From the NCBI GenBank assembly GCA_026387335.1, contig JAPLLX010000002.1, positions 77,326-141,325 on the forward strand: a DNA stretch of 64,000 nt, written 5' to 3'. This DNA comes from Candidatus Omnitrophota bacterium (GTDB lineage: Bacteria; Omnitrophota; Gorgyraeia; Gygaellales; Profunditerraquicolaceae). This document shows, one piece after another, positions 1 through 64,000 of the stretch. Both the position numbers and the translations under genes were made by a program. The notes beneath the pieces were generated by a model. The model had not been told where the DNA came from, searched no databases, and worked only from the letters and a program-made list of their open reading frames with translations. Every line of letters begins with the position of its first letter. The stretch's first letter is position 1.

Positions 1-940
1 CGAACAGAAAATAAGAGCAGTCCTGTTTTACTTAAGTCTGGCGGTATTTTTCTCCGGGCTCCCGCTGATTTTATCATTCTCCTTAGGTTATAAGTTTGAC
101 CCGCGCACATTTAAGTTTACTAAGACCGGGATCGTCAGTTTAAAAACTCAGCCCCAGGGAGCAGATGTTTACCTGGACGGCAGGCTCCTGGATCAGAAGA
201 CCCCGCTTACTATTAATGAACTTCTCCCCGGTTCATATAATCTTAGGGTCGAGTTAAAACATTATTATCCGTGGTCCTCTCAAATCAATGTCCAACCGCG
301 TAAAGTCATCCGCTTTGAAAAAATAATACTTTTTCCTTCCCGCCCGAATATAGAACAGCTGAATCAGGATAAAGTATCGTATTTCTGGCTGGATAAAGCA
401 GGGGGGAGGGTCTATTATTTCAATCAAAATGATAATATTCTCTATAAGTCTAATCTTAACGGAGATAGGTTTGAAGAAATAGGAAGTATCCCGGCAGAAT
501 TTTCGGCGTTACCCAGGGAATTAAAAATTTCTCCCGACAGGCAAAAGATGCTTATCTTTAACGCGCATCAGATCTGTACGCTTTATTTAAAGCCGCAAGG
601 CAATTTATCATATGTTCAGGCGCCGGTAGTTTATAATTTTCCGAAAAAACAGATCAACAATGTATTCTGGCATTCAGACAGCTATCACCTTATTTTAGCC
701 ACGGATACTAATATTGAAGCTTTGGAGATTGAATCCCGGTCTGATCCGGTTGCCCTGGTAAGCCTGAACAATAAGATGGCGGATATATTTTATGATACCG
801 ATAAAGACACGCTTTATTTTATGGACTCCCAGAAAGGCGTTGACGAAGCTATCTACGAAAACGTATATAAACTGGAATTAAATAATGAAAATAATATTCT
901 AAATGAACTCATGGGGATAAGAAAGAATGTGGAAGAATAG
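1..940 (+). CDS. PEGA domain-containing membrane protein (5' truncated by the window edge; reading frame starts at nt 2)
   Basis: Frame-2 ORF is open from nt 2 through 940; the track ORF 548-940 is only its 3' part. The translation has an N-terminal TM segment (AVLFYLSLAVFFSGLPLILSF) and a PEGA-like stretch (GADVYLDGRLLDQKTPLTINELLPGSYNLRVEL). Confidence 0.55.
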   Translation, partial: EQKIRAVLFYLSLAVFFSGLPLILSFSLGYKFDPRTFKFTKTGIVSLKTQPQGADVYLDGRLLDQKTPLTINELLPGSYNLRVELKHYYPWSSQINVQPRKVIRFEKIILFPSRPNIEQLNQDKVSYFWLDKAGGRVYYFNQNDNILYKSNLNGDRFEEIGSIPAEFSALPRELKISPDRQKMLIFNAHQICTLYLKPQGNLSYVQAPVVYNFPKKQINNVFWHSDSYHLILATDTNIEALEIESRSDPVALVSLNNKMADIFYDTDKDTLYFMDSQKGVDEAIYENVYKLELNNENNILNELMGIRKNVEE

Positions 941-2420
941 GACTATAAAGAGGTGGTTAGAGGTTATTCCGGGTTTTTTATCCTGGGCAATAGTGCTGGG
1001 CCTTATTTTATTAGCCATAGTTAACCCCGTTTCCTGCGCCGTTATCATCATAGTCTTTGATTTTTATTGGATCATCCGCACGGTTTATCTGACCACCCTC
1101 TTAGCTATGGCCCACCATAAGCTTTACCGGCAAAGGGATAAAGATTGGCTAAGCGAATGCCGGAAACTTAAAGATAATAGCGCCCTGAGCAGGTTAAAGC
1201 ACCTGGTCATCTTTCCGGTGTATAAAGAGGGAGTAGATATTTTAAGGCCGTCTTTAAGGGCTATACAGGAATGCAATTATCCGAAAGATAAGCTTATTGT
1301 GGTTGTGGCTTTTGAAGAACGTAATCCCAACTCCAGAGAGAACGCCTTAAGGTTAGAATCCGAGTTTAAAGATAAATTCTTTCGCTATATCTCCACTTTT
1401 CATCCGGATGGCCTTCTGGGCGAGAGCCGGACTAAAGGCGCCAATGCCACCTGGAGCGCAAAGAAGGCCAGGGAATTATTAAAATCCGAAAATATCCGGG
1501 ACGAAGATGTGGTTGTCTCTTGCTTTGACGCGGATACCTGCGTGGAAAAAGAGTATTTTGGCTGCCTCACTTACCATTTTATGACTTCAGCCAATCCGCA
1601 TCAGGCAAGTTACCAGCCTATCCCGGTCTATAACAATAATATATGGCAGGCTCCTTCATTTGCCCGGCTGGTTGAGATAAGCTCATCATTCTGCCAGATG
1701 ATTGAAAGCATGCGCCTGGAAAAATTCGTCACCTTTTCCAGCCATAGCATGAGTTTTAAGACTTTAGTGGATATAGGTTATTGGCCCGTGGATATGGTTT
1801 CAGATGATTCAGTAATTTACTGGAAGGCCTTTCTCTTTTTTAAAGGGGCCTACCGGGTGGTGCCGTTATATATTACAGTTTCCATGGATGTGGCCTATTC
1901 CAGCAATTTCTTTAAGACGATCCAGATGCAGTATAAGCAGAAGAGAAGGTGGGCCTGGGGGGTGGAGAACTTTCCGTTTTTAGTAAACGGGTTTTTAAAT
2001 GAGAAACAAATACCTTGGGCGGTAAAAATAAGAAGGTCGTTCCATCTTCTGGAAAGCCACGTGACCTGGGCGGTTTGGGCGATTATACTGGTTTTTATCG
2101 GGCCTCTGCCGCTTATTCTGGGCGGGACATTCTTTAATCAAATGGCTATAGGCTACAATTTGCCTAAGGTAACCGGCCTGCTTTTTAATTTTACTTTCCT
2201 GGCTAGCTTGGCTTGGATAGCCCTGAGCCGTATAATTTTGCCTCCCCGGCCAAAAGAGGTCAGCTGGATGAAAAATGTAGTGATGATACTGGAATGGTTC
2301 TTGGTCCCTTTTATAATACTGATCCTGGGATCTCTTCCGGCGCTGGACGCGCAAACGCATTTATTATTGGGCAGGTATATGGAATTTAATCCTACTCATA
2401 AAAGCAAGAGGATGGTATAA
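927..2420 (+). CDS. Family 2 glycosyltransferase, integral membrane (cellulose-synthase-like / processive GT2)
   Basis: GT2 motifs (IVVVAFEERN, CFDADT) with several C-terminal TM helices. It overlaps the PEGA gene by 14 nt, which suggests coupling. Confidence 0.6.
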   Translation: MWKNRTIKRWLEVIPGFLSWAIVLGLILLAIVNPVSCAVIIIVFDFYWIIRTVYLTTLLAMAHHKLYRQRDKDWLSECRKLKDNSALSRLKHLVIFPVYKEGVDILRPSLRAIQECNYPKDKLIVVVAFEERNPNSRENALRLESEFKDKFFRYISTFHPDGLLGESRTKGANATWSAKKARELLKSENIRDEDVVVSCFDADTCVEKEYFGCLTYHFMTSANPHQASYQPIPVYNNNIWQAPSFARLVEISSSFCQMIESMRLEKFVTFSSHSMSFKTLVDIGYWPVDMVSDDSVIYWKAFLFFKGAYRVVPLYITVSMDVAYSSNFFKTIQMQYKQKRRWAWGVENFPFLVNGFLNEKQIPWAVKIRRSFHLLESHVTWAVWAIILVFIGPLPLILGGTFFNQMAIGYNLPKVTGLLFNFTFLASLAWIALSRIILPPRPKEVSWMKNVVMILEWFLVPFIILILGSLPALDAQTHLLLGRYMEFNPTHKSKRMV

Positions 2421-2477
2421 TAATTTCCAGTCGGAAAGATCAAATATCAGGATTTTAATTTTAGGGAGGCTAGAAAT

Positions 2478-3551
2478 ATGAGCATTAAGAAATTAATGCA
2501 AGAGATGGTTGAACGTAACGCCTCGGACTTATTTTATCGGGCAGGAGGGAGCGCGCGTTTAAAAATTGACGGTAAATTGCTTTCCGTGGATGAGAAAATA
2601 CTTACCGTTGATGATGTTGTCGCGGCAGCGCAGGAATTAACCACCGCCAAGCAGCGGGAGTTTTTCAAGCATAATTTAGATGTGGATTTTGCTATTTACT
2701 TAGAGGAGCTGGGTTTGCGGTTTCGGGTCAGCATATTTATGCAGAGAAACTGGCCCTCTATTGTCATAAGAAAAGTAAATAATACAACCCAGACGTTTGA
2801 GGAGTTAAGCTTACCGGCGGATGTTTTGAATAGATTATCCATGGAAAGAGGCGGCCTGGTCCTTTTAACCGGCAGTATGGGCTCTGGCAAATCTACGACT
2901 ATTGCCAGTATGATCGACCACATTAACAATAATAGCCGAAAACATATCCTGACCATTGAGGAGCCGATAGAGTTTACTTTTAAAGATAAAGAATCGCTTA
3001 TTAATCAAAGAGAACTGGGTATTGATGTTGCATCTTATCCGGCAGCCCTGCGCTCTTTTGCTTTACAAAGTCCCGATGTTTTATTTATCAGCAATATTCG
3101 CGATATGGAGACTATGGCTAGCGCTCTTACCGCGGCCGAAACAGGAGTATTGGTATTAAGCACCCTGCATACGATTAATGCCGCCCAGACTATAGAGAGG
3201 ATCATTAATTTATTTCCCGCGCATCAGCATCAGGAGGTCAGGAACCAGCTTTCTTCTCTTTTAAAAGGCGTCATATCTTTAAGGCTTGTTCCGGCAAAGA
3301 GCGGTAAAGGCAGGATCCCGGCTTATGAGGTTATGCTGCTTACGCCTACCATTAGCCGTTTGATCCGCGAAGGAAAGATTTGGGAAATCCCCCAGTTTAT
3401 TGATGATGGGTCAATTTTTGGAATGCAGTCTTTTACGCAGTCGCTGATAAAATTAGTCCGGGAGGGCAAGGTCAGCGAAGAAGACGCTATTTATTTCGCA
3501 GATAGTAAAGATGAATTTACCTTAGCGCTAAGAGGCATAAGAAGGAACTAG
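2478..3551 (+). CDS. pilT: Type IV pilus retraction ATPase PilT
   Basis: Walker A (GSMGSGKST), a PilT-type His box and the PilT C-terminal signature (SLLKGVISLRLV). RBS GGGAGG lies upstream. Confidence 0.9.
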   Translation: MSIKKLMQEMVERNASDLFYRAGGSARLKIDGKLLSVDEKILTVDDVVAAAQELTTAKQREFFKHNLDVDFAIYLEELGLRFRVSIFMQRNWPSIVIRKVNNTTQTFEELSLPADVLNRLSMERGGLVLLTGSMGSGKSTTIASMIDHINNNSRKHILTIEEPIEFTFKDKESLINQRELGIDVASYPAALRSFALQSPDVLFISNIRDMETMASALTAAETGVLVLSTLHTINAAQTIERIINLFPAHQHQEVRNQLSSLLKGVISLRLVPAKSGKGRIPAYEVMLLTPTISRLIREGKIWEIPQFIDDGSIFGMQSFTQSLIKLVREGKVSEEDAIYFADSKDEFTLALRGIRRN

Positions 3552-3565
3552 ACAGGAGAGTTGGG

Positions 3566-4673
3566 ATGTTAGATGAGATAAAAACCAAACTTAGCCTTAT
3601 CCAGATCAGCCTGGAGCAACTAAGAGGTTATCTTTGACATTGATAACAAAAAGAAGCTTATAGCGGATTTATCGGCGAAGATGTCCGAGCCCGGATTTTG
3701 GGATGCCGGCGAGAATTCTACGAAAATAGTCCGGCAGCTCAAAATCCTTAAAAATACGGTTGAACCGTGGGACTCCGCGGGTAAAAAATTTCAGGAGTTG
3801 CAAGAACTCACCCTTCTCCTTAAACCCCAGGATAGCGAATTCTTTTCAGATCTAAACAAGTCCGCGGATTCTCTTCTGAAGGAGTTGGGAGCGTTAGAAT
3901 TTAAGACTCTTCTATCCGGAGAACTTGACCCGAACAACGCGATTTTAAGCATCAACGCCGGAGCCGGCGGGACCGAGTCTTGCGATTGGGCAGAGATGCT
4001 TTTTAGGATGTATTCCCGTTTTTGCGAGAAGAGAGGCTGGAAGGTCAAGGCTATAGATGTGCTTTATGGAGAAGAAGCCGGCATAAAGAATGTCACGGTT
4101 TTAGTTGAAGGGGATTATGCTTACGGTTATCTTAAGGAAGAGCGCGGAGTGCATAGGTTAGTGCGTATATCGCCTTTTGACGCTAATAAGCGCAGGCATA
4201 CATCTTTCGCTTCGGTAGATGTGATCCCTGAAGTCCTGGAGGATATAGACGTAAAACTGGAAGAAAAAGACTTAAGGATCGATGTTTACCGTTCCAAGGG
4301 CGCGGGAGGCCAAAGCGTAAATACTACGGATTCCGCGGTGAGGATCACGCACCTACCCAGCGGAATAGTCGCGCAATGCCAGAACGAACGCTCGCAGCAT
4401 CAGAATAAACAGACAGCGTTAAAGATCTTAAAGGCGCGCATATATGATATGGAAAGGCTTGCTCGGGAAGCAGAGATGCTCAAAAATTACGCCGGAGGGA
4501 AAAAGAAGATAGAATTCGGAAGCCAGATCCGCTCTTATGTTATGCACCCCTACAGTATGGTTAAGGACCACCGCACAGATCATGAGACCGGGGATGTTTC
4601 TAGCGTCATGGATGGGGCCCTGGATGAATTTATTGAAGCGAATTTAAAGTTGCAAAAAGGAAGAAAAAAATAA
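3566..4673 (+). CDS. prfB: Peptide chain release factor 2, requiring a programmed +1 ribosomal frameshift at CUU UGA C (3632-3638)
   Basis: ATG at 3566 encodes MLDEIKTKLSLIQISLEQLRGYL and then hits an in-frame TGA at 3635. The +1 frame continues DIDNKKKLIADL..., with SPF and GGQ motifs downstream. The N-terminus matches the E. coli RF2 ...LRGYLD... frameshift context. Confidence 0.9.
3623..3638 (+). promoter_or_regulatory. prfB: RF2 autoregulatory +1 frameshift site: internal SD-like AGAGGT followed by CTT TGA C
   Basis: Sequence AGAGGTTATCTTTGAC. This is the canonical CUU-UGA-C slippery/stop context, with an SD-like element 3 nt upstream of CUU. Confidence 0.85.
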
Positions 4674-7600
4674 TGTTAAGGTATATTAAAAAATTGGCTT
4701 TAAGCAGCAAGCAGAAACAGATCAATCGCCTGGCTCCCGGAGTGAAGATATTTTTACATCCGGATATGCCGCAGCCATCAATGCATAAAATGGCCCAGAT
4801 AAGCTCTATAGTGTATGCGGTTAACGCGCTGGAAGCAAAAGTCAGCGGTTTGACCGATGAGCAGTTAAGGGCCAAGACACCGGAATTTAAGGAACATATC
4901 CAGCGGGAGGCGAAAGTCTATGAGCAGGAATTACTGGAGTTGGAAGAGGCGATGCTCTCCGTGGCTATTCCGGAAGAAAAAGAGAAATTAAAGGAAAAGC
5001 TTAAATTTACGCGCAATAATGTTTTTAAAGATATCCTCCCCGAAGCGTTCGCGATAGTCAGGGAGGCGGCCAAAAGGACAATAGGCCTGCGGCATTTTGA
5101 TTCCCAGCTCGCCGGAGGCGTAATCTTACACGAAGGCCGGATCGCGGAGATGTCTACCGGTGAAGGAAAAACTCTGGTGGCGACCCTTCCGGCGTATCTG
5201 AACGCCCTTCTGGGTAGAGGAGTGCATATAGTCACGGTAAACGATTATCTGGCCCGCCGCGACTCAGAGTGGATGGGGCCGGTCTATGAATTTTTAGGGT
5301 TAAGTGTGGGGGTCATCCAGCATGAGATGTCCGACGAGCAAAGGAAGCTGGCTTATTCCTGCGATATCACCTACGGGACAAACAATGAATTTGGCTTTGA
5401 TTACCTGCGCGACAACATGAAGTATTCACTGGAAGATCTTGTGCAGAGGCCTTTTTACTACGCCATAGTTGACGAAGTAGATTCAATATTGGTGGACGAG
5501 GCGCGCACCCCGTTGATTATCAGCGGAGCGGCTGAGGAGTCTACGGGAAAATATTTTACCGCTAAAAATATCGCCGACCAGCTAAAGGGCAGGCGGGTTA
5601 CCGAGAGGGACGAGATAGACGCTAAATACAAGGGCCTGGATTTAGGCAAGGGCTTTGATTATGTGGCGGATGAAAAAGCCCAGACCATAGCCTTGACTGA
5701 TGACGGTGAAACAAGGGCAGCCCAGCTTTGGGGGGTAGAGAGCCTGCATAATATTGAAACTATAGAATGCCGGCATCATACTATCGCCGCCCTAAGGGCC
5801 AAAGAATTTTATGAGCGCGATGTAGATTATGTAATTAAGGATGGCGAAGTCATTATTGTTGATGAATTCACCGGCCGCATGATGCCGGGGAGGCGCTGGT
5901 CAGACGGCTTACATCAGGCAGTGGAAGCCAAGGAAGGGATGAAGATAGAACGCGAGAACCAGACGTTAGCCACGGTTACCTTTCAGAATTATTTCCGGAT
6001 GTATGAAAAGCTAGCCGGAATGACCGGGACCGCTTTTACTGAAGCCAATGAGTTTAAGAATATATACCAGCTGGATGTTATAGTCATCCCGACAAATAAG
6101 CCGCTAATCCGGGCAAATTACCCTGACCGTATTTATAAAACAGAAAAAGAAAAATTTGCAGCGGTAGTTGAAGAAATCGTCGAACTTTATAATTCAGGCA
6201 GGCCGGTTTTGGTAGGCACCATCTCAATTGATAAGTCTGAGCGGCTCGCGCAGATGCTTAAACTGCGCGGGATAACCCATCAGGTGCTTAACGCCAAATA
6301 TCATGAGTTGGAAGCGCAGATTGTCGCCCAGGCCGGAAGGTTTAAGGGTGTTACTATCGCCACCAATATGGCCGGCCGGGGGACAGATATTTTATTAGGC
6401 GGTAACCCGGAATTTATGGCTAAAAATGTAGCCAAACAAAAACTTAATACTGAAGATCCTGCTTATCAGGAAGAGTATAAAAAAATATTGGATAAATATA
6501 AGCAGGAGACTGAGACTGAGCATAATAAAGTAGTGGAATTAGGCGGCCTGCATGTTTTAGGGACTGAACGGCATGAAGCGCGCAGGATTGATAATCAGTT
6601 GCGCGGCCGCTGCGGCCGTCAGGGAGACCCTGGTTCATCCAGATTTTATGTTTCTTTAGGGGATGACCTGATGCGGCTTTTTGGTTCTGACCGGCTTATC
6701 GGCATTATGGATAAGCTGGGGTTAGAAGAAGGCCAGGTCATTGAGCATCCCTGGGTCAGCCGCTCCATTGAAATTGCCCAGAGGCGGGTTGAGCAGCATA
6801 ACTTTGAAATAAGAAAGCAGCTTTTGGAATATGATAATGTAATGAATAAGCAGAGAGAGATAATTTACGGCCAGCGCCACCAGATCCTGCAGGGGATTTC
6901 TTTAAGAGAGAGAGTGTTGGAGATCGCCGAAGCCGTTGTGGATAATCTTATGAGTATCTATTTTCCGGATAATTCTTCCGGAGCTGATCCGGACTTGGAA
7001 GGTTTTGTGACCGCGCTAAATTCTAAATTCGCTTTAGTGCCCGCCGCGGAAATGCTGAATAATAATTCTAAAAACGGCCTTAGGCAAGAATTATTTAATC
7101 AGGTAATCAGCCTTTATGAAAATAAAGAAAAGGCAATCGGCTTAGATTTAATGCGGCATTTAGAGCGTATGGTATTCTTGCAGATCATTGACGCCAAATG
7201 GAAGGATCATTTATACGCTATGGATAGCCTGCGCGAAGGCATAGGGTTACGCGCTTATGGCCAACGCGATCCGTTAGTGGAGTATAAACGCGAGGCATTT
7301 GGTATGTTTAGTCAAATGGTCGCTTCCATTGAAGAGGAGTCAGTAGAGGCTATTTTCAAACTGCAACCGTCCCAGCCGCAGAGTTTTAGAGGGGCATTTA
7401 GTTCCGTGCATCAGGAGCTTTCGCATCCTGAGATTACCGGACTACAAGGCCCCCAAGAAGGAGACAGCGGCGAAGATTTTGCAGCCGCTGAAGAAGGGCC
7501 ATCCCAAAAAACAGTAAAATTATCCCACCCTAAAGTCGGACGCAATGAGCCTTGCCCTTGCGGTTCCGGCAAAAAATATAAAAAATGTTGCGGCAAATAA
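4673..7600 (+). CDS. secA: Preprotein translocase ATPase SecA
   Basis: DEAD-like motor motifs (MSTGEGKTLVATLPAYLNAL, VTVNDYLARRD) and a C-terminal zinc-binding tail (CPCGSGKKYKKCCGK). The start overlaps the prfB stop (TAATG). Confidence 0.95.
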   Translation: MLRYIKKLALSSKQKQINRLAPGVKIFLHPDMPQPSMHKMAQISSIVYAVNALEAKVSGLTDEQLRAKTPEFKEHIQREAKVYEQELLELEEAMLSVAIPEEKEKLKEKLKFTRNNVFKDILPEAFAIVREAAKRTIGLRHFDSQLAGGVILHEGRIAEMSTGEGKTLVATLPAYLNALLGRGVHIVTVNDYLARRDSEWMGPVYEFLGLSVGVIQHEMSDEQRKLAYSCDITYGTNNEFGFDYLRDNMKYSLEDLVQRPFYYAIVDEVDSILVDEARTPLIISGAAEESTGKYFTAKNIADQLKGRRVTERDEIDAKYKGLDLGKGFDYVADEKAQTIALTDDGETRAAQLWGVESLHNIETIECRHHTIAALRAKEFYERDVDYVIKDGEVIIVDEFTGRMMPGRRWSDGLHQAVEAKEGMKIERENQTLATVTFQNYFRMYEKLAGMTGTAFTEANEFKNIYQLDVIVIPTNKPLIRANYPDRIYKTEKEKFAAVVEEIVELYNSGRPVLVGTISIDKSERLAQMLKLRGITHQVLNAKYHELEAQIVAQAGRFKGVTIATNMAGRGTDILLGGNPEFMAKNVAKQKLNTEDPAYQEEYKKILDKYKQETETEHNKVVELGGLHVLGTERHEARRIDNQLRGRCGRQGDPGSSRFYVSLGDDLMRLFGSDRLIGIMDKLGLEEGQVIEHPWVSRSIEIAQRRVEQHNFEIRKQLLEYDNVMNKQREIIYGQRHQILQGISLRERVLEIAEAVVDNLMSIYFPDNSSGADPDLEGFVTALNSKFALVPAAEMLNNNSKNGLRQELFNQVISLYENKEKAIGLDLMRHLERMVFLQIIDAKWKDHLYAMDSLREGIGLRAYGQRDPLVEYKREAFGMFSQMVASIEEESVEAIFKLQPSQPQSFRGAFSSVHQELSHPEITGLQGPQEGDSGEDFAAAEEGPSQKTVKLSHPKVGRNEPCPCGSGKKYKKCCGK

Positions 7601-9561
7601 GAAAACAATTAGCAACTGAGTTAATTTTATGTTTCTCTAGCGCGCTCCTGCTTATCCTTTCCTTTTCTTCAAGTAAGTGGTGCTGGGTATTCGCCTGGGT
7701 GTCTTTTGTGCCGTTGTTTTTTGCTCTGGAGAACAAAGGGGCTAAGCGAGCGTTTGGCCTGGCTTACTTTACGGGAATATTATTCTGGTCAGGCACAATA
7801 TATTGGTTAGCTAACGTAACTATTTTCGGCCAGATCCTTTTAATCCTGTATCTTGCGCTTTATTTTGGCCTGTTTGGTTTATTAATGACCCGGCCATTTG
7901 CCAAATGCAGCCTGTTATTTATACCCGCATTATGGGTCTTCCTTGAATATGCGCGCAGCCATCTTCTAACGGGCTTTCCCTGGGCTTTGCTGGGTTACTC
8001 GCAGTACGCGAATCTGGCGATTATCCAGATTGCCGATATCGCCGGAGTCTGGCTCGTCTCTTTCCTGGTCATGTTTGTGAATGTCGCTATTAAGGAAGCA
8101 TGGTCCAGGAGGCAGCGCAGGTATCTATTTTTTGCCGGTATTTTTTTAGCCCTCAGTCTTGCTTATGGGTCTTTAAGGTTGCCTAAGATCGAGAGCCCGG
8201 AGACATTAAGAATATCTGTTGTGCAGGGGAATATCCCGCAGGAGTTAAAATGGGAAGAGAGGGCCAGAGAATTTGTAATCAACAGGTATTTTAAGTTAAC
8301 CGGTGAGGCCAAGAAAGACGCGCCGGATTTAATCATCTGGCCTGAAGCAGCCCTGCCGGTAGTCCTGGAAGAGCAACCTCTTTATTATGAAAGATTAAGC
8401 CGGTACACAAAAACAATCGGCCGGCCGTTAATTTTTGGCGCGGTCACCAGCCGTAACGACGCTTATTATAATAGCGCGCTGCTCTTATCTAAAGAAGGCA
8501 GATTATTAAGGAGTTACGATAAGTTCCACCTTGTTCCGTTCGGTGAGTTTATTCCTTTCCGAAAGGCTTTTCCGTTCCTAGAGACAATCGCTCCCATTGG
8601 CGATATTACCAGGGGCCGGGATTATACCCTGTTTAATATCCAGCATCAGGGTTTAAGGATAAGGCATCAATTCGGGGTATTGATCTGTTTTGAAGATGTT
8701 TTTCCGGAATTAGCCAGGGAATTTGTAAACAAGGGCGCGGATTTTCTGGTCAATATTACCAATGACGCCTGGTTTGGCAAGACTACCGAAGCCTACCAGC
8801 ATCTGGCCGCTTCGGTTTTTAGGGCGGTAGAGAACAGGGTTTGCCTGGTGCGCTCGGCCAATACCGGCATCTCCGGATTTATCGACCCGCAAGGAAGAGT
8901 TGTTCCTTTAGCTGACGCGCAAGGTAATTTAATTTTTACCCCGGGCTATAAAACAGAGAATATATTTTTGCCCGCGCATGCGTCATTTTACGGTTATTAC
9001 GGAGATTTTCTGATTCCTCTATGTTTATTGCTTCTTATATATATTATACTTTTTTCTTTATATAAAAAGGCGATGCGTAAGATCCTGCTGATTTCTCTGC
9101 TTATTTTGGCTATTTATTCAGCGATAAATTATTATTTCGCCGATAAATATTATTTTCTTTGCCCTATACGTTACGATACTAGTCTTATTGTCCGTAGCGA
9201 TTCCCGGGGGGATGGTTTTTTCGGCTCCAGCCGTAATGGCAATAGGATGCATCAGGGGATTGATTTGTTTGCCCAGGTCGGCACTCCGGTTTTGGCAGCT
9301 CGTTCGGGTATAGTTACGGCGGCCAAGAGCAACCGGGGTATGGGTAAGTATGTTATCATCCGCCATAGTTTTAATCTGGTCAGTATTTACGGACACCTCT
9401 CCCAGATTTTCGTTACTAAGAATCAAATCCTGCGCCAGGGACATATTATCGGCAGCGTTGGCAAGACCGGAAACGCCAGGCATCCCGGGATACAGCCGCA
9501 CTTGCATTTTGAGGTCAAGAAAAACGGCATTCCCCAGGATCCCTTGGAGTATTTAAAATAA
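7585..9561 (+). CDS. lnt: Apolipoprotein N-acyltransferase (Lnt) fused in frame to a C-terminal M23 (LytM-type) metallopeptidase domain
   Basis: Residues 1-~495 carry Lnt TM helices plus the CN-hydrolase domain (ISVVQGNIPQE..., IIWPEAALP, CFEDVFPE, NITNDAWFG). From the internal ATG at 9073 (MRKILLISLLILAIYSA...) there is an M23 domain (HQGIDLFAQVGTPV..., GHLSQIFV, HLHFEV). There is no stop between the two. Confidence 0.8.
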   Translation: MLRQIRKQLATELILCFSSALLLILSFSSSKWCWVFAWVSFVPLFFALENKGAKRAFGLAYFTGILFWSGTIYWLANVTIFGQILLILYLALYFGLFGLLMTRPFAKCSLLFIPALWVFLEYARSHLLTGFPWALLGYSQYANLAIIQIADIAGVWLVSFLVMFVNVAIKEAWSRRQRRYLFFAGIFLALSLAYGSLRLPKIESPETLRISVVQGNIPQELKWEERAREFVINRYFKLTGEAKKDAPDLIIWPEAALPVVLEEQPLYYERLSRYTKTIGRPLIFGAVTSRNDAYYNSALLLSKEGRLLRSYDKFHLVPFGEFIPFRKAFPFLETIAPIGDITRGRDYTLFNIQHQGLRIRHQFGVLICFEDVFPELAREFVNKGADFLVNITNDAWFGKTTEAYQHLAASVFRAVENRVCLVRSANTGISGFIDPQGRVVPLADAQGNLIFTPGYKTENIFLPAHASFYGYYGDFLIPLCLLLLIYIILFSLYKKAMRKILLISLLILAIYSAINYYFADKYYFLCPIRYDTSLIVRSDSRGDGFFGSSRNGNRMHQGIDLFAQVGTPVLAARSGIVTAAKSNRGMGKYVIIRHSFNLVSIYGHLSQIFVTKNQILRQGHIIGSVGKTGNARHPGIQPHLHFEVKKNGIPQDPLEYLK

Positions 9562-9563
9562 AT

Positions 9564-10709
9564 ATGTTCAATATTATTTTATTAGGCGTCACCAGTTTAT
9601 TGACGGATATCTCCAGCGAAATGGTTTATCCGATACTCCCGGTTTATCTGGTTACAAAACTTGGGGCTAGTCCGGCTATATTGGGTTTAATTGAAGGCAT
9701 TGCTGAAAGTTTAGCCAGCTTGCTTAAGGTATTCTCAGGTTATTTCTCGGATAAGATTAAACTAAGAAAACCTTTTACTATATTTGGCTACGCCGCTTCT
9801 ACCGTTGGGAAATTTCTTCTCTATATTTCTACAAGCTGGGGTTATGTTTTGGTAGCCCGGATAGTGGACCGTTTCGGAAAAGGGATGCGCACTGCTCCGC
9901 GCGACGCCTTGATTGCGGAGAGTAGTAAGGAGAGGAAAAGAGGGGCGGCTTTCGGATTACACAGGGCTTTAGATTCGCTGGGCGCTTGCCTGGGAGTTTT
10001 AGGCGCCTATTTTTTGATTACTCATTATCAGGGTGAGTTTAAGAATGTTTTTCTTCTTGCGCTTATACCGGCGATATTAGGTGTGTTATTCCTTTTTTTC
10101 GTCAGAGAGAAGAAGGCTCCCGCGCCGAAAGAAGCCGGCAATAAAATTGAATTCAGATGGCGCGCTCTGGATAAAAGACTAAAGCTCTTCCTGGTATTCA
10201 CATTTGTATTTACTCTTGGTAATTCGTCTAATCAATTCCTGCTCTTACGCGCGCAAAATCTGGGTAATCCCCTCCCCATAGTTATACTATTGTACCTTTT
10301 TTATAATATAAGTTACGCTATTGTTTCGTATCCAGCTGCGCGCCTTTCGGATAAAATAGGCAGAAAGAAACTGCTTGTCGCAGGTTACCTATTTTACGCC
10401 CTGGTTTATTTAGGGTTTGCCTTAAACAAATCGCCGCATAATTTCTGGTTTTTATTCGGCGTCTATGGATTATATATAGGATTTACCGAAGGTGTAGAAA
10501 AAGCGCTGGTAGCGGATATCGCACCGAGCGAACTTCGCGCTACAGCCATAGGTTTACACGCCACGCTTGTGGGTATAGGTTTATTGCCGGCGTCAATATT
10601 TGCCGGATTACTTTGGAAATCTATCGGTCCGCAAGCCGCGTTTTATTTCGGCAGCTTTATGGGGCTAATCTCAAGTATAGGATTTTATTGGGTTTTAAAG
10701 GGGATATAA
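9564..10709 (+). CDS. MFS transporter
   Basis: Twelve predicted TM helices, MFS loop motif (GKGMRTAPRDA). Confidence 0.75.
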   Translation: MFNIILLGVTSLLTDISSEMVYPILPVYLVTKLGASPAILGLIEGIAESLASLLKVFSGYFSDKIKLRKPFTIFGYAASTVGKFLLYISTSWGYVLVARIVDRFGKGMRTAPRDALIAESSKERKRGAAFGLHRALDSLGACLGVLGAYFLITHYQGEFKNVFLLALIPAILGVLFLFFVREKKAPAPKEAGNKIEFRWRALDKRLKLFLVFTFVFTLGNSSNQFLLLRAQNLGNPLPIVILLYLFYNISYAIVSYPAARLSDKIGRKKLLVAGYLFYALVYLGFALNKSPHNFWFLFGVYGLYIGFTEGVEKALVADIAPSELRATAIGLHATLVGIGLLPASIFAGLLWKSIGPQAAFYFGSFMGLISSIGFYWVLKGI

Positions 10710-10731
10710 ACTAGGGGGTTTGACCTAAAAA

Positions 10732-12129
10732 ATGCTTAAAAAATTAATTACTATTTTAATATTATTGCTGCTTTATTCCGCACTAGGAATAAGCCTGGCC
10801 TTAGCCCAAAGCGCTTACGGCACAATAACTGCGTTTAATAAAGATGACCGCGTCCTTATACTTGCCCCGCATCCGGATGATGAAACTTTAGGTTGCGCAG
10901 GCGTGATCCAAAACGCGCTAAAAGCCGGGGCAGAAGTAAAAATAGTTTATCTTACTAACGGGGATAATAACGAGTTTGCTTTTATTGTTTATGAGAAGAG
11001 GTTGACTTTTAAGAAGGGCGAGTTTATCCATATGGGCCAGGTGCGCAGGCAAGAAGCGATTGAGGCAATGAAGCTATTGGGTTTAAACGAAGATAACCTG
11101 GTATTCTTAGGTTACCCGGATTTCGGGACATTTACCATATTCACAAAATATTGGCAGGCGCTTAAACCCTACCGGAGTATGCTTACGCGTTCGACAAAAG
11201 TGCCTTACCAAAATGACTTGTCATTCGGCGCTCCTTATGTCGGAGAAAGTATCTTAAGCGATTTGGAGAAAATCCTGCTTAATTATAAACCGACGCAGGT
11301 TTTTGTCGCGCATCCGGCGGATGTTAACCCCGACCATAAATCGCTTTATCTGTTTTTCCAGATAGCTTTGCGTAATTTAAGAAAACAAATTCCTGATCCC
11401 AAGGTATATCCTTATCTTGTCCATTCTTCAGGCTGGCCTAAACCGCGGCATTATCATCCAGAATTAAGCCTGGAGCCGCCGGTTAACCTTACGGATTCTC
11501 AAGGAAAGTGGCTGAAGTTGGATTTGACCCCGCTAGATTTAGAAAATAAGCACAAAGCCGTACTCTGTTATAAAAGCCAGACAGAATCCAGCGCTTTTTA
11601 CCTGTTGTCATTCGCGCGTAAAAATGAATTATTTGGAGATTATCCCGAGATTGAATTAAGCCGGCAGGTTTCTTTAAAAGAGCGGGCAATTGCCTTTTTC
11701 GGCTTCTCTAAGATGTTCACGAATTCAGAAGAAGAGGGGACCCTGGCTAATGACAGCCTTATAGAAAATCAGGGAGAGGTAAGTTATGCCGTTGTAGATA
11801 ATTGCCTGCTTATACGCGTGGAGAAGGATAAGGAGCTAATACACAGGTTCAGCTTAACGCTTTATATTTTTGGGTTTAACGCTAAAGTCCCGTTTTCTTC
11901 TATGCCTAAAATACGCATAGTAACTAAGTCTAATAAGTTTAAAGTTTATGACGGCAAGAAAATAATTAATCCCGGCAGTATCCGTTTGGATTTGACCGCC
12001 GACGATTTAGTCTTACGTATACCGCTGAACATATTGGGGGACCCTGAATTTATACTTACTTCGGTAAAGGCGCGGGGAGAGAAGTCAGCTTCAGGCACCT
12101 CGGGTTTTAGAAAAATTGTTATCAAATAA
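10732..12129 (+). CDS. PIG-L / LmbE-family N-acetylglucosaminyl deacetylase with signal peptide and a C-terminal extra domain
   Basis: Signal peptide, then LILAPHPDDETLGCAG and YLTNGD motifs typical of LmbE-like zinc deacetylases. Confidence 0.65.
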   Translation: MLKKLITILILLLLYSALGISLALAQSAYGTITAFNKDDRVLILAPHPDDETLGCAGVIQNALKAGAEVKIVYLTNGDNNEFAFIVYEKRLTFKKGEFIHMGQVRRQEAIEAMKLLGLNEDNLVFLGYPDFGTFTIFTKYWQALKPYRSMLTRSTKVPYQNDLSFGAPYVGESILSDLEKILLNYKPTQVFVAHPADVNPDHKSLYLFFQIALRNLRKQIPDPKVYPYLVHSSGWPKPRHYHPELSLEPPVNLTDSQGKWLKLDLTPLDLENKHKAVLCYKSQTESSAFYLLSFARKNELFGDYPEIELSRQVSLKERAIAFFGFSKMFTNSEEEGTLANDSLIENQGEVSYAVVDNCLLIRVEKDKELIHRFSLTLYIFGFNAKVPFSSMPKIRIVTKSNKFKVYDGKKIINPGSIRLDLTADDLVLRIPLNILGDPEFILTSVKARGEKSASGTSGFRKIVIK

Positions 12130-12143
12130 CAGGAGGAGGCAAC

Positions 12144-12629
12144 ATGCTAGAGCTCAAATTAATTGAGGTCAAAAAACCGCAGGATGTTAATTTAATATTG
12201 GGCCAGAGCCATTTTATTAAAACAGTAGAAGACCTTTATGAGGTTTTGATGAATAGCGTGCCGGGTATAAAATTCGGTTTGGCCTTTGTTGAATCCAGCG
12301 GGGCCTCTAAGGTAAGATCAGAGGGTAACGACCCGGAATTAAAGTCGTTGGCTTCCTCAAACATCCTGGAAATAGGCGCGGGCCATAGCTTCATCATATT
12401 TATGCGCGACGCCTTTCCGATTAATGTCTTAAATGCGATTAAAAACATCCCGGAAGTCTGCTCCATATACTGCGCGACAGCCAATCCTTTAAAGGTAATA
12501 GTAGCCCAAACGCAAGATGGTTCGGGTATCCTGGGAGTGATTGACGGCGGAAAGCCTAAGGGCGTGGAAAACGAGGCAGATATAGCTTGGCGCAAAGATT
12601 TCTTGCGTAAAATCGGATATAAGCTATAA
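12144..12629 (+). CDS. Conserved hypothetical protein, possibly adenosine-specific-kinase family (PF04008-like)
   Basis: Motifs GIKFGLAFVESSG, CATANP and GILGVIDG recall that family. The assignment is tentative. Confidence 0.3.
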   Translation: MLELKLIEVKKPQDVNLILGQSHFIKTVEDLYEVLMNSVPGIKFGLAFVESSGASKVRSEGNDPELKSLASSNILEIGAGHSFIIFMRDAFPINVLNAIKNIPEVCSIYCATANPLKVIVAQTQDGSGILGVIDGGKPKGVENEADIAWRKDFLRKIGYKL

Positions 12630-12682
12630 TCTTTCTTACAAAATTAAAGCCGCTAAGATTTGACTTGTTTAAGTGAGGGGAT

Positions 12683-13594
12683 ATGGATTTAAAAAAAATA
12701 CGTAAAAGCATTATTGGGTTTTTAAGCTGGTTTGGTTTGACTACCTGTTCCCTGATAGTCAGGATTATGCCCGCGAGCTTCCTCTATTGTTTCGCTGATT
12801 GCGTAAGCTTTTTAGCCTGTAGATTTGCCGCTAAACAAAAACGGATTGCCTTGGAGAGCCTAAGTTTTGCTTTTGGCGAGGAGAAAACTGCTTTTGAGCT
12901 TGAGCAGATTGCCAAAGATTGTTTTACTATTATGGCTAAATCGGCGGTAGAATTGATGTTCTTTTTTGATAAGCCGTCTATCTTGAAGAAGCGGGTTACG
13001 CTTGTGGGCAGGGAAAATTTGGATAGCGCGTTAGCCAAAGGCTGCGGAGTGGTTTTAGTTAGCGCCCATTTCGGTAATTTCCCGCTTTTACTCGGGAGGC
13101 TGGCGGTTGAAGGCTATATAGCTGGAGGTATAATGAAGCCGATGCATGATGCGGGTGTAGAGAGGATTTTTTTGGAAAAACGCAAAAAATTCGGGGTCAA
13201 AACCATCTACAGCCAGCCGCGCAATGCTTGCGTAAATAATACCATTCAAGCGTTACGTAACAATGAGTTAGTTTTTATCCCGATAGACCAGAATTTCGGA
13301 ACCGGCGGAGTTTTTGTTAATTTTTTCGGCAGGAAAGCAGCTACTGCAGCAGGGCCGGTTGTCTTTGCCCAGCGCACGGGCGCGGCACTCTTACCCTGTT
13401 TTATAGTCAGGCAGCCCAATGATACGCATAAAATTATCTTTGAACCGGCGGTAAAACTAGAAGAGGGTAAGGATTCCCGGGATACCGTTCTTATAAATGT
13501 TCAGAAACTGACTAATATCATTGAGGCATATATCCGCAGATACCCGGCGGAATGGGGATGGATCCACCGCAGATGGAAGAGCCAGCCGGGCTAA
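12683..13594 (+). CDS. Lipid A biosynthesis lauroyl/myristoyl acyltransferase (LpxL/HtrB family)
   Basis: N-terminal TM, an acyltransferase core, and the C-terminal YPAEWGWIHRRWK typical of LpxL-family proteins. Confidence 0.7.
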   Translation: MDLKKIRKSIIGFLSWFGLTTCSLIVRIMPASFLYCFADCVSFLACRFAAKQKRIALESLSFAFGEEKTAFELEQIAKDCFTIMAKSAVELMFFFDKPSILKKRVTLVGRENLDSALAKGCGVVLVSAHFGNFPLLLGRLAVEGYIAGGIMKPMHDAGVERIFLEKRKKFGVKTIYSQPRNACVNNTIQALRNNELVFIPIDQNFGTGGVFVNFFGRKAATAAGPVVFAQRTGAALLPCFIVRQPNDTHKIIFEPAVKLEEGKDSRDTVLINVQKLTNIIEAYIRRYPAEWGWIHRRWKSQPG

Positions 13595-13616
13595 AAGGTA
13601 AAAGGAGGATCGACAA

Positions 13617-13817
13617 ATGAGCCAGACAGCTAAAGAAAATGCTTCAAAAAAATATTTTGCTACTTTTTTTAAGGTTATTCTGGGTTTGCTATTCTTAGGG
13701 TTAGGAGCCTGGGCGATCTTAAAATGGTGGAGCCTTCTTTTTATGATAATCAAGGGATGCCTGGGCCCGTTATTGCTTTTGGCAGGTATAATTACTTTAA
13801 TCATAGCCAAAGAATAA
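13617..13817 (+). CDS. Small two-TM membrane protein, hypothetical
   Basis: 66-aa ORF with two hydrophobic helices; RBS AAAGGAGG upstream. Confidence 0.4.
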   Translation: MSQTAKENASKKYFATFFKVILGLLFLGLGAWAILKWWSLLFMIIKGCLGPLLLLAGIITLIIAKE

Positions 13818-13884
13818 GATTTAAGGTATAATTATTTATAGTTTGATCCAGGTTAGCTGGCGTTAAGAAAGCTTAGGAGGGATA

Positions 13885-14451
13885 ATGGTCGGTGTATTAA
13901 AAAGAGAATTAGCCTTGAGTAAGCAGGCCAATAGGATTTGCGCCGTATTATTTTCGGTGATTTTTATCGCTCTTGGCGCTTTTGTGCGCCTACCTTTGCC
14001 TTTTACGCCAGTCCCGATTACCTTGCAGACATTTTTTGTTTTGTTATCTGCCGGCCTTTTAGGCAGGAGATTAAGCGTAATTACGCAATCAAGTTATATG
14101 CTATTAGGGGCATTGGGCTTACCGATATTTGCAGGAGCAGCCAGCGGTTTAGGTTATTTTATTTCTCCTACGGCCGGCTATTTGTTCGGATTTATCCCGG
14201 CTGCTATTATCGCTGCGCTATATTTAAGGCGCGCCGGAGATAATCCGCGTTTGATACTACAGGTTTTTTGCCTATCCAGTATAATTATTTTATCAGCCGG
14301 GTCCATCTGGCTTAAGGTCAGCCTTAGAATTCCGTTAAGTCAGGCCTTGGTTATCGGGTTTGCGCCGTTTATCATCGGCGACTTCTTAAAAGCGACAGCC
14401 GCAACCTGGGTTTATTTAAAGCTTAAGGCCCGCTTCGGGAATATCTTATAA
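13885..14451 (+). CDS. bioY: Biotin transporter BioY
   Basis: BioY signature (PITLQTFFVLLSAGLLG ... GYLFGFIPAA). Confidence 0.8.
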   Translation: MVGVLKRELALSKQANRICAVLFSVIFIALGAFVRLPLPFTPVPITLQTFFVLLSAGLLGRRLSVITQSSYMLLGALGLPIFAGAASGLGYFISPTAGYLFGFIPAAIIAALYLRRAGDNPRLILQVFCLSSIIILSAGSIWLKVSLRIPLSQALVIGFAPFIIGDFLKATAATWVYLKLKARFGNIL

Positions 14452-14529
14452 GATTACCTCCCCGCTAGCTTTCTTGACAAGAATTACCATTCATGGTAAA
14501 TTAATCTAAGGTTAAAGGAGGGGCTACTC

Positions 14530-14988
14530 ATGAAAATAAGGATAATCGCGATATTAGCGGTATTGGTATTAGCAGGCACAGTCTTAGGCTTCAGTGAGGA
14601 GAAGGCGCTCCCTGTTCCCGAAGAAACTCCTGCCGCGGCAACCACCCCGGTCATCCAGGAAAATAGCGATTTAGCAAATACGCAGTGGGTTTGGGGCGAG
14701 GTCATAAGCGTGAATGCGCAAGATAAAACACTTAGCCTTAAATATCTGGATTACGAGACTGACCAGGAAAAAGAGATGTCCATAATAACGGATGACTCCA
14801 CCAGCTATGATAATGTTAAGTCCCTGGGAGAAATCCAGCCTAAGGATAACTTAAGCGTTGATTATATTTCGAAAGACGGTAAGAATATCGCTAAGACTAT
14901 AGGTTTAGAGAAGGCCGAAAACGCGCTGCCCGCGGCGAATAATATTGACGCAGGGGTAAATATCCCGGCTCTTCAGGCAAGTCAATAA
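14530..14988 (+). CDS. Secreted hypothetical protein (signal peptide)
   Basis: N-terminal signal peptide (MKIRIIAILAVLVLAGTVLG); no recognisable domain. Confidence 0.45.
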   Translation: MKIRIIAILAVLVLAGTVLGFSEEKALPVPEETPAAATTPVIQENSDLANTQWVWGEVISVNAQDKTLSLKYLDYETDQEKEMSIITDDSTSYDNVKSLGEIQPKDNLSVDYISKDGKNIAKTIGLEKAENALPAANNIDAGVNIPALQASQ

Positions 14989-15046
14989 TCTAGATTTTCC
15001 TATTAGCTAAAAACGCATAAGGCAGGGTATTCACCCTGCCTTTAAT

Positions 15047-15733
15047 ATGATGAAGCTTAAATATATTTTAGTTATTGGTTACGGTATTTTGATTTTGGCT
15101 GGCTGCGCGGTCTTAAATAAACCTGTTCAGTTTGTCGATGATTTTATAGGCTCAACCTTTTTCCCTCCATATTCCGGGCCGAAGGCCAGGGTGGTCGTAG
15201 CTGATTTTGAGATTAAGACGGTTAATATTACTACTGAAGTGAACTTAGGCTTGCGCGATATGTTAATAGAGGAATTAAATAAAACCAATCGTTTTTTAGC
15301 GGTCTCTGCCCCTAAGGATTACGCTGAAAAAAACACCGGATTGATTATCGCGGCTGAGGTAATAAATTTTGATCCGCTTATATCCGGCGGAAGCGAAGGT
15401 ATCGGCGGAGGAGGAAGTTCAGCCAGCGGTACGCTGGGGAGTTTATTGGGCGTGAGCACCAATAAATCAGTCGTGGCTTTAAATATCCGTATAGTTGACG
15501 CGCTGTCGTCTAAAGTATTAGTCGCGGAGCGCCTTACGGGACAGGCCGTGGATACGGGCAGCTTAAGTCGGGAACACCATCATAAGGGAAGTAATTTAAA
15601 CGAAGGCCTATCCGCCTATGCCAATACCTCTATGGGGGAAGCAATCAATAAGTGTATTGCTGAAGCCGTAAGGTATATTGTGCGCAAGGTTCCGGATAGC
15701 TATTATAAAGGGGATAAAAATGGGAAAGCGTAA
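15047..15733 (+). CDS. CsgG-family lipoprotein (curli-transport-component-like)
   Basis: Lipobox (LILAGCAV); CsgG-like motifs (VVVADFEIKT, GLRDMLIEELNKTNRFLAV). Confidence 0.45.
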   Translation: MMKLKYILVIGYGILILAGCAVLNKPVQFVDDFIGSTFFPPYSGPKARVVVADFEIKTVNITTEVNLGLRDMLIEELNKTNRFLAVSAPKDYAEKNTGLIIAAEVINFDPLISGGSEGIGGGGSSASGTLGSLLGVSTNKSVVALNIRIVDALSSKVLVAERLTGQAVDTGSLSREHHHKGSNLNEGLSAYANTSMGEAINKCIAEAVRYIVRKVPDSYYKGDKNGKA

Positions 15734-15800
15734 GCGCAGGGGCAAACTTAACTGGCGTTCCAAAAAAGCAAATAAGGGCAGAAAGCCAAACTTAGGCTAA
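15720..15800 (+). CDS. Possible ribosomal protein bTHX-like basic mini-protein (26 aa, MGKRKRRGKLNWRSKKANKGRKPNLG)
   Basis: An unannotated small ORF overlapping the 3' end of the CsgG-like gene, with a GGGG RBS 7 nt upstream. The RRGK(L/I)xWR pattern resembles Thermus THX (RRGKIWR). Confidence 0.3.
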   Translation: MGKRKRRGKLNWRSKKANKGRKPNLG

Positions 15801-15823
15801 TCAAGGGGATTTAGGTTTACGTT

Positions 15824-16564
15824 ATGGTCCTAGGCTGGATTCTCATAAGCACATTATTGGTCAGCGTTATTTCGCTTATCGGCATATTTACGCTGGCGAT
15901 AAAAGAGGAGAGGCTGCATAAGATTATTTTTAGCCTTATCGGATTCTCCGCCGGCGCGCTTATCGGCAGCGCCTTCCTGCATATTCTGCCGGAAGCTTTA
16001 GAAAAAACAAACAGTACAGTTGTTTTTTATTATCTTATTCTGGGGTTAACCCTGTTTTTTTTGCTGGAGAGATACCTCCACTGGCGGCATTGCCATGATA
16101 AAGACTGCGCTGTGCACGCCTTCACTTATTTAAATCTTTTCGGGGAAGCCTTCCATAATTTCATTGATGGCATTGCCATTGCCGCCAGCTTCATCATTTC
16201 ATTTAAATTGGGGCTGGCTACTACTTTAGCGATCATACTGCATGAGATCCCTAAGGAGCTGGGGAACTTCGGAGTGCTTATTTACGGCGGGTTTAGCCGC
16301 AATAAGGCCCTGCTTTATAATTTTATTTCGGCTTTAGCGGCGGTTATCGGGGCGCTTGTAGGATATTTTATCTCTGATTTCGCGCACGGTTTTTCCGATT
16401 TTATTATGCCTTTGACCGCGGGCGGATTTATTTATATCGCCACCTCTGACTTAATCCCCGAGATACATAAAGAAAAGGACCAAAGGCGCGCGACCCTGGC
16501 TTTTGTTTCTTTCTTATTCGGGATTCTATTTATGGCGCTAGCCAAAATATTACTGCCGGAGTAG
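15824..16564 (+). CDS. zupT: ZIP-family zinc transporter (ZupT-like)
   Basis: HNFIDGIAIAASF and HEIPKELGNFGVL signature helices. Confidence 0.8.
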   Translation: MVLGWILISTLLVSVISLIGIFTLAIKEERLHKIIFSLIGFSAGALIGSAFLHILPEALEKTNSTVVFYYLILGLTLFFLLERYLHWRHCHDKDCAVHAFTYLNLFGEAFHNFIDGIAIAASFIISFKLGLATTLAIILHEIPKELGNFGVLIYGGFSRNKALLYNFISALAAVIGALVGYFISDFAHGFSDFIMPLTAGGFIYIATSDLIPEIHKEKDQRRATLAFVSFLFGILFMALAKILLPE

Positions 16565-16606
16565 GAACATTTCCCTATTTATAGCGAAAAATACATTATC
16601 AAGATC

Positions 16607-17614
16607 ATGAAAGCGATTGCTTTGATTTCAGGAGGTTTGGACAGCATTCTGGCGGCAAGGATAATTAAAGAGCAGGGTATTGGAGTCCTGCCTTTGAATT
16701 TCAAGATTCCTTTTTGCCAGCGTAAAAAACAAGCCTCCCAGGATAACGACATAAATTCATTAGTAAAGAGAAGTCTAGGCCAAGAGCTTAAGGTGGTTGA
16801 CATAAGCAGTGAATTTCTGGAACTGGTTTTAAAGCCAAGGCACGGATTCGGTTCAAATATGAATCCCTGCATAGATTGCAAGATTTTTATGTTAAAAAAG
16901 GCTAAAGAGTTGTTGCGTTTTTTTGACGCGCAATTTGTAGTTACCGGGGAGGTCTTGGGCCAGAGGCCGATGTCACAGCACAGAAGGGCGCTGGATACTA
17001 TTGAGAAAGAGAGTGGTTTAGACGGCCTCTTGCTTAGGCCATTGTGCGCTGGTGTCCTTGCGGAAACCCGGCCTGAGAAAGAGGGTTGGGTCAAGCGCGA
17101 TAGATTATTTAAATTTAGCGGCCGTTCCCGCAGGCCGCAGATGGATTTAGCCAGAGAATTTAGCATAGATAATTATCCTAACGCCTCCGGAGGTTGTCTG
17201 TTAACCGACCCGCGATTTTCTAATAAGCTCAGAGACCTTATTTCCCACCAAGCCCTAAACTTAGAAGATGTGGGGTTATTAAAGATAGGCAGGCATTTCA
17301 GGCTATCCGAGAAGGCCAAGTTAATTGTCGGCCGCAACGAAGAAGAGGACAGGGAACTGGAATTAAGCGCCCGCGGGAATGATTATATATTTATGCCAAA
17401 TCCGGAATTGGCTGGTCCGACTTGTTTGGGCAGAGGAGAGTTTGATAACGACTTAATCCAACTCTCTTTACAGATAACCTGTCATTATTGCGACTTAAAT
17501 ACAACTAAAAGCGCGAGGTTAATCTATTATCGGGCCGGGATTAGCCCACGGGAAGAATCTTCCTGGGAGGTTTCTCCTCTCCCGGAGGATAAACTTAAAT
17601 TATTCAGACTATGA
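16607..17614 (+). CDS. PP-loop ATPase, ThiI/MnmA-like tRNA-thiolation-type, lacking THUMP and rhodanese domains
   Basis: N-terminal PP-loop (SGGLDS), an NPCIDCK Cys motif (compare MnmA NPCVLCN), and TGEVLGQRPMSQ (compare ThiI TGEALGQVSSQT). The C-terminal ~130 aa is a Cys-containing extension of unknown fold. Confidence 0.45.
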   Translation: MKAIALISGGLDSILAARIIKEQGIGVLPLNFKIPFCQRKKQASQDNDINSLVKRSLGQELKVVDISSEFLELVLKPRHGFGSNMNPCIDCKIFMLKKAKELLRFFDAQFVVTGEVLGQRPMSQHRRALDTIEKESGLDGLLLRPLCAGVLAETRPEKEGWVKRDRLFKFSGRSRRPQMDLAREFSIDNYPNASGGCLLTDPRFSNKLRDLISHQALNLEDVGLLKIGRHFRLSEKAKLIVGRNEEEDRELELSARGNDYIFMPNPELAGPTCLGRGEFDNDLIQLSLQITCHYCDLNTTKSARLIYYRAGISPREESSWEVSPLPEDKLKLFRL

Positions 17615-18621
17615 AAGAAGCGTTACTTTATGAAAAATTGGATAAAAGTTTAGTACATTGTTATTTGTGCAGCCATCACTGTAAGATTGCCGACCAGGGA
17701 TTCGGTTTTTGCGGGGTTCGGCAGAATTTAGAAGGGACATTGTATACCCACGCTTATGGGAATGTAATTTCCGCGCAGGTTGACCCTATTGAAAAGAAAC
17801 CGCTCTATCATTTTTTACCGGGTTCAAGCAGTTTTTCAATAGCCACCCGGGGTTGTAATTTTCGTTGCGGGTTTTGTCAGAATTGGGAAATATCCCAGCA
17901 ATCTTTTAAGGATGGAAGCAGCAGCCTGGGGGAAGAAGAATTAAGCCCGTCCGATATAGTAGAAGAGGCTCTGAAAAACGACTGTAAAAGCATAGCTTAT
18001 ACTTATACCGAGCCGACCATATTTTTTGAATATGCCTATGAAACCGCCAGGCTGGCCAAAGAAAAAGGCCTACGTAATATTTTTGTTACCAACGGCTATA
18101 TGACTAAAGAGTGCTTGATTATGATTAAGCCGTATTTAGACGCCGCGAATGTGGACCTTAAGTTTTTCAACGATGCTTCCTATAAAAAGATTTGTTTAGG
18201 TAGTTTAAGTCCGGTATTGGATTCTATCAGGCTTATGAAGGAATTAGGGATATGGATAGAGATAACTACTTTGCTTATACCTGGAGAGAATGATTCTGAT
18301 GTAGAATTATCCGGGATAGCCCGTTTTATCTCCGGCGTTGATAAAGGCATCCCCTGGCATATTTCCCGCTTCCATCCTGATTATAAGTTCAGCGAATACC
18401 CGGTTACCCCGCAAGAGTCACTTAAAAAAGCGTATTCTATCGGCCGGGAAGCGGGTTTAGACTTTATTTATATAGGTAATGTTTCAGGTTGGGGGAGTGA
18501 TACGGCTTGTCCGGCTTGCAAAAAAAGATTAATTAGAAGAGATTATTTTAATATTTTAGAGTATAATATCAAAGAAAGCAGGTGTATTTATTGCCGGGAG
18601 CGCCTACCGGGAGAATTTTAA
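17611..18621 (+). CDS. Radical SAM enzyme of the AmmeMemoRadiSam-system / PFL-activase-like type
   Basis: Family-typical N-terminus (CYLCSHHCKIADQGFGFCGVRQN ... DPIEKKPLYHFLPGS ... GCNFRCGFCQNWEIS). ATGA overlap with the upstream gene. Confidence 0.75.
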   Translation: MKEALLYEKLDKSLVHCYLCSHHCKIADQGFGFCGVRQNLEGTLYTHAYGNVISAQVDPIEKKPLYHFLPGSSSFSIATRGCNFRCGFCQNWEISQQSFKDGSSSLGEEELSPSDIVEEALKNDCKSIAYTYTEPTIFFEYAYETARLAKEKGLRNIFVTNGYMTKECLIMIKPYLDAANVDLKFFNDASYKKICLGSLSPVLDSIRLMKELGIWIEITTLLIPGENDSDVELSGIARFISGVDKGIPWHISRFHPDYKFSEYPVTPQESLKKAYSIGREAGLDFIYIGNVSGWGSDTACPACKKRLIRRDYFNILEYNIKESRCIYCRERLPGEF

Positions 18622-18640
18622 GGCGGATTAAGGGCTGAAG

Positions 18641-19309
18641 ATGAAGATAATCAATCCGGAAAAATGTATTGTTTTTTTTGATTTTGATAATACCATCGCC
18701 ACCTGCGATGTATTTGATAATATGCTCCCGCGTTTCTCCCAGGATGACCTTTGGGTCAAACTGGAGAAGGATTGGCAAAAGGGGAGAATCGGCTCGCACG
18801 CCTGCCTTGCCGGACAGATTAACGGGATAAGTATTAGCAAACAGGCGTTGGATAAGTATTTGTCCGGGATAAAACTGGACCCCTATTTTAAGAAGATCGT
18901 AAAGTTGCTCGCGGTGCATAAGATAACCGTGGCGGTATTAAGCGATAACTTTGACTATATATTAAAACGCATACTAGGCTTTAACTCCATTAAGAACCTT
19001 AAGGTTTATTCCAATAAGCTAAAGTTCGTTAAAGATAAGCTTATCCCGTTTTTTCCGTTTAGGAGCAAAAAATGCCAGGTCTGCGCCCATTGTAAGACAA
19101 AAAACCTCTTGGCAAATGTTTCCCAGGATTCTATAATAATCTACGTAGGTGACGGCCGTTCCGACATCTGCCCGTCACAGTATGCGGACCTGGTCTTCGC
19201 TAAAGACGCGCTCTTAAAATATTTTCAGGATAAAAAACTTACCTGTTTTGCTTATAAGTCTTTAAAAGATGTGTATACTTATTTAAAAGGAGTTTTGTAT
19301 GAACAATAA
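18641..19309 (+). CDS. HAD-superfamily (subfamily IB-like) phosphatase with C-terminal CxxCxxC
   Basis: DxDxT motif (FFDFDNTIA); C-terminal GDGRSD; CQVCAHC. Confidence 0.55.
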   Translation: MKIINPEKCIVFFDFDNTIATCDVFDNMLPRFSQDDLWVKLEKDWQKGRIGSHACLAGQINGISISKQALDKYLSGIKLDPYFKKIVKLLAVHKITVAVLSDNFDYILKRILGFNSIKNLKVYSNKLKFVKDKLIPFFPFRSKKCQVCAHCKTKNLLANVSQDSIIIYVGDGRSDICPSQYADLVFAKDALLKYFQDKKLTCFAYKSLKDVYTYLKGVLYEQ

Positions 19310-20717
19310 ACTGGCCAACAAAAAAACCAAGATCAATAACAGTCCCGCTCTTTCAGATGACCTTTTAGCCCTGGAAGCGAAATATTGTTCCTGGGGCGAT
19401 ACAGTCCATTACGCGGATAAGCTAAATATATTCAAGTCCGCCGAAGGAAGTTTTTTGTATGATAACAACGGAGTCGAGTACCTGGATCTGCAGATGTGGT
19501 ATTCAGCGGTTAATTTTGGCTACAAGAATAAGCGCCTGAACGCGGTCTTAAAAAAACAGATTGATACCCTGCCTCAGCTGGCCTGCCAGTATTTACACGA
19601 AGAGAAGATACGGCTAGCCGCGAAAATCGCGCGGAAAAACGAAATGGCTTTTGAAGAAAAAGGCAGAGTCCATTTTAATGTCGGAGGCTCTTCCGCTCTG
19701 GAGGATGCGCTCAAGTTGATCCGGAATCATTCCGGCCGCAGCCTGGTTTTCGCTTTCATGGGCGGTTACCACGGCCGGACATTGGCTGCCTCGGCAGTTA
19801 CCTCAAGCTTTCGCTACAGGGAGCGCTTCGGACATTTTGGTGACCGGGCGCAGTTTATCCCGTTTCCTTACTGTTTTCGCTGCCCTTATGACAAAAAGAA
19901 GGATTTTTGCGACCTTTATTGCCTGAAACAATTTGAAAGACTCTTTGAAACAGAGTACCATTCCGTAGTCAATAAAAAAACGAATAAATGTGAATTCTCC
20001 GCTTTTATTGTGGAAGCAGTCCAGGGAACAGGCGGTTATGTCATTCCGCCTCAGGAGTATTTTTCAGGCTTAAAAGAGATCCTGGACAGATACGGTATAC
20101 TCTTTGTTGATGATGAAATACAGATGGGTTTCTTTAGGACCGGAAAACTCTGGGCCATAGAGCATTTTAACGTCACTCCGGATATAATTGTCTTTGGCAA
20201 GGCCTTGACTAACGGTTTAAACCCGATTTCGGGCGTCTGGGCGAAAGAAAAACTGATCTCTCCCGATGTTTTTCCTCCGGGATCCACCCATTCGACATTC
20301 TCCTCCAACCCCTTAGGCACCGCGGCAGGGTTAGAGGTAATGAAATTAATTGAAGAATCAAATTTTGCCGTGGATATCCCTAAGAAAGGGCAATATTTCA
20401 TCAATCATTTTAAGAAGCTGCAAAAGAAATACCCGCAGATAGGCGACGTAGATGGTTTAGGCCTGGCTATACGCGTGGAGATGTGTGAAAAAGACGGTTA
20501 TACGCCCAGCAAGGAATTAGCCGACAGAATAGTGAATTTAGGCTTAAGCGGAAACCTGGGAGCGGGTAGTAAAAAACGCGGGCTGATATTAGATATCGGA
20601 GGATATTACAAAAACGTCTTTACCATGGCGCCTTCTTTTTATATCACCGAAAAAGAGATAGACCTGGCAGTCGAGCTTTTTGAAGAAGCGCTCTCTAAGG
20701 CCCTCAAGAAAGCTTAA
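19299..20717 (+). CDS. Class-III PLP-dependent aminotransferase
   Basis: FIVEAVQGTGG, DDEIQMGFFRTG and FGKALTNG (PLP-lysine motif). Confidence 0.8.
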   Translation: MNNKLANKKTKINNSPALSDDLLALEAKYCSWGDTVHYADKLNIFKSAEGSFLYDNNGVEYLDLQMWYSAVNFGYKNKRLNAVLKKQIDTLPQLACQYLHEEKIRLAAKIARKNEMAFEEKGRVHFNVGGSSALEDALKLIRNHSGRSLVFAFMGGYHGRTLAASAVTSSFRYRERFGHFGDRAQFIPFPYCFRCPYDKKKDFCDLYCLKQFERLFETEYHSVVNKKTNKCEFSAFIVEAVQGTGGYVIPPQEYFSGLKEILDRYGILFVDDEIQMGFFRTGKLWAIEHFNVTPDIIVFGKALTNGLNPISGVWAKEKLISPDVFPPGSTHSTFSSNPLGTAAGLEVMKLIEESNFAVDIPKKGQYFINHFKKLQKKYPQIGDVDGLGLAIRVEMCEKDGYTPSKELADRIVNLGLSGNLGAGSKKRGLILDIGGYYKNVFTMAPSFYITEKEIDLAVELFEEALSKALKKA

Positions 20718-20740
20718 AGAAAATTCAATCCTCGCCTTGT

Positions 20741-21670
20741 ATGCTTAGTCAAGATATCCGCGTACTGGATTTTGATGGCAGCGTTAGAAAGCAGCAGGGC
20801 CTTCTGCATAAATATCCGCATCAAATTGTATCCCTGGGAGATTTAGCCCCGCGTTCCCGGCTTTGGATGGATAAGCGCGTAAGACTTGGTATTAGCGAAC
20901 GCCTGGATAAAACTAGACGTAATTGCGTTACTTTCCTGGGTTCGGGAGATTTTCATAACATTACACCGCTACTCCTGGAAAAATTTGAGGAACCGATTTC
21001 ACTTATTGTTTTTGATTTTCATCCTGACTGGGATACGCTCCCGCCGCGTTTTGGCTGTGGCTCCTGGGTAAGTGATGCTTTAAGAAGAAAGAATATTGTA
21101 AAATGCCTGCTTATCGGTATCGCCTCCGATGATATTTCTTTTCCCTGGATACAAAGCGGAAATTTAGGCAGCCTTAATAATGACCGGCTGGAAATCTATC
21201 CCTACGCGCATGAGCCCTCAACGGTATTTTTGCGAAAGGTTCCGGAGAATATTTCTTTAAGGAAAAAAGTTGGTTTCTTAAAAACCCGGCTCTACTGGGA
21301 GGAGCTAAGAAGTAAGAACTTAATGGATTTTTTTAGCCCGCTCTTTAGCCGCCTGCCGGTAAAAGATGTATATGTTTCCATAGATAAGGATTGCCTGGAG
21401 AGTAGAAGCGCTCTGACTAATTGGGAAGAAGGCAGGTTAACCCTAGCGCAGCTTCTTCTAATACTTGAACTAATAAAGAAAAACCTCAATATTGTGGGTG
21501 TGGATATTACGGGAGATTATTCCAGGATTTCTATTTCCGGAAGGCTAAAAAGCATCTTTTCTCGGTTAGACCATCCTAAGGCAGTCCAAGCGGATAAGTT
21601 ATCGGAAGAAGCAGTAACCCGCGTAAATGAAGAGACCAATCTCAAGATACTCAAAACCCTTATAGCGTAA
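20741..21670 (+). CDS. Divergent ureohydrolase (arginase/agmatinase-fold) family protein
   Basis: Three arginase-like metal motifs in order: GSGDFH, DFHPDWDT, SIDKDCL. Confidence 0.4.
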   Translation: MLSQDIRVLDFDGSVRKQQGLLHKYPHQIVSLGDLAPRSRLWMDKRVRLGISERLDKTRRNCVTFLGSGDFHNITPLLLEKFEEPISLIVFDFHPDWDTLPPRFGCGSWVSDALRRKNIVKCLLIGIASDDISFPWIQSGNLGSLNNDRLEIYPYAHEPSTVFLRKVPENISLRKKVGFLKTRLYWEELRSKNLMDFFSPLFSRLPVKDVYVSIDKDCLESRSALTNWEEGRLTLAQLLLILELIKKNLNIVGVDITGDYSRISISGRLKSIFSRLDHPKAVQADKLSEEAVTRVNEETNLKILKTLIA

Positions 21671-21673
21671 GTC

Positions 21674-22534
21674 TTATTTATACTTTGCAAAGAAAGATAT
21701 AGTCTGATCAGCGACTTTATCCCTCTCTTGGTCGGCGATAATAATATGGTAAGAATCCTCAAAGAGCACGACGTTTTTATCTTTAGCGGCAATATGATTA
21801 TATATATAGTAGGAATTCTTCGGGCTGGTTACGTCATCGTCCTTTGCTTGTAATAGCTGTATCGGGGTAGTTACTTTATCTAATAAGCGCATAACGTGTT
21901 TGGTTAACAGGGAGTTTTGCTCCATACTGGAGACAGGTATGACCGGATAACCATAGAGATGGACCTTGCTGTAATCAAATAAGTCCGATTCTTTGTAGAA
22001 ACTTTCGATCCTCGACCTTAACCTTTCGTTCTTCACTCCATAAGGATATCCCTCTTTAAGATAAAAATAGTATTTAAGAGGCGTCCTGTAAATAAGAGGC
22101 AGCAGGATCCTTAGCTTGGGCGTGGCCCAACCGTCAAAAAAGAGAGTAGGCGAAAAACAGTTAATCGCTTTTATTTTATTAGGGAATTCATAGGCCAGGA
22201 GTATCCCTAAAAGCGCCCCGAATGATAACCCGGCTACAAATATATTATCATAGGATGATTCATATTTCAGGAATTCCCGTTTTATCCCGCTGTATAACTC
22301 CTGCCAGGTTTTTCTTTTTAATACCGATATAGATTGGTTATGCCCGTCCAGCATGGGCGCTGCTACTGAAAACCCTTCTTTATTCAGGCGCGCTCCTATG
22401 GAGCTCATTTCTTTAGCGGTCCCAGTAAGCCCATGGATAAGAAAGCAAAGGTTTTTCCCTCCTTCTAAGAAAAAGCTTGAGTCCGGTATATCATTTATCT
22501 GGCGGCGGTCTTCGGCAAGAGAGAAGATGATCAT
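21674..22534 (-). CDS. Alpha/beta hydrolase (lysophospholipase/esterase-like)
   Basis: HGLTGT oxyanion region; GLSFGA nucleophile elbow. Confidence 0.7.
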   Translation of the reverse strand: MIIFSLAEDRRQINDIPDSSFFLEGGKNLCFLIHGLTGTAKEMSSIGARLNKEGFSVAAPMLDGHNQSISVLKRKTWQELYSGIKREFLKYESSYDNIFVAGLSFGALLGILLAYEFPNKIKAINCFSPTLFFDGWATPKLRILLPLIYRTPLKYYFYLKEGYPYGVKNERLRSRIESFYKESDLFDYSKVHLYGYPVIPVSSMEQNSLLTKHVMRLLDKVTTPIQLLQAKDDDVTSPKNSYYIYNHIAAKDKNVVLFEDSYHIIIADQERDKVADQTISFFAKYK

Positions 22535-23752
22535 TTATATTTTCTTTATCCTTTCAATCAGGGAGCAGATATCTTTTTGGGTTAAGAAACGGCTGGTAGT
22601 CAAGGTAATATGGTTTTTGGCGATTGCCCTGGCGTTGGGATAAACTGCGTCACCCACCATATCTTTTAGGTAAGCGTAATCGGTGATAGCCGCAAGGTAG
22701 ATTAACGCTACGCCTAATCCGGAGTTATGTAAAATATTGAATACCTTATCGCGTTGCGCTGTTTCGTCAAAGAGCAGGGTAAGGTAAGGGTAATTGGCAG
22801 TAGAGCCGTTAGGTTCGGTAATCAATTTTATCCCCTGGAGGCCTTTTAAGCCTTCTATATAATCTGCCGTGGTTTTTCTCTGGTTGGTTATTTCGTTTTC
22901 CAGGCGATCAAACATCGCGTGAGCCACCGATTTTCTCATCTTGGATACTTTATGGAGCGGGAAATCAACGCTAAAATATTCAATAAACGCCTTTTCCATC
23001 TTGCCCTGCAGCTGCCAGAAAAGCTGCGGAAGCCTGAAGACGAACCAGAAGAGGAAGGGCCTGTAAAAAATCCAATAGCCGAATAATTCCAGGACTTTTA
23101 AGCATTCAGAGAAGAGGTCGGTTTTAGCTAGACGATTCAATTCGCTGTCAATGAGCGCGGCGAATTTAAGGCTGCTTACAATTACTCCTCCTTCGTAGGT
23201 AGTCAGGCCTTTACCCCGGCAGAGGCTAAAGAAGGCGAAATCTCCCAGTGTCCCGGTTTTTTTATTTTGATATACCGCGCCTAAGCTTTGCGCGCAATCT
23301 TCAACGATAAATATTTTATTTTCTTTTACTATATCTTGTATTACTTGAAAATCCGCCGCTATGCCGGCTAAATGCACGGCTACAATTGCCAGTATGTCGT
23401 TATTATTTGCGCATAATTTTTTTAACTGGTTGACTTCAAAATTGAAGTCAACTTTATTAATGTCGCAGACCGCCACCTTTAATCCCGCCCTCTTGATGGC
23501 TAATGGAATAAGTGGGCAGATAAAAGCAGGGATAATAACGGTTTTTCTTGGGGAGAGCTTTTTTAACGCTTCTAGTATGATATAAAAAGCAGCTGTCCCC
23601 GAATAAGTTATAGCCGCGTAAGAGGCGCCCAGATACTTTTTAAAATCTTCTTCTAAAGAAGCGGATGGGTTTCTTTTAGAGAAGGCGCAAAAGATATCCC
23701 TGGCGTAAAGAGGCAGGCCGGCTGTGGGTGGTATTTCTCGGAATAAGCTCAT
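22535..23752 (-). CDS. DegT/DnrJ/EryC1/StrS-family sugar aminotransferase (ArnB-like)
   Basis: Family motifs (DCAQSLGAVYQNKKTGTLGDFAFFSL ... GKGLTTYEGG). It abuts the downstream hydrolase gene. Confidence 0.75.
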   Translation of the reverse strand: MSLFREIPPTAGLPLYARDIFCAFSKRNPSASLEEDFKKYLGASYAAITYSGTAAFYIILEALKKLSPRKTVIIPAFICPLIPLAIKRAGLKVAVCDINKVDFNFEVNQLKKLCANNNDILAIVAVHLAGIAADFQVIQDIVKENKIFIVEDCAQSLGAVYQNKKTGTLGDFAFFSLCRGKGLTTYEGGVIVSSLKFAALIDSELNRLAKTDLFSECLKVLELFGYWIFYRPFLFWFVFRLPQLFWQLQGKMEKAFIEYFSVDFPLHKVSKMRKSVAHAMFDRLENEITNQRKTTADYIEGLKGLQGIKLITEPNGSTANYPYLTLLFDETAQRDKVFNILHNSGLGVALIYLAAITDYAYLKDMVGDAVYPNARAIAKNHITLTTSRFLTQKDICSLIERIKKI

Positions 23753-23778
23753 TTTAGCATTAGTATTTCACCTATTCT

Positions 23779-24945
23779 ATGCTAAAATACTTCATAATTC
23801 AAGCTACTTATTGTAAGCCGCTTATGGAAAACCTAACTTGCCAAATTCTGGATTCAGTCGCCAAAATCCGCAAAAATGACTGGGATAGGGTTTTTGGAGA
23901 TATCCCCGAGGGGTATGAATTTTATAGGACGATTGAGGAGTCCGGGCTCAAAGAATTTACCTTCTTTTATCTTATTCTCTATAATAACCAGTGCTTAGTT
24001 TTAATTGCCCCCATTTTTATCGCGGATTTTAACCTGGATATTGCTGTTGAGGGATGGCTCAAAAATGTTATTGCGTCTGTGCGTAAGATTATCCCCCGTT
24101 TTTTAATGATGCGGACCATCTTTTGCGGTTCGGTGTTCGGAGAGCATGGCGTTATCGGTATAGATAAAGGCGCGCAGGAAAATCCGGCTATCCCGCGAGA
24201 ATTGTTAAAAGGCCTGGAAGACTTCCGTAAACAAAAAAAAGCCAGCCTGGTGATGTTTAAAGACTTTCTTAAAAACTCGCCGGGGTTTTTAGATTCATTT
24301 AAGCAAAAAGGCTTCTTTCGGGTCAATAGTTTCCCTTGCGCAGCCAGTGAAGTTAATTTCCCTGATTTCCAGGGGTATTTACAGAGCTTGGGGCATTCTA
24401 CCCGAAAGAACCTGCGCCGTAAGCTCAAAGAAGCCTATAAAGAGTCCAAGATAAGCGTAGAAGTAGCGGATAATGTTGCTAATATCATAGACGAGATTTA
24501 CGGGCTTTACCTGCAGGCGCATCGCGACGGCGCGACAAAATTCGAGAAACTTACCAAAGTGTTCTTTTTAAAGGTATCCGAACACATGGCTCCTTATGTA
24601 AAATACTTCTTATATTATGTTAACGGCAAGTTAGGCGCGTTTAATCTCTGTTTTGTGCAAAAAAATTTATTCATTGATAAATTCATTGGTTTCGATTATG
24701 ATATATCTAGAAGGCACCATTTATATTTTGTCAGCTGGTGTTATAATGTGGAATGGTGCATTAAGCATTCCATACCTTTTTATCATACCGGCCAGACGGA
24801 TTACGAAGCTAAGGTAAGGTTGGGATCAAAACTTATACCGCTTTATGCTTACCTGAGGCATAAAAACAAAGCCGCAAATTTATTTTTTAAAGCCTTAAGC
24901 TTAGTTTTAAAGCCCGATAATTTTGATAGAGAGATCAAAACATGA
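23779..24945 (+). CDS. FemAB / Acetyltransf_6 (GNAT-fold)-like protein
   Basis: Size and secondary-structure pattern fit FemAB/BioF2-like acyltransferases; the call is weak. Confidence 0.35.
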   Translation: MLKYFIIQATYCKPLMENLTCQILDSVAKIRKNDWDRVFGDIPEGYEFYRTIEESGLKEFTFFYLILYNNQCLVLIAPIFIADFNLDIAVEGWLKNVIASVRKIIPRFLMMRTIFCGSVFGEHGVIGIDKGAQENPAIPRELLKGLEDFRKQKKASLVMFKDFLKNSPGFLDSFKQKGFFRVNSFPCAASEVNFPDFQGYLQSLGHSTRKNLRRKLKEAYKESKISVEVADNVANIIDEIYGLYLQAHRDGATKFEKLTKVFFLKVSEHMAPYVKYFLYYVNGKLGAFNLCFVQKNLFIDKFIGFDYDISRRHHLYFVSWCYNVEWCIKHSIPFYHTGQTDYEAKVRLGSKLIPLYAYLRHKNKAANLFFKALSLVLKPDNFDREIKT

Positions 24946-25367
24946 TAAAAGTATTTAAAAAAAAACTTACCCTTAAAATATTAGTTTTTCTTATTCTGAC
25001 CGACTTTTTGGAGACGTTCACCCACCTTTGCTTTAAGAAGAGCGCCCTTACCGAGAGCGATTTTGTTATAAATAAATTACCGGATGCGCTGATTTTCTTA
25101 CAGAGTGTTTTTTCATCCGGATTTTTATGGCTGGGCCTTTTTTCTGTAGTAGTAACATTTATTATCTGGTCAAGCCTGCTTTCTAAGATTGATTTAAGCG
25201 TTGCCGTACCGGTATGCAGTTTTAGCTATATCCTTATCCCGATAGCTTCTATTATCTTCCTGCAGGAAAAGGTAAGCCTTTTCAGGTGGTCAGGGGTATT
25301 ATTCATATTATTGGGGGTGGTTTTTGTTTCCCTGAGCGCCTCAGAGAAGGAGCATATCCTAGAATGA
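24942..25367 (+). CDS. Small EamA/SMR-like 4-TM protein (ArnE-like flippase subunit candidate)
   Basis: 141 aa, four TM helices; ATGA-coupled to the next gene. Confidence 0.5.
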   Translation: MIKVFKKKLTLKILVFLILTDFLETFTHLCFKKSALTESDFVINKLPDALIFLQSVFSSGFLWLGLFSVVVTFIIWSSLLSKIDLSVAVPVCSFSYILIPIASIIFLQEKVSLFRWSGVLFILLGVVFVSLSASEKEHILE

Positions 25368-25750
25368 GAGAAGGACTAGGATTCATCTTATTTCTTATAG
25401 CCCTCACCAGCATCTGCGATACTATAAATCAACTTTTCTTAAAATCCGCGATTAACTCCCTTTTTTCGCCTTCAGGAAATATCCGGGAAATATTAAGGTT
25501 CATTTTCAAGCTGCTTCTGGTGCCCAGGGTCTGGGTCAGCTTCTTATTCAGTTTAATTTCGTTATGTATATGGCTATTTGTATTGAGCCAAGTGGATTTA
25601 AGTTTTGCCTTTTCCGCGGATAGTATGCATTATATTTTTATTGCTCTTGCCTCAAGGTTTATATTGAAGGAGAAGGTTTGTTTTAAGCGCTGGGTAGGAA
25701 TAATACTTATCGTGGTAGGTATTATGATGGTGAGCGTAAGCGTAAGCTAG
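25364..25750 (+). CDS. Small EamA/SMR-like 4-TM protein (ArnF-like partner)
   Basis: Starts at the internal ATG 25364 (MREGLGFILF...), overlapping the upstream stop as ATGA, with RBS AGAAGGA. Confidence 0.5.
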   Translation: MREGLGFILFLIALTSICDTINQLFLKSAINSLFSPSGNIREILRFIFKLLLVPRVWVSFLFSLISLCIWLFVLSQVDLSFAFSADSMHYIFIALASRFILKEKVCFKRWVGIILIVVGIMMVSVSVS

Positions 25751-25838
25751 GCAAGAATACTCCTATATGCTTTAAGAAGTAAAATAAGCTTAAAGCCAAG
25801 AGGCGTGCCGAGTAGATTTTAGTAAAAAAGGAGGGAAG

Positions 25839-25937
25839 ATGATCTGGCTGTGGATAATTTTAGGTATTGTTGTCGTGGTTATTTTGTTTAGGAAATTTTG
25901 CGGTAAATGCGGGTGCGGCTGTTCCCCTAAGAAATAA
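25839..25937 (+). CDS. FeoB-associated Cys-rich membrane peptide-like mini-protein (32 aa, MIWLWIILGIVVVVILFRKFCGKCGCGCSPKK)
   Basis: Strong RBS AAAAGGAGGG 4 nt upstream. One TM helix followed by a C-terminal CxxCGCGC-KK tail characteristic of that family. Followed by the intrinsic terminator at 25973-26003. Confidence 0.5.
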   Translation: MIWLWIILGIVVVVILFRKFCGKCGCGCSPKK

Positions 25938-25972
25938 ATCAGTCATAGACTAGGTCGCTATTTTAGAAATGG

Positions 25973-26003
25973 GGCCAGAGAAATAATTCTGGCCTCATTT
26001 TTT
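25973..26003 (+). terminator. Rho-independent terminator
   Basis: GGCCAGA stem (25973-25979), loop, TCTGGCC (25988-25994), then a T-run. Confidence 0.6.
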
Positions 26004-26005
26004 AC

Positions 26006-26034
26006 TTGACAAATGATACAATTATGGTATCATT
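26006..26034 (+). promoter_or_regulatory. Sigma70-like promoter of the Rrf2 gene, with an overlapping inverted repeat (candidate Rrf2 operator)
   Basis: TTGACA (26006-26011), 16-nt spacer, TATCAT (26028-26033). Inverted repeat AATGATAC (26012-26019) / GTATCATT (26027-26034). Confidence 0.5.
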
Positions 26035-26051
26035 TCTGAAGAAAGGAGAAG

Positions 26052-26450
26052 ATGAAATTAATCACCAGGAATACGGATTACGCATTAAGGGCGGTATGTT
26101 TTATGGCTAAACATAAGGGGAAGGTTGTTTCGGTCGCAGAATTGACCCGAAAATTACGGGTGCCCCGGCCGTTCTTAAGAAAGATACTCCAATCATTAAA
26201 CAGAAGCGGGATACTTAAGTCTCTTAGGGGACAGGGAGGCGGGTTCATCCTGGCGAAAGATGCGACGCAGATATTTCTAATGGATATAATGCGCATATTT
26301 CAGGGGAAATTGAGGCTAAACGATTGTCTGCTCAAAAAACTTATCTGTCCTAATAAAAGAAGCTGTCCTTTAAGAAAAAAGATCGCTAAAATTGAAAGTT
26401 ATGTGCTTAAAGAGTTAAGTGCTATTAATATAGCGTCATTATTGGAATAA
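26052..26450 (+). CDS. Rrf2-family transcriptional regulator (three Cys, probably Fe-S or redox sensing)
   Basis: Rrf2 wHTH N-terminus (MKLITRNTDYALRAVCFMA ... GQGGGFILAKD); C-terminal Cys residues. Confidence 0.85.
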   Translation: MKLITRNTDYALRAVCFMAKHKGKVVSVAELTRKLRVPRPFLRKILQSLNRSGILKSLRGQGGGFILAKDATQIFLMDIMRIFQGKLRLNDCLLKKLICPNKRSCPLRKKIAKIESYVLKELSAINIASLLE

Positions 26451-26464
26451 GAGAGAGAATATTG

Positions 26465-26581
26465 ATGAATAAGTGTCCGGGGCAGGATGCGCAAAAGCAG
26501 TTGCCATATTGCTTAGTTTGTTGTATCTTAATATCACAGGTAAACAGGCTGCCGATAGGCAGCCAGGGAGGTGAAATATGA
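26465..26581 (+). CDS. Hypothetical 38-aa Cys-containing peptide (MNKCPGQDAQKQLPYCLVCCILISQVNRLPIGSQGGEI)
   Basis: Small ORF whose TGA stop overlaps the ATG of the next mini-ORF (ATGA). Speculative. Confidence 0.25.
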   Translation: MNKCPGQDAQKQLPYCLVCCILISQVNRLPIGSQGGEI

Positions 26582-26637
26582 GTTGCGGATGCGGTTGTGG
26601 GACAAAGAAGAAAAAGAAAAAAGCCAAAAAGAAGTAG
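26578..26637 (+). CDS. Hypothetical 19-aa peptide MSCGCGCGTKKKKKKAKKK (CG-repeat plus poly-Lys)
   Basis: RBS GGAGGTGAAAT directly upstream; terminator-like hairpin downstream (26649-26685). Its CGCGC motif is shared with the peptide at 25839-25937. Confidence 0.3.
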   Translation: MSCGCGCGTKKKKKKAKKK

Positions 26638-26648
26638 TTTTTTAGTCC

Positions 26649-26685
26649 GGGCGCCGTTTTAGCAAGCGGCGCCCGCTTATTTTCT
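26649..26685 (+). terminator. Terminator-like hairpin after the mini-ORF pair
   Basis: GGGCGCCG / CGGCGCCC 8-bp stem, followed by GCTTATTTTCT. Confidence 0.45.
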
Positions 26686-26698
26686 AACGGAGGCAGCG

Positions 26699-27094
26699 AT
26701 GGCGGATTTAAAAGATTTATTGCAAAACGCAGATTGGAAAACCGAAAAACATGTTCCGGTTATTGAAGCCCCGGATAAGATCAACAAGGGCGAACCAGTA
26801 AAGGTTACTGTCAGTGTTGGCAAGCAGGTAGCCCATCCTAATACCACTGAACACCATATTAGATGGATCGAGGTCTATTTTCTGGGCCAGGGAGAAAAAT
26901 TTCCTTATCAGCTAGGCAGGTTTGAGTTCTCCAGCCACGGCGAATCAGCCCAGGGGCCCAACACCAGCACTATTTTTACTCAGCCGGAGGTTCTGCTTAC
27001 TTTTAAAACTGAGAAAAGCGGGACGATCCTGGCCGTTGCTTATTGTAATATCCATGGTTTGTGGAAAAACGCAAAAGAAATCCAGGTTGAATAA
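26699..27094 (+). CDS. Superoxide reductase (1Fe-SOR / neelaredoxin-type)
   Basis: EKHVPVI, HPNTTEHHIRWIE and CNIHGLW iron ligands. Confidence 0.85.
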   Translation: MADLKDLLQNADWKTEKHVPVIEAPDKINKGEPVKVTVSVGKQVAHPNTTEHHIRWIEVYFLGQGEKFPYQLGRFEFSSHGESAQGPNTSTIFTQPEVLLTFKTEKSGTILAVAYCNIHGLWKNAKEIQVE

Positions 27095-27148
27095 TTTTAG
27101 CGGGATGAAACTTAAAAGCCTGTTCCTTAGGCAGGCAGGGAGGTAAGT

Positions 27149-27442
27149 ATGTGTATGCTGGGTAAAATGGCCGGATATTTTGCTTTAGTACCTGCGACGA
27201 TGTTATTGGTAGTAAGCTTCTTTGTTTTGTTTACGCTCGGAAAGGTTGTTTCCCGTAATCTAAAGTTATTCGGAGCGGTGATTGTGGCCCTACTTTGGCT
27301 AAGCGCGCTGCTGATTTTTTCTACCGGAGCCTATACTACTGTTAAGGGTAGGCCGCCTTTTAAGTGCCCGATGATGGAGATGATGAAAGGTAAACAGGAT
27401 ATGATGCCTGGTGGTATGATGCAAGCCCCGCAACCCAAGTAA
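27149..27442 (+). CDS. Membrane protein with Met-rich C-terminal tail (hypothetical)
   Basis: Two TM helices, then [25 protein letters not shown]. Confidence 0.4.
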
Positions 27443-27455
27443 GGAGATATTCAAT

Positions 27456-27614
27456 ATGGATAAATACAAGTGCACTGTCTGCGGTTATATTTATGATCCT
27501 AGCCAAGGCGATTCTGTCGGGGGAATCCCCGCTGGTACGCCTTTTGATAAACTGCCCGCGGATTGGGTCTGTCCTGAGTGCGGAGTAGGCAAGGACATGT
27601 TTGAGAAGATTTAA
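27456..27614 (+). CDS. rub: Rubredoxin (52 aa)
   Basis: Not in the ORF track (under 60 aa). [15 protein letters not shown] ... [16 protein letters not shown] with two CxxCG knuckles; RBS AAGGAG. Confidence 0.9.
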
Positions 27615-27642
27615 CCGGGCAAGCTTAGTTTTAGGTACTTAA

Positions 27643-28347
27643 ATGGCTCAGGAATTATCCGTAAGAGTTAAAGAAATAATTCCCAGGACCTATAATGTCA
27701 AAAGCGTTCGGCTGGATATAGGTCAGGAAGCAGAATTTAAGGCCGGGCAGTTTCTTGCGGTCACACTGCAGGATAATCCGGGCCTAAAAAGATACCTTTC
27801 CATATCCAGCTCGCCCACTGAAAAATCTTACCTGGAATTTACCAAGAAGCTTACGGAAAGCGCTTTTTCAAAAGTCCTCCTGAAACTTAAGCCCCAAGAT
27901 CCCGTTAAGATCCAATACCCTATGGGTAAATTTACTCTGGATGACGCCTATACAAATATCGCGTTTTTATCCGGGGGGATCGGCATTACCCCTATAAGGA
28001 GCATAGTTAAATATGTTGTGGACAAAAATTTGGGGACGGATATGGTTTTAATCTATGCCAACCGGTCAGTAAAAGATATCGTCTTTAAAGAAGATTTTGA
28101 CGCGCTGCAGAAAGTTTATCCAAAGCTAAAAGTCGTCCATGTGCTTGGCGAACCTGCCCCGGATTTTAAGTGTATTCCCGGATTAATCAACGTCCAGGTG
28201 ATTAAAAACGAGGTGAGCGATTATCTAAATAGAAGATTTTATCTGTGCGGCCCGCCCCAGATGGTGGAAGTCATGGGAAAAATACTGACTGACGGATTGA
28301 AATTAGCTAAAGAAAATATAATTACGGAAAATTTTCAGGGGTACTAG
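27643..28347 (+). CDS. FNR-type FAD/NAD(P)-binding oxidoreductase (candidate NAD(P)H:rubredoxin reductase)
   Basis: RYLSISS (RxYS FAD motif), GGIGITP and a C-terminal YLCGPPQM. Confidence 0.65.
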   Translation: MAQELSVRVKEIIPRTYNVKSVRLDIGQEAEFKAGQFLAVTLQDNPGLKRYLSISSSPTEKSYLEFTKKLTESAFSKVLLKLKPQDPVKIQYPMGKFTLDDAYTNIAFLSGGIGITPIRSIVKYVVDKNLGTDMVLIYANRSVKDIVFKEDFDALQKVYPKLKVVHVLGEPAPDFKCIPGLINVQVIKNEVSDYLNRRFYLCGPPQMVEVMGKILTDGLKLAKENIITENFQGY

Positions 28348-28377
28348 AAAAATAACAGGCAGGGAAGGAGAAACGAT

Positions 28378-29571
28378 ATGGCAGTTTTAGAAATATTACC
28401 GGGCATCTATTCTGTAGGAGTTGTGGACTGGAACGTACGTAATTTTCACGGGCATACCTATACTACAAAGAGGGGCACTACCTATAATGCCTATCTTATT
28501 ATTGATGAAAAAGTCACCCTTATCGATACGGTTTACGGGCCTTTTGCCGCGGAGTTGATGGAAAATATCCGGCAGGTTATACCCGTGGAGAAAGTAGATT
28601 ATATTATCGCTAACCACGTGGAGACAGACCATAGCGGCGCGCTCCCTGAAATTATGAAACTCGTTCCGAAAGCTAAAATATTCGGGACAAAAAATTGCCA
28701 GGAAGGCCTCTACCGTTATTATTACGGCGACTGGGATTTTGGAATAGTTAAAACCGGAGATAAATTAAAATTAGGCAAAAGGAGTTTAACGTTTATTGAG
28801 GCTCCTATGGTCCATTGGCCGGATAGCATGTTTACCTATTGTCCCGAAGAAGAATTACTTATGCCCAACGACGCCTTTGGCCAGCATCTGGCGACTAATG
28901 AACGTTTCGCCGACCAGGTTGATCCGTGCGCGTTGTGGGATGAAGCGGCGAAATATTACAGCAATATACTCTGGCCGCTGGGGGCAGTCATCTTAAAGAA
29001 AATAGAAGAAGTCCTGAAATTAAACATTCCCATAAAGATTATCGCTCCCAGCCACGGCGTTATCTGGCGTAAGGATCCTATACAGATAATCAATAAGTAT
29101 GTCAGTTGGGCCAAGAATGAAACTTTGGCCAAGGTAGTCCTGGTCTATGAATCTATGTGGGGAGCGACTGAAAAGATGGCCCGTAAAATTATTGAGGGAG
29201 TCCAAAAAGAAGGGTTAAGCGTAAAGTTGTTTGATATAACCGGCTCTGACCGCACGGAAGTTGTTAAAGAGATGCTGGAGGCAAAAGGTTTTATTTTCGG
29301 TTCGTCAACCCACGATAATGGGATACTTACTACGCTGGCCGGCTTTCTGGAATTTATAAAGGGATTTAAACCGAAGAACAGGCTGGCCGCCAGTTTCGGC
29401 TCTTATGGTTGGGCCGGCGGGGCGGTTAAGCAGATAGAGGATATAGCAAAAGAAGCCGGCCTGGAGTTGGCAGCAACCGGATTGCAGGTAAAATATATGC
29501 CGGATAAGGATGACTTAGAAAAGTGTTTTGAATTCGGCAGGAATTTCGCTCTAAAGATAAAAGGGAAGTAA
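28378..29571 (+). CDS. fprA: Flavodiiron protein FprA (rubredoxin:oxygen/NO oxidoreductase)
   Basis: Metallo-beta-lactamase-like diiron site (ANHVETDHSGA) plus a flavodoxin domain (GSSTHDNG). Confidence 0.85.
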   Translation: MAVLEILPGIYSVGVVDWNVRNFHGHTYTTKRGTTYNAYLIIDEKVTLIDTVYGPFAAELMENIRQVIPVEKVDYIIANHVETDHSGALPEIMKLVPKAKIFGTKNCQEGLYRYYYGDWDFGIVKTGDKLKLGKRSLTFIEAPMVHWPDSMFTYCPEEELLMPNDAFGQHLATNERFADQVDPCALWDEAAKYYSNILWPLGAVILKKIEEVLKLNIPIKIIAPSHGVIWRKDPIQIINKYVSWAKNETLAKVVLVYESMWGATEKMARKIIEGVQKEGLSVKLFDITGSDRTEVVKEMLEAKGFIFGSSTHDNGILTTLAGFLEFIKGFKPKNRLAASFGSYGWAGGAVKQIEDIAKEAGLELAATGLQVKYMPDKDDLEKCFEFGRNFALKIKGK

Positions 29572-29574
29572 GCA

Positions 29575-30039
29575 ATGAGTCAGCTTAGTGAAACGGTTAT
29601 TCATTTTCTTCAAAGACAGGGGTGCGTTGTTGTCTCTAGCATTGATAGCCGGGGTTTTCCTCACTCTGCGTGCAAGGCGATAGTCAAAATTGAGAATAAT
29701 GGGACTGTTTATTTGTTGGACGCTTACCAAGGAAAAACTTTTCATAACCTGAAAAATAATCCTTTAGCCAGCGTGACTTCTTTTGACGAAGATAAATTCG
29801 CCGGTTATTGCCTTAAGGGCCGGGCGAGGATCTTATCCAAAGAAGAGCTGGATGCCGAAATAATCAAAGCTTGGGAGGAGAGGATCGTCAGCAGGTTAAC
29901 CCAGAGATTGCTTAAGAATATTCAGGGCGGGGCGAAAGGCCATCCAGGCCATCCGGAAGCTTTACTCCCTAAGCCCGAGCATATGATTGTTATTGATGTG
30001 GAAGAAGTTGTTGATCTTACGCCGCAGCATTTAAAGTAA
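29575..30039 (+). CDS. Pyridoxamine 5'-phosphate oxidase-like FMN-binding split-barrel protein
   Basis: Size and pattern of the PNPOx-like family; low specificity. Confidence 0.45.
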   Translation: MSQLSETVIHFLQRQGCVVVSSIDSRGFPHSACKAIVKIENNGTVYLLDAYQGKTFHNLKNNPLASVTSFDEDKFAGYCLKGRARILSKEELDAEIIKAWEERIVSRLTQRLLKNIQGGAKGHPGHPEALLPKPEHMIVIDVEEVVDLTPQHLK

Positions 30040-30075
30040 TCTGTTCTTTAGGCAGACAGGAGGTAAAAGGAAAAT

Positions 30076-30312
30076 ATGGCTAAGAAGGTTAAGATTTATA
30101 GCACTCCTACTTGTCCGTGGTGTATCCGGGTCAAGCAGTTTTTAAAAGAAAATAATATAGTTTTTGAAGATTATGATGTTTCTTCCGACCCGGCAAAGGC
30201 TGAGGAGATGGTTAAAAAAACCGGGCAAATGGGTGTGCCGGTATTGGATATTGAAGGCGAAATCATCGTCGGGTTTGATAAAGAGAAAATAAAAGCGTCT
30301 TTAGGGTTCTAA
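30076..30312 (+). CDS. Glutaredoxin-like protein (YruB-type, CPWC active site)
   Basis: KIYSTPTCPWC ... GVPVL. Confidence 0.8.
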   Translation: MAKKVKIYSTPTCPWCIRVKQFLKENNIVFEDYDVSSDPAKAEEMVKKTGQMGVPVLDIEGEIIVGFDKEKIKASLGF

Positions 30313-30322
30313 GTTTTAAGCT

Positions 30323-31231
30323 ATGCAGACATACGATTTGATTATTATTGGCGCCGGGCCGGCAGGGATTACCGCCACCGTATACGCGGCGCGCAAGAAA
30401 ATGGATTTCCTGGTTATAACCGGGGATATCGGCGGCCAAACCGCCTGGAGCTCAGATATTGAGAATTATACCGGATATCAATTTATTAGCGGGCCGGATT
30501 TAGTGCAGAAATTTGAGGAGCATATGCGCAGTTACCATACAAACGTCAAAGAAGGAGAAGGGGTAACTGAAGTAGAAAAGTCCGCAGGGCTGGTTTTGGT
30601 AAAGACTGACAAGGGCCTAGAATATCAAGCTAAATCCGTCATCATCGCTTCCGGCAAGCGCTCAAGAGAACTGAATGTTCCGGGCGAGAAGGAGTACAGA
30701 AATAAAGGCGTCAGCTATTGCGCTACTTGCGATGGGCCTATTTTTAGCGCTAAAGATGTGGCGATTATCGGAGGAGGGAATTCCGCCTTAGACGCTTGCC
30801 TGCAGTTAATAAGGATCGCCAGGCAGGTTTATATTATCAATAATGTTCCCCAGCTCGCCGGAGACGCGATTATGCGCCAGAAAGTAGAAGCAGCGGCGAA
30901 TGTCAGCATTTTTAATAATTCTAAAGTAACTGCTGTTTTGGGCGATAAGATGGTGAAGGCCATCAGGATAAATCAAGAAGGTGAGGAAAAGACGCTTAGC
31001 GTCCAAGGGGTCTTTGTTGAAATCGGGCTCATCCCTAATTCAGACTTTGTTAAAGGCGTGGAGAAGAACGCTCAAGGTGAAATCATTATCAATAACCGTA
31101 ACGCGACAAATATCCCCGGAATTTTTGCCGCAGGCGATGTCACGGATGTCTCCGAAAAACAGATTATTATCGCCGCGGGTGAAGGTTCCAAGGCCTGCCT
31201 ATCCGCCTTTCGTTATTTAGCCCGACATTAA
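30323..31231 (+). CDS. trxB: Thioredoxin-disulfide reductase
   Basis: GAGPAG FAD motif and the CATCDG redox-active disulfide. Confidence 0.85.
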   Translation: MQTYDLIIIGAGPAGITATVYAARKKMDFLVITGDIGGQTAWSSDIENYTGYQFISGPDLVQKFEEHMRSYHTNVKEGEGVTEVEKSAGLVLVKTDKGLEYQAKSVIIASGKRSRELNVPGEKEYRNKGVSYCATCDGPIFSAKDVAIIGGGNSALDACLQLIRIARQVYIINNVPQLAGDAIMRQKVEAAANVSIFNNSKVTAVLGDKMVKAIRINQEGEEKTLSVQGVFVEIGLIPNSDFVKGVEKNAQGEIIINNRNATNIPGIFAAGDVTDVSEKQIIIAAGEGSKACLSAFRYLARH

Positions 31232-31253
31232 AAGTTAATAAAGAAATAAATAC

Positions 31254-31296
31254 TTGACAAAATCCGCGTATCTTGTATACTCTACTATTATAATAG
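31254..31296 (+). promoter_or_regulatory. Sigma70-like promoter plus a perfect 12-bp palindrome upstream of the CymR-like Rrf2 gene
   Basis: TTGACA (31254-31259), 16 nt, TATACT (31276-31281). CTATTATAATAG (31285-31296) lies immediately downstream of the -10. Confidence 0.5.
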
Positions 31297-31312
31297 AGAT
31301 TATCTAGAATAA

Positions 31313-31753
31313 ATGAAAATCACCTATAAGGGCGATTACGCCTTAAAGACAATTTTGGATTTAGCCGCTCATTTCGGGAACGGACCGGTGGTCATCAACG
31401 ATTTATCCCGGCGCCTGGATATCCCCACAAAGTTCCTAGAGCAGATACTTTTGGATTTAAAGCGGGCGCACTTTGTGGAGAGTAAGCGCGGTAAGATCGG
31501 AGGCTATTCTTTGGCCAGGCATCCAGGGCAAATTACCCTGGGAGAGGTGACCCGTTTTATTGACGGCCCGATTGAGCCGATTGCCTGCGTAGATAAAAGA
31601 TATTCCGGCTGTCATGACGCGGGAGCCTGTGTTTTTAGAAGCATTTGGGGCCAGGTAAGCAGCTCAACCGCCAAGATCATAGATAATATAACCTTTGAAG
31701 ACCTTTTGAAAAGGTCAAAGAGGACAAATAAGTCTTTCAATTACCAAATTTAA
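31313..31753 (+). CDS. Rrf2-family regulator (CymR/IscR-like)
   Basis: Rrf2 N-terminal wHTH; it precedes cysK, as cymR does. Confidence 0.8.
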   Translation: MKITYKGDYALKTILDLAAHFGNGPVVINDLSRRLDIPTKFLEQILLDLKRAHFVESKRGKIGGYSLARHPGQITLGEVTRFIDGPIEPIACVDKRYSGCHDAGACVFRSIWGQVSSSTAKIIDNITFEDLLKRSKRTNKSFNYQI

Positions 31754-32671
31754 ATGAAAATAGCCAAAGATATTACAGAATTAATCGGCAATACCCCTTT
31801 GGTTAAACTTAACCGTTTAACCAAAGATTCCCTGGCCAACGTTGTGGCCAAGCTAGAAGCATTTAACCCCTGTTCTTCAATAAAGGATAGGATAGGCTTG
31901 AATATGATTGAACAGGCGGAAAAAGACGGCAAGATTAAAAAAGACACCATTATTGTTGAGCCGACTTCCGGGAATACGGGGATCGCTTTAGCTTTTGTCT
32001 CGGCGGTAAAGGGCTATAAATTGATTTTAACTATGCCCGAGACGATGAGCCTTGAGCGCCGCCAGCTTTTGTCAGCTTTTGGAGCTGAAATCATCCTTAC
32101 TCCCGGAGCTGAAGGGATGTCTGGCGCAGTAAAGAGGGCCGAGGAGTTAGCTAAGAGCGATAAGCGTTATTTTATTCTGCAGCAGTTTGAGAATCCAGCG
32201 AATCCGGATATCCACCGGCGCGTGACTGCGCAGGAAATTTGGCGCGATACAGACGGAAAGATTGATATTTTAGTTGCGGGCGTGGGTACAGGTGGTACAA
32301 TCACAGGTATAGCCGAAGCGCTGAAAAAGAAGAAAGCTGCGTTTAAAGCAGTTGCTGTTGAGCCGGAAGATTCGGCGGTTTTATCCGGTGATAAACCCGG
32401 GCCGCATAAGATCCAGGGGATTGGCGCGGGTTTTATCCCGCAAGTATTGAATACGAAGATCATTGATGAGGTGATCCGGGTTTCCAATGATGATGCCCTG
32501 GAAACTTCCCGTAGGCTAGCTAAAGAAGAAGGTATCTTAGCGGGGATATCCAGCGGCGCGGCTACTTTCGCGGCGATAGAAATTGCCAAGAGAAAAGAGA
32601 ATAAAGGAAAATTAATCGTGGTAATCTTGCCGGATACAGGCGAACGGTATCTGAGCACAGGATTATTTTAA
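31754..32671 (+). CDS. cysK: Cysteine synthase A (O-acetylserine sulfhydrylase)
   Basis: SSIKDR PLP-lysine motif and the GNTG loop. Confidence 0.9.
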
Positions 32672-32682
32672 GGGGGATAAAA

Positions 32683-32904
32683 ATGAGAGATAGAATTGAG
32701 AAGGCATTAGCAAAAGTAAGGCCCATGTTGGAAGCTGACGGCGGAGATGTGGAGTTGATTGATGTGACAGCCGACGGTGTGGTTAAATTAAAGCTTAAAG
32801 GAAGCTGCGGTTGCTGCCCAATGAGCTCAATGACTTTAAAGATGGGTATTGAGAGGATTATTAAACAAGAGGTTCCGGAAGTCAAAGAGGTTGTGGCAAT
32901 ATAA
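32683..32904 (+). CDS. nfu: NifU-like Fe-S scaffold/carrier protein (Nfu domain)
   Basis: GSCGCCPMSSMTLK CxxC motif. Confidence 0.85.
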   Translation: MRDRIEKALAKVRPMLEADGGDVELIDVTADGVVKLKLKGSCGCCPMSSMTLKMGIERIIKQEVPEVKEVVAI

Positions 32905-32925
32905 ATATTATTTTAGAGGTAATCA

Positions 32926-34140
32926 ATGAAAACGATTAAAGAGATAAATGAAAAAATTAAAAGAGGCGAAGTAGTTGTAGTCACTGCCGAAGAGGTCATT
33001 GATTTGGTGGAAAAGAAGGGAGCCAAAAGGGTGGCCCAGGAGGTTGACGTTGTGACTACCGGCACCTTCGGCCCGATGTGTTCATCGGGAGCCTATTTTA
33101 ATATCGGTCATTCTAAGCCCAGGATAAAAATCGGTGGAGGGATCTGCACGCTTAATGATGTTCCCGCCTACACCGGTTTTGCCGCGGTGGATATTTATAT
33201 TGGCGCCACCGCTCTTCCCGATAATGACCCGCGCAATAAAGTTTACCCGGGAGAATTTAAATACGGCGGCGCGCATGTCATTCAGGAATTGACCGCCGGA
33301 AACGATGTGCGTTTAGAGGCCAGCGCCTACGGCACAGATTGCTACCCGCGCAAGAAATTAGCGACCCTTTTGAATATAAAAGACCTGAATGAAGCGGTGT
33401 TATTCAATATCCGTAATGCCTATCAAAATTATAATGTGGCGGTAAATTTATCGGATAAACCCATATATACCTATATGGGGCTGCTTAAACCGAACCTGGG
33501 TAACGCTAATTATTGTTCCGCTGGCCAGCTTTCACCGTTGCTTAAGGATCCTAAATACCGTTCAATAGGCATAGGGACTAAGATATTCCTAGGCGGAGGC
33601 GTTGGTTACGTTGCCTGGCAGGGGACTCAACACAATCCCTCTGTTTTGCGAAAAGAAAACGGCGTACCGCAGGCGCCCGCAGGTACTTTAGCGGTCATCG
33701 GCGACTTAAAACAAATGAAACCGCAGTGGTTAGTCGGAGCAAGTATGCTGGGTTACGGAGTTACTCTTATCGTCGGTATAGGTGTTCCTATACCGGTTCT
33801 GGATGAAGAAACAATCCAATACGCCGCAATCCGGGATAAAGATATTTATGCCCAGGTTATAGATTACTCTCAAAATTATCCGCAGTGCGTAGGTTCATCG
33901 CTGGGTGAGGTAAATTATGCCCAGCTCAAAACCGGTAAAATAACTCTTCAGGGTAAAGAAATACCGACAGGCAGCCTCTCCAGTTATTCCAAGGCCCGCG
34001 AGATTGCCGAGGAATTAAAAGCTTGGATTAAAAGGGGAGAATTTACGCTGACTGAACCGGTGGAGAAGATTCCGGGGCAAGAGTCCGGCTATAGCTTTAA
34101 AATGCTTAAAGAGCGCCCGATAATTGAAAAAGAGGTATAA
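32926..34140 (+). CDS. COG1900/DUF39 homocysteine-biosynthesis enzyme (sulfide-dependent)
   Basis: Size and conserved N-terminal region; immediately followed by the NIL-ferredoxin partner, as in methanogens. Confidence 0.6.
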   Translation: MKTIKEINEKIKRGEVVVVTAEEVIDLVEKKGAKRVAQEVDVVTTGTFGPMCSSGAYFNIGHSKPRIKIGGGICTLNDVPAYTGFAAVDIYIGATALPDNDPRNKVYPGEFKYGGAHVIQELTAGNDVRLEASAYGTDCYPRKKLATLLNIKDLNEAVLFNIRNAYQNYNVAVNLSDKPIYTYMGLLKPNLGNANYCSAGQLSPLLKDPKYRSIGIGTKIFLGGGVGYVAWQGTQHNPSVLRKENGVPQAPAGTLAVIGDLKQMKPQWLVGASMLGYGVTLIVGIGVPIPVLDEETIQYAAIRDKDIYAQVIDYSQNYPQCVGSSLGEVNYAQLKTGKITLQGKEIPTGSLSSYSKAREIAEELKAWIKRGEFTLTEPVEKIPGQESGYSFKMLKERPIIEKEV

Positions 34141-34143
34141 AAA

Positions 34144-34551
34144 ATGGTTTCTAAGAGAATAGTCCTGCATTTTCCGACTCGCCTGGTTGACCAGCCGATA
34201 GTCTATAAACTGGTCAAAGAATTTGATTTGCAGTTTAATATCCTGAAGGCCTTTGTTACTCCGCAAGAAGAGGGCCTTATGGTTGTGGAGCTAAACGGAA
34301 AAAGAGAAAATTTTGATAAGGGGATAGAATATTTACAGTCTTGCGGGGTGCGCATCCAATCCTTAGCTCAAGATGTTATCAGGAATGAAGATAAATGCAC
34401 GGAATGCGGCGTATGCGTCCCGATCTGTCCGACTGAGGCCCTGGTAGTTGACCCCGCAACGCGCAAGGTAATTTTTCATAATAAAAAATGTATTGCCTGC
34501 GAGCTCTGCGTTAAAATCTGTCCTCCGCGCGCCATGGAAGTGCATTTCTAA
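34144..34551 (+). CDS. NIL domain plus 2x[4Fe-4S] ferredoxin-domain protein (partner of COG1900)
   Basis: NIL-like N-terminus; CTECGVCVPICP and CIACELCVKICP. Confidence 0.7.
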   Translation: MVSKRIVLHFPTRLVDQPIVYKLVKEFDLQFNILKAFVTPQEEGLMVVELNGKRENFDKGIEYLQSCGVRIQSLAQDVIRNEDKCTECGVCVPICPTEALVVDPATRKVIFHNKKCIACELCVKICPPRAMEVHF

Positions 34552-34558
34552 GTTTACA

Positions 34559-35365
34559 ATGCGGCTTAAAAATAAATTATCCAGGTTAAAGAAGATACTT
34601 TTAAAATCCGGCTCTTGTGTAATCGCTTTTTCCGGCGGAGCGGATAGCGCGTTTTTGTTAAAAACAGCTTCTTTAGTTTTGCCTAAGGCAAAAATACTGG
34701 CAGTCACCGCAAATTCCGCCACCTACCCTAAAGAAGAATTGATCTTGGCGAAAAAAATCGCGGGTACCTTCGGCGCAAAGCATAAAATAATCAATACGGC
34801 GGAATTAAAGAACAAAAGATTTATCGCCAATACCCGCCAACGCTGCTATTTTTGTAAAAAAGAACTTTTTACCAAGCTAAAAGATATCGCCAGGCAAAAC
34901 AAACTCGTGTTTGTTTTTGACGCCAGTAACATTTCGGATAAATCCGATTTTCGCCCCGGGGAAAAAGCAAAAAAAGAATTAGGTATTCGTTCGCCGCTGC
35001 AGGAAGCGGGTATTACCAAAGCCGATATCCGGACTTTAAGCAAAAGGCTGGGCCTTTTGACCTGGAATAAGCCGGCTCAAGCTTGTTTAGCCTCCCGGAT
35101 CCCTTACGGAATAAATATCTCTAAGCCTATACTTAACCGTATTAATAAGGCGGAGAACTTTTTAAAGAAGTTAGAATTCTCACAAGTAAGGGTCAGGCAC
35201 TATAACGGGTTATGCCGGATAGAGGTCCCTAAGAATAAAATCGCCAGGCTGTTCAATAAAAGCCAAAGCCTAATCGACAAACTAAAAAAAATAGGCTATA
35301 ATTATGTTACTGTGGATCTGGAAGGTTACCGCGTAGGCAGTTTAAATGAGGTGGTTAAAAAATGA
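34559..35365 (+). CDS. LarE-like PP-loop ATPase (COG1606, sacrificial/relay sulfur-transferase family)
   Basis: Start placed at ATG 34559 (MRLKNKLS...). FSGGADS PP-loop and a conserved CYFCKKELF Cys motif. Confidence 0.6.
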   Translation: MRLKNKLSRLKKILLKSGSCVIAFSGGADSAFLLKTASLVLPKAKILAVTANSATYPKEELILAKKIAGTFGAKHKIINTAELKNKRFIANTRQRCYFCKKELFTKLKDIARQNKLVFVFDASNISDKSDFRPGEKAKKELGIRSPLQEAGITKADIRTLSKRLGLLTWNKPAQACLASRIPYGINISKPILNRINKAENFLKKLEFSQVRVRHYNGLCRIEVPKNKIARLFNKSQSLIDKLKKIGYNYVTVDLEGYRVGSLNEVVKK

Positions 35366-36525
35366 AGAATATTTATTTAGATTATGCGGCAACTGCTCCC
35401 TGCGACCCGGAAGTAGTCAAAGAGATGGAGCCTTATTTCTTCAAGAAATTCGGCAATGCCTCCAGTCTTCATGCTTACGGACAGGAAGCCAAGAAAGCCC
35501 TTGAGGATAGCCGCCAAACTACAGCCGAATTTTTAGGCGCCAAGAGCGAAGAAGTAATTTTTACTTCCGGCGGAACAGAGTCAGACAATAATGTTATTTT
35601 TGGGGTAGCTGGCGCCTTAGAAAGCAAAGGCAACCATATTATTACTTCCGCGATAGAACATCACGCCATCATTGAGCCTTGTAAAGTTTTAGAGAAGAAA
35701 GGTTTTAAGGTCACTTATCTGGGAGTTGATCAGGACGGAGTGGTTTCTCCCGATGACGTTAAAAAGGCGATTACCGACCAGACAATCCTTATTTCTATAA
35801 TGCAGGCGAATAATGAAATCGGCACAATCCAGCCCATTTCCCAAATCGGTAAAATTGCCAAAGAAAAAGGAGTTTGTTTCCATACTGACGCGGTGCAAAC
35901 CGTAGGGCATATCCCGGTAAATGTTGATGACCTCAATGTTGACCTTTTATCGCTTTCGGCCCATAAATTTTACGGGCCCAAAGGCGTAGGCGCTTTGTAT
36001 ATCAGAAAAGGCACGCGCATAGGAAGATTTTTGTGCGGCGGAGACCAGGAGAAGGGAAGGCGCGCCTCCACTCATAATATTAGCGGTATAGTAGGTTTAG
36101 CCAAGGCCATAGAGTTGTGCGCTAAGGGTATGGATAACGAAACCAAGTTTTTGCTATCTTTACGCGATAAATTGATTAAAGAAATACCGAAGACAATCCC
36201 GGAGGTCCGGCTTAACGGCCATCCGAATCAGCGACTTCCGAACAATGTTAATTTCTCTATAAAATACATAGAGGGAGAGTCTATTCTTTTAAGTTTAGAT
36301 ATGCTGGGGATTGCCGCTTCCACCGGTTCAGCCTGCACTTCCAGTTCTTTAGAGCCTTCTCATGTGCTTTTAAGCATCGGCTTAGACCACGCGACTGCCC
36401 ATGGCTCGCTCAGGATCAGTATGGGTAGATGGACCAAAGAATCCGATGTAAATTATTTGCTGGAAAACCTTCCTAAAGTAGTTGAGAAGCTGCGCGCTAT
36501 GTCTCCGCTTTACGAGAAAAAATAA
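35362..36525 (+). CDS. nifS: Cysteine desulfurase (NifS/IscS)
   Basis: YLDYAATAP N-terminus, PLP-lysine (SLSAHKFYGPKG) and active-site SSGSAC(TSSS). Confidence 0.9.
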   Translation: MKNIYLDYAATAPCDPEVVKEMEPYFFKKFGNASSLHAYGQEAKKALEDSRQTTAEFLGAKSEEVIFTSGGTESDNNVIFGVAGALESKGNHIITSAIEHHAIIEPCKVLEKKGFKVTYLGVDQDGVVSPDDVKKAITDQTILISIMQANNEIGTIQPISQIGKIAKEKGVCFHTDAVQTVGHIPVNVDDLNVDLLSLSAHKFYGPKGVGALYIRKGTRIGRFLCGGDQEKGRRASTHNISGIVGLAKAIELCAKGMDNETKFLLSLRDKLIKEIPKTIPEVRLNGHPNQRLPNNVNFSIKYIEGESILLSLDMLGIAASTGSACTSSSLEPSHVLLSIGLDHATAHGSLRISMGRWTKESDVNYLLENLPKVVEKLRAMSPLYEKK

Positions 36526-36542
36526 ACGCGTTAAAATAAATA

Positions 36543-37499
36543 ATGCAAAATAAAATTTTAGGTTTGTTAAAGAAAAAAGAGGGTTATGTTTCCGGCGAGG
36601 ATATAAGTGCTCATTTAAAAATAAGCCGCCAGGCGCTTTGGAAGCATATACAGGAGTTAAAAGATAAAGGTTACCTGATTGAAGCGGTCCCGCATTTAGG
36701 CTATCGCTTAAGCGCTAGCCCCGATAAGCTCTTTGAATTTGAAGTCGCCAGAGACTTAAATACAACGATTTTAGGGAAAAAGATCTTTTATTTTGAGACC
36801 TTAAGCTCGTCTATGGATAAGGCTATGGAGTTGGGGGTCAGTGGCGCAGCCAGCGGGACTTTGATTATGACTGAGACGCAGACCAAAGGCCGGGGTAGGT
36901 TGGGTAGGGTATGGTTCTCTCCAAAATATAAGGGTTTGTACTTCTCTTTGATTTTGCGGCCGGATATGCTTCCTACACAGGCATCTATCCTTACCTTGTT
37001 AAGCGCCGTAAGTATCTGTGAGGCGATTAAGGAAGTCAGCGGAATTGACGCGCAGATAAAATGGCCGAATGATATTTTAGTGCATAATAAAAAAATCGGC
37101 GGCATATTGACCCAGATAACCGCGGAGACTGATAAGATAAACTTTGTGAATATCGGTATCGGAATAAATGTGAATAATGATAAGAAAGCTTTAATAAGCA
37201 CGGCCACTTCCTTAAAAGAGCAAAAGAAAGAAGAGGTAAGCCGTATAAGCCTGTTACAAGAGATACTGCGCAGGATGGAAGCTAATTATTTAGCCTTAAA
37301 TAAAAAGGGAAGCGGCCCGATACTTGAGAAATGGCGCCAGTACGCTACTACTTTAGGCAGGCGGGTTAAAATATATTGCCGGAGTAAACATATTGAGGGA
37401 GAAGCGGTAGATATAGATACCGACGGTTCGCTTTTGTTACGCAGGGACTCCGGTTTTGTAGAAAAGGTTTCTGCCGGGGATGTGGTGCACTGCAGATAG
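36543..37499 (+). CDS. birA: Biotin-[acetyl-CoA-carboxylase] ligase / BirA repressor
   Basis: N-terminal HTH and the GRGRLGRVW biotinyl-AMP motif. Confidence 0.85.
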   Translation: MQNKILGLLKKKEGYVSGEDISAHLKISRQALWKHIQELKDKGYLIEAVPHLGYRLSASPDKLFEFEVARDLNTTILGKKIFYFETLSSSMDKAMELGVSGAASGTLIMTETQTKGRGRLGRVWFSPKYKGLYFSLILRPDMLPTQASILTLLSAVSICEAIKEVSGIDAQIKWPNDILVHNKKIGGILTQITAETDKINFVNIGIGINVNNDKKALISTATSLKEQKKEEVSRISLLQEILRRMEANYLALNKKGSGPILEKWRQYATTLGRRVKIYCRSKHIEGEAVDIDTDGSLLLRRDSGFVEKVSAGDVVHCR

Positions 37500-37528
37500 C
37501 CTATTGTAAACTATAATTAGATAATAAG

Positions 37529-37556
37529 TTGACAATAAGCCACGGCCATTTATAAT
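37529..37556 (+). promoter_or_regulatory. Near-consensus sigma70 promoter of the TonB-receptor gene; the ATG lies 7 nt after the -10 (leaderless transcript predicted)
   Basis: TTGACA (37529-37534), 16 nt, TATAAT (37551-37556); ATG at 37564. Confidence 0.55.
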
Positions 37557-37563
37557 ATGCCGT

Positions 37564-39357
37564 ATGCATAAGATAAAGTGGCACGGCTTATTTTTTGCAA
37601 TAATTCTAGCGGGTACTTTTTCTTTTGCCTTGGCGCAGGATGATACCTCGACAGACTTAGATAGAATAGTTGTTTCTAAGAGCAGAAACTTGTTTTCAGG
37701 CGGGTATTCTTTAAGTGCTGCCGACCTAGAAGCCCTTCCGGCAAGCTCAATTATTGAAGCAGTAGGTTCATTACCTTTAGATTTACAGAGCCGCTCACCG
37801 CACTCAGGGATCCAAGCAGATTTTTCTTTACGCGGGTCAAGTTTTCAGGATGTGCTTCTTCTTCTTAACGGCCGGCGGATTAACGATCCCCAGACAGCCC
37901 ATTTTAATTCCGATATTCCCTTTACCCGCGCGGATATCTCCAAGGCCCAGGTTTTGCCTTCAGCTTCTTCATCGCTTTTTGGCCCGGACGCGATAGGAGG
38001 GGCGGTTAATTTCATTATTAAAAGGCCGCAAGAGAAAAAATACGTTTTAGAATTATCCGGGGGCCAGCATAACACTTTTTCAGGGCTTTTTAGCGCCAGC
38101 GATAAGATTAAAGACTTGGGGTTAAGGCTATCCATAGAGAGAGCGCAGTCATCCGGGTTCCATGAGGACACAGATTATAAAAAATTTACCACAAGTATCG
38201 CTTCTTCTCTAGCCTTGCCGTTGGGCTCCTTTGATTTTAATATGGGGTATCAGCAAAAGGAATTCGGAGCGTTTGATTTTTATACCCCCGGAAAAAATAA
38301 TCCTTCCAAGGAGTGGACAAGGACGTATCTTTTAGATACCGGATTCAATTTAGATAAGGATGGTTTGGTGATTAAGCCGAATTTTATCTGGCGCAGGCAT
38401 TTTGATAAATTCCAGCTGGATAAAACAGGGGTGAAAAGTAATTTTGTCAGTAATCACCGTAACGACACATATACACCGAGTATTTATTTTCAAAAGGAAT
38501 TTTTAAGCCTGGGCAAACTCGGTTTTGGCCTGGAATATGGAGATGAACGTATTACCTCCACTACTTTAGGCAGGCACAATAGGGAGCACAAAAGCCTATT
38601 TATTGATGACGCGCTAGATTTAACTCCAGCGCTTTCTTCAGGCTTATCTTTTCGCCTGGATGATTTTGACAGTTTTAATACAGCTTATACCGGCTCCTTA
38701 ACCTTGCGCTACGAAATCCTTAGCCAAAACTTTTTGCATTTTGCGGTTTCCCGGAATATTCGCGTGCCTTCTTTTACCGAGCTTTATTATAGCGATGACG
38801 GTTATACTATAGGTAACTCTAATCTTTCAGCCGAGAAGTCCCTGAATTACGAAATCGGTTACGAAATCAAAAAAGAGAGATTTTCCTTTAGCCCGACACT
38901 ATTCTTCCGCAGGGAGGATGATTTTATTGACTGGGTAATGGCTGGTTCAAGATGGCAGGCTAAAAACATTTCCGGCGCGGATGTGCTTGGGATAGAAACT
39001 CGATTCGGATGGGAAATAAATAAAATTGCTAGCGTAAATACCAATTATACCTATATTAATAAATTCACGAATAATGAGTACCTTTTTAAATACGGGCCCA
39101 ACTATGCCCGGCACCTGTGGAATACCGAATTTGTCTTCCAGCTTCCTTTCGGCGCTCAAAGTATAGGTTTTACCTATAAAAAGAAACCCGGTCGAGACGG
39201 CTGGTTTCTGCTTAACGCCCGCGCAAACTTCAATTTAAATAAAAATACCTCTTTATTTATTACGGGGACAAACCTGCTTAATACCGGTTATCAGGAGATA
39301 GAGGGGATACCTCAGCCCGGAAGGTGGGTAGATTCCGGATTTAGGCTTGAATGGTAA
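37564..39357 (+). CDS. TonB-dependent outer-membrane receptor
   Basis: Signal peptide; plug-domain motifs (DRIVVSKSR, GPDAIGGAVNFI); C-terminal barrel ending in ...LEW. Confidence 0.8.
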   Translation: MHKIKWHGLFFAIILAGTFSFALAQDDTSTDLDRIVVSKSRNLFSGGYSLSAADLEALPASSIIEAVGSLPLDLQSRSPHSGIQADFSLRGSSFQDVLLLLNGRRINDPQTAHFNSDIPFTRADISKAQVLPSASSSLFGPDAIGGAVNFIIKRPQEKKYVLELSGGQHNTFSGLFSASDKIKDLGLRLSIERAQSSGFHEDTDYKKFTTSIASSLALPLGSFDFNMGYQQKEFGAFDFYTPGKNNPSKEWTRTYLLDTGFNLDKDGLVIKPNFIWRRHFDKFQLDKTGVKSNFVSNHRNDTYTPSIYFQKEFLSLGKLGFGLEYGDERITSTTLGRHNREHKSLFIDDALDLTPALSSGLSFRLDDFDSFNTAYTGSLTLRYEILSQNFLHFAVSRNIRVPSFTELYYSDDGYTIGNSNLSAEKSLNYEIGYEIKKERFSFSPTLFFRREDDFIDWVMAGSRWQAKNISGADVLGIETRFGWEINKIASVNTNYTYINKFTNNEYLFKYGPNYARHLWNTEFVFQLPFGAQSIGFTYKKKPGRDGWFLLNARANFNLNKNTSLFITGTNLLNTGYQEIEGIPQPGRWVDSGFRLEW

Positions 39358-39372
39358 AAGATTATTGCTATA

Positions 39373-39672
39373 ATGTTATCTATGTTTATTCATGTTGTTT
39401 TATTCCAGGTTAAGCCTAAAGAAGTGGCCAAATACCGCAAGGATAGCCTGATGTGGGCCAGTTATACTAAGAAAGCTAAAGGATTTGTGGCGTATTTTAC
39501 TATGAAGCGTTACGGTCGCCTTAATCAATACGCTTCAGTGTATGAATGGGATAGAAAAGTTGATCACAACCGCTTTATGAAGAAATACCACGATTGGTTG
39601 GTAAGCAAATCCAAAGCCAAGGTAAAAGTGCTGGGTTATTATAACCTTAAAGGCATAGATAGGCTAAGGTAA
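39373..39672 (+). CDS. Small hypothetical protein (ABM/dimeric alpha-beta-barrel-like?)
   Basis: 99 aa with no clear motif. Confidence 0.3.
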   Translation: MLSMFIHVVLFQVKPKEVAKYRKDSLMWASYTKKAKGFVAYFTMKRYGRLNQYASVYEWDRKVDHNRFMKKYHDWLVSKSKAKVKVLGYYNLKGIDRLR

Positions 39673-39688
39673 AAATACCTAAAAAAAC

Positions 39689-39716
39689 TTGAAATTCGCC
39701 TATTTTATGGTATACT
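39689..39716 (+). promoter_or_regulatory. Sigma70-like promoter of the giant gene
   Basis: TTGAAA (39689-39694), 16 nt, TATACT (39711-39716). Confidence 0.5.
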
Positions 39717-39782
39717 TTCTTAAGTTTTAGGTAGTTAGGATTAGCGTTCCCGCTGGAGGGCGGAAACGCGGAGAAGTCTATA

Positions 39783-39830
39783 AACCAGAATGCCACGAAC
39801 AAGGGTCGGCTTTCTGGTTTTTTATTTTCC
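39783..39830 (+). terminator. Terminator-like hairpin inside the 5' leader of the giant gene (candidate attenuator or riboswitch expression platform)
   Basis: AACCAGAA (39783-39790) ... TTCTGGTT (39812-39819), then TTTTTTATTTT; it sits about 35 nt upstream of the RBS and ATG at 39866. Confidence 0.4.
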
Positions 39831-39865
39831 GGTATTATTAAAGAGATTAAAAAAGGAGTTAGGGA

Positions 39866-42800
39866 ATGAAAGTCAAATTAAGAAAAATCCTATCTTTAGC
39901 TTTAACCATTAGTTTACTTTTTCAGCAAATAGGTTTTGCCCAGATAGCTACCGAACTTAACCTGGTCAATCACTTCGCCAGGATGGCTAGCAGTCTCACA
40001 GTAGAGAAATTTCGGCCCCTGCACCTGCGTTATTTCTCTTACGACAACTTAAATGACAATTTCAAGGTATTGGTGGATAAAGGTGACTTCGAGAAGGGAC
40101 TGTCCCCGAAGGGGGCTGTCCCTGAAGAGAAACTTAAAGAAGAAACCAAAACCCTCCTTAGCTACTTCCTTGTAGGAGTTACTCTTCCAGATAGTATGTT
40201 CTGGGTTAACCTGCGCCCTGATTCCGAAGACCAGATAATAGACCAGTATCTGGAGAAGACAGATATAGGTAAGATAATGCTGGAAGCAGATCTCCAGCTA
40301 AAGAAAGACACCGCGCTAATGACTTCTCCGGCTACCCCTGAAGGTAGGGAATACTGGGATAGGCTCTATAAGAAGGCAGCCGAGCTTTATGGCTATGATA
40401 ATGTTAGCATACCTACCTTAACCCGGCCCTGGATAGTCCCCGGAGAAATAATTGTCCGGGAATCTCAAGACTCAGCCTATGTTTATAAAGCTAATCTTAA
40501 GGTAATGCTGGAGCAGGATTACTTAAAAGATTCTAGTAACTATAACTTTAAAGACAGCCGCTCCAAAGCCCTGAATGAATACTCATCCGAACTAATAAGG
40601 GAATTAATTATCCCTAAGCTCACTAAAGAAGTAAACTCCAGCAAAAGATACGCTCCTTTACGCCAGGTATATTACTCTTTAATCCTGGCCCGCTGGTTTA
40701 AACTGCGCTTTAGCGGCAAAACCGGCACCTATGCTTCGCTCATTAACACTAGGAATTTAACTAACTTAATATCTAAAGACTCCTGGTCCAAGACCGATTA
40801 TTTTAAACAATACCAAAAATCCTTCTCTGAAGGCGAATACAATATCCAAGAACCAGTGCGTACCCCTACAGGCCAGGTAATCAGGAGTTACTTTAGCGGC
40901 GGGATAGATGTAGCTAGTAGCGCTATTAATACTCAGAATGGCGTTAGTAATCTTAAAGCGGCGTTGCCCCTTTCTTTGTTTTCTCGAACCGGAGTCATAA
41001 TAGGAGGAAATGCCGCAAGGCCTTTTAGCGTAAATCTGCAGCCCGTTGTTGCCGCTTCAGTCGGCGCCGCCTCGCCGGTTAAAACCTCTAGCCCGATATT
41101 TACTCTTGATGATAGAAATGGGGTAGTCTTTTCTGTTTATCCCAGAACAGAAATAAGAGAGGATCAACTAAGAGAGGCGGCGGAGGTTTTGAAAAACCGG
41201 ATTTTTAACTATCCAAAAAATGGCAAGATTATTGATATTCAGCTAGTCCCTGGCTCTAAGCGGCAGATAGCTTATCCTACGCGCTGGAAAATAGTTATAG
41301 AGCATAAGCCTGATTTAGAAGAAACTCTGGTTACATTAGTAAATGATCAGGGCAAAGTTATTATTAATATAGGCTATTCTATCGATAGTAAAGCGCTCGA
41401 TTTACCAGAAAAACTTCTTAACGAACACCTGCAGATGGCATTGATTAGCGCCGCATCCAGAATAAGGTTTAATTCACTGGCCGCCGCCTCGCCGGTTAGT
41501 TCATTAGAAAATCAAGCATATCTTCTTGCTTTAACCTTGGGCATAAAAGATTCAGAAAGGAAGTATGTCGCGGTGGTATTTATGATGCCTTTGATAAAAG
41601 CCTTTATGGATAATAGTAATCCTCCTCCGACTTCAAGCCAGGCCAAAGAATTCTATCAGAGAATAATAAATAATACAGACAAGACAGTTTCAGTTGAAGT
41701 TTTAGCCCGGTCGTTTGCTTTCCTTTCAAATCCGAACGCTAGCTTGTCGGAAAAAGAAAAATTCAACAGCTCGCCGGTGACTTCAAATTTAGCTAAGGCA
41801 GTTGAGGAAGCGCAAAGCCAGTTGCCGGCAGATGTAAATGAACAGATTTTAAAGTTTATTGTTACCGGCGATGAAAATGGAAGAATACTTTATCCTATTT
41901 GGCCGCAAGATTCTGTTATGGTCGGACATGTCAGAGATGACCGGGCTGGATATTTTGCCAGAGGCCTGCAGAATAGAGGCTTTAAAAATTTATTAGGATA
42001 TATTAAATTTACCAATGATTTCCAAGGTAAAGCTGTTTTGTCCGAAGAAACTATCGCTAGTGTTCCAAATACTTTTTTTGAGAGAATATCCAACAAGGGG
42101 TATCAAGTGTTGGTGATTTCTGAAGATGAGAAGAAAAGCCATACGGGTAAAAACGCTGCCGGTAGGAAAAAGGACGGGCTTTTCCCCGGGCAAAAACAGA
42201 TTGTAATACCTATGCAGAAATCTGAAATGGCCTATGTAGATACTCCCCAGATGAAAATGAAAGAATGCGCTGACGAGGTATTAAATGGACTGGATGACGA
42301 TGCTACAGATTTTATTTTAGTTAATCTGCTAAGTTCAGATATGATGAAACACACCGGTAACTTCCAAGCGGCAAAAAAAAGTAATGAAATAACCGACCAG
42401 CAGATCGGAAGAATAAAAGAAAAGGTTGATAGAATAAAAAGCCATATTCTGGGTGATATGATGAAAGAAGTCAATAAATACTTATCTAGAGAAGAGGCCA
42501 GTCAGCTTTATGTTTTACTATTGAATAATTATGCTGAATTTTTAGCAAGGCTGAAGAATAAAAACCAGGAGCTCTATAAACGGATAAAAGATTTAGAAGC
42601 CAAAATTCCCATCTTTGTTATTACTGCTGACCATGGCGCTTCTGAGGCAGGTCTCACTGATAATCCGAAGGAATCCGACACTTTCCATACAGCCAATCCA
42701 GTGCCGTATATTATTTATGATCCCCTAAGAACTCAAAAATTAGCTTTAAAGTCCGGACAGACCATCAGGAATAACGGGGCTACATTATTACACCTATTAG

Positions 42801-45800
42801 GCGAAGAGATCCCCCAAGGGTCTGATCCCAGCTTGCTGCCTGATGATTATCAAGGAAGTAAGCGTAGGATCACGATGGCTGTTTTGGATGGCTGGGGTAT
42901 AAACCCTGATCAGAATTATCCCTGGGATGCTATCCGGCTGGCCAATACACCTAATTATGACTGGATGGTTGAGAATGCGTCTTTCACTCAGGTCCAAGCG
43001 CACGGTGAAGTGATCGGATTAAGAGGCCCATTATCTTTGGAAGAAGGTAGACACCATTTAAGAGGCCTGCAAGCAGGCCAGACTGACGTTGGCCACCTGC
43101 ATTTGTTCTCACTGAGAGAGATTAAACAACCTTTATGGTATGTAGACAGGCTTATCAAAGGCAGTATACGCGATGGCGTTTTTGATGAAAGCAAACCCGA
43201 AGTCCAGGTATTGGTAAAAGAATTACAAAGGGTTAAGGATAATAATTTGAGATTTCATTATATAACCATCGCTTCTGAGGGTGGAGTGCATTCTTCGCTC
43301 TATCATATGTATGCCTTGATGAGATTAGCTAAGAAAATCGGCTTAAGGCAGGATCAATTTATTATCCATTTTGCCGCTGACGGTAGGGATGTGCCTACGC
43401 GCACCGCGCATCTATACATTCAGGATGTTGAAAAACGCATTGAAGAAATTGGAATAGGCGTAATTGCAACGGTATTTGGCAGGGATATGTTCGTACGTAA
43501 GGATGGCGCAGAAAATATCACTAATCGCATCATTGATGTAATGGAGGGTATTAATCTGGATGCGCAGGATGTCACGCAGGTAAAATCTGTCGCCAGCTCG
43601 GCGGTCACAGCAGTAGAATCTTTGAGAAATGATATTCTAACTAGGCTAAAAGAACGGATAAAAGATGATTCTGTTGTTAACCTGGTAAGGTCAAACTACT
43701 TATTTTATACGGCGAATACTCCTTCTAAATTAGCAAAGGCACTTGTTCAGATAGAAGAGAATCTGGATGGATTGATTATGTCTGCCACCGAAGAAAGATC
43801 GAGAGACCTGCAGACGCTCCAAGAATCAATAGAATCAGAACTGGCTAAACTTGTCTCCGTCGACTTGCCGGTGGAGACTATCAGTGAATTTGCAAAGATA
43901 GTTGAAAAACTGGCTGGTTATGGAGATGTAAGTTTTGATATATCGGGAACGGGAACTTTGAGAATACGCTATGCTGGTAATTTGTCTATGGTAGATAAGG
44001 TAGAAGCCGACAAGCTTCTGGTTAAGGCTAGAAAATTAATAGTAGAAGTTTCTTCTATAATAGGAAAAAAGATAAGCCAGTCATATGTGATGAAATTCCC
44101 GCAGGGGACTTTAGCTGCTAAGATAAGGGAAGATTTACTGCTTGAAAAAGCAAGGATATCAGAAAGTTTCGCCAGCTCGGAGGTTACTTATATAGACATA
44201 AATGAAGTAAGGCCGCCGGATAAGAGTTTTACTTTTCAACCCACAAATGGAGTGAGAATTTTTATTAATAATCGTGTCAATTGGTATACTCTGCAATTGG
44301 CTAGGTATGAGCCGGGAAAGAAGAATTATTTGATATTTAAGATTGGCAATCAACCTGTTCATTACGCTTACCTGAGCAGTAATCTTACAATTGGCCAACA
44401 GGATGTTGTTAGGACTATAATGAGAAAAATAGAGAATGGAACTCAGCTGTGGACAGAAATAGACTTAATCCAAGCGTTGGAAAAAGCATTATCTATGTCA
44501 CAATATAAGCCTAAAACTCAAGAATTACCGTCACCAATTATAATAGAACCTATTGTAGATAATAAAATTAAAGTGGAGTCGGGTGATTCAGAGCGCGCCA
44601 GCTCGCCGGTGCAGAAGGAAGAAAGATCGAACTATCTATTCTCTGGGTTACAGGAGGCAACCTTAGATGCAATTGGGGATATCCAGGGATTGGCAAGTTG
44701 GGCGCCTTTAATAGAAGAAGGCCCCAGCGGCGTAGAGCTAGGTATGGATATTATAATGAAGGAATACGGTTTAGATTCAGATAAGCCTATTCTTACGCAA
44801 CGATTAGCCGAACCAGGTAATTTTAAAGAGCTTTTGGAAAAAATCGATAAATTATATGAGTTTTTGGAAAAAAAATTAGAGAGCTTTTCTAAATTACTCG
44901 CTGATGTTAAAGAACAACAAAAGAAAATAATGACCCAGCATATAAGTAGTGTTAGCGACCAGGGTAAGGGTATAGAAAAAAGTTCCGTTTATTGGGGGAG
45001 TGAGTTTGTTTTAGAAGTTGCAATTAATAACATTGAAATAGCAATGCTTAAGTTAAGGCAAGCTGTTGAGAAAGTCAAAGGAGATATAGCTATTGTACCC
45101 AACTCATATATCGGGACTAAATTAAAGGAAGGCGCCAGCTCGGCGGTAACCAGAGAGAAAAAAGAGTCAGTTAACCTTTTAGGCGGAAGCACGCAAAAAA
45201 GAGTGCTTAGGGTTTATGAAGAGAAGGGCAGAGATTTAATAGCTACAGCCCTAGCTACAGGCCTTACTTTGGATATTGTATCTGAGTATGTTAAGGACGC
45301 CAAGCGTAATCCGGCCAGCTCGGCGGTGACGGAAAAAATTAAGGAAACGTTTCGCCAAGGAGGACTTTCCTTGAGTGAGTATACTATGGATTATATCGCG
45401 AAAAGGTTAAGCTCCATATTAAAGGATGGCGATGATATTGATAGAGATACTGCTGCTAAAATATTAATTAGCGTATATGATAATAATAAGCTTGCGGGTG
45501 GAACTCGAGCCCTCGGTCAAGTGTTTGCAACGCTTAATGATGCCAGGGAATTGCGGGAAATGGTAAAATACATCCGCGATCAGAAGGATAAATCTGTTGC
45601 CAGCTCGGCGGTGCATCATAAAATAATCAACCTCTACGATTTTGATTCTATCAAGGCGAAGAAAATAGATCCAAGTATTTTAAAAAATAGATTCATAGAG
45701 AAAATAGAAGAATTAATAGCAGATGTAAGGGAAGGTAAGAGAAGAGAATTTGCCGGTGAGTTGATACGATTAGCGAAAGCTGATGAGAACCTTTATACGA

Positions 45801-46357
45801 TTTGGTTTACCGATACAACATGGGTAGATATTAGACCTCAAGGGACAGAGATAGATATTAATTTTAGGTGTCGAGCTGGAATAGAGCAAAGCGTTGTGTG
45901 GGATGTTAGGCGTTTGATTAAGCTTTCCCAGTCAGAATTGTTAGTAGGAACCGTCGGCTCGGCGGTGCAGACTCCTGAGGAGACCGCAAGTTCAGCGTTG
46001 ACTCCCGGCGGTATTGATTTCCGCGCTCTACCGATGAGCATCCAGCCGATGGGAAGTTTTGCGGGCCTGAATTTTAAGCTGCCGCAGTTGACTCAAGCGC
46101 AGCTTAAGCAAATCAATATTGAATCAGAGATGCAACAGGTTAAGAATCTGGTAGAATCAGGGATTGTTCCTTCCGGAGACAGGATTAAAGAGCTTATCGC
46201 CGCTTGCAGCCAGAAGGGGAAGATTAGTTATTATGTAGATAATCTATTACTCTGCCTGGTAGATATATGTAAACTTGAAGAGCAGAATGCCTTTGAAACT
46301 TCCCCGGAGCTAAGAGAGGCGCTGGCGATTGTTGATTCGCTTGGCGGGCAGGTATAA
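39866..46357 (+). CDS. Giant secreted modular protein (2163 aa) with embedded iPGM-like metalloenzyme segments and at least 10 recurring A-S-S-A-V motifs; function unknown
   Basis: RBS AAAAGGAG; signal peptide MKVKLRKILSLALTISLLFQQIGFAQ. Hallmark iPGM motifs are internal: ITADHGASE ... HTANPVP (aa ~918-940), MAVLDGWG (aa ~1004), AGQTDVGH, SEGGVHSS (aa ~1135), DGRDV, IATVFGR. See findings. Confidence 0.85.
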   Translation: MKVKLRKILSLALTISLLFQQIGFAQIATELNLVNHFARMASSLTVEKFRPLHLRYFSYDNLNDNFKVLVDKGDFEKGLSPKGAVPEEKLKEETKTLLSYFLVGVTLPDSMFWVNLRPDSEDQIIDQYLEKTDIGKIMLEADLQLKKDTALMTSPATPEGREYWDRLYKKAAELYGYDNVSIPTLTRPWIVPGEIIVRESQDSAYVYKANLKVMLEQDYLKDSSNYNFKDSRSKALNEYSSELIRELIIPKLTKEVNSSKRYAPLRQVYYSLILARWFKLRFSGKTGTYASLINTRNLTNLISKDSWSKTDYFKQYQKSFSEGEYNIQEPVRTPTGQVIRSYFSGGIDVASSAINTQNGVSNLKAALPLSLFSRTGVIIGGNAARPFSVNLQPVVAASVGAASPVKTSSPIFTLDDRNGVVFSVYPRTEIREDQLREAAEVLKNRIFNYPKNGKIIDIQLVPGSKRQIAYPTRWKIVIEHKPDLEETLVTLVNDQGKVIINIGYSIDSKALDLPEKLLNEHLQMALISAASRIRFNSLAAASPVSSLENQAYLLALTLGIKDSERKYVAVVFMMPLIKAFMDNSNPPPTSSQAKEFYQRIINNTDKTVSVEVLARSFAFLSNPNASLSEKEKFNSSPVTSNLAKAVEEAQSQLPADVNEQILKFIVTGDENGRILYPIWPQDSVMVGHVRDDRAGYFARGLQNRGFKNLLGYIKFTNDFQGKAVLSEETIASVPNTFFERISNKGYQVLVISEDEKKSHTGKNAAGRKKDGLFPGQKQIVIPMQKSEMAYVDTPQMKMKECADEVLNGLDDDATDFILVNLLSSDMMKHTGNFQAAKKSNEITDQQIGRIKEKVDRIKSHILGDMMKEVNKYLSREEASQLYVLLLNNYAEFLARLKNKNQELYKRIKDLEAKIPIFVITADHGASEAGLTDNPKESDTFHTANPVPYIIYDPLRTQKLALKSGQTIRNNGATLLHLLGEEIPQGSDPSLLPDDYQGSKRRITMAVLDGWGINPDQNYPWDAIRLANTPNYDWMVENASFTQVQAHGEVIGLRGPLSLEEGRHHLRGLQAGQTDVGHLHLFSLREIKQPLWYVDRLIKGSIRDGVFDESKPEVQVLVKELQRVKDNNLRFHYITIASEGGVHSSLYHMYALMRLAKKIGLRQDQFIIHFAADGRDVPTRTAHLYIQDVEKRIEEIGIGVIATVFGRDMFVRKDGAENITNRIIDVMEGINLDAQDVTQVKSVASSAVTAVESLRNDILTRLKERIKDDSVVNLVRSNYLFYTANTPSKLAKALVQIEENLDGLIMSATEERSRDLQTLQESIESELAKLVSVDLPVETISEFAKIVEKLAGYGDVSFDISGTGTLRIRYAGNLSMVDKVEADKLLVKARKLIVEVSSIIGKKISQSYVMKFPQGTLAAKIREDLLLEKARISESFASSEVTYIDINEVRPPDKSFTFQPTNGVRIFINNRVNWYTLQLARYEPGKKNYLIFKIGNQPVHYAYLSSNLTIGQQDVVRTIMRKIENGTQLWTEIDLIQALEKALSMSQYKPKTQELPSPIIIEPIVDNKIKVESGDSERASSPVQKEERSNYLFSGLQEATLDAIGDIQGLASWAPLIEEGPSGVELGMDIIMKEYGLDSDKPILTQRLAEPGNFKELLEKIDKLYEFLEKKLESFSKLLADVKEQQKKIMTQHISSVSDQGKGIEKSSVYWGSEFVLEVAINNIEIAMLKLRQAVEKVKGDIAIVPNSYIGTKLKEGASSAVTREKKESVNLLGGSTQKRVLRVYEEKGRDLIATALATGLTLDIVSEYVKDAKRNPASSAVTEKIKETFRQGGLSLSEYTMDYIAKRLSSILKDGDDIDRDTAAKILISVYDNNKLAGGTRALGQVFATLNDARELREMVKYIRDQKDKSVASSAVHHKIINLYDFDSIKAKKIDPSILKNRFIEKIEELIADVREGKRREFAGELIRLAKADENLYTIWFTDTTWVDIRPQGTEIDINFRCRAGIEQSVVWDVRRLIKLSQSELLVGTVGSAVQTPEETASSALTPGGIDFRALPMSIQPMGSFAGLNFKLPQLTQAQLKQINIESEMQQVKNLVESGIVPSGDRIKELIAACSQKGKISYYVDNLLLCLVDICKLEEQNAFETSPELREALAIVDSLGGQV
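41066..45967 (+). repeat. Dispersed direct repeats of a GC-rich 12-15-nt element inside the giant ORF
   Basis: GCCGCCTCGCCGGTT at 41066-41080 and 41483-41497. AGCTCGCCGGTG at 41769-41780. GCCAGCTCGG(C/A)GGT at 43592-43605, 44171-44184, 45134-45147, 45314-45328 and 45599-45613. GCCAGCTCGCCGGTG at 44597-44611. GGCTCGGCGGTG at 45956-45967. All are in the same frame and encode A(A/S)S(A/P/E)V. Confidence 0.8.
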
Positions 46358-46381
46358 AGCCGGTTTAGAGGCAAAATTTAG

Positions 46382-46409
46382 TTGACAATTGCATAATTTA
46401 GTGTATACT
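46382..46409 (+). promoter_or_regulatory. Near-consensus sigma70 promoter of cspA
   Basis: TTGACA (46382-46387), 16 nt, TATACT (46404-46409); about 120-nt 5' UTR. Confidence 0.6.
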
Positions 46410-46445
46410 TATTTAATAGTGAACAAGGGAGTAGAAGGTCTTGAA

Positions 46446-46481
46446 CCGTAAGGAGAAAGAGCGACACACCTTACGGTTTTT
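46446..46481 (+). promoter_or_regulatory. Perfect 8-bp-stem hairpin plus T-run inside the csp 5' UTR (candidate cold-shock attenuator or thermosensor)
   Basis: CCGTAAGG (46446-46453) / CCTTACGG (46469-46476), followed by TTTTT. Confidence 0.4.
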
Positions 46482-46532
46482 GTCTATTCTAGTAGTTTGC
46501 TAAAATTTTAGAAGGAAGGAGGAATTGCGGCA

Positions 46533-46733
46533 ATGGCAAAAGGTAAAGTAAAGTGGTTTTCCAACCAAAAAGGTTATGGGTTTATTACTCCTGAGAATGG
46601 TAATGATGTCTTCGTGCATCATACAGCTATACAGGGTGATGGCTATAAGACTTTAGAAGAGGGCCAGGAAGTGGAGTTTGAGATTGAAAAAGGTCCGAAG
46701 GGCGAGCAAGCTACAAAAGTAACCAAGTTATAA
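46533..46733 (+). CDS. cspA: Cold-shock protein CspA family
   Basis: [16 protein letters not shown] and VFVHH RNP motifs. Confidence 0.9.
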
Positions 46734-46756
46734 CCTAAAAAAGAAAAAAGAAAGCA

Positions 46757-46819
46757 AATAAAGGGGACGGTTCTATTTTTTCAGGTTTAAGATTAAAAAA
46801 TAGAACCGTCCCCTTTATT
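46757..46819. terminator. Long perfect-stem intrinsic terminator (potentially bidirectional)
   Basis: AATAAAGGGGACGGTTCTATTTTTT ... AAAAAATAGAACCGTCCCCTTTATT, a perfect inverted repeat of about 22 bp flanked by A/T runs. Confidence 0.75.
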
Positions 46820-46838
46820 CGTATGCTATAATTACCGT

Positions 46839-47951
46839 ATGAAAAAACGCGTAGTGGTGGGGATGAGCGGAGGGGTGGATTCTGCGGTAGCCGCGGCTCT
46901 GTTAAAAAAACAGGGCTATGAGGTTATTGGGGTAACTATGTGTTTTAATCTTAAGGATTCAGCCCGCAAAAAAGCCGGCTGCTGCAGCCTTCAAGGGATA
47001 GAAGACGCCCGTAGAGTAGCTCATAAGTTAGGGATAAAGCATTATGTTTTGAATATGGGCAAAGTTCTGGAAGAGCGGGTAATCAAGAATTTCTGCCAAG
47101 AATATCTTTTAGGCCGCACGCCTAATCCCTGCGTGCTATGCAATCAATACCTTAAATTCGGCGAGCTACTTAACAAGGCACATGTTTTGGGCGCTGATTT
47201 TTTAGCTACGGGCCATTATGCTCGTGTAGTTAAAACAGCTTCCGGTTTTTTGTTAAAGAAAGCAAAAGACCCAAAGAAAGACCAATCCTATTTTTTATAT
47301 CGTCTTAATCAAGCTCAACTTAAGCATATAATTTTTCCTTTAGGTAATTATACCAAGGAAGAGGTGCGGGATTTAGCCCGGAAATTTAAACTCCCTGTTG
47401 CCGAGAAGAAAGCGAGCCAGGAGATTTGTTTTCTTCCGGATGATGATTACCGGGCGTTTTTAAAGGCAAGAATCAATAAAGATATGAAGCCGGGTCCGGT
47501 AGTAGACACTCAAGGCAATATCGTAGGCCAACATAAAGGCATTGCCTATTATACGATTGGTCAGCGCGAAGGCCTGGGGATTGCCAAGGGTTACCCGGTA
47601 TATATAACCAGAATAGACCCTAAGACTAATAAGATTTTTATCGGTTCCAAAGAAGACGCCTCTAAGCGCGAGTTTATAATTAAGGAACTGCATTATGCCC
47701 TTAAAGCCCCTATAAAAAAGAAAGTTGCCTTTAAGGTGAAGATAAGATATAATCATAAAGAAGCTGAAGCAAGGATTATTCCTTCCGGTAAAAAAGCTAC
47801 AGGCCACAAGGCCGTGGTTTGGCCTCCGATAGCCAAAGCCAAAATAGTTTTTAAAAAACCGCAATTTGCTATAACTCCCGGGCAATCAGCAGTTTTCTAT
47901 AGAGAGAACAGGGTTTTAGGCGGAGCTATTATTGATAAGGTTATAGATTAG
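46839..47951 (+). CDS. mnmA: tRNA 2-thiouridine(34) synthase MnmA
   Basis: GMSGGVDSAVAA PP-loop; NPCVLCN; GHYAR. An extended -10 TGcTATAAT ends 6 nt before the ATG. Confidence 0.9.
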   Translation: MKKRVVVGMSGGVDSAVAAALLKKQGYEVIGVTMCFNLKDSARKKAGCCSLQGIEDARRVAHKLGIKHYVLNMGKVLEERVIKNFCQEYLLGRTPNPCVLCNQYLKFGELLNKAHVLGADFLATGHYARVVKTASGFLLKKAKDPKKDQSYFLYRLNQAQLKHIIFPLGNYTKEEVRDLARKFKLPVAEKKASQEICFLPDDDYRAFLKARINKDMKPGPVVDTQGNIVGQHKGIAYYTIGQREGLGIAKGYPVYITRIDPKTNKIFIGSKEDASKREFIIKELHYALKAPIKKKVAFKVKIRYNHKEAEARIIPSGKKATGHKAVVWPPIAKAKIVFKKPQFAITPGQSAVFYRENRVLGGAIIDKVID

Positions 47952-48869
47952 ATGACTAAGGAAATCTCCAGTTTAGAAAATAAAATCAAAGAGCTTAAAA
48001 AGCGGCATAACGCTATAATTTTGGCGCATAATTATCAACTCCCCGAAGTCCAGGAGGTGGCGGATTTTAGGGGCGATTCTTTGGAGTTGAGCCGCGTGGC
48101 AGCTAAGACTGACGCCAAGGTGATTATTTTCTGCGGGGTTTATTTTATGGCTGAGACAGCCTCAATCCTTTCTCCGGATAAATTAGTGATCGTTCCGGAT
48201 GCCAACGCGGGTTGCCCGATGGCCAATATGCTCAGCGCCCAAGAATTAAGAAAGCTTAAAGAAAAGCACCCGCAAGCCGTGGTTGTAGGTTATGTAAATA
48301 CGTCGGCGGAAGTCAAAGCGGAATTAGATTATTGCTGTACATCTACGAACGCGGTAGCCGTGGTTAATGCTCTTAAAGGTAAAGAAGAAATTATTTTTGT
48401 CCCGGATAAATACCTGGCTGATTATGTATCTAAACAAACCGGTCGGCAGCTGATTACCTGGAATGGTTTTTGTCCTACCCATATAAAGATTCTCCCTGAA
48501 GATATAAGGCGGGAAAAGAAATTCCATCCTTTCGCTAAAGTTATAGTGCATCCGGAGTGTTTGCCTCAGGTTGTGGCTATGGCTGACGCGGTTTTATCTA
48601 CGAGCCAAATGGCTAAATACGCCAAAGAAACAGAAGCTAAAGAGATGATCATAGGCACAGAAGTGGGGATTATTTACCGGTTGAAGAAGGATAACCCCGG
48701 AAAGGAATTTTATCCCGCTTCCGAACGCGCTATTTGCCCGAATATGAAACGCACTACGCAAGATAAAATACTCTGGGCCCTGGAAGAATTGAAAGAAGAA
48801 GTTAAGGTTCCTGATGATATACGGCAACGGGCTAAAAAAGCAATAGACAGGATGTTGGAGATAGTTTGA
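47952..48869 (+). CDS. nadA: Quinolinate synthase NadA
   Basis: AHNYQ and VPDANAGCPMA motifs, plus three conserved Cys. Confidence 0.9.
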   Translation: MTKEISSLENKIKELKKRHNAIILAHNYQLPEVQEVADFRGDSLELSRVAAKTDAKVIIFCGVYFMAETASILSPDKLVIVPDANAGCPMANMLSAQELRKLKEKHPQAVVVGYVNTSAEVKAELDYCCTSTNAVAVVNALKGKEEIIFVPDKYLADYVSKQTGRQLITWNGFCPTHIKILPEDIRREKKFHPFAKVIVHPECLPQVVAMADAVLSTSQMAKYAKETEAKEMIIGTEVGIIYRLKKDNPGKEFYPASERAICPNMKRTTQDKILWALEELKEEVKVPDDIRQRAKKAIDRMLEIV

Positions 48870-49462
48870 ATATCCCCATAGCTTATGAAGACGAGTGGCT
48901 TCTGGTAGTAGATAAACCTTCAGGGCTTCTCACCGTGCCTACTCCTAAAAACGAACAACGCACGCTTACCAGTATTTTAAATTTATATCCCTGCCACCGG
49001 CTTGACCGGGAGACCTCCGGTTTGATAATCTACGCGAAAGATAAAAGCGTTCAACAAAAAATGATGGATGAATTTCGGGATAGAGAGGTTAAGAAAACTT
49101 ACATTGCTTTCATCCGGGGAGTCCCTTATAAAAACGCGGGAGAGATCAAGAATAAAATAGAAGGTTTAAGCGCCGCGACGCGTTACAAAGTTATTGCAAA
49201 AAGAAAAGATTTTGCTATTGTAGAAGTGCATCCTCTGACCGGACGGACTAACCAGATAAGGATCCATTTTAAGCAGATCGGCCATCCCATATTGGGAGAG
49301 ACTAAATACGCGTTCCGCAAGGATTTTAAGATTAAGGCCAAAAGGCTTATGTTACAAGCGAAGGAGTTAAGTTTTCCTCACCCCGTAACCGGCGCGCAAG
49401 TTCAAGTACGCCTGGATCTTGCTATGGATATGGCGGGGTTTTTAGAGAAACATCCGCATTAA
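48866..49462 (+). CDS. RluA-family pseudouridine synthase
   Basis: HRLDRETSGL catalytic-Asp motif. Confidence 0.85.
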   Translation: MNIPIAYEDEWLLVVDKPSGLLTVPTPKNEQRTLTSILNLYPCHRLDRETSGLIIYAKDKSVQQKMMDEFRDREVKKTYIAFIRGVPYKNAGEIKNKIEGLSAATRYKVIAKRKDFAIVEVHPLTGRTNQIRIHFKQIGHPILGETKYAFRKDFKIKAKRLMLQAKELSFPHPVTGAQVQVRLDLAMDMAGFLEKHPH

Positions 49463-49474
49463 GGAAATTGGAAT

Positions 49475-50245
49475 ATGGATTTGATTCAGGCTTGTATATT
49501 GGGGATCATTGAAGGGATCACGGAGTTCCTGCCTATTTCTTCCACCGGGCATTTAATGCTCGCCAGCCGCAGTATGGGAATTGCCCAGACAGAGTTTGTC
49601 AAAAGTTTTGAGATCGCGATTCAATCCGGAGCTATTCTGGCGGTAGTTATTCTTTACTGGAAGACGTTATCTAAGGGTATTGATATCTGGAAGAAAATCT
49701 TAACCGCGTTTTTACCGACCGCGGTAATCGGAGTATTATTATACAAGGTTATTAAGACCTTCTTTTTGAGCAGCAGCTCAGTAGTGCTTTGGTCGTTATT
49801 CTTAGGGGGCGTCGCGCTTATACTTTTTGAAATTTTTCACGGAGAGAGGCAAGGTTCTTCGGAGGAATTAGTTTCCATCACTTATCCCCAGGCCCTAATT
49901 ATCGGTTTTTTTCAGTCGATTGCCATTATTCCGGGAGTTTCCCGGGCGGCAGCGACTATTGTAGGGGGTCTGGCGTTGGGTTTAAAACGCAAAACAATAG
50001 TGGAATTTTCTTTTTTACTGGCCATTCCCACAATGTGCGCCGCGACTGCCCTGGATTTGGCCAAGAGCGCTAAAAGCTTTAGAACAGATCAATTTTTGGT
50101 TTTAGGTGTCGGGTTCATTGTTTCATTTCTGGTCGCCCTTTTAGCCATAAAATTTCTCCTTGTTTTCATAAAGAAACATACGTTTATTCCTTTTGGGATA
50201 TACAGAATACTTATAGCTGCGGCATTCTGGTTAAGAATGGGGTAG
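49475..50245 (+). CDS. uppP: Undecaprenyl-diphosphatase UppP (BacA)
   Basis: GITEFLPISSTGH and PGVSRAAAT signatures. Confidence 0.9.
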   Translation: MDLIQACILGIIEGITEFLPISSTGHLMLASRSMGIAQTEFVKSFEIAIQSGAILAVVILYWKTLSKGIDIWKKILTAFLPTAVIGVLLYKVIKTFFLSSSSVVLWSLFLGGVALILFEIFHGERQGSSEELVSITYPQALIIGFFQSIAIIPGVSRAAATIVGGLALGLKRKTIVEFSFLLAIPTMCAATALDLAKSAKSFRTDQFLVLGVGFIVSFLVALLAIKFLLVFIKKHTFIPFGIYRILIAAAFWLRMG

Positions 50246-50254
50246 GAGGTAAAT

Positions 50255-51157
50255 TTGAGTATATTGGTCTTGGGGACAGTGGCGCTGGATAATGTAAAGA
50301 CTCCTTTTGGCCAAAGAAAACAGTTGCTCGGAGGTTCAGCCGCGCATTTTTCTATGGCCGCGCGCATTTTTACCAAAGTGAACCTGGTCGCTATTGTCGG
50401 AAAGGATTTCCCTCAAAGGCATATCCAATTTTTAGAGGCTAAAGGCATAAATCTTAGCGCGCTTATCCGCGAGGCTTCGGGAAAGACCTTTCAGTGGTCA
50501 GGAGAATATAGGGGGGATTTAAATACCGCTATTACTTTAAATACCGAATTGGGGGTCCTGAGCACGTTTAAGCCTGAGATCTCCGAAGAGCAGAAAAGGA
50601 TAGAACACGTTTTTTTGGCTAATGTTGACCCGGATATACAGCGGCACCTCTTGGGGCATATGCGTTCGCCCAAATTAATCGCTTTGGATAGCATGAATTA
50701 TTGGATCAATAATAAACGTAAGGCGTTGATACGTTTATTGAAACAGGTGGATATTTATGTAGCCAATGATCAGGAGGCCCGGGCTTTATCCGGCGAACAT
50801 AACTTAATCCAGGCGGCCCGCGCCTTGCGCTCTTTTGGCCCCAGGATGGTTTTAATAAAAAAGGGCGAGCACGGAGTTTTGTTTTTCAGCGATAAATTCA
50901 TATTTTCTCTTCCGGCATATCCGGCGGATAAAGTGATTGATCCGACCGGAGCAGGAGATACCTTTGCCGGAGGCTTCATGGGTTATTTGGCTAAATCCAG
51001 GATCCTCAATATGCAAAATATAAGAAAAGCGCTGGTATTCGGGACAATCGCGGCGTCATTTAACATCGAAGATTTTGGTTTGGAAAGGACCTCCAAACTT
51101 ACCCTGAAAGATCTGAATAAAAGGCTCGCCCATTTTAAAAAGTGTATTTTAATCTAA
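50255..51157 (+). CDS. PfkB-family carbohydrate/nucleoside kinase
   Basis: DPTGAGDTFAGGF anion-hole / catalytic motif. Confidence 0.75.
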   Translation: MSILVLGTVALDNVKTPFGQRKQLLGGSAAHFSMAARIFTKVNLVAIVGKDFPQRHIQFLEAKGINLSALIREASGKTFQWSGEYRGDLNTAITLNTELGVLSTFKPEISEEQKRIEHVFLANVDPDIQRHLLGHMRSPKLIALDSMNYWINNKRKALIRLLKQVDIYVANDQEARALSGEHNLIQAARALRSFGPRMVLIKKGEHGVLFFSDKFIFSLPAYPADKVIDPTGAGDTFAGGFMGYLAKSRILNMQNIRKALVFGTIAASFNIEDFGLERTSKLTLKDLNKRLAHFKKCILI

Positions 51158-51190
51158 TACCCGTAGAATACCGCGGGTGAGGGAGGATTT

Positions 51191-51640
51191 ATGTTAGAAG
51201 AAAAGATTCTTAACGACTATAAAGAAGCGATGAAGGCCAGGGATACGCTGAAGAGTGCGGTATTAAGTTTCCTAAGGGCGGATATGATGAATGCCGCTCT
51301 CGCTAAGAAAAAGGCTTCTCTTGATGACAGCGAGGCAGTTGCTATAATTAAGAAGCAGATCAAGCAGCGTCAAGACTCAATTGAGCAGTTTACTAAAGGA
51401 GAGCGCCTGGAGATGGCCGAGAAGGAGAAAAAGGAAGCAGAGATATTAAAAACCTATCTTCCTCCTGAAATGTCTGGCGATGAGATCAAAAAAGTGATTG
51501 AAGAAGTTGTCGCGGCTACCAGCGCTTGCGGCATGAAGGATATGGGCAAGGTTATGAAAGAGGTTAACGCTAAAATCGCCGGACAAGCTGACGGTAAATT
51601 AGTCAGTGATCTGGTAAGAACGAGGCTTTCAGCCGGGTAA
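51191..51640 (+). CDS. yqeY: GatB/YqeY-domain protein
   Basis: Typical YqeY N-terminus (ILNDYKEAMKARD) and length. Confidence 0.8.
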   Translation: MLEEKILNDYKEAMKARDTLKSAVLSFLRADMMNAALAKKKASLDDSEAVAIIKKQIKQRQDSIEQFTKGERLEMAEKEKKEAEILKTYLPPEMSGDEIKKVIEEVVAATSACGMKDMGKVMKEVNAKIAGQADGKLVSDLVRTRLSAG

Positions 51641-51647
51641 TCAATTT

Positions 51648-52745
51648 ATGGAAACCTATTTCTTAAAAAATGATGACCTGCTAAAATTTTATGAACGTAT
51701 AGCTCAGGAATATGAGTTGTATGTTCCGGTTAGGTCTAGGCTAGCGTATAAGGATGAGTGCGGATGCAAGCCGGGGTTTCCTACCGATGATTATTTCTTA
51801 AGGAAATTTTCGCAAGTAAATAAAGAGGATATAGTCTTTAGCGATTACCGCTGCGTAGAGCCTACCCGCGCGTTCTTCACCCATTATAAAGAAGAAGTCA
51901 GCGCGTATTTTGAAGACGCGCCCTTAAAAGAGAAGAGGGAGCGGCCTTTGGCCCTCTGCGGGATAAAGAATTGCGATATATTTTCCTTAAAAATACAGGA
52001 TTTTGTATTCCTGGAAGGAGATGAAACAGACCAGCTTTATAAGACCAGGAGGGATGGCGCTTTAATAATTTCTAGCGATTGCCCGCATTTTAAAGAAGTT
52101 TGTTTCTGCAGGGCGTTTGATATCAATCCCTATCCGCTCGAAGGTTTTGATTTTAACCTGGCGCCGCTGAATAACGGTTACCTTCTGGATGTAGCGTCGC
52201 CAAGAGCTAAAAGCATAGCTCTATCCTTAAAAAGTATATTAATTCCGGCGACATTGGGCCAGCTCTCGGGAAGAGCAGCCAAGAGAGAGTCGCTGGATCT
52301 GCGCCTGGATGAGCATCTCAAGCAATATAATATCCCCAAGAAAGAAACCCTGCAGGATACGGTATTATCTGGGTATAATTCCGGGATCTGGAATGATGAA
52401 GCGCGCACGTGCGTTGAATGCAATGGCTGCGTATTTATGTGCGATACCTGCCATTGTTTTCTGCTGGCGGATGAACCTTCAGCGCAGAATTCTAAACGGC
52501 TGCGCCTTTGGGACGGCTGCCTCTTTAAGAATTTTACCCGGGTGGCCGGAGGGGCCAACCCTTTACGCCTGCGTTATATGCGGCTGCGCAACCGTTTTTT
52601 AAAAAAATTTGATTTTTTTATTTCTAATCTAGGGATGCAAGCCTGTTGTGGCTGCGGAAGATGCATTGATGTCTGCCCGGGGAAAATTGATATACGCCGG
52701 ATATTGCGTAAACTATATGAAGAAAAACATCTACCAACCAGTTAA
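51648..52745 (+). CDS. Fe-S subunit, AsrA / HydB (sulfhydrogenase-beta)-like
   Basis: Multiple Cys clusters, including CVECNGCVFMCDTCHC and CCGCGRCIDVCPG. Confidence 0.55.
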   Translation: METYFLKNDDLLKFYERIAQEYELYVPVRSRLAYKDECGCKPGFPTDDYFLRKFSQVNKEDIVFSDYRCVEPTRAFFTHYKEEVSAYFEDAPLKEKRERPLALCGIKNCDIFSLKIQDFVFLEGDETDQLYKTRRDGALIISSDCPHFKEVCFCRAFDINPYPLEGFDFNLAPLNNGYLLDVASPRAKSIALSLKSILIPATLGQLSGRAAKRESLDLRLDEHLKQYNIPKKETLQDTVLSGYNSGIWNDEARTCVECNGCVFMCDTCHCFLLADEPSAQNSKRLRLWDGCLFKNFTRVAGGANPLRLRYMRLRNRFLKKFDFFISNLGMQACCGCGRCIDVCPGKIDIRRILRKLYEEKHLPTS

Positions 52746-53535
52746 GGCTGTTATTGAGGAAATAATCGAGGAATCCTCAACGATAAAGACTTTCCGGCTT
52801 AAGCCCGAAGGGGATTTTAGTTTTTCTACCGGCCAGTTCATTGAATTGACTGTGCCCGGAGTGGGAGAAGCGCCATTTACCCCTTCTTCTGATCCGGGGG
52901 TCAAGGGAAGTTTAGACCTTACTATAATGAATGCGGGTGAAGTCACCTCTAAATTACATTCTCTGCGTAAAGGAGATGCAGTGGGCCTGCGCGGGCCTTA
53001 CGGCAAGGGTTATCCTTTGGATACGTTTAAGGGAAAGGATATTTTGATCGTCGGCGGCGGAGTGGGTCTAGCGCCGTTACGCTCGTTATTATTCAGTCTT
53101 TTCTCCAAGATCAATAATTACAATAAAGTCGTCTTGCGTTACGGCGCCCGCTCGCCAAAAGACATAGTTTATAAGACCTCTCTTCCTGATTGGGCCAAGA
53201 TGGAGCGAGTGGATGTTTTAGTCAGTGTAGATATAGGGGAACCTGCTTGGCAGGGGAACGTGGGTCTGGTGACTACGATATTAGGGAACGCTCCGATAGA
53301 TTTCACGAATGCCGTCGGAATAGTCTGTGGCCCTCCGATCATGATGAAATTTGTCACTTTGAAATTACTGGACATAGGTTTTAAGCCGCCGGATATATAT
53401 TTATCTATGGAAAAGAGTATGTCCTGCGGGCTGGGTAAATGCGGGCATTGCCGTTTAGGCAAATATTATGCCTGTAAAGACGGCCCGGTATTTACTTACG
53501 AACAGTTAAAAGATATCCAGGGTATTTGGGATTAA
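52717..53535 (+). CDS. PyrK/AsrB/HydG-like FAD/NAD(P)-binding subunit with C-terminal [2Fe-2S]
   Basis: Start placed at ATG 52717 (MKKNIYQPVKAV...). FNR-like fold; C-terminal CGLGKCGHCRLGKYYACKDGPVF. Confidence 0.6.
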   Translation: MKKNIYQPVKAVIEEIIEESSTIKTFRLKPEGDFSFSTGQFIELTVPGVGEAPFTPSSDPGVKGSLDLTIMNAGEVTSKLHSLRKGDAVGLRGPYGKGYPLDTFKGKDILIVGGGVGLAPLRSLLFSLFSKINNYNKVVLRYGARSPKDIVYKTSLPDWAKMERVDVLVSVDIGEPAWQGNVGLVTTILGNAPIDFTNAVGIVCGPPIMMKFVTLKLLDIGFKPPDIYLSMEKSMSCGLGKCGHCRLGKYYACKDGPVFTYEQLKDIQGIWD

Positions 53536-53539
53536 TGCG

Positions 53540-54034
53540 ATGAAAAGGTTATTTCTAGATTTAGATATTTGCGATAAGTGTAAAGAATGCAAGGTTACCT
53601 GTGATTATTTCTATCATCCGCAGAACGACGGTATTACGTCTTTACGCGAATACGCGACTTTCGCGACTATCTGCCGGCATTGTGAAGAAGCGCCCTGCGT
53701 GGATTCCTGTTATCATAACGCCCTGGAGAGGGCGCCTGACGGGCATATTAAGCGTTATAAGATGCGCTGCACAAGCTGTAAATCCTGTTCCATTGCCTGT
53801 CCTTTCGGAATTATTTTCCAGGATTTTATTCCCTATCTGGATTCTAAATGCGATTATTGCGTAGGTAAAAGCGCCGAACTTCCTAAATGCGCGTTTACCT
53901 GCCCCGAAAAAGCTATAGAGGTCAAAGAAGTCGAAGAGAGCTTAGAGCGGGATATTTATTTTGTGGGAGAACATTTAGCGGTGCATTCGCGTAAATGGTC
54001 AAGGGAGGATATACAACCCCCGAGAAAGAAATGA
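53540..54034 (+). CDS. Poly-ferredoxin-like 4Fe-4S cluster protein
   Basis: 16 Cys in CxxCxxC(xxx)C-type arrays. Confidence 0.6.
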   Translation: MKRLFLDLDICDKCKECKVTCDYFYHPQNDGITSLREYATFATICRHCEEAPCVDSCYHNALERAPDGHIKRYKMRCTSCKSCSIACPFGIIFQDFIPYLDSKCDYCVGKSAELPKCAFTCPEKAIEVKEVEESLERDIYFVGEHLAVHSRKWSREDIQPPRKK

Positions 54035-54942
54035 AAGAAATTTTTTATTATTTAATATTTCCCGGTTTTTTATTCAGCGCGCTAGTAGGGCTAATGGCCG
54101 GTTGGATAGATAGAAAGTTGACGGCGCGCCTGCAATGGCGGGTCGGACCGCCCTGGCATCAGAATTTTACCGATATCGTAAAATTATTAGGTAAAGAGGT
54201 TATTGTCCCCGAAGGCGCCAGGCTTACGTTTTTATTTTCACCGTATCTGGGCTTGGTAAGCGCGATATTGGTAGCCGCCAGCTTAGGAAGGATCATAATT
54301 TCTCCGGCAAATAGTTTCGGCGCGGACTTGATCGTCTTTTTCTATCTTTTAAGCTTACCGGCCGTAGCCTTGATCATCGGGGCTTCTTCTTCCAGAAATC
54401 CGTTGGCTTCGGTAGGGGTATCCAGGGAGGTTAAACTTCTTTTAGCTTATGAGCTGCCGCTTATCCTCTCTATAATTACTGTGGTCATCAAAAGCAACGG
54501 GTCCCTCCAGATAGGCTCGATAATCCAGCAGCAGATGTTCTTTGGCTCCAATATTTTTTCATTTTCAGGCGCTTTGGCTTTTCTGGTCGCAATATTTTGT
54601 ATGCAGGCAAAATTAGGGTTAGGGCTTTTTGATGTTGCTGAAGCGGATCAGGAGCTTATGTGCGGGACCTTAATTGAATATTCGGGGCTGCCGTTGGCAA
54701 TATTTAAACTAACCAAGGCCTTAATGCTTTATACTGTCCCGCTTTTTATCATTGTTTTATTTTTAGGTTGCTCTTTAAGCCCGGCGTTACTGATCGCTAA
54801 ATATTTGATGCTGTTGGCTATAATGATATTGATCAAGAACACTAACCCGCGTTTACGCATAGACCAGGTTTTAAGATTCTTCTGGAGAATACCGACGCTG
54901 GCAGCCGGGGCAGCCGTTATTCTGGCTATGTTGGGATTATAA
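54031..54942 (+). CDS. Group-4 hydrogenase membrane subunit (NuoH / EchB / HycD-like)
   Basis: Start at ATG 54031, overlapping the upstream stop; NuoH motif (RLQWRVGPP). Confidence 0.7.
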   Translation: MKEIFYYLIFPGFLFSALVGLMAGWIDRKLTARLQWRVGPPWHQNFTDIVKLLGKEVIVPEGARLTFLFSPYLGLVSAILVAASLGRIIISPANSFGADLIVFFYLLSLPAVALIIGASSSRNPLASVGVSREVKLLLAYELPLILSIITVVIKSNGSLQIGSIIQQQMFFGSNIFSFSGALAFLVAIFCMQAKLGLGLFDVAEADQELMCGTLIEYSGLPLAIFKLTKALMLYTVPLFIIVLFLGCSLSPALLIAKYLMLLAIMILIKNTNPRLRIDQVLRFFWRIPTLAAGAAVILAMLGL

Positions 54943-54943
54943 T

Positions 54944-55369
54944 ATGGATATAAGACGTAAGGCTTGGACTAAATCTATCTGGGTATTTCATGTGAGCAAT
55001 GGCTCTTGCAATAATTGCGATATTGAAATCCTGGATTGTTTTACCCCCAGATTCGACCTTGAACGTTTTGGCATACAGCTTATCGGATCAGTCCGGCACG
55101 CCGACGCGCTTTTAATCACCGGGGCAATGAATAAAAAATCAATTCCCAGGATGAAAAAAATCTATGAACAAGCGGCTAAGCCCTGTGTGGTGGTAGCCTG
55201 CGGCACCTGCGCGTGTTCACAGCATATGTTCAGGGATAGCTATAATGTGGGGGAGCCTTTGGATAAAATATTACCGGTAGATGTCTATATTCCGGGTTGC
55301 CCTCCCAAGCCGGAGGCAATCATTGCCGGCATCGTAAAACTGGTAGATAAAGTAAGGAAGGGTAAATAA
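54944..55369 (+). CDS. [NiFe]-hydrogenase small subunit (NuoB / EchC-like)
   Basis: CNNCDIE, ACGTCACSQ and IPGCPPKPE cluster ligands. Confidence 0.8.
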   Translation: MDIRRKAWTKSIWVFHVSNGSCNNCDIEILDCFTPRFDLERFGIQLIGSVRHADALLITGAMNKKSIPRMKKIYEQAAKPCVVVACGTCACSQHMFRDSYNVGEPLDKILPVDVYIPGCPPKPEAIIAGIVKLVDKVRKGK

Positions 55370-55373
55370 GCTT

Positions 55374-55802
55374 ATGGATATGCGCGACAGAATAAAAGAG
55401 AAATTACAGGATAAAATAAAAGATTGGCAGGAGAAGTCTATTAAGAGGATATACTTCGCAATAGACAAGAAAGATATTTTTAAGGTTACGCAGGTATTAT
55501 TTAAAGAGCTGGAACTAAGGTTTATCACTGCTTCCGCCACAGATATGCCGGATTATTTTGAGATTTTGTATCATTTCAGCAATGACCCTTCGGGCGAGAT
55601 CTATTCAGTCCGTGTTTTATTAGAAGATAAGCTTAAACCCGAAATCCAGTCAATAACCCCGATGTTTGCCGGCGCTGAATGGGTTGAGCGGGAGATCTGG
55701 GAGATGCTGGGGATTAATTTTAAGGGGCATCCGAATTTAAAAAAGCTTCTGCTGGCCGAAGAATGGCCGGAAGGTGAATATCCTTTGAGGAATAAAAAAT
55801 GA
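55374..55802 (+). CDS. NuoC / EchD-like subunit
   Basis: Position and size between the small and large subunits; NuoC-like pattern. Confidence 0.55.
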   Translation: MDMRDRIKEKLQDKIKDWQEKSIKRIYFAIDKKDIFKVTQVLFKELELRFITASATDMPDYFEILYHFSNDPSGEIYSVRVLLEDKLKPEIQSITPMFAGAEWVEREIWEMLGINFKGHPNLKKLLLAEEWPEGEYPLRNKK

Positions 55803-57007
55803 GCCATAAAATCATCGTGCCCATAGGGCCATATCACCCTTTACAGGAAGAGCCGGAATATTTCCAACTTTATGTTGAAGGCGAGCGGGTAGTTGATATA
55901 GATATAATTATCGGTTATAACCACCGCGGAATAGAAAAACTATCCGAGTCTAAACATTTTGACCAGGTGCCGTTCTTAGTCGAGCGTATTTGCGGCATTT
56001 GTTCGTCAAGCCATCCTTATGCTTATGTTTTAGCCGTAGAAAATATTTTAGGAGGAGAAGCAACTATTGTTCCGGAGAGAGCACTCTATATCCGCACAAT
56101 CATTGATGAACTCCAGAGGATCCACAGCCATCTCTTATGGTTGGGCCTGGCCGGACATTTTATCGGATATAATACTATCTGGATGTGGGCGTGGAAATAC
56201 CGCGAGCCGGTCCTGGATTGTTTTGAAATGGTTACCGGAAACCGGAATAACTACGCTATGTTCAAAGTCGGCGGAGTCAGGCGGGATATAAAAGACGAAG
56301 ATATTCCGGTCTTAAAAAAGATGCTGGACGAATTAAGCCCGGCGGTAGATTTATTCCGCGGCGCGATTATGGATGACCCGGTCATTAAAATGCGGCTTAA
56401 GGGCGTAGGGGTGTTGACCCGCCAACAGGTGATTGATTGGTGCGTTGTGGGCCCCACTGCCCGGGCCTCAGGAGTGAATATTGATATTCGCCGGGATGAT
56501 CCTTACGGAGTAATTGAGAGGCTGGATTGGAACGTAATTTTAGAAAAAGAGGGAGATATTTTTTGTAAAACCGTAGTCAGGATCCTGGAATTATATGAGA
56601 GTATAAGTATAATCCGGCAGTCCTTAAATAAGATCCCCAAGGGCGCTCCCATTGACGCCGAAGTCAAAGATATCCCTGCCGGAGAAGGCATCGGTAGAGT
56701 GGAAGCTCCCCGGGGTGAATGTTTCCATTATATAAAAAGCGACGGGACCAACCGGCCGATCAGGCATAAGATCCGCTCTCCGAGTTTTATGAATGTGGCT
56801 TCGGATAAAGTTTCGGCGGTAGGAGGGACGATTTCCGATGCTACGCTGACTCTAGCGGCGGTTGACCCCTGTTATTGTTGCACGGAGAGAGTGGCGGTTA
56901 TCCGCAAAACAGATAATCACAAAGTGATGAATGGCTGGGATTTGATTAAGTTGTCTCAAGAAAAGACCCTTAGACTAAAGGAGGTTTATTATGGTAGACC
57001 TGAATAG
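55799..57007 (+). CDS. Group-4 [NiFe]-hydrogenase large subunit (NuoD / EchE-like)
   Basis: N-terminal RICGICSSSH and C-terminal DPCYCCTER Ni-Fe binding motifs. Confidence 0.85.
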   Translation: MSHKIIVPIGPYHPLQEEPEYFQLYVEGERVVDIDIIIGYNHRGIEKLSESKHFDQVPFLVERICGICSSSHPYAYVLAVENILGGEATIVPERALYIRTIIDELQRIHSHLLWLGLAGHFIGYNTIWMWAWKYREPVLDCFEMVTGNRNNYAMFKVGGVRRDIKDEDIPVLKKMLDELSPAVDLFRGAIMDDPVIKMRLKGVGVLTRQQVIDWCVVGPTARASGVNIDIRRDDPYGVIERLDWNVILEKEGDIFCKTVVRILELYESISIIRQSLNKIPKGAPIDAEVKDIPAGEGIGRVEAPRGECFHYIKSDGTNRPIRHKIRSPSFMNVASDKVSAVGGTISDATLTLAAVDPCYCCTERVAVIRKTDNHKVMNGWDLIKLSQEKTLRLKEVYYGRPE

Positions 57008-57608
57008 TATTAAGGTAAAGATTAATCAAATGTCCAAAAGCGCTTCATCTATGTGGCAGCTTACTTATGACGCTTTCATTGAGCACGACGTGGACCTGAT
57101 CACCAAGGCCCTGCTTGAGGAAGATAAACTCAATGCTTTGGAAGAGGAAATCAATAAAGAAATAATCGGCTTAGCTCGTTCGTCAGTCACGCCGGAAGAA
57201 AAATCCAGAGTTATAACTTATGCCAATATTGCCGGGGATTTTGAGTTAATCGGAGACTACTGTAAGGATATTCTGGAGAGGATCCAGATAAAGATAGAAG
57301 AAAAGCTGCTTTTTAGCGAAGGAGCGGTGGAAGAATATAAGAACCTTTACAATAAAACCAAAGGCGCTTTGGATGAAGTTGTTTTTGTTTTGGAGAAAGA
57401 TAACCCCGCCCTGATTAAAGAAGTATTAAGAAAAGAGGAGCATATTGACAGCCTCGTGGATAAATACCGCCATAACCACGACCAGCGAATGCTTGTCGGC
57501 GAATGCACGCCTATGGGCTGTAATATGTTTTTGAACATGCTGGATTTTACAGCCGCGGTTTATTACCATATTAAAAAGATAGCTAAAAGCCTCTTAGAGA
57601 TAAAATGA
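56991..57608 (+). CDS. Hypothetical helical protein (PhoU-like?) inserted in the hydrogenase operon
   Basis: 205 aa, coiled/helical with no redox motifs; RBS AAGGAGG. Confidence 0.3.
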   Translation: MVDLNSIKVKINQMSKSASSMWQLTYDAFIEHDVDLITKALLEEDKLNALEEEINKEIIGLARSSVTPEEKSRVITYANIAGDFELIGDYCKDILERIQIKIEEKLLFSEGAVEEYKNLYNKTKGALDEVVFVLEKDNPALIKEVLRKEEHIDSLVDKYRHNHDQRMLVGECTPMGCNMFLNMLDFTAAVYYHIKKIAKSLLEIK

Positions 57609-59338
57609 TGAATACCAGTTTATTCTTTTTACTTGCGCTTCCCCTGGCCGTTTGTTTAATTTTATTCTTTTTAGGCAAACAGGATAATCTGAGGAAGAAC
57701 TTAAGCTTAGCCGTATTCCTGTTAAGCCTGGTATTTTCCGTTTATTTATTTTTAAAGCCGCCCGGAGCCTGGAGCAGGTATTTATTTAACGGCTACGTTC
57801 TTACGCTCGGGCTGGATAAGCTCTCCCGCCTGATATTAATCTTCGCCAATCTTTTCGGGGTATTGGTCTGCTTATATTCTAAAGATTATATGAACGCTAA
57901 GCGCGGGTATTTCTCCTGGCTCCTGGGATTGCTGGTCTTTACTAATTTAGAAATACTGGCCACGGACTTTATTATATTCGTATTATCCTGGGGCGGTTCC
58001 ATCTTTATGCTCTACGCCTTACTTAACCTGGGTTCAAGTTTTAGCGCTAAAAAGGCCACGACAATATTAGGGTTTTCTTATATCTGTTTTATTATCGGCG
58101 CCTGTATCTATTCCAGGTTTAGCGGTTCATTCAGCATGTCAGGCGGGACGAGCATGGTTCTCAACCGGCCTGTATGCTGGCTAGCTTTTGGCTTGATGCT
58201 CACCGGCGCCCTGGCCAAGATGGGTTCGGGCCCATTTCATACCTGGATACCTACTGCCAGCGAAAATGCCCCTATTCCGGTTATGGCCATATTGCCGGCA
58301 TCTTTGGACAAACTGCTGGGCGTATACATACTCTCGCGCCTTTGCCTGGACTTCTTTGTGATGAATAGTTTTGTAATCGCGCTCTTGCTGATTACCGGGA
58401 GCCTCACTATAATTTTTGCGGTTTTGATGGCGCTTATCCAGCATGACTTAAGGAAGCTGCTGGCGTATCACGCGATAAGCCAGGCAGGATATATGGTCCT
58501 GGGTTTAGGCACCGGAAATCCCGTAGGGGTTATAGGCGCGATATTCCATATGTTTAACAACGCGATATACAAAAACGGGCTTTTCCTGGTGGGTGGCGCG
58601 GTAGAAAAAGAGAAGGGAACTTTTGACCTGGATAAATTAGGGGGCCTGGCCCGCTATATGCCGCTTACTTTTGCGAGCGCGCTGATTTTAGCTCTCTCCA
58701 TTTCAGGAGTCCCTCCTTTTAATGGTTTTGTTTCTAAGTTGATGATTTATCAGGGCACACTTTTAGGGCTTATGTCATCTTCAGGGATCTGGTTGCGTTT
58801 TGCTTTTATGTTTGCTTTAATTTCGGCGATGTTTGGCAGCGCCCTTACTTTGGCCAGTTTTATAAAATTTATCCACGCTATCTTTTTAGGCCAGGATAAT
58901 AACCTTAAGAAGAATAAAATAAGCGAGGCTCCCTGGAAGATGCTTACTCCGCTATTGGTCTTATCCGGGCTTTGCGTAGTCCTTGGGATATTCTCCAGCG
59001 CCTTTATCAGAGGAGAACTGGCTGCGTCTTTCTCATTCGCCCTAAATTATAGCGGAAAAATAAACAGTATGTTTGTCGCCTTGTTCTTAGGCGTAGCCTT
59101 ACTGGCGGGATTCCTTTTATGGAAAGTAATTTCTTCAGGCAAAGGGGTAAGGGAAGATAGCTTTTTTGTAGGAGGGGAGTCGGCCTACGGTTCGCCCAAT
59201 TTCCCGGCTACGGAATTTTATAAGACAATAGAGGACGTTCCTTTATTGTCTAAGGTTTATAAGTTTCTTAAATCCGGGAAATGGGATATCTATAACCTGT
59301 TAAACAAAATTTTGAAAATATGCGCCGTCCAAAAATAA
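57605..59338 (+). CDS. Antiporter-like membrane subunit (NuoL / EchA / MbhH-like)
   Basis: About 16 TM helices and a conserved AYHAISQAGYMVLGLG region. Confidence 0.75.
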   Translation: MMNTSLFFLLALPLAVCLILFFLGKQDNLRKNLSLAVFLLSLVFSVYLFLKPPGAWSRYLFNGYVLTLGLDKLSRLILIFANLFGVLVCLYSKDYMNAKRGYFSWLLGLLVFTNLEILATDFIIFVLSWGGSIFMLYALLNLGSSFSAKKATTILGFSYICFIIGACIYSRFSGSFSMSGGTSMVLNRPVCWLAFGLMLTGALAKMGSGPFHTWIPTASENAPIPVMAILPASLDKLLGVYILSRLCLDFFVMNSFVIALLLITGSLTIIFAVLMALIQHDLRKLLAYHAISQAGYMVLGLGTGNPVGVIGAIFHMFNNAIYKNGLFLVGGAVEKEKGTFDLDKLGGLARYMPLTFASALILALSISGVPPFNGFVSKLMIYQGTLLGLMSSSGIWLRFAFMFALISAMFGSALTLASFIKFIHAIFLGQDNNLKKNKISEAPWKMLTPLLVLSGLCVVLGIFSSAFIRGELAASFSFALNYSGKINSMFVALFLGVALLAGFLLWKVISSGKGVREDSFFVGGESAYGSPNFPATEFYKTIEDVPLLSKVYKFLKSGKWDIYNLLNKILKICAVQK

Positions 59339-59934
59339 GAGAATTAAAAGAGGTTATAAAGTCTTTATTCGGTCGCGCTTACACCAGCGATTTCCCGCGT
59401 AAGCCGCATACGCCTTACGAGAGGTTTCGCGGCAGGCCATATTTCCATGAGGAAGATTGCCTGGGTTGCACTGCCTGCGCTCAGGTCTGCCCGGCGAAAG
59501 CGATAGAGGTAAGCGATCAGGTGGCCGCAGGGGCAATAAAAAGAAAATTAACTGTTCATTGGGATATCTGCATATTTTGCGGGCAATGCGAGGCCAGTTG
59601 CCCTACCTTAAAAGGTATAATGCTCTCGCGGGAATTTGACCTGGCTACAACCGAGAAGAGGCAGGATTTAAAGCAGGTAATTGAAAAAGAGTTCGTAATC
59701 TGCGAATATTGCGGCGAGCCGATCCTGCCTTACGACCAGTATGTTTGGGTCGCTAAACGCTTAGGCGCGCTTACTTTTACCAACGCTTCGCTTCTGCTTT
59801 TTTATTTAAGAAGCGCCGGGCTGGCTTTAAAAGAAAGGTTTCTTGCCGGCAATAAACAGGCCGCTCTCAACCGTTCTACGCGCCTGAAAATCCTTTGTCC
59901 CCGCTGCCGGCGCGAGGCAGTAATCAAATCTTAA
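59320..59934 (+). CDS. 2x[4Fe-4S] subunit (NuoI / EchF-like)
   Basis: CLGCTACAQVCP and CIFCGQCEASCP. Confidence 0.75.
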   Translation: MRRPKIRELKEVIKSLFGRAYTSDFPRKPHTPYERFRGRPYFHEEDCLGCTACAQVCPAKAIEVSDQVAAGAIKRKLTVHWDICIFCGQCEASCPTLKGIMLSREFDLATTEKRQDLKQVIEKEFVICEYCGEPILPYDQYVWVAKRLGALTFTNASLLLFYLRSAGLALKERFLAGNKQAALNRSTRLKILCPRCRREAVIKS

Positions 59935-59994
59935 TTTATGCCCCTGCTGTTCCGAATGTCCGATAAAATGAAACAGCAGGGGTAAATTCGCGCA

Positions 59995-61239
59995 TTGACT
60001 TACTCTCTGCCTTCGGCGGATCGTAAGTCAAGCGCTCATTTAATGTTTTCTTCATTACAGGTAAGAAATTACCGGGTCTATTGGCTTGGTATGTTTGTTT
60101 CGCTTATCGGCACCTGGATCCAGCAGGTAGCCCAGAGTTGGCTGGTCTTTGAGCTGACTAATTCGGCTTTTCTCCTTGGCGTGGTGGGATTTTTAAGCTC
60201 TATCCCCATATTCCTTTTATCATTATTCGGAGGCGTTTTAGCTGACCGCCTGAATAAAAGGAATATCCTCATATTAACCCAAACAATTTTTATGGTCCTG
60301 GCGTTTATATTGGCGGTCCTTACTCAAAATAAATTAATTACTCCTGCGCAGATTATGATTATCGCTTTGCTTAACGGGATAGTTATGGCTTTTGACGCGC
60401 CGGCCCGGCAGGCAGTAGTGGTAGAACTCGTCGGAAAAACCCATTTATTTAACGCGATAGCTTTAAATTCCGTGGCTTTTAATTCTTCGCGGATAATCGG
60501 CCCGGCTCTAGCCGGTATATTAGTCGCGACAATAGGCATGAGCGGTTGTTTCTATATAAACGGGATAAGTTTTTTGGCGGTACTGATTGCTCTTTGGACA
60601 ATTAGTATCAAGAGAGGGATTAATGACGTTAAATCCAAAGGAGCGTTCCACGATTTAAAAGAAGGCCTGATATTTATTAAGAATAATCGCCTGATTTTGG
60701 CTTTGATTTCTAATGTAGCGGTAATCAGCCTATTTGGCGTGGCCCATATTATACTTATGCCCATATTTGCCAATGATATTTTAAAGGTGGGGATTAAAGG
60801 CCTGGGGGTTTTATTGTCTGCTTCAGGGATGGGCGCGTTAATCGGGGCGCTGATTTTAGCTAAACTCGGAGATTCTAAGCGCAAGGGGAGGCTCCTTTGC
60901 GCTTCAACGATATTGTTTTCTTTCGCTCTTATAATTTTCTCTTTATCAAAAATATACTGGTTATCGCTTGTGGCTATGTTTTTGGTAGGAGGGACAAGTG
61001 TTACGGCAGTCGCCCTGATAAATACGTTATTACAGATGAGGGTTGAGGATAAATTCAGAGGCAGGGTAATGAGCGTATTTATGATTACTTTTGCCGGTTT
61101 GATGCCTTTTGGCAATCTTATCGCCGGGAGTATTGCCCAGGTAATGGGTGTTTCTTTCGCGGTTATGTTAGGTGGTAGCATTTGCGCGGCGTTTTTTCTG
61201 ACCGTTAATGTTGTCTACCCGAAAATAAGAGAAATCTAA
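59995..61239 (+). CDS. MFS transporter (EntS-like efflux type)
   Basis: Twelve TM helices and MFS motifs. Confidence 0.7.
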   Translation: MTYSLPSADRKSSAHLMFSSLQVRNYRVYWLGMFVSLIGTWIQQVAQSWLVFELTNSAFLLGVVGFLSSIPIFLLSLFGGVLADRLNKRNILILTQTIFMVLAFILAVLTQNKLITPAQIMIIALLNGIVMAFDAPARQAVVVELVGKTHLFNAIALNSVAFNSSRIIGPALAGILVATIGMSGCFYINGISFLAVLIALWTISIKRGINDVKSKGAFHDLKEGLIFIKNNRLILALISNVAVISLFGVAHIILMPIFANDILKVGIKGLGVLLSASGMGALIGALILAKLGDSKRKGRLLCASTILFSFALIIFSLSKIYWLSLVAMFLVGGTSVTAVALINTLLQMRVEDKFRGRVMSVFMITFAGLMPFGNLIAGSIAQVMGVSFAVMLGGSICAAFFLTVNVVYPKIREI

Positions 61240-61350
61240 GTAATTTTGATTGATTTTTCTAAAAGATTTGTTAAAATTATAGAAACCAGTAACACCCCGG
61301 GCTTATAAGGTATTGCGCGGGTGTGCCCTTCTGGTCAAGGAGGTGAGCAG

Positions 61351-61827
61351 ATGAAAAGATTCGGATTTATTGTTTTGGCTTCCGTAATTGCAATTTCAAT
61401 TTTCGGATGCGGTAAAAAGCAGCAAACGTTAGAAGAGATGCAGCAACCAATGTCTATGGAGACGCTTTCCACAATGTCTACTACAACCGCGCCTACTCTA
61501 GAGACAAAGGTAGAGAGCAAGGCCCCTGAAGCTAAGATTGAAGTAGGAACTCCTTCAGTAGTCAAAGCGGCAAAATTAGAACCCTTACCTCCGGCCGGTC
61601 CTTTTAAACCTACGGCTATCGAGATCCAGGCAGCGCTTAAGAACGCGGGTTTCTATACCGGAACAGTAGACGGCAAAATCGGAGCAAAAACCAAGAAGGC
61701 TATCTCAGAATTCCAGAAGGCAAATGGCCTGACAGGAGATGGCAAAGTAGGTCCTAAGACTTGGAGCGTATTAAGTAAATATCTTAATTCCCAGTCAGCG
61801 TCACCAACATCTTCCGGCGCCAGATAA
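61351..61827 (+). CDS. Lipoprotein with C-terminal peptidoglycan-binding (PG_binding_1) domain
   Basis: Start at ATG 61351 with a perfect RBS AAGGAGGTGA. Lipobox IFGCGK. Tandem GxVDGxxGxxTxxAIxxFQ repeats. Confidence 0.65.
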   Translation: MKRFGFIVLASVIAISIFGCGKKQQTLEEMQQPMSMETLSTMSTTTAPTLETKVESKAPEAKIEVGTPSVVKAAKLEPLPPAGPFKPTAIEIQAALKNAGFYTGTVDGKIGAKTKKAISEFQKANGLTGDGKVGPKTWSVLSKYLNSQSASPTSSGAR

Positions 61828-61853
61828 GCTGAGCCAGTTTTAGTTTTAAGAAA

Positions 61854-61884
61854 AGTCCCGGCATTTTTGCTGGGACTTTTTTTA
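61854..61884 (+). terminator. Rho-independent terminator
   Basis: AGTCCCGGC ... GCTGGGACT stem (one mismatch), then TTTTTTTA. Confidence 0.6.
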
Positions 61885-61906
61885 TTTTTGGTGTTATAAT
61901 AACCTA

Positions 61907-63091
61907 ATGCTTGAATTTCCTAAAGAATTTCTCTGGGGCGCGTCTACTTCCGCTTATCAGGTTGAGGGCGATAATGTATCCAGCGACTGGTGGGAGTGGG
62001 AGAAGCGCGTTAATCTAAAATACCCTTCTGGGAAAGCAGCCCGCCATTACGAGTTTTACGCCCAGGATTTTGACCTGGCCAAAGAGTTAAATCACAATTG
62101 CCACCGTCTCTCTATTGAGTGGTCGCGCATTGAGCCTGAGGAAGGCAGATTCTCCGCTAAAGAGCTGGAGCATTATAAGCAGGTGATTTTGAGCCTAAAA
62201 GCGCGCTCGCTTAAGCCGATAGTCACCCTGCATCATTTCACTAATCCTATCTGGTTTGCCAAAGCCGGCGGTTGGCGCAATAAGCAAGCGGTGCAATATT
62301 TCCTGCGTTATGTTGAAAAAGTTGTAGGCGCGCTTGCCGGCGATGTGCCTTTTTGGGTGACCATCAATGAGCCGATGGTCTATACTTATTTTTCTTATTT
62401 TTTAGGCACCTGGCCTCCGCAGGAGAGGTCAATTTTAAGGGCCAGGCAAGTAACCGGGAATTTGGTCAAGGCGCATATTGCAGCCTATCATTTAATCCGC
62501 GATATTTATCAGAAGAAGAATCTAGAATATCCTCAAATCAGTATCGCCCAGAATATGCAGGCTTTTATTCCTTGCCTACCTAGCCTAAAGAATAAAATAT
62601 CCGCTTACTTCAGGCATAAATTTTACAATCTTGAGTTTATTGATAAATTGATCAGAAAGCACTCGATTGATTTTATCGGGATGAATTATTACAGCCCCAG
62701 CTGGGTGGGAAAGGTAAATTGTGCCAACCAGCCGGCTTTAAGAAAGAATTCCATGGGTTGGGACATATACCCGCAAGGCCTTTACGATTTATTGATGGGA
62801 CTAAAGAAATATAATCTTCCCGTATTTATTCTGGAAAACGGCATTTGCACTGATAATGACGCCTTAAGATGGGACTATATCCGGGAGCATCTTGAGAGTG
62901 TGAATAAGGCGTTGCTTGGCGGAGTAAAGATATTAGGCTACGTATATTGGTCTCTTCTGGATAATTACGAATGGGATAAAGGATTTGCCCCGCGATTTGG
63001 GCTGGTAGAGGTGGATTATAATACTTATAAACGCACGATCCGGGAGAGCGCCCGCAAATTCTCCGAAGTATGCAAGACCGGTAGATTATAA
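61907..63091 (+). CDS. Glycoside hydrolase family 1 (beta-glucosidase/galactosidase-like)
   Basis: FLWGASTSAYQVEG, TINEP (acid/base) and ILENG (nucleophile) motifs. A TGtTATAAT extended -10 ends 6 nt before the ATG. Confidence 0.8.
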   Translation: MLEFPKEFLWGASTSAYQVEGDNVSSDWWEWEKRVNLKYPSGKAARHYEFYAQDFDLAKELNHNCHRLSIEWSRIEPEEGRFSAKELEHYKQVILSLKARSLKPIVTLHHFTNPIWFAKAGGWRNKQAVQYFLRYVEKVVGALAGDVPFWVTINEPMVYTYFSYFLGTWPPQERSILRARQVTGNLVKAHIAAYHLIRDIYQKKNLEYPQISIAQNMQAFIPCLPSLKNKISAYFRHKFYNLEFIDKLIRKHSIDFIGMNYYSPSWVGKVNCANQPALRKNSMGWDIYPQGLYDLLMGLKKYNLPVFILENGICTDNDALRWDYIREHLESVNKALLGGVKILGYVYWSLLDNYEWDKGFAPRFGLVEVDYNTYKRTIRESARKFSEVCKTGRL

Positions 63092-63093
63092 TT

Positions 63094-64000
63094 ATGGAAA
63101 CAATTGAAAAAGATTTAATTATCCGGGAATTTCCTCTTTTCGCCGATTTATCGCCCAAAGAGCGCAAAATAATTAAAGAGCATTCCGGCGTTCTTTCCTT
63201 TAAGAAGGGCGATATCATTTATGAAGAAGGATCGTCCCCCAGCGGTTTTTACTGTCTTGTCCTGGGCCGGGTAGTTATTTATACTAAAGATACTCAAGGG
63301 GTCCAGAAAATCCTGGAATATCTGCATCGCGGTAAATACTTCGGGATAATTTCTCTGTTAACCAGCGAGCCGCATTCGGTGACCGCTCAAGCGACAAATG
63401 ACTGCGTGGTGTTAGTCATTAATAAAGAAGATTTTGATTTGGTTATTAACAAGATTCCCCGCCTGGCAATTGATTTGAGCCGGACCCTCTCCAGAAGATT
63501 GAAACGCAAAGACATACATCAGAAAGCTATCTTTGAAAGCACGGTTGTCTCAGTCTTCAGTTCATATTCTCAAGCCGGTAAAACAATTTACGCCCTGAAT
63601 TTAGCTTTAAGCCTTAAGAAAGAAACGCGTAAATCCATAATCATTCTGGATATTCTTTCAACTGACCAAACACATAGTTTGCCGGCGAGGCTGGATTTAG
63701 CAGGTGAGAAGATTTTTGATCTTTCCAAAGATATGGCGGATGCTCAAAAGGCGCCTAAGGATTTTATCCTCAAAAGCAAGTTTGGTATTGATTTATTTTG
63801 TTTCCATTATAGCCCCGAAGACGCTCTTTGCGTAAGAAGATTGCTGGGGATTTTAAGCGAGCTGGTAAACGAGTATCATTATATTATCCTGGATCTACCG
63901 TCACTGCTGGATAAAAACATCTTCAGTATCCTTAACCAGTCTGATTTTATCCATCTTTTAAGCGGGCCTGACGAACAGGAGTTGCAGAAAACGCATCTTC
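63094..64000 (+). CDS. cNMP-binding (CAP effector) domain fused to a ParA/MinD-like domain with a deviant Walker A (3' truncated by the window edge)
   Basis: Open frame with no stop before the window end. N-terminal FPLFADLS ... GDIIYEEGS cNMP-binding fold, then VSVFSSYSQAGKTIYALNLALSL, which is ParA-like but lacks the KGGxGK glycine pattern. Confidence 0.55.
   Translation, partial: METIEKDLIIREFPLFADLSPKERKIIKEHSGVLSFKKGDIIYEEGSSPSGFYCLVLGRVVIYTKDTQGVQKILEYLHRGKYFGIISLLTSEPHSVTAQATNDCVVLVINKEDFDLVINKIPRLAIDLSRTLSRRLKRKDIHQKAIFESTVVSVFSSYSQAGKTIYALNLALSLKKETRKSIIILDILSTDQTHSLPARLDLAGEKIFDLSKDMADAQKAPKDFILKSKFGIDLFCFHYSPEDALCVRRLLGILSELVNEYHYIILDLPSLLDKNIFSILNQSDFIHLLSGPDEQELQKTHL

What the first reader, a model, noticed from the sequence alone, without database searches (positions are those of the whole stretch)
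39866..46357. Giant secreted 2163-aa modular protein punctuated by at least 10 A-S-S-A-V motifs
A single ORF with a strong RBS and a classic signal peptide encodes a protein with no globally recognisable architecture. It is broken at irregular intervals (about 60-600 aa) by a short motif: VASSAVT, FASSEVT, RASSPVQ, GASSAVT, PASSAVT, VASSAVH, GSAVQT or AASPV. The motif positions bracket the embedded iPGM-like module: one copy lies just before it (aa ~635) and one just after (aa ~1243). This suggests the motif marks module boundaries, for example linker or processing sites of a polyprotein-like precursor. The gene sits directly downstream of a TonB-dependent receptor and has its own promoter and structured leader. 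Giant secreted proteins are a hallmark of some uncultivated lineages but are essentially uncharacterised.
Basis: seen in the sequence. Interest (0 to 1): 0.85.

Follow-up and report, generated by a model that had tools for sequence, protein, structure and literature searches.

The report
Cassette-built exported protein with junction repeats
The A-S-S-A-V motif is real: it is the translation of a 15-base in-frame DNA repeat that marks the junctions at which whole protein modules are swapped in a very large, undescribed family of exported proteins found only in the tiny Omnitrophota bacteria.

Summary
The 2163-aa ORF (39866-46357) is real and matches an NCBI Omnitrophica MAG protein exactly. The motif is real: 6 strict and about 7 degenerate copies against 0.01 expected.

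The protein belongs to an Omnitrophota-restricted family of at least 7,675 clusters at 50% identity. All members share a signal peptide plus a 320-aa N-terminal cap. Nearly all full-length ones also share a 115-aa C-terminal cap starting GGIDF. Neither cap has a Pfam, NCBIfam or PDB match. The middle varies and often carries central-metabolism enzymes.

Ten motif copies are one 15-nt direct repeat, CGCCAGCTCGGCGGT, always in frame. Across 80 family genes the motif is 12-55 times denser than in neighbouring genes, with biased codons (TCG 49% against 10% background).

In eight boundary checks on four pairs of related genes, nucleotide identity flips between about 0.3 and 0.73-0.96 at the motif. 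The same cassette can sit at different positions. Recombination at the repeat is my inferred mechanism. Proteolytic processing is untested.

The iPGM module is circularly permuted, keeps the aligned metal and substrate residues, and has Thr in place of the nucleophilic Ser. A conserved hairpin and terminator leader precedes many family genes.

The parts
39689..39716 (+). Promoter-like site TTGAAA-16 nt-TATACT, with TG before the -10 hexamer
   Evidence: 10 of 12 consensus matches. This is a consensus match only, not proof of function.
39723..39826 (+). Structured 5' leader with three hairpins. The second (39744-39769) shows a UGGAGG loop. The third contains a terminator-like stem (39782-39820) followed by a U-run (39821-39826).
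   Evidence: MFE -42.7 kcal/mol, z = -2.83. There is no Rfam match. Related leaders lie directly upstream of many other family genes.
39853..39858 (+). Ribosome-binding site AAGGAG, 7 nt before the ATG
   Evidence: Read directly from the sequence.
39866..46357 (+). Complete ORF of 2163 aa plus stop codon. It is a member of the Omnitrophota capped-cassette family.
   Evidence: (100% identical to NCBI MAG protein NTW18_02340)
39866..39940 (+). Sec-type signal peptide, aa 1-25. Predicted cleavage is after GFA. The c-region xGFAQ is conserved family-wide.
   Evidence: The twin arginine is not conserved (RK 113, RR 40, KK 30 of 254), so this is not a Tat signal. The helix appears in the model. Cleavage is inferred, not shown.
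39941..40903 (+). Conserved N-terminal cap domain, aa 26-346, ending ..IRSYFSGG
40913..40927 (+). ASSAI (aa 350-354). This motif-like pentapeptide sits just after the N-cap and uses different codons (GCT AGT AGC GCT ATT).
   Evidence: the same position in L001, L002, L006 and L008 also uses ..AGC GCN AT.
41066..41080 (+). Junction motif AASPV (aa 401-405), GCC GCC TCG CCG GTT
   Evidence: D2 copy, printed one base upstream at 41065-41079. The shared block 398-555 with P0006 starts here.
41084..41098 (+). Degenerate motif TSSPI (aa 407-411)
41483..41497 (+). Junction motif AASPV (aa 540-544), GCC GCC TCG CCG GTT
   Evidence: D2 copy, printed at 41482-41496
41765..41779 (+). Junction motif NSSPV (aa 634-638), AAC AGC TCG CCG GTG. 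This is the 5' boundary of the iPGM cassette.
   Evidence: identity to L012 flips from 0.21 to 0.80 here
41780..43591 (+). Circularly permuted iPGM-like cassette, aa 639-1242
41870..42814 (+). iPGM C-terminal half placed first. aa 669-852 align to 1EJJ residues 240-430 and aa 912-983 align to residues 434-500. It carries R690, R693, K756, D825, H829, D922, H923 and H941.
   Evidence: The assignment of catalytic residues rests on my own knowledge of the 1EJJ structure.
42422..42598 (+). Insertion of about 59 aa (aa 853-911), helical by composition, inside the phosphatase domain of the iPGM cassette
   Evidence: gap between alignment stretches 2 and 3
42857..43504 (+). iPGM N-terminal half placed second. 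aa 998-1213 align to 1EJJ residues 2-192. It carries D1008, T1073 (in place of the Ser62 nucleophile), H1077, H1142, R1174, D1175 and R1206.
43592..43606 (+). Junction motif ASSAV (aa 1243-1247), GCC AGC TCG GCG GTC. This is the 3' boundary of the iPGM cassette.
   Evidence: identity to L012 drops from 0.73 to 0.40 here
44171..44185 (+). Junction motif ASSEV (aa 1436-1440), GCC AGC TCG GAG GTT
   Evidence: identity to L013 flips from 0.31 to 0.79 here
44186..44596 (+). Cassette aa 1441-1577. It is shared with L013/P0007 at 82% nt and 65% aa identity.
44597..44611 (+). Junction motif ASSPV (aa 1578-1582), GCC AGC TCG CCG GTG
   Evidence: identity to L013 drops from 0.84 to 0.31 here
45134..45148 (+). 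Junction motif ASSAV (aa 1757-1761), GCC AGC TCG GCG GTA
   Evidence: The shared blocks with L005, P0005 and P0031 start exactly here.
45149..45313 (+). Short cassette aa 1762-1816. In L005, P0031 and P0005 the same cassette sits directly after the N-cap (aa 388-450).
45314..45328 (+). Junction motif ASSAV (aa 1817-1821), GCC AGC TCG GCG GTG
   Evidence: It falls at a helix break in the AF2 model.
45599..45613 (+). Junction motif ASSAV (aa 1912-1916), GCC AGC TCG GCG GTG
45953..45967 (+). Degenerate junction VGSAV (aa 2030-2034), GTC GGC TCG GCG GTG
   Evidence: The shared block with P0005 ends at aa 2035.
45986..46000 (+). ASSAL (aa 2041-2045). This is the motif copy that precedes GGIDF of the C-cap in most family members. 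It uses non-canonical codons.
46007..46354 (+). Conserved C-terminal cap, aa 2048-2163. It has a GGIDFRxLP..QPMGxF..LPxL stretch followed by a five-helix bundle (aa 2077-2162, nt 46094-46351).
   Evidence: pLDDT above 90 for the bundle, coil for the GGIDF stretch. Foldseek against the PDB finds nothing at E <= 0.1.

Best explanation
The gene encodes one member of a very large family of modular, Sec-exported proteins found only in Omnitrophota. Every member has the same chassis: a conserved signal peptide, an N-terminal cap of about 320 aa, a variable run of cassettes, and a C-terminal cap of about 115 aa.

The cassettes include helical or beta modules of unknown function. In many relatives they include whole central-metabolism enzymes. 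In this protein the enzyme cassette is a circularly permuted iPGM.

The A-S-S-[A/P]-V motif is the cassette junction. It is the in-frame translation of a short conserved DNA word, consensus GCC AGC TCG SCG GTN, repeated in direct orientation at each junction.

Shown: related genes differ by whole cassettes, and homology breaks at this word.

Inferred, DNA level: recombination between these short direct repeats adds, deletes, duplicates and exchanges cassettes while keeping the reading frame. This could happen within a gene or between paralogues, by microhomology or unequal exchange, or through an unidentified site-specific enzyme.

Inferred, protein level: the small-residue pentapeptide acts as an inter-module linker. 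It may also serve as a recognition or processing site.

Inferred from sequence only: the protein is exported by Sec. The N-cap and C-cap then handle anchoring, sorting or assembly, and the cassettes are the payload. The iPGM cassette keeps its metal and substrate residues with Thr as the likely nucleophile, so it probably still works as a phosphomutase or phosphatase.
For: Family and chassis:
- 956 hits, and wherever a source names the organism it is Omnitrophota. They share only the first ~18% and last ~6% of the query and carry different enzymes: PGK, enolase, TPI, GAPDH, PGM/PMM, PEP synthase, transaldolase, transketolase, guanylate kinase and others.
- The N-cap profile finds 7,675 cluster representatives, always at residue ~1-345.
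- 447 relatives occur in GTDB species representatives. In the 79 loci listed, most record titles say Omnitrophota/Omnitrophica; the rest say 'uncultured Planctomycetales', 'bacterium' or, in one case, Deltaproteobacteria.

Motif is real and family-specific:
- 6 strict copies against 0.0125 expected.
- ASSAV and ASSPV are the third and 18th most frequent 5-mers outside the N-cap in the 120 listed homologues; in the 79 fetched loci ASSPV is third and ASSAV seventh.
- Density is 1.48 per 1000 aa in family genes against 0.12 in neighbouring ORFs. For the strict form it is 0.55 against 0.01.

DNA word:
- 10 copies of a 15-nt direct repeat lie in this gene.
- All 22 exact AGCTCG[GC]CGGT copies in 1.25 Mb of related loci are inside family genes, on the + strand and in frame.
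- Codon bias over 190 instances: GCC 64% against 26% background, TCG 49% against 10%, GCG 60% against 23%, CCG 59% against 30%.
- Motif copies with the same amino acids have identical codons in 29% of pairs within a gene and 40% within a genome. The figure is 8% between genomes and 0.18% for random codon choice.
- Conserved N-cap residues show no such within-genome excess.

Junction role:
- Shared blocks of this protein start and end on motifs.
- Offsets between alignment ends and motifs peak at 0 for starts and -4 for ends.
- Eight inspected boundaries in four gene pairs flip between 0.21-0.40 and 0.73-0.96 nucleotide identity at the motif.
- The same cassette sits at aa 1718 in L023 and aa 847 in L031.
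- The N-caps of those pairs are 73-88% identical, so the genes are related and differ by whole cassettes.

iPGM cassette:
- The permuted order and retained residues are shown. The same permutation occurs in P0038 and P0034.
Against: - No recombinase, integrase or silent cassette array lies next to the gene. Neighbours are housekeeping genes, and flanking ORFs in the related loci lack the motif.
- 12-15 nt is short for RecA-type recombination, so the enzymology is unknown.
- Codons at the motif vary between species, and identity there is only moderately above that of conserved N-cap residues. Protein-level selection clearly acts too.
- Breakpoints at linkers could partly reflect survival of in-frame, foldable recombinants rather than targeting of the repeat.
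- Several multi-enzyme relatives (P0038, P0073, P0070) have few motif copies, so not every module boundary carries one.
- Only about 13-15% of local-alignment ends lie on a motif.
- Export is inferred from sequence alone. Export sits oddly with a cargo of enzymes that act on phosphorylated cytoplasmic metabolites.
- The AF2 model places two motif copies (aa 1757 and 1912) inside low-confidence helices.
Confidence: 0.6

Rival explanations
1. Polyprotein processing. The motif is the recognition or cleavage site of a dedicated protease. After export the precursor is cut into separate modules, and the iPGM cassette is released as a free enzyme. It is compatible with the junction role and could be true in addition to it.
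For: - The motif lies between independently shuffled modules and flanks the enzyme cassette on both sides.
- Its flanks are polar and linker-like.
- A copy sits just after the N-cap and another just before the C-cap in most members. Cuts there would free the payload from the chassis.
- A preprint on giant Omnitrophota proteins proposes post-translational cleavage by C39 and S8 peptidase domains (10.1101/2023.11.21.568195).
Against: - There is no protease domain in this protein or in its neighbours.
- Selection on a cleavage site does not explain the biased synonymous codons or their within-genome homogenisation.
- Several multi-enzyme relatives have hardly any motif copies between their enzymes.
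- No proteomic data could be consulted. Kizina et al. 2022 is not held in the library.
Confidence: 0.2
2. Pure protein-level linker or short linear motif. The pentapeptide is a preferred flexible linker, or a docking or modification site such as O-glycosylation. It travels with module ends by descent. The DNA word has no recombinational role, and breakpoints fall on motifs only because recombinants joined in linkers are the ones that fold and survive.
For: - The amino-acid motif is conserved while codons vary between species.
- Motifs sit in coil or at helix breaks near the C-cap and at aa 1817.
- No recombination machinery is linked to the gene.
Against: - The rarest Ser codon, TCG, is used at the third motif position (the Ser before Pro/Ala) five times more often than background. 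GCC, GCG and CCG are 2-2.6 times enriched.
- Codons are homogenised within genomes at the motif but not in the N-cap.
- Homology breaks fall within the 15-nt word itself, not merely somewhere in the linker.
Confidence: 0.15
3. Translational punctuation. The conserved codon string, with two consecutive NCG codons, slows the ribosome at module boundaries. Each module of a very long exported chain can then fold or be handed to Sec before the next one emerges.
For: - TCG followed by GCG or CCG is strongly preferred.
- TCG is the rarest Ser codon in the window's genes, at 9%.
- The copies sit at module boundaries.
Against: - The first two preferred codons, GCC and AGC, are the commonest Ala and Ser codons.
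- The tRNA complement of the genome is unknown; there are no tRNA genes in the window.
- Pausing does not explain why homology between related genes breaks at the word, or why the peptide itself is conserved.
Confidence: 0.05
4. Artefact. The long ORF is an assembly chimera or a run of fused pseudogene fragments, and the repeats are assembly joins.
For: None was found. The idea was considered because the gene comes from a metagenome-assembled genome.
Against: - Composition is even across the gene.
- The reading frame is uninterrupted over 6.5 kb.
- An identical protein lies on a 148-kb contig.
- Hundreds of independent assemblies show the same chassis and motif.
- By my own knowledge of assemblers, a 15-nt repeat is shorter than typical assembly k-mers.
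Confidence: 0.01

Closest known systems
Polymorphic toxin systems with demarcation motifs: CdiA with VENN, and Rhs/YD proteins with PxxxxDPxGL (Poole et al. 2011, PMC3150448, found; the mechanism as stated is from my own knowledge)
   Same: A conserved, exported chassis is joined to swappable sequence at a short conserved peptide motif. The coding sequence of that motif is thought to provide the homology for module exchange. The result is mosaic genes whose homology breaks at the motif.
   Different: - Here there are many junctions per gene, not one.
- The variable part is internal, between two conserved caps, rather than C-terminal.
- The payload is metabolic enzymes and unknown modules, not toxins.
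- No immunity gene, orphan cassette array, TpsB partner or T6SS gene is linked.
'Multi-enzyme metabolic cluster' class of very long Omnitrophota proteins (bioRxiv 10.64898/2026.06.07.730766), and the giant Omnitrophota genes of West-Roberts et al. (bioRxiv 10.1101/2023.11.21.568195)
   Same: Same phylum. Many unrelated metabolic Pfam domains sit in one polypeptide that begins with a signal peptide. Post-translational cleavage has been suggested for the giants.
   Different: - Those studies cover proteins of at least 10,000 aa. They do not mention the shared N-cap, the C-cap, the junction motif or its DNA word; the word 'motif' occurs 0 times in the 2026 text.
- This family spans 450-7391 aa.
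- Whether the giants use the same junction was not tested.
Cofactor-independent phosphoglycerate mutase (iPGM; PDB 1EJJ; TIGR01307; PF06415 plus PF01676)
   Same: The cassette at aa 639-1242 aligns to both halves of iPGM and keeps the metal and substrate residues.
   Different: - It is circularly permuted, with residues 240-500 placed before residues 2-192.
- It carries an insertion of about 59 aa.
- Thr replaces the nucleophilic Ser.
- It scores 209 bits against a TIGR01307 cut-off of 330.65.
- It is embedded in an exported 2163-aa protein.
Cassette-based antigenic variation and shufflons, such as Borrelia vlsE with 17-bp direct repeats flanking the cassette region, and the R64 pilV shufflon with 19-bp sfx sites (from my own knowledge)
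   Same: Short conserved DNA repeats lie in frame inside a coding region and delimit exchangeable coding segments.
   Different: - Those systems work within one locus, with silent donor cassettes or a dedicated Rci recombinase, and they vary a surface epitope.
- Here the repeats are all direct and are spread over many paralogues. No donor array or recombinase is evident.

Membership tests
Omnitrophota capped-cassette protein family (unnamed; no Pfam or NCBIfam model) | N-terminal signal peptide with conserved ..LLFQQxGFAQ, followed by the ~320-aa N-cap ending ..YFSGG | tested here: met
   (the profile built from the query and relatives matches 7,675 representatives at their N-termini)
Omnitrophota capped-cassette protein family (unnamed; no Pfam or NCBIfam model) | C-terminal cap: GGIDF-R-x-LP..QPMG..LPxL..PSGxRIKE.. 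followed by a helical bundle | tested here: met
   (about 115 of 119 hits align here)
Omnitrophota capped-cassette protein family (unnamed; no Pfam or NCBIfam model) | Variable middle made of cassettes separated by [AS][SG]S[PA][VIL], encoded preferentially by GCC AGC TCG SCG GTN | tested here: met
Cofactor-independent phosphoglycerate mutase (iPGM, TIGR01307) | Whole-protein score above the curated cut-off | tested here: not met
   209.2 bits against a cut-off of 330.65. For NF003897 it is 143 against 862. The Pfam domain models do pass: PF01676 at 102 against 24.3 and PF06415 at 92.7 against 27.
Cofactor-independent phosphoglycerate mutase (iPGM, TIGR01307) | Canonical domain order: phosphatase N-part, transferase domain, phosphatase C-part | tested here: not met
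   aa 669-983 match 1EJJ residues 240-500 and aa 998-1213 match residues 2-192. This is a circular permutation.
Cofactor-independent phosphoglycerate mutase (iPGM, TIGR01307) | Nucleophilic Ser62 and the Mn and substrate ligands | tested here: inconclusive
   D1008, H1077, H1142, R1174, D1175, R1206, R690, R693, K756, D825, H829, D922, H923 and H941 are kept. Ser62 is replaced by T1073. Residue roles come from my own knowledge of 1EJJ, and activity was not assayed.
Polymorphic toxin systems (CdiA/VENN, Rhs) | Variable C-terminal toxin followed by a cognate immunity gene | tested here: not met
   The C-terminus is the conserved cap. The downstream gene is mnmA-like. No toxin domain was found.
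Polymorphic toxin systems (CdiA/VENN, Rhs) | Short conserved motif at which homology between alleles or paralogues breaks | tested here: met
   This is an analogy of mechanism, not homology.
Proteolytically processed polyprotein | Protease in cis or encoded nearby, and demonstrated cleavage at the motif | not testable with these tools
   No protease domain was found in the protein or its neighbours. Cleavage needs proteomics.
Omnitrophota long 'multi-enzyme metabolic cluster' proteins (2026 preprint) | At least 10,000 aa with many distinct metabolic Pfam domains | tested here: not met
   This protein has 2163 aa and one enzyme module. Relatives carry up to 4-7 enzyme families.
Transcription attenuator or riboswitch-like leader | Conserved aptamer-like fold whose closing helix competes with an intrinsic terminator | tested here: inconclusive
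   - In 15 related leaders the GGAG-loop hairpin has covarying stems, and AAUCCGG can pair with the CCGGAUU arm of the terminator.
- The window's own leader is a divergent variant at 23 bits.
- The ligand or binding factor is unknown, and there is no Rfam match.

The most novel reading that the evidence does not exclude
Omnitrophota possess a dedicated in-frame cassette-exchange system. A specific 12-15-nt DNA word, read as A-S-S-A/P-V, would be the target of an as yet unidentified recombination activity. That activity would shuffle whole enzyme and adaptor modules among dozens of paralogous capped genes per genome. The result would be a combinatorial repertoire of exported proteins that place central-metabolism enzymes (PGK, enolase, GAPDH, TPI, iPGM and others) outside the cytoplasm, for example at the contact site with prey or host cells. 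This would be a bacterial counterpart of exon shuffling, tied to the predatory or parasitic lifestyle of these nanobacteria.
Probability: 0.25. Interest if true: 0.92.

Novelty: new variant of a known kind. Interest (0 to 1): 0.8.

Why it matters
Omnitrophota are widespread ultra-small bacteria thought to live as predators or parasites. Their many long proteins are largely unexplained.

This analysis gives thousands of those proteins a common plan:
- two conserved caps with no match in Pfam or NCBIfam, no PDB fold match for the N-cap, and no significant Foldseek hit for the C-terminal region;
- a payload of swappable cassettes;
- a simple sequence rule for where the cassettes join.

The rule has three practical uses. 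It makes the family easy to find and to cut into modules for structure prediction. It points to a concrete way of generating protein diversity that can be tested with population metagenomics. It also sharpens an odd question: why are glycolytic and related enzymes fused to a signal peptide in these organisms?

If those are the cell's only copies of such enzymes, ideas about where central metabolism happens in these cells would need revisiting. The permuted iPGM and the conserved leader RNA are further handles for experiments.

Tried and rejected
- **Known RNA in or before the gene.** Rfam with permissive thresholds over 39300-46500, and gathering thresholds over the whole window, found nothing.
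- **Minimal N-cap plus C-cap members.** The shortest hits (453-574 aa) lack the C-cap and look like fragments or different ends. No conclusion was drawn.
- **Tat export of folded enzymes.** Rejected because the twin arginine is not conserved.
- **RNA hairpin formed by the motif.** GCC-AGCUC-GGC gives only a 3-4 bp stem, which is lost in the CCG variant (reasoned). Rejected.
- **Frameshift site.** By inspection of the word there is no slippery heptamer. Rejected.
- **Recent tandem duplication as the source of identical codons.** Rejected. Flanks of the copies are unrelated, and the Val third position varies while the four preceding codons are fixed.
- **Other family members, or a linked recombinase or secretion system, in the window.** tblastn with both caps finds only this gene. 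Neighbours are housekeeping genes.
- **Literature.** No paper in the library joins Omnitrophota, signal peptide and phosphoglycerate kinase. Kizina et al. 2022, which has the only proteome of a cultivated relative, could not be read.
- **Covariance model of the leader.** It recovered only its training set plus three weak hits, so it adds no independent instances.

Full report
**1.

The ORF at 39866-46357 (+) is intact and encodes 2163 aa. GC content is even along it. A 100% identical protein, 'hypothetical protein NTW18_02340', is deposited from a 148,683-bp contig of a Candidatus Omnitrophica MAG. It is therefore not a chimera.

AAGGAG lies 7 nt before the ATG. The N-terminus has a basic n-region, a 12-14-residue hydrophobic core and GFA|Q, the pattern of a Sec signal peptide.

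ASS[AEP]V occurs 6 times against 0.0125 expected from shuffles. With degenerate forms (AASPV twice, TSSPI, NSSPV, VGSAV, ASSAI, ASSAL) there are about 13 copies. Copies at aa 634-638 and 1243-1247 bracket the iPGM-like module. The upstream gene is a TonB-dependent receptor.

**2. The protein has a recognisable plan shared with thousands of relatives**

A search of 5.8 billion proteins gave 956 hits. Wherever a source names the organism, it is Omnitrophota.
- The hits align to the query only over aa 1-~350, at 55-76% identity, and over aa ~2040-2163.
- Between these ends they carry different contents: phosphoglycerate kinase, enolase, triose-phosphate isomerase, GAPDH, phosphogluco/mannomutase, PEP synthase or PPDK, transaldolase, transketolase, cupin-type glucose-6-phosphate isomerase, guanylate and adenylate kinases, HEAT or TPR repeats, or nothing recognisable.
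- A profile of the N-terminal domain, searched without a word index against 1.84 billion cluster representatives, found 7,675 proteins (6,333 at E <= 1e-30). The match always sat at the N-terminus, in proteins of 450-7391 aa.
- In GTDB species representatives, 447 stretches encode a relative. In the 79 loci listed, most record titles say Omnitrophota/Omnitrophica; others say 'uncultured Planctomycetales', 'bacterium' or, once, Deltaproteobacteria.
- Two family genes can sit in tandem (L027).
- The window holds one member.

Neither cap has a Pfam or NCBIfam model.
- The C-cap folds as a confident five-helix bundle (pLDDT above 90). It is preceded by an extended GGIDFRxLP..QPMG..LPxL stretch. 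Foldseek finds no PDB hit for it.

The signal peptide is unusually conserved (..LLFQQxGFAQ). It lacks a conserved twin arginine, so Sec export is the expected route, not Tat.

**3. The motif is a family signature**

ASSAV and ASSPV rank third and 18th among 5-mers outside the N-cap in the 120 listed homologues. In the 79 fetched loci ASSPV is third and ASSAV seventh. The general form is [AS][SG]S[PA][VIL].

It is 12 times denser in family genes than in other ORFs of the same loci (1.48 against 0.12 per 1000 aa). For the strict form the ratio is 55 (0.55 against 0.01). Copies lie shortly after the N-cap, 3-15 residues before GGIDF of the C-cap, and at irregular intervals in between.

**4. Underneath the peptide is a DNA word**

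In this gene all six strict copies read GCC AGC TCG; the fourth codon is GCG in four of them, CCG in one and GAG in one, and the Val third base varies. Four degenerate copies share ..TCG SCG GT. The flanks are unrelated.

The repeat finder independently reports 10 copies of a 15-nt direct repeat, CGCCAGCTCGGCGGT. The 14-mer with up to 2 mismatches occurs 9 times in the window against 0.31 expected. Seven of these are in this gene, on the + strand; the other 2 are two-mismatch minus-strand hits elsewhere. TCG is the rarest Ser codon here at 9%, and the chance of GCC AGC TCG GCG given ASSA is 0.0025 per copy.

In 79 loci from other genomes:
- All 22 exact AGCTCG[GC]CGGT copies are inside family genes, on the coding strand and in frame.
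- Over 190 motif instances the codons are biased against the background of the same genes: GCC 64% against 26%, TCG 49% against 10%, GCG 60% against 23%, CCG 59% against 30%.
- Same-peptide copies have identical codons in 29% of pairs within a gene, 40% between genes of one genome, 8% between genomes and 0.18% under random codon choice.
- Conserved Ala, Ser, Pro and Gly of the N-cap show 31-37% codon identity, with no within-genome excess.

So there is a nucleotide-level preference and some within-genome homogenisation at the motif. Both are moderate, and they sit on top of clear protein-level conservation.

The ASSAI just after the N-cap and the ASSAL before the C-cap use other codons. They belong to the conserved caps.

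**5. The motif is where cassettes join**

Blocks of the query shared with other members start and stop on motifs:
- aa 1436-1586 with L013 1082-1232;
- aa 1757-1819 with L005 388-450, where the cassette follows the N-cap directly;
- aa 1895-2035 with P0005 1281-1421;
- the iPGM block 615-1244 with P0002 1500-2138, which has motifs at 1523 and 2136.

Across the family, 12.7% of alignment starts and 14.9% of ends lie on a motif, against about 3% for random positions. The offset peaks are exactly 0 and -4.

At DNA level, cassettes shared at 77-94% identity between genes of different MAGs are bounded by motifs. Eight inspected boundaries show identity switching between 0.21-0.40 and 0.73-0.96 at the word. 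The same cassette is at aa 1718 in L023 and aa 847 in L031.

The N-caps of these pairs are 73-88% identical. The genes are therefore relatives that have gained, lost or replaced whole cassettes at the junctions.

The reading that fits all of it best is that the in-frame direct repeats are themselves the recombination junctions. That step is inferred. No recombinase or donor array is linked, and selection for foldable in-frame joins could add to the pattern.

**6. The iPGM cassette**

aa 669-983 align to residues 240-500 of B. stearothermophilus iPGM (1EJJ), and aa 998-1213 align to residues 2-192. This is a circular permutation with a ~59-aa insertion.

By my knowledge of 1EJJ, all metal and substrate residues are present. 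The exception is Ser62, which is Thr1073. The iPGM modules of P0038 (Ser kept) and P0034 have the same permuted order, so the permutation is old within the family.

The module fails the TIGR01307 cut-off (209 against 330.65 bits). I do not file it as a canonical iPGM, but a phosphomutase or phosphatase activity is likely.

**7. The leader**

A promoter-like site (39689-39716) is followed by a leader that folds better than every one of 200 dinucleotide-preserving shuffles (z = -2.83). It has a UGGAGG-loop hairpin and a terminator-like hairpin with a U-run.

Similar leaders precede many family genes. In 15 of them:
- the GGAG-loop hairpin has covarying stems;
- a 5' AAUCCGG can pair with the CCGGAUU arm of the terminator, the layout of an attenuator or riboswitch.

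A covariance model hits only sites directly upstream of family genes, but it adds no independent instances. There is no Rfam match. Its ligand or binding factor is unknown.

**8. What is known**

Two preprints describe giant Omnitrophota proteins and a 'multi-enzyme metabolic cluster' class of at least 10,000 aa. They note signal peptides and suggest cleavage. Neither mentions the caps, the motif or the DNA word.

The nearest mechanistic analogues are the VENN and Rhs demarcation motifs of polymorphic toxins (PMC3150448), and in-frame repeat-delimited cassettes such as vlsE or shufflons (my own knowledge). This system differs from them in several ways: many junctions per gene, two conserved ends, a metabolic payload, and no linked immunity gene, donor array or recombinase.

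**9. Verdict**

- Observation: confirmed.
- Interpretation: partly supported. Module boundaries are supported. Processing is untested.

Best explanation, confidence about 0.6: this is a member of a huge undescribed Omnitrophota family of exported capped-cassette proteins, in which A-S-S-A/P-V and its DNA word form the cassette junction. Recombination at the word is inferred.

What the exported enzyme payload does remains open. The most pressing question is whether these are the cells' only copies of the glycolytic enzymes.

Noticed in passing
window 39723-39826; also L004:625-718, L009:447-539, L033:9896-9986, L070:8292-8380 and 11 more: A conserved 5' leader lies directly upstream of many family genes. 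It has a hairpin with a GGAG loop and covarying stems, a conserved UGCCACGG junction, and an intrinsic-terminator-like hairpin whose 5' arm (CCGGAUU) can instead pair with an upstream AAUCCGG. This is the layout of an attenuator or riboswitch. It has no Rfam match. The GGAG loop resembles a CsrA-type site (my own knowledge).
   Followed up: partly
L019, L020, L023, L026, L030, L031, L039-L050: about 130 nt upstream of the family genes: A second group of family genes lacks that leader. Instead they share a different conserved upstream block, AGCGCTTTCCCAAAAC..CTTGAA..CTTACCTATATAGTATACTT..GGCTGATAAACC, which looks like a conserved promoter plus operator.
   Followed up: no
window 41870-43504; P0038 aa ~2400-2990; P0034 aa ~900-1540: Every iPGM module inspected in this family is circularly permuted in the same way, with the C-half before the N-half. 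The window's copy has Thr instead of the nucleophilic Ser, while P0038 keeps Ser.
   Followed up: yes
L027 3913-8892 and 8951-16207: Two family genes lie in tandem, 59 nt apart. Only the first has the leader RNA. By eye the second carries PGK-like and enolase-like modules.
   Followed up: no
window 39383-39673 (+): By my translation of the raw sequence, a small ORF of about 96 aa (MLSMFIHVVLFQVKPKEV...) lies between the TonB-dependent receptor and the promoter of the large gene. It was not listed by the ORF tool, which I ran at a minimum of 100 aa over this region, and it was not searched.
   Followed up: no
window 26699-27094 and 27456-27614 (+): By eye these are a superoxide-reductase-like ORF (..KTEKHVPVIE..) and a rubredoxin-like ORF (CTVCGY...CPECG), next to an Rrf2-like regulator ORF at 26052-26450. 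Together they suggest an oxidative-stress cluster typical of anaerobes. The identification is from memory and was not searched.
   Followed up: no
window 39866-46357: The protein is extremely poor in cysteine (0.2%). The few Cys residues cluster in the conserved C-cap (..AACSQKG..LLLCLVDICK..), and these positions recur in relatives.
   Followed up: no
L050 10001-10543 and 10619-13882: A family gene appears split by a frameshift or stop within the N-cap. It is either a pseudogene or an assembly error.
   Followed up: no

Follow-up and report, generated by a model that had tools for sequence, protein, structure and literature searches.

The 64,000-nucleotide window, by which we mean the whole stretch of DNA analyzed, has one repeat-bearing gene, a single plus-strand ORF (39866..46357) for a modular protein of 2,163 amino acids whose sequence is that of NTW18_02340, an NCBI MAG protein from Candidatus Omnitrophica bacterium. 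The gene is one of a very large and so far undescribed modular gene family of Omnitrophota, with at least 7,459 clusters at 50% identity, whose members have a signal-peptide-like start, a conserved N-domain of ~350 amino acids, variable cargo modules, and a conserved C-terminal domain from about GGIDF. The signal-peptide-like N terminus (MKVKLRKILSLALTISLLFQQIGFAQ; 39866..39943, plus strand, as are all features below), in which LFQQxGFAQ is kept family-wide, would, judging by its sequence, export or anchor the protein. The family N-domain (39944..41065) is 55-92% identical among relatives and is without a match among Pfam and NCBIfam models or PDB folds; at its end is an internal motif-like VASSAI (40913-40927) with the noncanonical codons GCT AGT AGC GCT ATT. 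The cargo of this gene is a circularly permuted cofactor-independent phosphoglycerate mutase (iPGM; 41780..43591), in which module residues 31-345 correspond to iPGM 240-500 and residues 360-575 to iPGM 2-192. This module is common to P0002, P0003, P0004, and L017 (63-74% amino acid identity), and in other family members the cargo comprises glycolytic and other enzymes. The family C-domain (45968..46354) is predicted to start with an unstructured stretch containing ASSAL (45986-46000; noncanonical codons GCA AGT TCA GCG TTG), GGIDF, and QPMGSF, followed by a confidently modeled bundle of four to five helices with only generic fold matches.

Ten in-phase direct copies of the pattern GCC-AGC-TCG-[G/C]CG-GTn lie in this gene. 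The first two, both GCCGCCTCGCCGGTT (AASPV), are at 41066..41080, where N-domain homology ends and cargo module 1 starts, and at 41483..41497, and the third, AACAGCTCGCCGGTG (NSSPV; 41765..41779), is at the start of the iPGM module. Copy 4 is GCCAGCTCGGCGGTC (ASSAV; 43592..43606). Copies 5 (GCCAGCTCGGAGGTT, ASSEV; 44171..44185) and 6 (GCCAGCTCGCCGGTG, ASSPV; 44597..44611) are the left and right ends of a cassette (44186..44596; amino acids 1441-1577) with nucleotide homology to a relative, L013. Copy 7 (GCCAGCTCGGCGGTA, ASSAV; 45134..45148) precedes a module whose homologue is the first cargo module in P0005 and P0031, copies 8 and 9 are both GCCAGCTCGGCGGTG (ASSAV; 45314..45328 and 45599..45613), and at copy 10 (GTCGGCTCGGCGGTG, VGSAV; 45953..45967) C-domain homology to relatives starts (amino acids 2028-2045). 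The initial annotation had placed the repeat strings correctly, on the plus strand, in one reading frame of one ORF, and as direct repeats throughout: the 64-kb window contains no reverse-complement copies of the strings and, on either strand, no repeat copies outside the gene. Its count of five for GCCAGCTCGGCGGT holds for four exact occurrences (43592, 45134, 45314, and 45599), the fifth being GCCAGCTCGGAGGT at 44171, which has one mismatch and encodes ASSEV. The second subtype, GCCGCCTCGCCGGTT, does occur twice, identically (41066 and 41483), and GCCAGCTCGCCGGTG occurs once, at 44597. With up to two mismatches allowed, the window has nine matches, seven of them inside the gene, versus 0.31 expected from shuffles, and 0 of 100 shuffles reach nine. 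None of the other 46 ORFs (≥150 amino acids) of the window contains the SS[APE]V peptide.

The motif is ~75% GC, compared with 41% for the gene and 43% for the window, as had been described. The invariant Ser is TCG in nine of nine copies, whereas TCG accounts for only 9% of serine codons across the 46 other ORFs (P ~5e-10); Ala at position 1 is GCC in all eight cases and Ser at position 2 is AGC in all seven. The codon at position 4 is GCG, CCG, or GAG, and the one synonymous position that differs among copies is the Val wobble base (T, T, G, C, T, G, A, G, G). Comparison of the repeats with their flanks, a check the initial annotation had proposed, gives 86% identity for the motif versus 28-32%, the random level, for 30 nt on each side, and the modules between copies have no mutual similarity. 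Among 79 relatives (266 motif instances), the motif is enriched over background for GCC (62% versus 25%), TCG (44% versus 9%), CCG (55% versus 28%), and GCG (62% versus 21%). Of 258 instances coding for these peptides, 78 come within two mismatches of the consensus 14-mer, where background codon usage would give 5, and the distribution has two modes. Nucleotides are kept across amino acid changes (GCC/TCC/ACC at position 1, AGC/GGC/GCC at position 2, and GCG/CCG at position 4), these variants being single-base neighbors of one sequence, and the information content is confined sharply to ~14 nt. Codon bias does not account for the DNA identity of the motif, and on this point the earlier claim stands. 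Copies within one gene share synonymous codons more than copies in different genes do (0.449 versus 0.347; 0 of 300 permutations reach the observed value). Where homologous motif sites of different genes are aligned, their codons agree no more often than background, a pattern that fits turnover but offers no direct evidence for purifying selection. The motif-like peptides within the conserved N- and C-domains, which are not shuffle joints, are encoded by ordinary codons.

The canonical DNA form is specific to the family and recurs across species. It is found in 31 of the 80 family genes examined and absent from 49, and a degenerate 14-mer has 67 in-frame matches in 364 kb of family genes versus 5 in 878 kb of flanks (both strands; 79 loci); in non-family ORFs, the same peptide uses TCG only 20% of the time. 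The motif also bounds protein modules: the commonest start of BLAST HSPs is motif position 0 and their commonest end +4, ~6-fold over random, and modules of the window gene reappear in other genes in a different order. The repeat is confined to one gene in the 64-kb window but is not peculiar to that gene. What had been missed is that every copy marks a boundary between protein modules and that a huge Omnitrophota family has the repeat, in many species in the same preferred nucleotide version, as its module junction.

In relatives, the breakpoints of module indels, of one perfect tandem duplication of a module, and of block replacements fall within the motif. The window cassette spanning amino acids 1436-1577 has 81.6% nucleotide identity to amino acids 1081-1222 of L013, with homology beginning at GCCAGCTCG of one motif and ending after GCCAGCTCGCC of the next, and the modules beside it are unrelated between the two genes. 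The orthologue pairs L022/L039 and L028/L029 each differ by one module; where the module is present it lies between two motif copies, and where it is absent a single copy stands in its place. P0070 and P0073 share 92-98% identity outside a central block of ~2,300 amino acids that is unrelated between them and has both its ends on the motif core (ATGAGCTCGCCGGTT and GCCAGCTCGGCGGCGGTT). In L080, a 282-bp module is duplicated at 100% nucleotide identity in the layout GCCGCTTCGCCGGTG-unit-GCCGCTTCGCCGGTG-unit-GCCGCTTCGCCGGTG, with unique sequence on both sides, and this perfect duplication, coming from a short-read MAG, could instead be an assembly error. The metagenome scan yielded no close relative of the window gene, and the structural variation at repeats is that of relatives; there, the predicted in-frame deletion and duplication of modules by recombination-type events is seen, together with exchange.

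We think it probable that the repeat is an in-frame cassette junction, its DNA identity supplying microhomology for module deletion, duplication, and exchange. Each copy would encode a short linker, A-[S/G/A]-S-[A/P]-V, between two protein modules, and a crossover, strand slippage, or template switch between copies would remove, duplicate, or exchange whole modules, within one gene or between paralogues. Because every copy has the same orientation and codon phase, the reading frame would survive an exchange between any two. DNA-level identity would be both cause and consequence of module shuffling: canonical junctions (GCC-RGY-TCG-SCG-GTN) would give microhomology where new joints form, every joining event would propagate canonical copies, and junctions no longer used would drift to ordinary codon usage. 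Efficient RecA-dependent recombination usually needs homology longer than 14-15 nt, so events here would be mediated by slippage or microhomology or be enzyme assisted, and we infer a microhomology- or slippage-based process rather than an enzyme-directed one. The motif DNA would likewise be a recombination substrate rather than a mere marker of viable joint positions. Whatever the mechanism, survivorship could also concentrate viable indel breakpoints at linkers, and it is not obvious that copy-driven turnover alone would hold many species to one set of canonical nucleotides. The 49 family genes that lack a canonical copy likewise speak against this reading.

The nucleotides might instead be conserved for a function in mRNA or translation that aids co-translational folding, targeting, or polyprotein processing, an explanation we consider unlikely. 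Candidates are a domain-boundary ribosome pause (at two consecutive NCG codons or Shine-Dalgarno-like GGCGGTG/GGAGGT), a small hairpin, or a site for an RNase or RNA-binding protein. The copies do lie at domain boundaries, where pauses are thought useful, TCG is the rarest Ser codon and is present at every copy, and the Ala version ends in GGCGGTG, with GGAGGT in one copy, both of which resemble a Shine-Dalgarno sequence. However, the Pro version TCGCCGGT, the more frequent one, is not Shine-Dalgarno-like, and the motif is no rare-codon cluster, since GCC, AGC, and CCG are each the codon that this genome uses most for its amino acid. The preference tracks nucleotides across amino acid changes, as in GCC/TCC/ACC, which a codon or tRNA effect would not predict; moreover, the boundaries inside the N- and C-domains have the peptide without canonical codons, and orthologous sites show no extra synonymous conservation. 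An RNA structural signal, one of the roles suggested initially, is not supported by the fold z-scores of -1.6 to +1.65 at nine copies, with no common structure and no Rfam match, and a role as a recoding signal or protein-binding site would be speculative.

We are equally doubtful that another part of the genome encodes a dedicated, sequence-specific recombination system, a recombinase or template-switching enzyme that would insert, excise, and exchange in-frame cassettes and whose core site, as part of the same claim, would be the 14-mer. In keeping with such a system, the core TCG-SCG-GT follows NCC-RGY in many species and is at every resolved breakpoint, information is limited to ~14 nt, like a recognition site, and the architecture is that of a repeat-cassette-repeat array. 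Yet no recombinase or any other conserved neighbor lies beside the 79 family loci, the flanks of family genes hold no free or promoterless cassette arrays, the motif has neither dyad symmetry nor accessory arms, and many family members are without canonical copies; besides, slippage or unequal crossing-over ordinarily yields tandem duplications and direct-repeat deletions such as those seen. In integrons (attC/attI cassettes) and in the R64 shufflon (sfx repeats, Rci), rearrangement depends on a dedicated recombinase acting at longer, structured sites, and the shufflon rearranges segments in frame inside a coding region by means of inverted repeats. Our gene resembles both in its repeat-bounded cassettes, and the shufflon also in being in frame within coding sequence, but its repeats are 14-15 nt long, direct, without symmetry, and not linked to a recombinase.

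That only the peptide matters, as a flexible linker, glycosylation site, or protease site, with DNA identity a by-product of codon bias, codon-pair context, or chance, seems very improbable. Across 220 family proteins, the cargo parts show a 19-fold enrichment of the peptide, lineages L074 and L061 keep it with other codons, implying that the peptide itself is under selection, and the motif-like stretch of the C-domain is in a segment modeled as unstructured. A cleavage proposal also exists for giant Omnitrophota proteins (West-Roberts et al. 2023, 10.1101/2023.11.21.568195). However, by the codon statistics neither bias nor chance can have produced the DNA identity, no protease domain is recognizable in the 2,163-amino-acid protein, and a role for the peptide accounts for the peptide but not the fixed synonymous sites. 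The linker may be flexible or a proteolytic processing site, and such a role is compatible with an in-frame cassette junction, as an account of linker function. Viral and other polyproteins have a short consensus cleavage peptide at each module boundary, and here too one short peptide recurs at each boundary of functional units in a long translation product. Unlike in viral polyproteins, cleavage here is putative and comes with no recognized protease domain, and viral cleavage sites are not known to be conserved at synonymous positions.

A simple recent tandem or segmental duplication, or a genome-wide oligomer (uptake sequence, Chi-like site, or REP element), has practically no chance of being correct: the copies are direct repeats and several are identical, but duplication, raised in the initial annotation, is refuted by flanks at random identity and unrelated modules, and a genome-wide oligomer by the lack of any other copy in the 64 kb and by the distribution of matches between family genes and flanks.

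Read as an in-frame cassette junction, the repeat can be compared with known systems. In the vlsE/vls silent cassettes of Borrelia, 17-bp direct repeats flank the variable cassette region (PMC9159922). There as here, short DNA-conserved direct repeats in the reading frame delimit exchangeable cassettes and mark replaced segments. Borrelia, however, varies the antigenicity of a single lipoprotein by unidirectional gene conversion with an adjacent silent-cassette array, whereas here the cassettes are unrelated enzyme or scaffold modules, all expressed within one ORF, with up to ten repeats per gene, no silent array seen in the flanks, and deletion, duplication, and block exchange over evolutionary time. 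Polymorphic toxins have junction motifs, VENN in CdiA and PxxxxDPxGL in Rhs, and recombine with orphan C-terminal modules. They too show a short conserved motif between a conserved N-terminal part and variable modules, with a sharp homology break there, but have one junction per gene, toxin cargo, and an immunity gene downstream, in contrast to the many junctions per gene, housekeeping-type enzyme cargo, conserved C-terminal domain, and lack of an immunity-like neighbor here. [quoted passage not shown] These proteins are of the same phylum and similarly have signal peptides and tiled sugar-metabolism and kinase domains and may be cleaved, and they are at least 10,000 amino acids long, compared with 2,163 for the protein described here.

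A search of the window with GCCAGCTCGGCGGT, allowing up to 2 mismatches, returned 9 matches per 64 kb, compared with 0.31 expected from dinucleotide-preserving shuffles, and 7 of the 9 fall inside ORF 39866-46357, the window gene, every one on the + strand. Read in frame, this gene contains ten copies of a five-codon unit, all on the + strand: GCCGCCTCGCCGGTT (AASPV) at 41066 and 41483, AACAGCTCGCCGGTG (NSSPV) at 41765, GCCAGCTCGGCGGTn (ASSAV) at 43592, 45134, 45314 and 45599, GCCAGCTCGGAGGTT (ASSEV) at 44171, GCCAGCTCGCCGGTG (ASSPV) at 44597 and GTCGGCTCGGCGGTG (VGSAV) at 45953. Of the five exact 14-mers reported in the initial annotation, four are exact and one carries a single mismatch; the rest of that description stands. 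The copies are, as claimed there, nearly identical at the DNA level, with 86% mutual identity in the motif versus 28-32% in the 30 nt on either side, and the serine codons do run AGC then TCG. Ala1 is GCC and Ser2 is AGC without exception, the invariant serine is TCG in 9/9 A/N-S-S-x-V copies, and variation is free only at the valine wobble. As TCG makes up 9% of Ser codons in the other 46 window ORFs, the probability of nine TCG codons in nine by chance is ~5e-10. No reverse-strand copies were found in the window, no junction peptide in its other ORFs, and no mutual similarity among the protein segments between copies. The sole 9-mer core outside the window gene, CTCGGCGGT at 31999, is a single copy, consistent with chance.

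These features eliminate several simple sources of the repeat. Recent tandem or segmental duplication, one of the origins first proposed, is ruled out by the random-level identity of the flanks and by the unrelated modules between copies. Codon bias is ruled out by codon tables from the window and from 79 relatives, and the k-mer is not scattered genome-wide as codon bias would have it. A genome-wide oligomer such as an uptake sequence, Chi or REP is at odds with the confinement of the window copies to a single gene, strand and frame; in relatives, a degenerate 14-mer gives 67 in-frame matches in family genes versus 5 in 878 kb of flanking DNA (both strands).

The window protein (2163 aa) has the same sequence as one annotated as hypothetical in a Candidatus Omnitrophica MAG and has ~956 homologues among the candidates scored, virtually all labeled Omnitrophota. 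Only three parts are common to them: a signal-peptide-like leader with a conserved LFQQxGFAQ, an N-terminal domain and a C-terminal domain. The N-domain (~350 aa) follows directly on the signal-peptide-like segment, shows 55-92% identity between the window protein and its relatives and is recognized by the landmarks WVNLRPD ... EADLQLKKD ... TRPWIVP ... SYFSGG. The C-domain (~125 aa) starts around GGIDFRxLP..QPMGSF and continues with GLNF..PSGERIKEL..; over 100 relatives align to window aa 2030-2163, with identities of 30-77%, and the domain is present in 110 of the 120 top-scoring matches. It is a predicted helical bundle, with fold matches to generic or designed proteins only, and no Pfam or NCBIfam model exists for either domain. 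A profile search with the N-domain retrieved at least 7,459 clusters at 50% identity among 1.84 billion representatives, with the domain N-terminal in every match and matched proteins of up to 7,391 aa, and 415 family loci were matched in GTDB species genomes, with several paralogues per genome.

Between the conserved ends lies variable cargo, which in homologues includes, by Pfam, the glycolytic enzymes phosphoglycerate kinase, enolase, triose-phosphate isomerase, GAPDH and glucose-6-phosphate isomerase, as well as phosphomannomutase, transaldolase, transketolase, pyruvate phosphate dikinase, guanylate and adenylate kinases, HEAT and TPR repeats and others. The only recognizable cargo of the window gene is a cofactor-independent phosphoglycerate mutase (iPGM; 41780-43591); PADLOC, Pfam and NCBIfam searches on single modules of the window protein gave nothing else. 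The order of its halves is swapped, making it a circular permutant with iPGM 240-500 ahead of 2-192. PF06415 and PF01676 each score above their own cutoffs, and TIGR01307 reaches 209 bits against a cutoff of 330.65, with no full-length collinear match. The catalytic phospho-serine motif GNSEVGH aligns to GQTDVGH, with Thr where Ser is expected. Because the permuted arrangement is conserved in homologues P0002, P0003 and P0004 and at locus L017, at 63-74% identity, the module is probably functional.

Across the family, the motif marks where modules meet. Among the cargo tetrapeptides of 120 homologues, ASSA, SSPV, AGSP, SSAV, SSPI and AASP are the most frequent, and x-[SGA]-S-[AP]-[VILM] occurs in 182 of 220 family proteins at a density of 2.46 per 1000 aa, compared with 0.13 in shuffled sequences. 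In local alignments (BLAST HSPs) between family members, the commonest start is motif position 0 and the commonest end is +4. The window gene's modules occupy other positions in other family genes: aa 398-555 recurs mid-protein in P0006, aa 1757-1827 is the first cargo module in P0005 and P0031, aa 1436-1586 recurs in P0007/L013, and the iPGM module recurs in the four relatives that share its permutation.

Breakpoints of individual rearrangements fall in the motif itself. At window aa 1436-1577 lies a cassette that shares 81.6% nucleotide identity with aa 1081-1222 of L013; similarity runs from the first base of the left motif through GCCAGCTCGCC of the right motif, with identity at random level immediately outside. 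Loci L022 and L039 show 94% identity as far as a motif, and the alignment resumes beyond an extra module of ~209 aa in L022, which is bounded by a second motif copy, with a single copy at the joint in L039; L028 and L029 show the same one-module pattern. P0070 and P0073 share an N-domain (92.5% identical) and their last 971 aa (97.6%) around unrelated central blocks of ~2,300 aa, with the left break directly after MSSPV (ATGAGCTCGCCGGTT in P0070 DNA) and the right at ASSAAV (GCCAGCTCGGCGGCGGTT, with a slipped GCG triplet). The latter, at codons 2691-2696 of L081, the locus encoding P0070, is the canonical motif with its GCG triplet duplicated, a small slippage event within the repeat.

In L080, which encodes P0058, a 282-bp module occurs twice with 100% nucleotide identity in the arrangement GCCGCTTCGCCGGTG-unit-same motif-unit-same motif, flanked by unique sequence. 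Unequal exchange or slippage between two motif copies would be expected to give such a product; the perfect duplication could also be an assembly error, because all of the sequences come from MAGs. Further internal module paralogues start at residue 1 or 2 of motif-delimited modules. Such duplications were found by splitting proteins at the motif and comparing module with module; whole-protein self-BLAST returned none. Every indel, duplication and swap comes from relatives rather than from the population of the window genome, and a metagenome scan with aa 1243-1916 yielded no close relatives of the window gene.

The preference for particular nucleotides extends to the family. In 266 motif instances from 79 related genes, with the rest of the same genes as background, GCC was used at 62% versus 25%, TCC at 41% versus 17%, ACC at 61% versus 31%, TCG at 44% versus 9%, CCG at 55% versus 28% and GCG at 62% versus 21%, with the final wobble position unconstrained. 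The preferred nucleotides are retained despite amino-acid replacements, and therefore ASSAV, AGSPV, AASPV, SSSPV and TSSPV are single-base neighbors of GCC-RGY-TCG-SCG-GTN. Information content is limited to ~14 nt without symmetry, and no conservation was found to extend past the 15-mer. Non-family ORFs with the same peptide use TCG in only 20% of cases.

Not all instances are alike. The distribution of distances to the consensus is bimodal, with one class near the consensus and one no different from codons chosen at random; for the same peptides, background codon usage would put 5 of the 258 instances within 2 mismatches, compared with 78 observed. Canonical copies, those in the preferred DNA form, occur in 31 of 80 genes across many assemblies and sites, the window gene being the richest (n=9). 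Synonymous codon sharing is higher between copies within a gene (0.449) than between copies in different genes (0.347), with the observed value reached in 0/300 permutations, and some genes have favorite versions of their own, such as GCCGGCTCGCCGGTG, present six times in L012, and GCCAGTTCGGCGGTG, present five times in L070. Codon identity at aligned homologous motif sites between genes was not above background, and we therefore dropped purifying selection, with each copy individually constrained, as the main reading. The motif-like peptides VASSAI, inside the N-domain, and ASSAL, inside the C-domain, have ordinary codons.

Our conclusion is that the repeat serves as a cassette junction that preserves the reading frame. 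Because every copy has the same orientation and codon phase, exchange between any two shifts complete modules without disturbing the frame, and comparison among relatives turned up each of the products expected from motif-motif exchange. The DNA identity is reasonably well explained as microhomology for the loss, duplication and exchange of modules. Turnover fits better than purifying selection on each copy because of the bimodal distances, the homogeneity within genes, the ordinary codons at motif-like peptides away from joints and the lack of extra conservation at orthologous sites. Canonical copies would spread by the rearrangements that they mediate, and unused ones would decay. We infer that the motif DNA is the substrate of rearrangement and that the mechanism is microhomology or slippage. 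Against this, typical RecA substrates are longer than the 14-15-nt motif, and survivorship could bias viable breakpoints toward linkers.

Two other readings appear improbable. That a dedicated recombinase acts at the motif is doubtful, as neither a recombinase nor any other conserved neighbor accompanies the 79 family loci, with no conserved recombinase within 6 kb. A translational or RNA function is comparably doubtful: the motif is not a rare-codon cluster, its commoner Pro version is not Shine-Dalgarno-like, and there is no common RNA structure, with fold z-scores at the copies of -1.6 to +1.65, no shared local structure and no Rfam match. The window, checked for tRNA genes with pausing in mind, has none. 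A more speculative proposal, and a longer shot again, casts the 14-mer as the core recognized by a dedicated system for in-frame cassette exchange and A-S-S-[A/P]-V as the processing site of an exported polyprotein. If so, Omnitrophota would actively assemble and reshuffle multi-enzyme polyproteins from a module pool, an "integron for protein domains," with one short element working at both the DNA and the protein level. Within the protein, the peptide may be either a flexible linker or a processing site. No linked protease is a conserved neighbor of the 79 loci, and no protease domain is recognizable in the window protein.

Three known kinds of system come nearest to the cassette junction in mechanism. 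In vls-type antigenic variation, the variable cassette of Borrelia vlsE is flanked by 17-bp direct repeats (PMC9159922), although its silent promoterless cassette array is absent here: 878 kb of family-gene flanks hold no cassette arrays and only 5 motif matches outside family genes. Polymorphic toxins such as CdiA-CT and Rhs carry junction motifs, but with a single junction, a variable C-terminal toxin and a downstream immunity gene, whereas the family has multiple junctions per gene, metabolic-enzyme cargo, a conserved C-terminus and no conserved downstream gene. Integrons and shufflons have a linked tyrosine recombinase and structured or inverted sites; in the family, repeats are all direct and lack symmetry, and no conserved recombinase lies within 6 kb of the 79 loci. 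Very long multi-enzyme proteins of Omnitrophota have been described (10.64898/2026.06.07.730766). Literature searches found no paper on the N-domain/C-domain family, the junction peptide, its DNA conservation or Omnitrophota domain shuffling. Repeat-bounded cassettes are themselves a known kind of arrangement; in this family they are in frame, number many per gene and join unrelated enzyme modules.

The very large family defined here was previously unannotated. In it, a signal-peptide-like leader precedes enzymes of glycolysis and the pentose-phosphate pathway as well as nucleotide kinases, a combination that bears on the organization of central metabolism in ultra-small, possibly host-dependent bacteria. 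With a module boundary defined by sequence, very long Omnitrophota proteins can be divided by rule into pieces suited to structure prediction, and the junction is a candidate for the cleavage points of giant Omnitrophota proteins, described as unknown by West-Roberts et al. (10.1101/2023.11.21.568195). The family is also a natural case in which domains are shuffled in frame at a short DNA repeat and the intermediates (indel, perfect duplication and block swap) can be seen, relevant to multidomain protein evolution and to the design of recombination-ready linkers.

Other features of the family and the locus deserve mention. The leader (39866-39943 in the window) has LFQQxGFAQ[IV]A conserved family-wide to an unusual degree, which is atypical of ordinary Sec signal peptides and for that reason suggests a specific sorting signal. 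The N-domain ends in ...SYFSGGID-VASSAI (40913-40927) and the C-domain starts with ASSAL-TPGGIDF (45986-46000), so that the inner edges of the two domains mirror each other in the order of GGID and ASSA[IL], both in ordinary codons; pairing, docking or common origin may lie behind this arrangement. Among the 80 best loci, in which taxonomic breadth was sampled, several (L006, L019, L025, L046, L048, L067, L068, L072 and L074) come from MAGs whose record titles name an "uncultured Planctomycetales bacterium" or "Deltaproteobacteria bacterium"; either these labels are loose or mis-binned, or the family reaches beyond Omnitrophota.

Family genes can be tandem. At L080 (1-977), 24 bp separate the P0058 gene from the end of a 3248-aa protein that combines FBP aldolase, GAPDH and TIM domains, and at L020 the family gene is preceded by a 1634-aa paralogue (3988-8889) with a divergent N-domain. 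Others are apparently interrupted: a stop follows soon on the N-domain, and a long ORF of the same orientation comes next (L067, 6255-7124 and 7128-9653; L035; L040). Pseudogenes, errors in sequencing or genuinely split genes could account for this. Directly 3' of the window gene lies a small cold-shock-protein-like ORF (46533-46733), followed by a long perfect hairpin, AAAGGGGACGGTTCTATTTTTT...AAAAAATAGAACCGTCCCCTTT (46757-46821), which draws spurious microRNA matches in Rfam and is most likely an ordinary intrinsic terminator.

What the first reader, a model, noticed from the sequence alone, without database searches (positions are those of the whole stretch)
41830..43560. iPGM-like (cofactor-independent phosphoglycerate mutase) metalloenzyme segments embedded, split and permuted, in an extracytoplasmic giant protein
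Hallmark iPGM / alkaline-phosphatase-superfamily motifs are present, but in an unusual order. A phosphatase-domain C-terminal half comes first (YQVLVISEDEKK ..., DFILVNLLSSDMMKHTG, FVITADHGASE ... HTANPVPYIIYDP ... ATLLHLLGEEIP). Immediately after it, with no linker, comes a fresh N-terminal half plus the transferase-domain core (ITMAVLDGWG ..., AGQTDVGH, IASEGGVHSS ... HFAADGRDV ... IATVFGRDMF). The first copy appears to lack the ~200-aa transferase insertion. In the second copy the canonical nucleophile Ser (GNSEVGH) is replaced by Thr/Asp (GQTDVGH). iPGM is normally a cytoplasmic glycolytic enzyme. An exported, rearranged copy inside a 2163-aa protein implies a new function, for example a phospho-transfer or phosphoester hydrolase on an external substrate.
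Basis: partly seen in the sequence, partly recalled or inferred. Interest (0 to 1): 0.7.

Follow-up and report, generated by a model that had tools for sequence, protein, structure and literature searches.

The report
Circularly permuted phosphoglycerate mutase cassette
This stretch encodes one complete cofactor-independent phosphoglycerate mutase whose two halves are swapped (a circular permutation), sitting as a self-contained cassette inside a modular giant protein of an Omnitrophota bacterium; it is probably still a working glycolytic enzyme, not a broken or repurposed one.

Summary
Window 41780-43591 (aa 639-1242 of the 2163-aa ORF 39866-46357) encodes ONE complete cofactor-independent phosphoglycerate mutase (iPGM) in circularly permuted order. 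iPGM residues ~219-505 come first and are fused directly to residues 2-212. All metal ligands and substrate-binding residues are kept. Only the nucleophile Ser is Thr, and R191 is Lys. The AlphaFold model is confident (pLDDT 88.8), and the best PDB fold matches are iPGMs.

It is not split, duplicated or degenerate. It is also not unique. Stand-alone ~600-aa Thr-type versions occur, at least one from an Omnitrophota MAG. At least 118 sampled ~528-aa Ser-type versions (one from a Chloroflexi MAG) start at the same break region and are auto-annotated as GpmI. I found no paper describing this topology.

The host protein belongs to an Omnitrophota family with three parts: a conserved head that begins with a signal-peptide-like sequence, a conserved tail, and shuffled cargo cassettes that are often glycolytic enzymes. 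Cassettes, including this one, are bounded by an A-S-S-P/A-V motif. That motif is conserved at the nucleotide level (GCC NNC TCG SCG GTN), always in frame.

Most likely this is an active Mn-dependent PGM module. Export is plausible but unproven. The in-frame junction element is the most novel observation.

The parts
39866..46357 (+). Host ORF, 2163 aa. Identical to NCBI MAG hypothetical protein NTW18_02340 [Candidatus Omnitrophica bacterium]. It is a head-cargo-tail modular protein.
   Evidence: P0001, 100% identity.
39866..39943 (+). Signal-peptide-like N-terminus, MKVKLRKILSLALTISLLFQQIGFAQ. It has a basic n-region, a 12-14 residue hydrophobic core and a GFA|Q c-region. It is the only hydrophobic segment in the protein.
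   Evidence: Kyte-Doolittle scan, (no other 19-aa window scores above 1.4). Conserved across paralogues (Q21 invariant). It resembles the signal peptide of the adjacent TonB-dependent receptor...FSFALAQ|DD. Cleavage and export are inferred, not shown.
39866..40912 (+). Family-defining 'head' module (aa 1-349). It ends in ...RSYFSGGID.
41765..41779 (+). Junction element upstream of the iPGM cassette: AAC AGC TCG CCG GTG (N-S-S-P-V, aa 634-638).
41780..43591 (+). Circularly permuted iPGM cassette (aa 639-1242), lying exactly between two junction elements.
41798..42835 (+). First half of the cassette. It corresponds to canonical iPGM residues ~219-505: the C-terminal part of the transferase domain (VRDDR = R261/R264) and the C-terminal part of the phosphatase domain (K756=K336, D825=D403, H829=H407, D922=D444, H923=H445, H941=H462).
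42422..42598 (+). Helical insertion (aa 853-911) specific to the Thr-type clade. It is absent from canonical iPGMs and from the Ser-type permuted iPGMs.
   Evidence: Alignments. Modelled as long helices, module residues 189-267, with block-mean pLDDT mostly above 90.
42839..42862 (+). Join of the ancestral C- and N-termini (aa 992-999, PDDYQGSK). No added linker domain.
   Evidence: (un-permuted alignment).
42857..43573 (+). Second half of the cassette. It corresponds to canonical iPGM residues 2-~212: the N-terminal part of the phosphatase domain (D1008=D12, T1073=S62, H1077=H66) and the N-terminal part of the transferase domain (H1142=H123, R1174=R153, D1175=D154, R1206=R185, K1212=R191).
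43082..43084 (+). Codon of Thr1073, at the position of the phospho-accepting Ser62 of canonical iPGM.
   Evidence: Thr is found in all 21 members of this clade that were sampled.
43592..43606 (+). Junction element downstream of the iPGM cassette: GCC AGC TCG GCG GTC (A-S-S-A-V, aa 1243-1247).
   Evidence: These residues are disordered in the model (pLDDT below 50).
41066..41080 (+). Junction element copy (A-A-S-P-V, aa 401). A further copy lies at 41483-41497 (aa 540).
44171..45967 (+). Span holding six more in-frame junction elements, at 44171, 44597, 45134, 45314, 45599 and 45953 (aa 1436, 1578, 1757, 1817, 1912, 2030). They delimit cargo cassettes of unknown function.
   Evidence: These cassettes match cassettes in other family members at other positions and in a different order, and those matches are motif-bounded on both sides in 7 of 7 cases.
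46001..46354 (+). Family-defining 'tail' module (aa 2046-2163). It starts TPGGIDFRALPMSIQPMGSF.
   Evidence: Shared by ~110-115 of 119 homologues. No Pfam family. No meaningful PDB sequence match (only a weak E 0.0039 hit to a pentatricopeptide repeat protein, with no stretch passing on its own).

Best explanation
The region is a single, complete, circularly permuted cofactor-independent phosphoglycerate mutase (CP-iPGM).

What is shown:
- The ancestral chain was opened in a surface loop of the transferase domain, around residues 213-218 in B. stearothermophilus numbering.
- The old C- and N-termini are joined by a short stretch, PDDYQGSK.
- As a result the alkaline-phosphatase-like phosphatase domain is now contiguous, and the transferase domain is split between the two ends of the cassette.
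- The full two-metal site is intact (D1008, T1073, D825, H829, D922, H923, H941).
- The general-base and substrate residues are intact (H1077, K756, H1142, R1174, D1175, R1206, R690, R693).
- The nucleophile is Thr instead of Ser.

What is inferred: the enzyme most likely works as iPGM does. The phosphate of 3-phosphoglycerate is transferred to the hydroxyl nucleophile in the Mn site, the glycerate is reoriented by the transferase domain, and the phosphate is returned to the other hydroxyl. Activity and substrate are inferred from residue conservation, not shown.

Context (shown): the enzyme is one cassette of a modular Omnitrophota protein. That protein has a conserved head beginning with a signal-peptide-like sequence, variable cargo, and a conserved tail. 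Its paralogues and orthologues carry other glycolytic enzymes. Cassettes are delimited by an in-frame A-S-S-P/A-V junction that is conserved at the DNA level. Whether the protein is exported, or cut at the junctions, is not established.
For: Homology and order:
- Pfam, NCBIfam and PDB searches.
- When the halves are swapped back in silico, the module aligns end to end with 10 canonical iPGMs and loses no segment.

Residue conservation:
- In the 15-sequence alignment of permuted homologues, the invariant columns are the catalytic and substrate residues. These are K112, D181, H185, D278, H279, H297, D364, H433, H498, R530 and R562 in module numbering. R46 and R49 are at least 90% conserved.

Fold:
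- AlphaFold gives pLDDT 88.8 and pTM 0.88.
- Only about 225 residues align. That is expected when a sequential aligner meets a permutant.

Not an artefact:
- The same permutation is seen in independent assemblies. It occurs in the giant proteins P0002, P0003, P0004, P0010, P0038, P0249, P0270 and P0317.
- It also occurs in the stand-alone proteins P0123, P0125-P0129, P0148 and P0195.
- 118 of 119 close relatives of P0148 are permuted.
- P0148 and P0503 reach 489 and 488 bits on TIGR01307, against a cut-off of 330.65, in two permuted stretches.

Glycolytic context: family members carry PGK, enolase, TPI, GAPDH, PMM, PGI, FBP aldolase/phosphatase, transaldolase, transketolase and PPDK.

Cassette limits: junction motifs lie 11 residues upstream and 3 residues downstream of the cassette here. 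They lie within 3-16 residues in P0002, P0004 and P0241.
Against: - The cassette scores only 216 bits on the GpmI equivalog model, below the 330.65 cut-off. It is 25-35% identical to canonical iPGMs.
- This clade has a Thr nucleophile, a ~59-aa helical insertion and a ~13-17-aa insertion just before the nucleophile.
- Several motifs are altered: FFFNGG -> GKNAAGR, NFANxDMVGH -> NLLSSDMMKH, and R191 -> K. A change of substrate therefore cannot be excluded.
- If the N-terminus is a working Sec signal, the enzyme would be outside the cytoplasm, where 2PG/3PG are not normally expected.
- No enzymology exists for any permuted iPGM that I could find.
- Only 64 kb of the genome could be inspected for another PGM, and none was found.
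Confidence: 0.72

Rival explanations
1. Neofunctionalised exported enzyme. The permuted, Thr-nucleophile iPGM-like module has left glycolysis. It acts outside the cytoplasm as a phosphoesterase or phosphotransferase on an external substrate, for example phosphorylated sugars or acids released from prey.
For: - The N-terminus looks like a signal peptide and is very similar to that of the neighbouring TonB-dependent receptor.
- The protein has no other hydrophobic segment.
- The Thr-type clade is divergent, carries two clade-specific insertions and falls below the GpmI cut-off.
- Thr is the nucleophile of phosphopentomutase and NPP-type enzymes of the same superfamily (established knowledge).
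- West-Roberts et al. (bioRxiv 10.1101/2023.11.21.568195) also predicted sugar-phosphate enzymes of Omnitrophota giant proteins to be extracellular.
Against: - The whole set of 3PG/2PG-binding residues of the transferase domain is kept (H123, R153, D154, R185, R261, R264, K336). A plain phosphatase would not need it.
- Stand-alone Thr-type versions (P0123, P0125, P0126, P0128) have no signal peptide. P0123 sits among ordinary cytoplasmic genes.
- Sister proteins carry NAD- and ATP-dependent glycolytic enzymes. Those make little sense as isolated extracellular hydrolases.
Confidence: 0.18
2. Non-catalytic relic. The iPGM-like module is a decayed enzyme domain kept only as a structural or binding spacer in a giant surface protein.
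For: - It scores below the equivalog cut-off.
- One family member, P0034, carries a much more divergent iPGM-like segment. It matches only module residues 259-428 at 28% identity, and its sequence shows no recognisable nucleophile motif.
Against: - Every metal ligand and catalytic residue is present here. They are invariant, or at least 90% conserved, across 15 permuted homologues down to 27% identity.
- The module is 62-76% identical between giant proteins whose other cargo differs. This indicates purifying selection on the enzyme itself.
Confidence: 0.05
3. Assembly or gene-calling artefact. The permuted order would come from a mis-joined tandem duplication or a chimeric contig.
For: None beyond the unusual order. 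The source is a metagenome-assembled genome.
Against: - The same order and the same break region are seen in well over a hundred independent sequences from NCBI, JGI, ENA and Logan assemblies. These include contigs of 0.2-1.9 Mb.
- The ORF is uninterrupted.
- Composition across the gene is even.
Confidence: 0.01

Closest known systems
Canonical cofactor-independent phosphoglycerate mutase (GpmI; e.g. Geobacillus stearothermophilus 1EJJ, Trypanosoma brucei 3NVL)
   Same: - Same two domains and the same two-metal site.
- Same general base and the same substrate-binding Arg/His/Lys/Asp set.
   Different: - The chain is circularly permuted, with new termini in a transferase-domain loop and the old termini fused.
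- The nucleophile is Thr, not Ser, and R191 is Lys.
- There are two clade-specific insertions.
- It is embedded in a 2163-aa protein.
- It scores below the TIGR01307 cut-off (216 against 330.65).
Stand-alone permuted iPGMs that are auto-annotated as GpmI. Examples: P0148 and P0503, ~528 aa, one from a Chloroflexi MAG; also the ~606-635-aa Thr-type P0123 and P0125-P0128, whose relative P0124 is from an Omnitrophica MAG.
   Same: - Same break region and same fused old termini.
- The Thr-type stand-alone set shares the Thr nucleophile and both insertions, at 45-52% identity.
   Different: - They are free-standing, without head, tail or junction motifs, and without a signal peptide.
- The Ser-type clade keeps Ser, lacks the insertions and passes the GpmI cut-off.
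Phosphopentomutase (DeoB) and NPP/PafA-type alkaline-phosphatase-superfamily enzymes
   Same: - They use a Thr nucleophile (established knowledge).
   Different: - Different cap or insert domain.
- The DeoB model scores only 19 bits against a cut-off of 341.
- The transferase domain here is of iPGM type (PF06415).
Omnitrophota giant proteins with metabolic enzyme domains: 'Archaeovorins' (West-Roberts et al. 2023, bioRxiv 10.1101/2023.11.21.568195) and 'multi-enzyme metabolic clusters' (bioRxiv 10.64898/2026.06.07.730766)
   Same: - Same phylum.
- Signal-peptide-bearing long proteins that tile sugar-phosphate and glycolytic enzymes.
- The open questions of localisation and of cleavage into pieces are the same.
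   Different: - This protein is much smaller (2.2 kaa) and has no predicted transmembrane helices beyond the N-terminus.
- Text searches of these two papers did not find the head/tail modules, a permuted iPGM or a junction motif. West-Roberts et al. state that cleavage points are unknown.
Motif-demarcated cassette systems: the CdiA 'VENN' and Rhs 'PxxxxDPxGL' boundaries of polymorphic toxins, and the 17-bp direct repeats flanking Borrelia vls cassettes (from my own knowledge; a lead, not a test)
   Same: A short conserved in-frame element marks the boundary between constant and exchangeable protein-coding segments. Homologous cassettes are found in different combinations.
   Different: - Here there are many boundaries per gene (10 or more).
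- The cargo is housekeeping-type enzymes rather than toxins or antigens.
- No recombinase, orphan cassette array or cleavage has been demonstrated.

Membership tests
iPGM / GpmI (PF01676 + PF06415; TIGR01307) | Alkaline-phosphatase-like phosphatase domain with the two-metal ligand set (D12, D403, H407, D444, H445, H462) | tested here: met
   D1008, D825, H829, D922, H923 and H941 are present. All are invariant in 15 permuted homologues.
iPGM / GpmI (PF01676 + PF06415; TIGR01307) | Serine nucleophile in the GNSEVGH motif | tested here: not met
   The motif is GQTDVGH, so Thr1073 replaces Ser62. His66 is kept (H1077). Thr is found throughout this clade (21 of 21) and in 5 of 206 canonical iPGMs sampled.
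iPGM / GpmI (PF01676 + PF06415; TIGR01307) | iPGM-type transferase domain with the phosphoglycerate-binding residues (H123, R153, D154, R185, R191, R261, R264, K336) | tested here: met
   PF06415 scores 2.9e-26. H1142, R1174, D1175, R1206, R690, R693 and K756 are present. R191 is replaced by K1212, with R1211 adjacent.
iPGM / GpmI (PF01676 + PF06415; TIGR01307) | Canonical chain order: phosphatase N-part, then transferase insert, then phosphatase C-part | tested here: not met
   The order is 233-500 followed by 2-192 in 1EJJ numbering. This is a clean circular permutation.
iPGM / GpmI (PF01676 + PF06415; TIGR01307) | Score above the NCBIfam equivalog cut-off | tested here: not met
   209-216 bits against a cut-off of 330.65. 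The Ser-type permuted clade passes with 488-489 bits.
iPGM / GpmI (PF01676 + PF06415; TIGR01307) | Two-domain iPGM fold | tested here: met
   [not shown]
iPGM / GpmI (PF01676 + PF06415; TIGR01307) | Mn-dependent 3PG<->2PG mutase activity | not testable with these tools
   Needs enzymology or complementation.
Phosphopentomutase (DeoB) | Match to the DeoB equivalog model / DeoB-type cap domain | tested here: not met
   TIGR01696 scores 19 bits against a cut-off of 341. It covers only the shared core.
Circularly permuted iPGM clade (operational; no published definition found) | New termini in the transferase-domain loop (~residues 205-218) and old termini fused | tested here: met
   The module is collinear over its whole length with P0121-P0129, and across the old-termini junction with P0148, P0195, P0247, P0255, P0265 and P0288. 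In P0148, TIGR01307 positions 211-503 come first.
Omnitrophota head-cargo-tail modular proteins (operational; defined here) | Conserved head (aa 1-~350), conserved tail (last ~120 aa) and A-S-S-P/A-V junctions between cargo cassettes | tested here: met
   The head is shared by 106-119 of 119 homologues and the tail by ~110-115 of 119. There are 540 motif copies in 120 proteins against 39 +/- 8 in shuffles. There are 10 DNA-level copies in this gene.
Sec-exported proteins | Cleavable N-terminal signal peptide | tested here: inconclusive
   The n/h/c regions and a GFA|Q site are present by eye and resemble the TonB-dependent receptor next door. No signal-peptide predictor or experiment was available. 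The unusual sequence conservation of this segment across paralogues is not typical of ordinary signal peptides.

The most novel reading that the evidence does not exclude
The A-S-S-P/A-V punctuation is a nucleic-acid-level, phase-0 junction element (GCC NNC TCG SCG GTN). Through it, Omnitrophota would swap whole enzyme cassettes in frame between head-tail genes, a prokaryotic analogue of exon shuffling. The same disordered peptide may also be the point where the products are cut.

On this reading the permuted iPGM is one mobile cassette of a system that assembles signal-peptide-bearing strings of glycolytic enzymes. Those strings may work outside the cytoplasm of these predatory or episymbiotic ultra-small bacteria.
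Probability: 0.3. Interest if true: 0.85.

Novelty: new variant of a known kind. Interest (0 to 1): 0.62.

Why it matters
1. A natural, widespread circular permutant of a textbook glycolytic enzyme appears to have gone unremarked. The Thr-type clade falls below the GpmI equivalog cut-off (208-216 bits against 330.65). Cut-off-based pathway reconstructions for Omnitrophota could therefore miss phosphoglycerate mutase.

2. It is a clean test case for how a two-domain 'domain-insertion' enzyme tolerates re-threading. No solved structure among the PDB sequence matches has this topology.

3. Context matters more than the enzyme. In this phylum, central-carbon enzymes are strung on proteins that share a signal-peptide-like head and a tail. 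The cassettes are delimited by a short element conserved at synonymous sites.

4. That element gives concrete candidate cleavage or recombination points for Omnitrophota giant proteins. West-Roberts et al. explicitly list such points as missing information. It also makes two questions directly testable: whether the giants are processed, and where glycolysis takes place.

Tried and rejected
Searches that found nothing:
- tRNA and Rfam scans of the window found nothing.
- No dPGM, apgM or second iPGM was found in the 64-kb window. No second head/tail gene was found in it either.
- Neighbouring genes are ordinary housekeeping genes and are not conserved between loci. No protease or recombinase partner was found. 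The prepilin peptidase upstream of P0002 is not seen at the other three loci or in this window.
- Head and tail have no Pfam family, no meaningful PDB sequence match, no PDB fold match and no BFVD match.
- Literature searches found no description of a permuted iPGM or of the junction motif.

Tools that fell short:
- The afdb50 fold library was unavailable.
- The genome-contig scan returned only 3 loci, all Omnitrophota.
- The listing of cluster members gave no taxon names for the distant permuted proteins.
- A neighbour-joining tree of 'unrolled' permuted and canonical iPGMs was not decisive on a single versus multiple origin of the permutation. The giant-embedded Thr-type modules did not unroll because of their insertions. 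The Thr-type clade is a long branch, and P0247/P0255 fell apart from the other permuted sequences. I draw no conclusion from it.

Explanations of the junction element considered and set aside:
- Rare-codon pause. GCC, AGC and GGC are among the commonest codons of these genes, so this does not fit.
- Internal Shine-Dalgarno or restart site. The Ile and Met variants lack GGTG, and no start codon follows (inference).
- Universal palindrome or hairpin. This holds only for some variants (and inspection).
- Genome-wide oligomer such as Chi or an uptake sequence. The element is absent outside head-tail genes in the ~200 kb examined.

Full report
**What is at the coordinates**

The finding lies inside one uninterrupted ORF, 39866..46357 (+), of 2163 aa. 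This ORF is identical to an NCBI MAG protein annotated 'hypothetical protein NTW18_02340 [Candidatus Omnitrophica bacterium]'. The similarity to cofactor-independent phosphoglycerate mutase (iPGM) is far beyond chance:
- Pfam Metalloenzyme scores 4.3e-29 and iPGM_N 2.9e-26.
- TIGR01307 scores 8.8e-62.
- PDB iPGM 1EJJ scores 7.9e-44.

Protein aa 661-852 align to 1EJJ residues 233-430, aa 912-983 to 434-500, and only then aa 998-1213 to residues 2-192.

**One enzyme, circularly permuted**

I moved the second half (from S998) in front of the first half in silico. The resulting sequence aligns end to end with ten canonical iPGMs and has no missing block.
- The cassette's C-terminus (...RKDGAENITNRIIDVMEGIN) aligns to the canonical ...DRDxRWxRxxxAYxAxVxGxG.
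- Its N-terminus (AVEEAQSQ..DVNEQILKFIV) aligns to the next canonical segment (AIExSYxxGxxDEFxxPxV).
- The chain has therefore been opened in a loop of the transferase domain, around residues 213-218 in Geobacillus numbering.
- The ancestral termini are joined by PDDYQGSK (aa 992-999).

That reading is not correct.

**Catalytic inventory**

In 1EJJ numbering -> this protein:

| Role | 1EJJ | Here |
|---|---|---|
| Metal ligand | D12 | D1008 |
| Nucleophile | S62 | T1073 |
| General base | H66 | H1077 |
| Substrate binding | H123 | H1142 |
| Substrate binding | R153 / D154 | R1174 / D1175 |
| Substrate binding | R185 | R1206 |
| Substrate binding | R191 | K1212 (R1211 adjacent) |
| Substrate binding | R261 / R264 | R690 / R693 |
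| Catalytic | K336 | K756 |
| Metal ligands | D403 / H407 | D825 / H829 |
| Metal ligands | D444 / H445 | D922 / H923 |
| Metal ligand | H462 | H941 |

In the alignment of 15 permuted homologues, which goes down to 27% identity, these positions are among the invariant or at-least-90%-conserved columns.

The only catalytic change is Ser->Thr. Thr is the nucleophile in other members of the superfamily, such as phosphopentomutase and NPP (established knowledge). It is fixed in this clade (21 of 21) and occurs in 5 of 206 canonical iPGMs sampled.

The clade does differ from canonical iPGMs in four ways:
- a ~59-aa helical insertion (aa 853-911);
- a ~13-17-aa insertion before the nucleophile;
- several altered motifs;
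- a score of 216 bits against the GpmI cut-off of 330.65.

**The permuted form is widespread**

Collinear, full-length matches to the cassette fall into three groups:
- Other Omnitrophota-type giant proteins: P0002, P0003, P0004, P0241, P0242.
- Stand-alone proteins of 606-635 aa at 45-52% identity, with the same Thr and the same insertions: P0123, P0125-P0128. They have no signal peptide. P0123 lies among ordinary cytoplasmic genes.
- A more distant set at 25-29% identity that keeps Ser and lacks the insertions. It is collinear with the cassette across the old-termini junction: P0148, P0195, P0247, P0255, P0265, P0288, P0342. Embedded versions occur in P0010, P0038, P0249 (3110 aa), P0270 (5027 aa) and P0317.

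Using P0148 as query, all 120 listed hits are 504-559 aa long, 66-100% identical and cover at least 95% of the query. Of the 119 hits other than the query, 118 show the permuted motif order. One is named as coming from a Chloroflexi MAG. These Ser-type proteins pass TIGR01307 at 488-489 bits in two permuted stretches, with profile positions 211-503 coming first. They are auto-annotated as iPGM.

I found no paper that describes a permuted iPGM. Every PDB iPGM matched the cassette only in two or three rearranged stretches, so none has this chain order. An assembly artefact is excluded by this recurrence.

**The host protein**

The top 119 homologues are all proteins of 1200-3800 aa. Those that carry a source name are mostly labelled Omnitrophota or Omnitrophica. 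They share two modules with the query:
- a 'head', aa 1-~350, at 49-76% identity;
- a 'tail', the last ~120 aa.

The middle differs between them. According to precomputed Pfam hits, the cargo includes PGK, enolase, TPI, GAPDH, phosphomannomutase, glucose-6-phosphate isomerase, FBP aldolase/phosphatase, transaldolase, transketolase, PPDK/PEP synthase and guanylate kinase. Several of these often occur in one chain. P0038, for example, carries GAPDH, TPI, PGK and a permuted iPGM.

Two preprints have noted sugar-phosphate enzymes in Omnitrophota giant proteins and predicted them to be extracellular or membrane-associated (10.1101/2023.11.21.568195; 10.64898/2026.06.07.730766). Text searches of both papers found no mention of the head/tail modules, a permuted iPGM or a junction motif.

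**Is it exported?**

The N-terminus MKVKLRKILSLALTISLLFQQIGFAQ|IA has the n/h/c layout of a Sec signal peptide. It closely resembles that of the adjacent TonB-dependent receptor, MHKIKWHGLFFAIILAGTFSFALAQ|DD. There is no other hydrophobic segment in the protein. Export is therefore plausible; I put it at about 0.5-0.6. It is not shown. Three points weigh against it:
- the stand-alone Thr-type enzymes lack a signal;
- the sister cargo includes ATP- and NAD-dependent enzymes;
- the segment is unusually conserved across paralogues (Q21 invariant).

**The cassette boundaries**

The cargo is punctuated by the peptide [A/G/S/V][A/G/S]-S-[P/A]-[V/I/L/M]. I counted 540 copies in 120 family proteins, against 39 +/- 8 in shuffled sequences.

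The iPGM cassette lies exactly between two copies, NSSPV at aa 634 and ASSAV at aa 1243. The same holds within 3-16 residues in P0002, P0004 and P0241. The motif residues are disordered in both AlphaFold models.

Other cassettes of this protein have homologues in other family members at different positions and in a different order. In 7 of 7 such matches, the homology ends within 0-9 residues of a motif on both sides. The motif-bounded cassette is therefore the unit of homology, and the family is a mosaic.

**The junction is conserved as DNA**

- In this gene, ten copies read GCC AGC TCG SCG GTN or close variants. They lie at 41066, 41483, 41765, 43592, 44171, 44597, 45134, 45314, 45599 and 45953.
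- The whole 64-kb window holds 15 matches with up to 3 mismatches, against 1.5 +/- 1.2 expected. Ten of them are these in-frame, same-strand copies.
- Across seven family genes from seven different contigs, the central Ser is TCG in 47 of 66 copies, against 87 of 1076 background Ser codons (Fisher 1.8e-32).
- The other synonymous positions are biased too: Ala1 GCC 84% against 26%, Pro4 CCG 72% against 25%, Ala4 GCG 69% against 21%, and Val5 GTG 60% against 18%.
- A DNA-only search with GCCNNCTCGSCGNT finds 28 copies in about 200 kb of window plus loci. All are on the coding strand of head-tail genes. All 22 copies for which the frame was checked are in frame 0. None lies outside such genes.
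- The outermost motif copies, at the end of the head and the start of the tail, use ordinary codons.

A plain rare-codon pause does not explain this, because GCC, AGC and GGC are common codons. Nor does an internal ribosome-binding site, because the Ile and Met variants lack it.

The pattern fits a phase-compatible junction used in cassette exchange, possibly with GC-biased conversion. The peptide may in addition be a processing site. Both ideas are inferences. No recombinase or protease partner was found nearby.

**Conclusion**

The interpretation needs correcting. This is a complete, circularly permuted iPGM that has every sign of being active. It is one member of a large but undescribed permuted clade. 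It is carried as a discrete cassette in an Omnitrophota head-cargo-tail protein family that strings together glycolytic enzymes.

The most likely function is still 3PG<->2PG interconversion, now through a phospho-Thr intermediate; conditional on the enzyme being active, I put this at about 0.55-0.6. A shifted substrate or an extracytoplasmic role remains possible.

The enzyme itself is a new variant of a known kind. The nucleotide-conserved in-frame junction that bounds it is the least expected result and deserves follow-up.

Noticed in passing
window 41066-45967 (ten copies); also L006, L007, L008, L009, L010: The in-frame 15-nt element GCC NNC TCG SCG GTN encodes A-S-S-P/A-V at cassette boundaries. 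It is conserved at synonymous sites: the central Ser is TCG in 47 of 66 copies against 8% background, p 1.8e-32. With the strict core pattern it is found only on the coding strand of head-tail genes, and in frame 0 wherever the frame was checked (22 of 22).
   Followed up: partly
window 39866-40912 and 46001-46354; homologues P0002-P0120: There is a large Omnitrophota protein family (956 hits at E <= 1e-5). Members share a conserved head that begins with a signal-peptide-like sequence and a conserved tail, both without any known relative in sequence or fold. The head ends in ...SGGID and the tail begins ...PGGIDF. This hints that the cargo may be inserted into what was once one contiguous module.
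   Followed up: partly
window 41081-41482, 44186-44596, 45149-45313, 45614-45952: Cargo cassettes of unknown function (aa 406-539, 1441-1577, 1762-1816, 1917-2029) recur in other family members (P0005, P0006, P0007, P0031). They occur there at other positions and in a different order, always motif-bounded.
   Followed up: partly
L001 10001-12786: A stand-alone Ser-type permuted iPGM (P0148, on a 1.89-Mb contig) overlaps by 4 bases the start of the next gene, an archaeal-type apgM-like gene. Both lie in a cluster with PRK-family and PfkB kinases, HAD phosphatases and sugar ABC transporters. This suggests a sugar-phosphate pathway rather than core glycolysis for that clade.
   Followed up: no
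window 5103-5117 and 30849-30863: Two identical 15-mers, CCCAGCTCGCCGGAG, each 2 mismatches from the junction consensus, lie in two unrelated ORFs (4673..7600 and 30323..31231). By my arithmetic they are out of frame relative to the motif. Probably chance or a shared nucleotide-binding-domain motif.
   Followed up: no
L008 4857-5675: A prepilin peptidase (Peptidase_A24) gene lies directly upstream of the P0002 head-tail gene. It is not seen next to the other three head-tail genes examined or in this window.
   Followed up: no
window 39373-39672: A 99-aa ORF without a Pfam match lies between the TonB-dependent receptor gene and the giant gene. A promoter-like site at 39689-39716 precedes the giant ORF.
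   Followed up: no
L010 612-4640: The UvrD-like helicase next to the head-tail gene P0006 carries Hint/intein-splicing Pfam hits. This points to an intein-containing gene in the same Omnitrophota contig.
   Followed up: no
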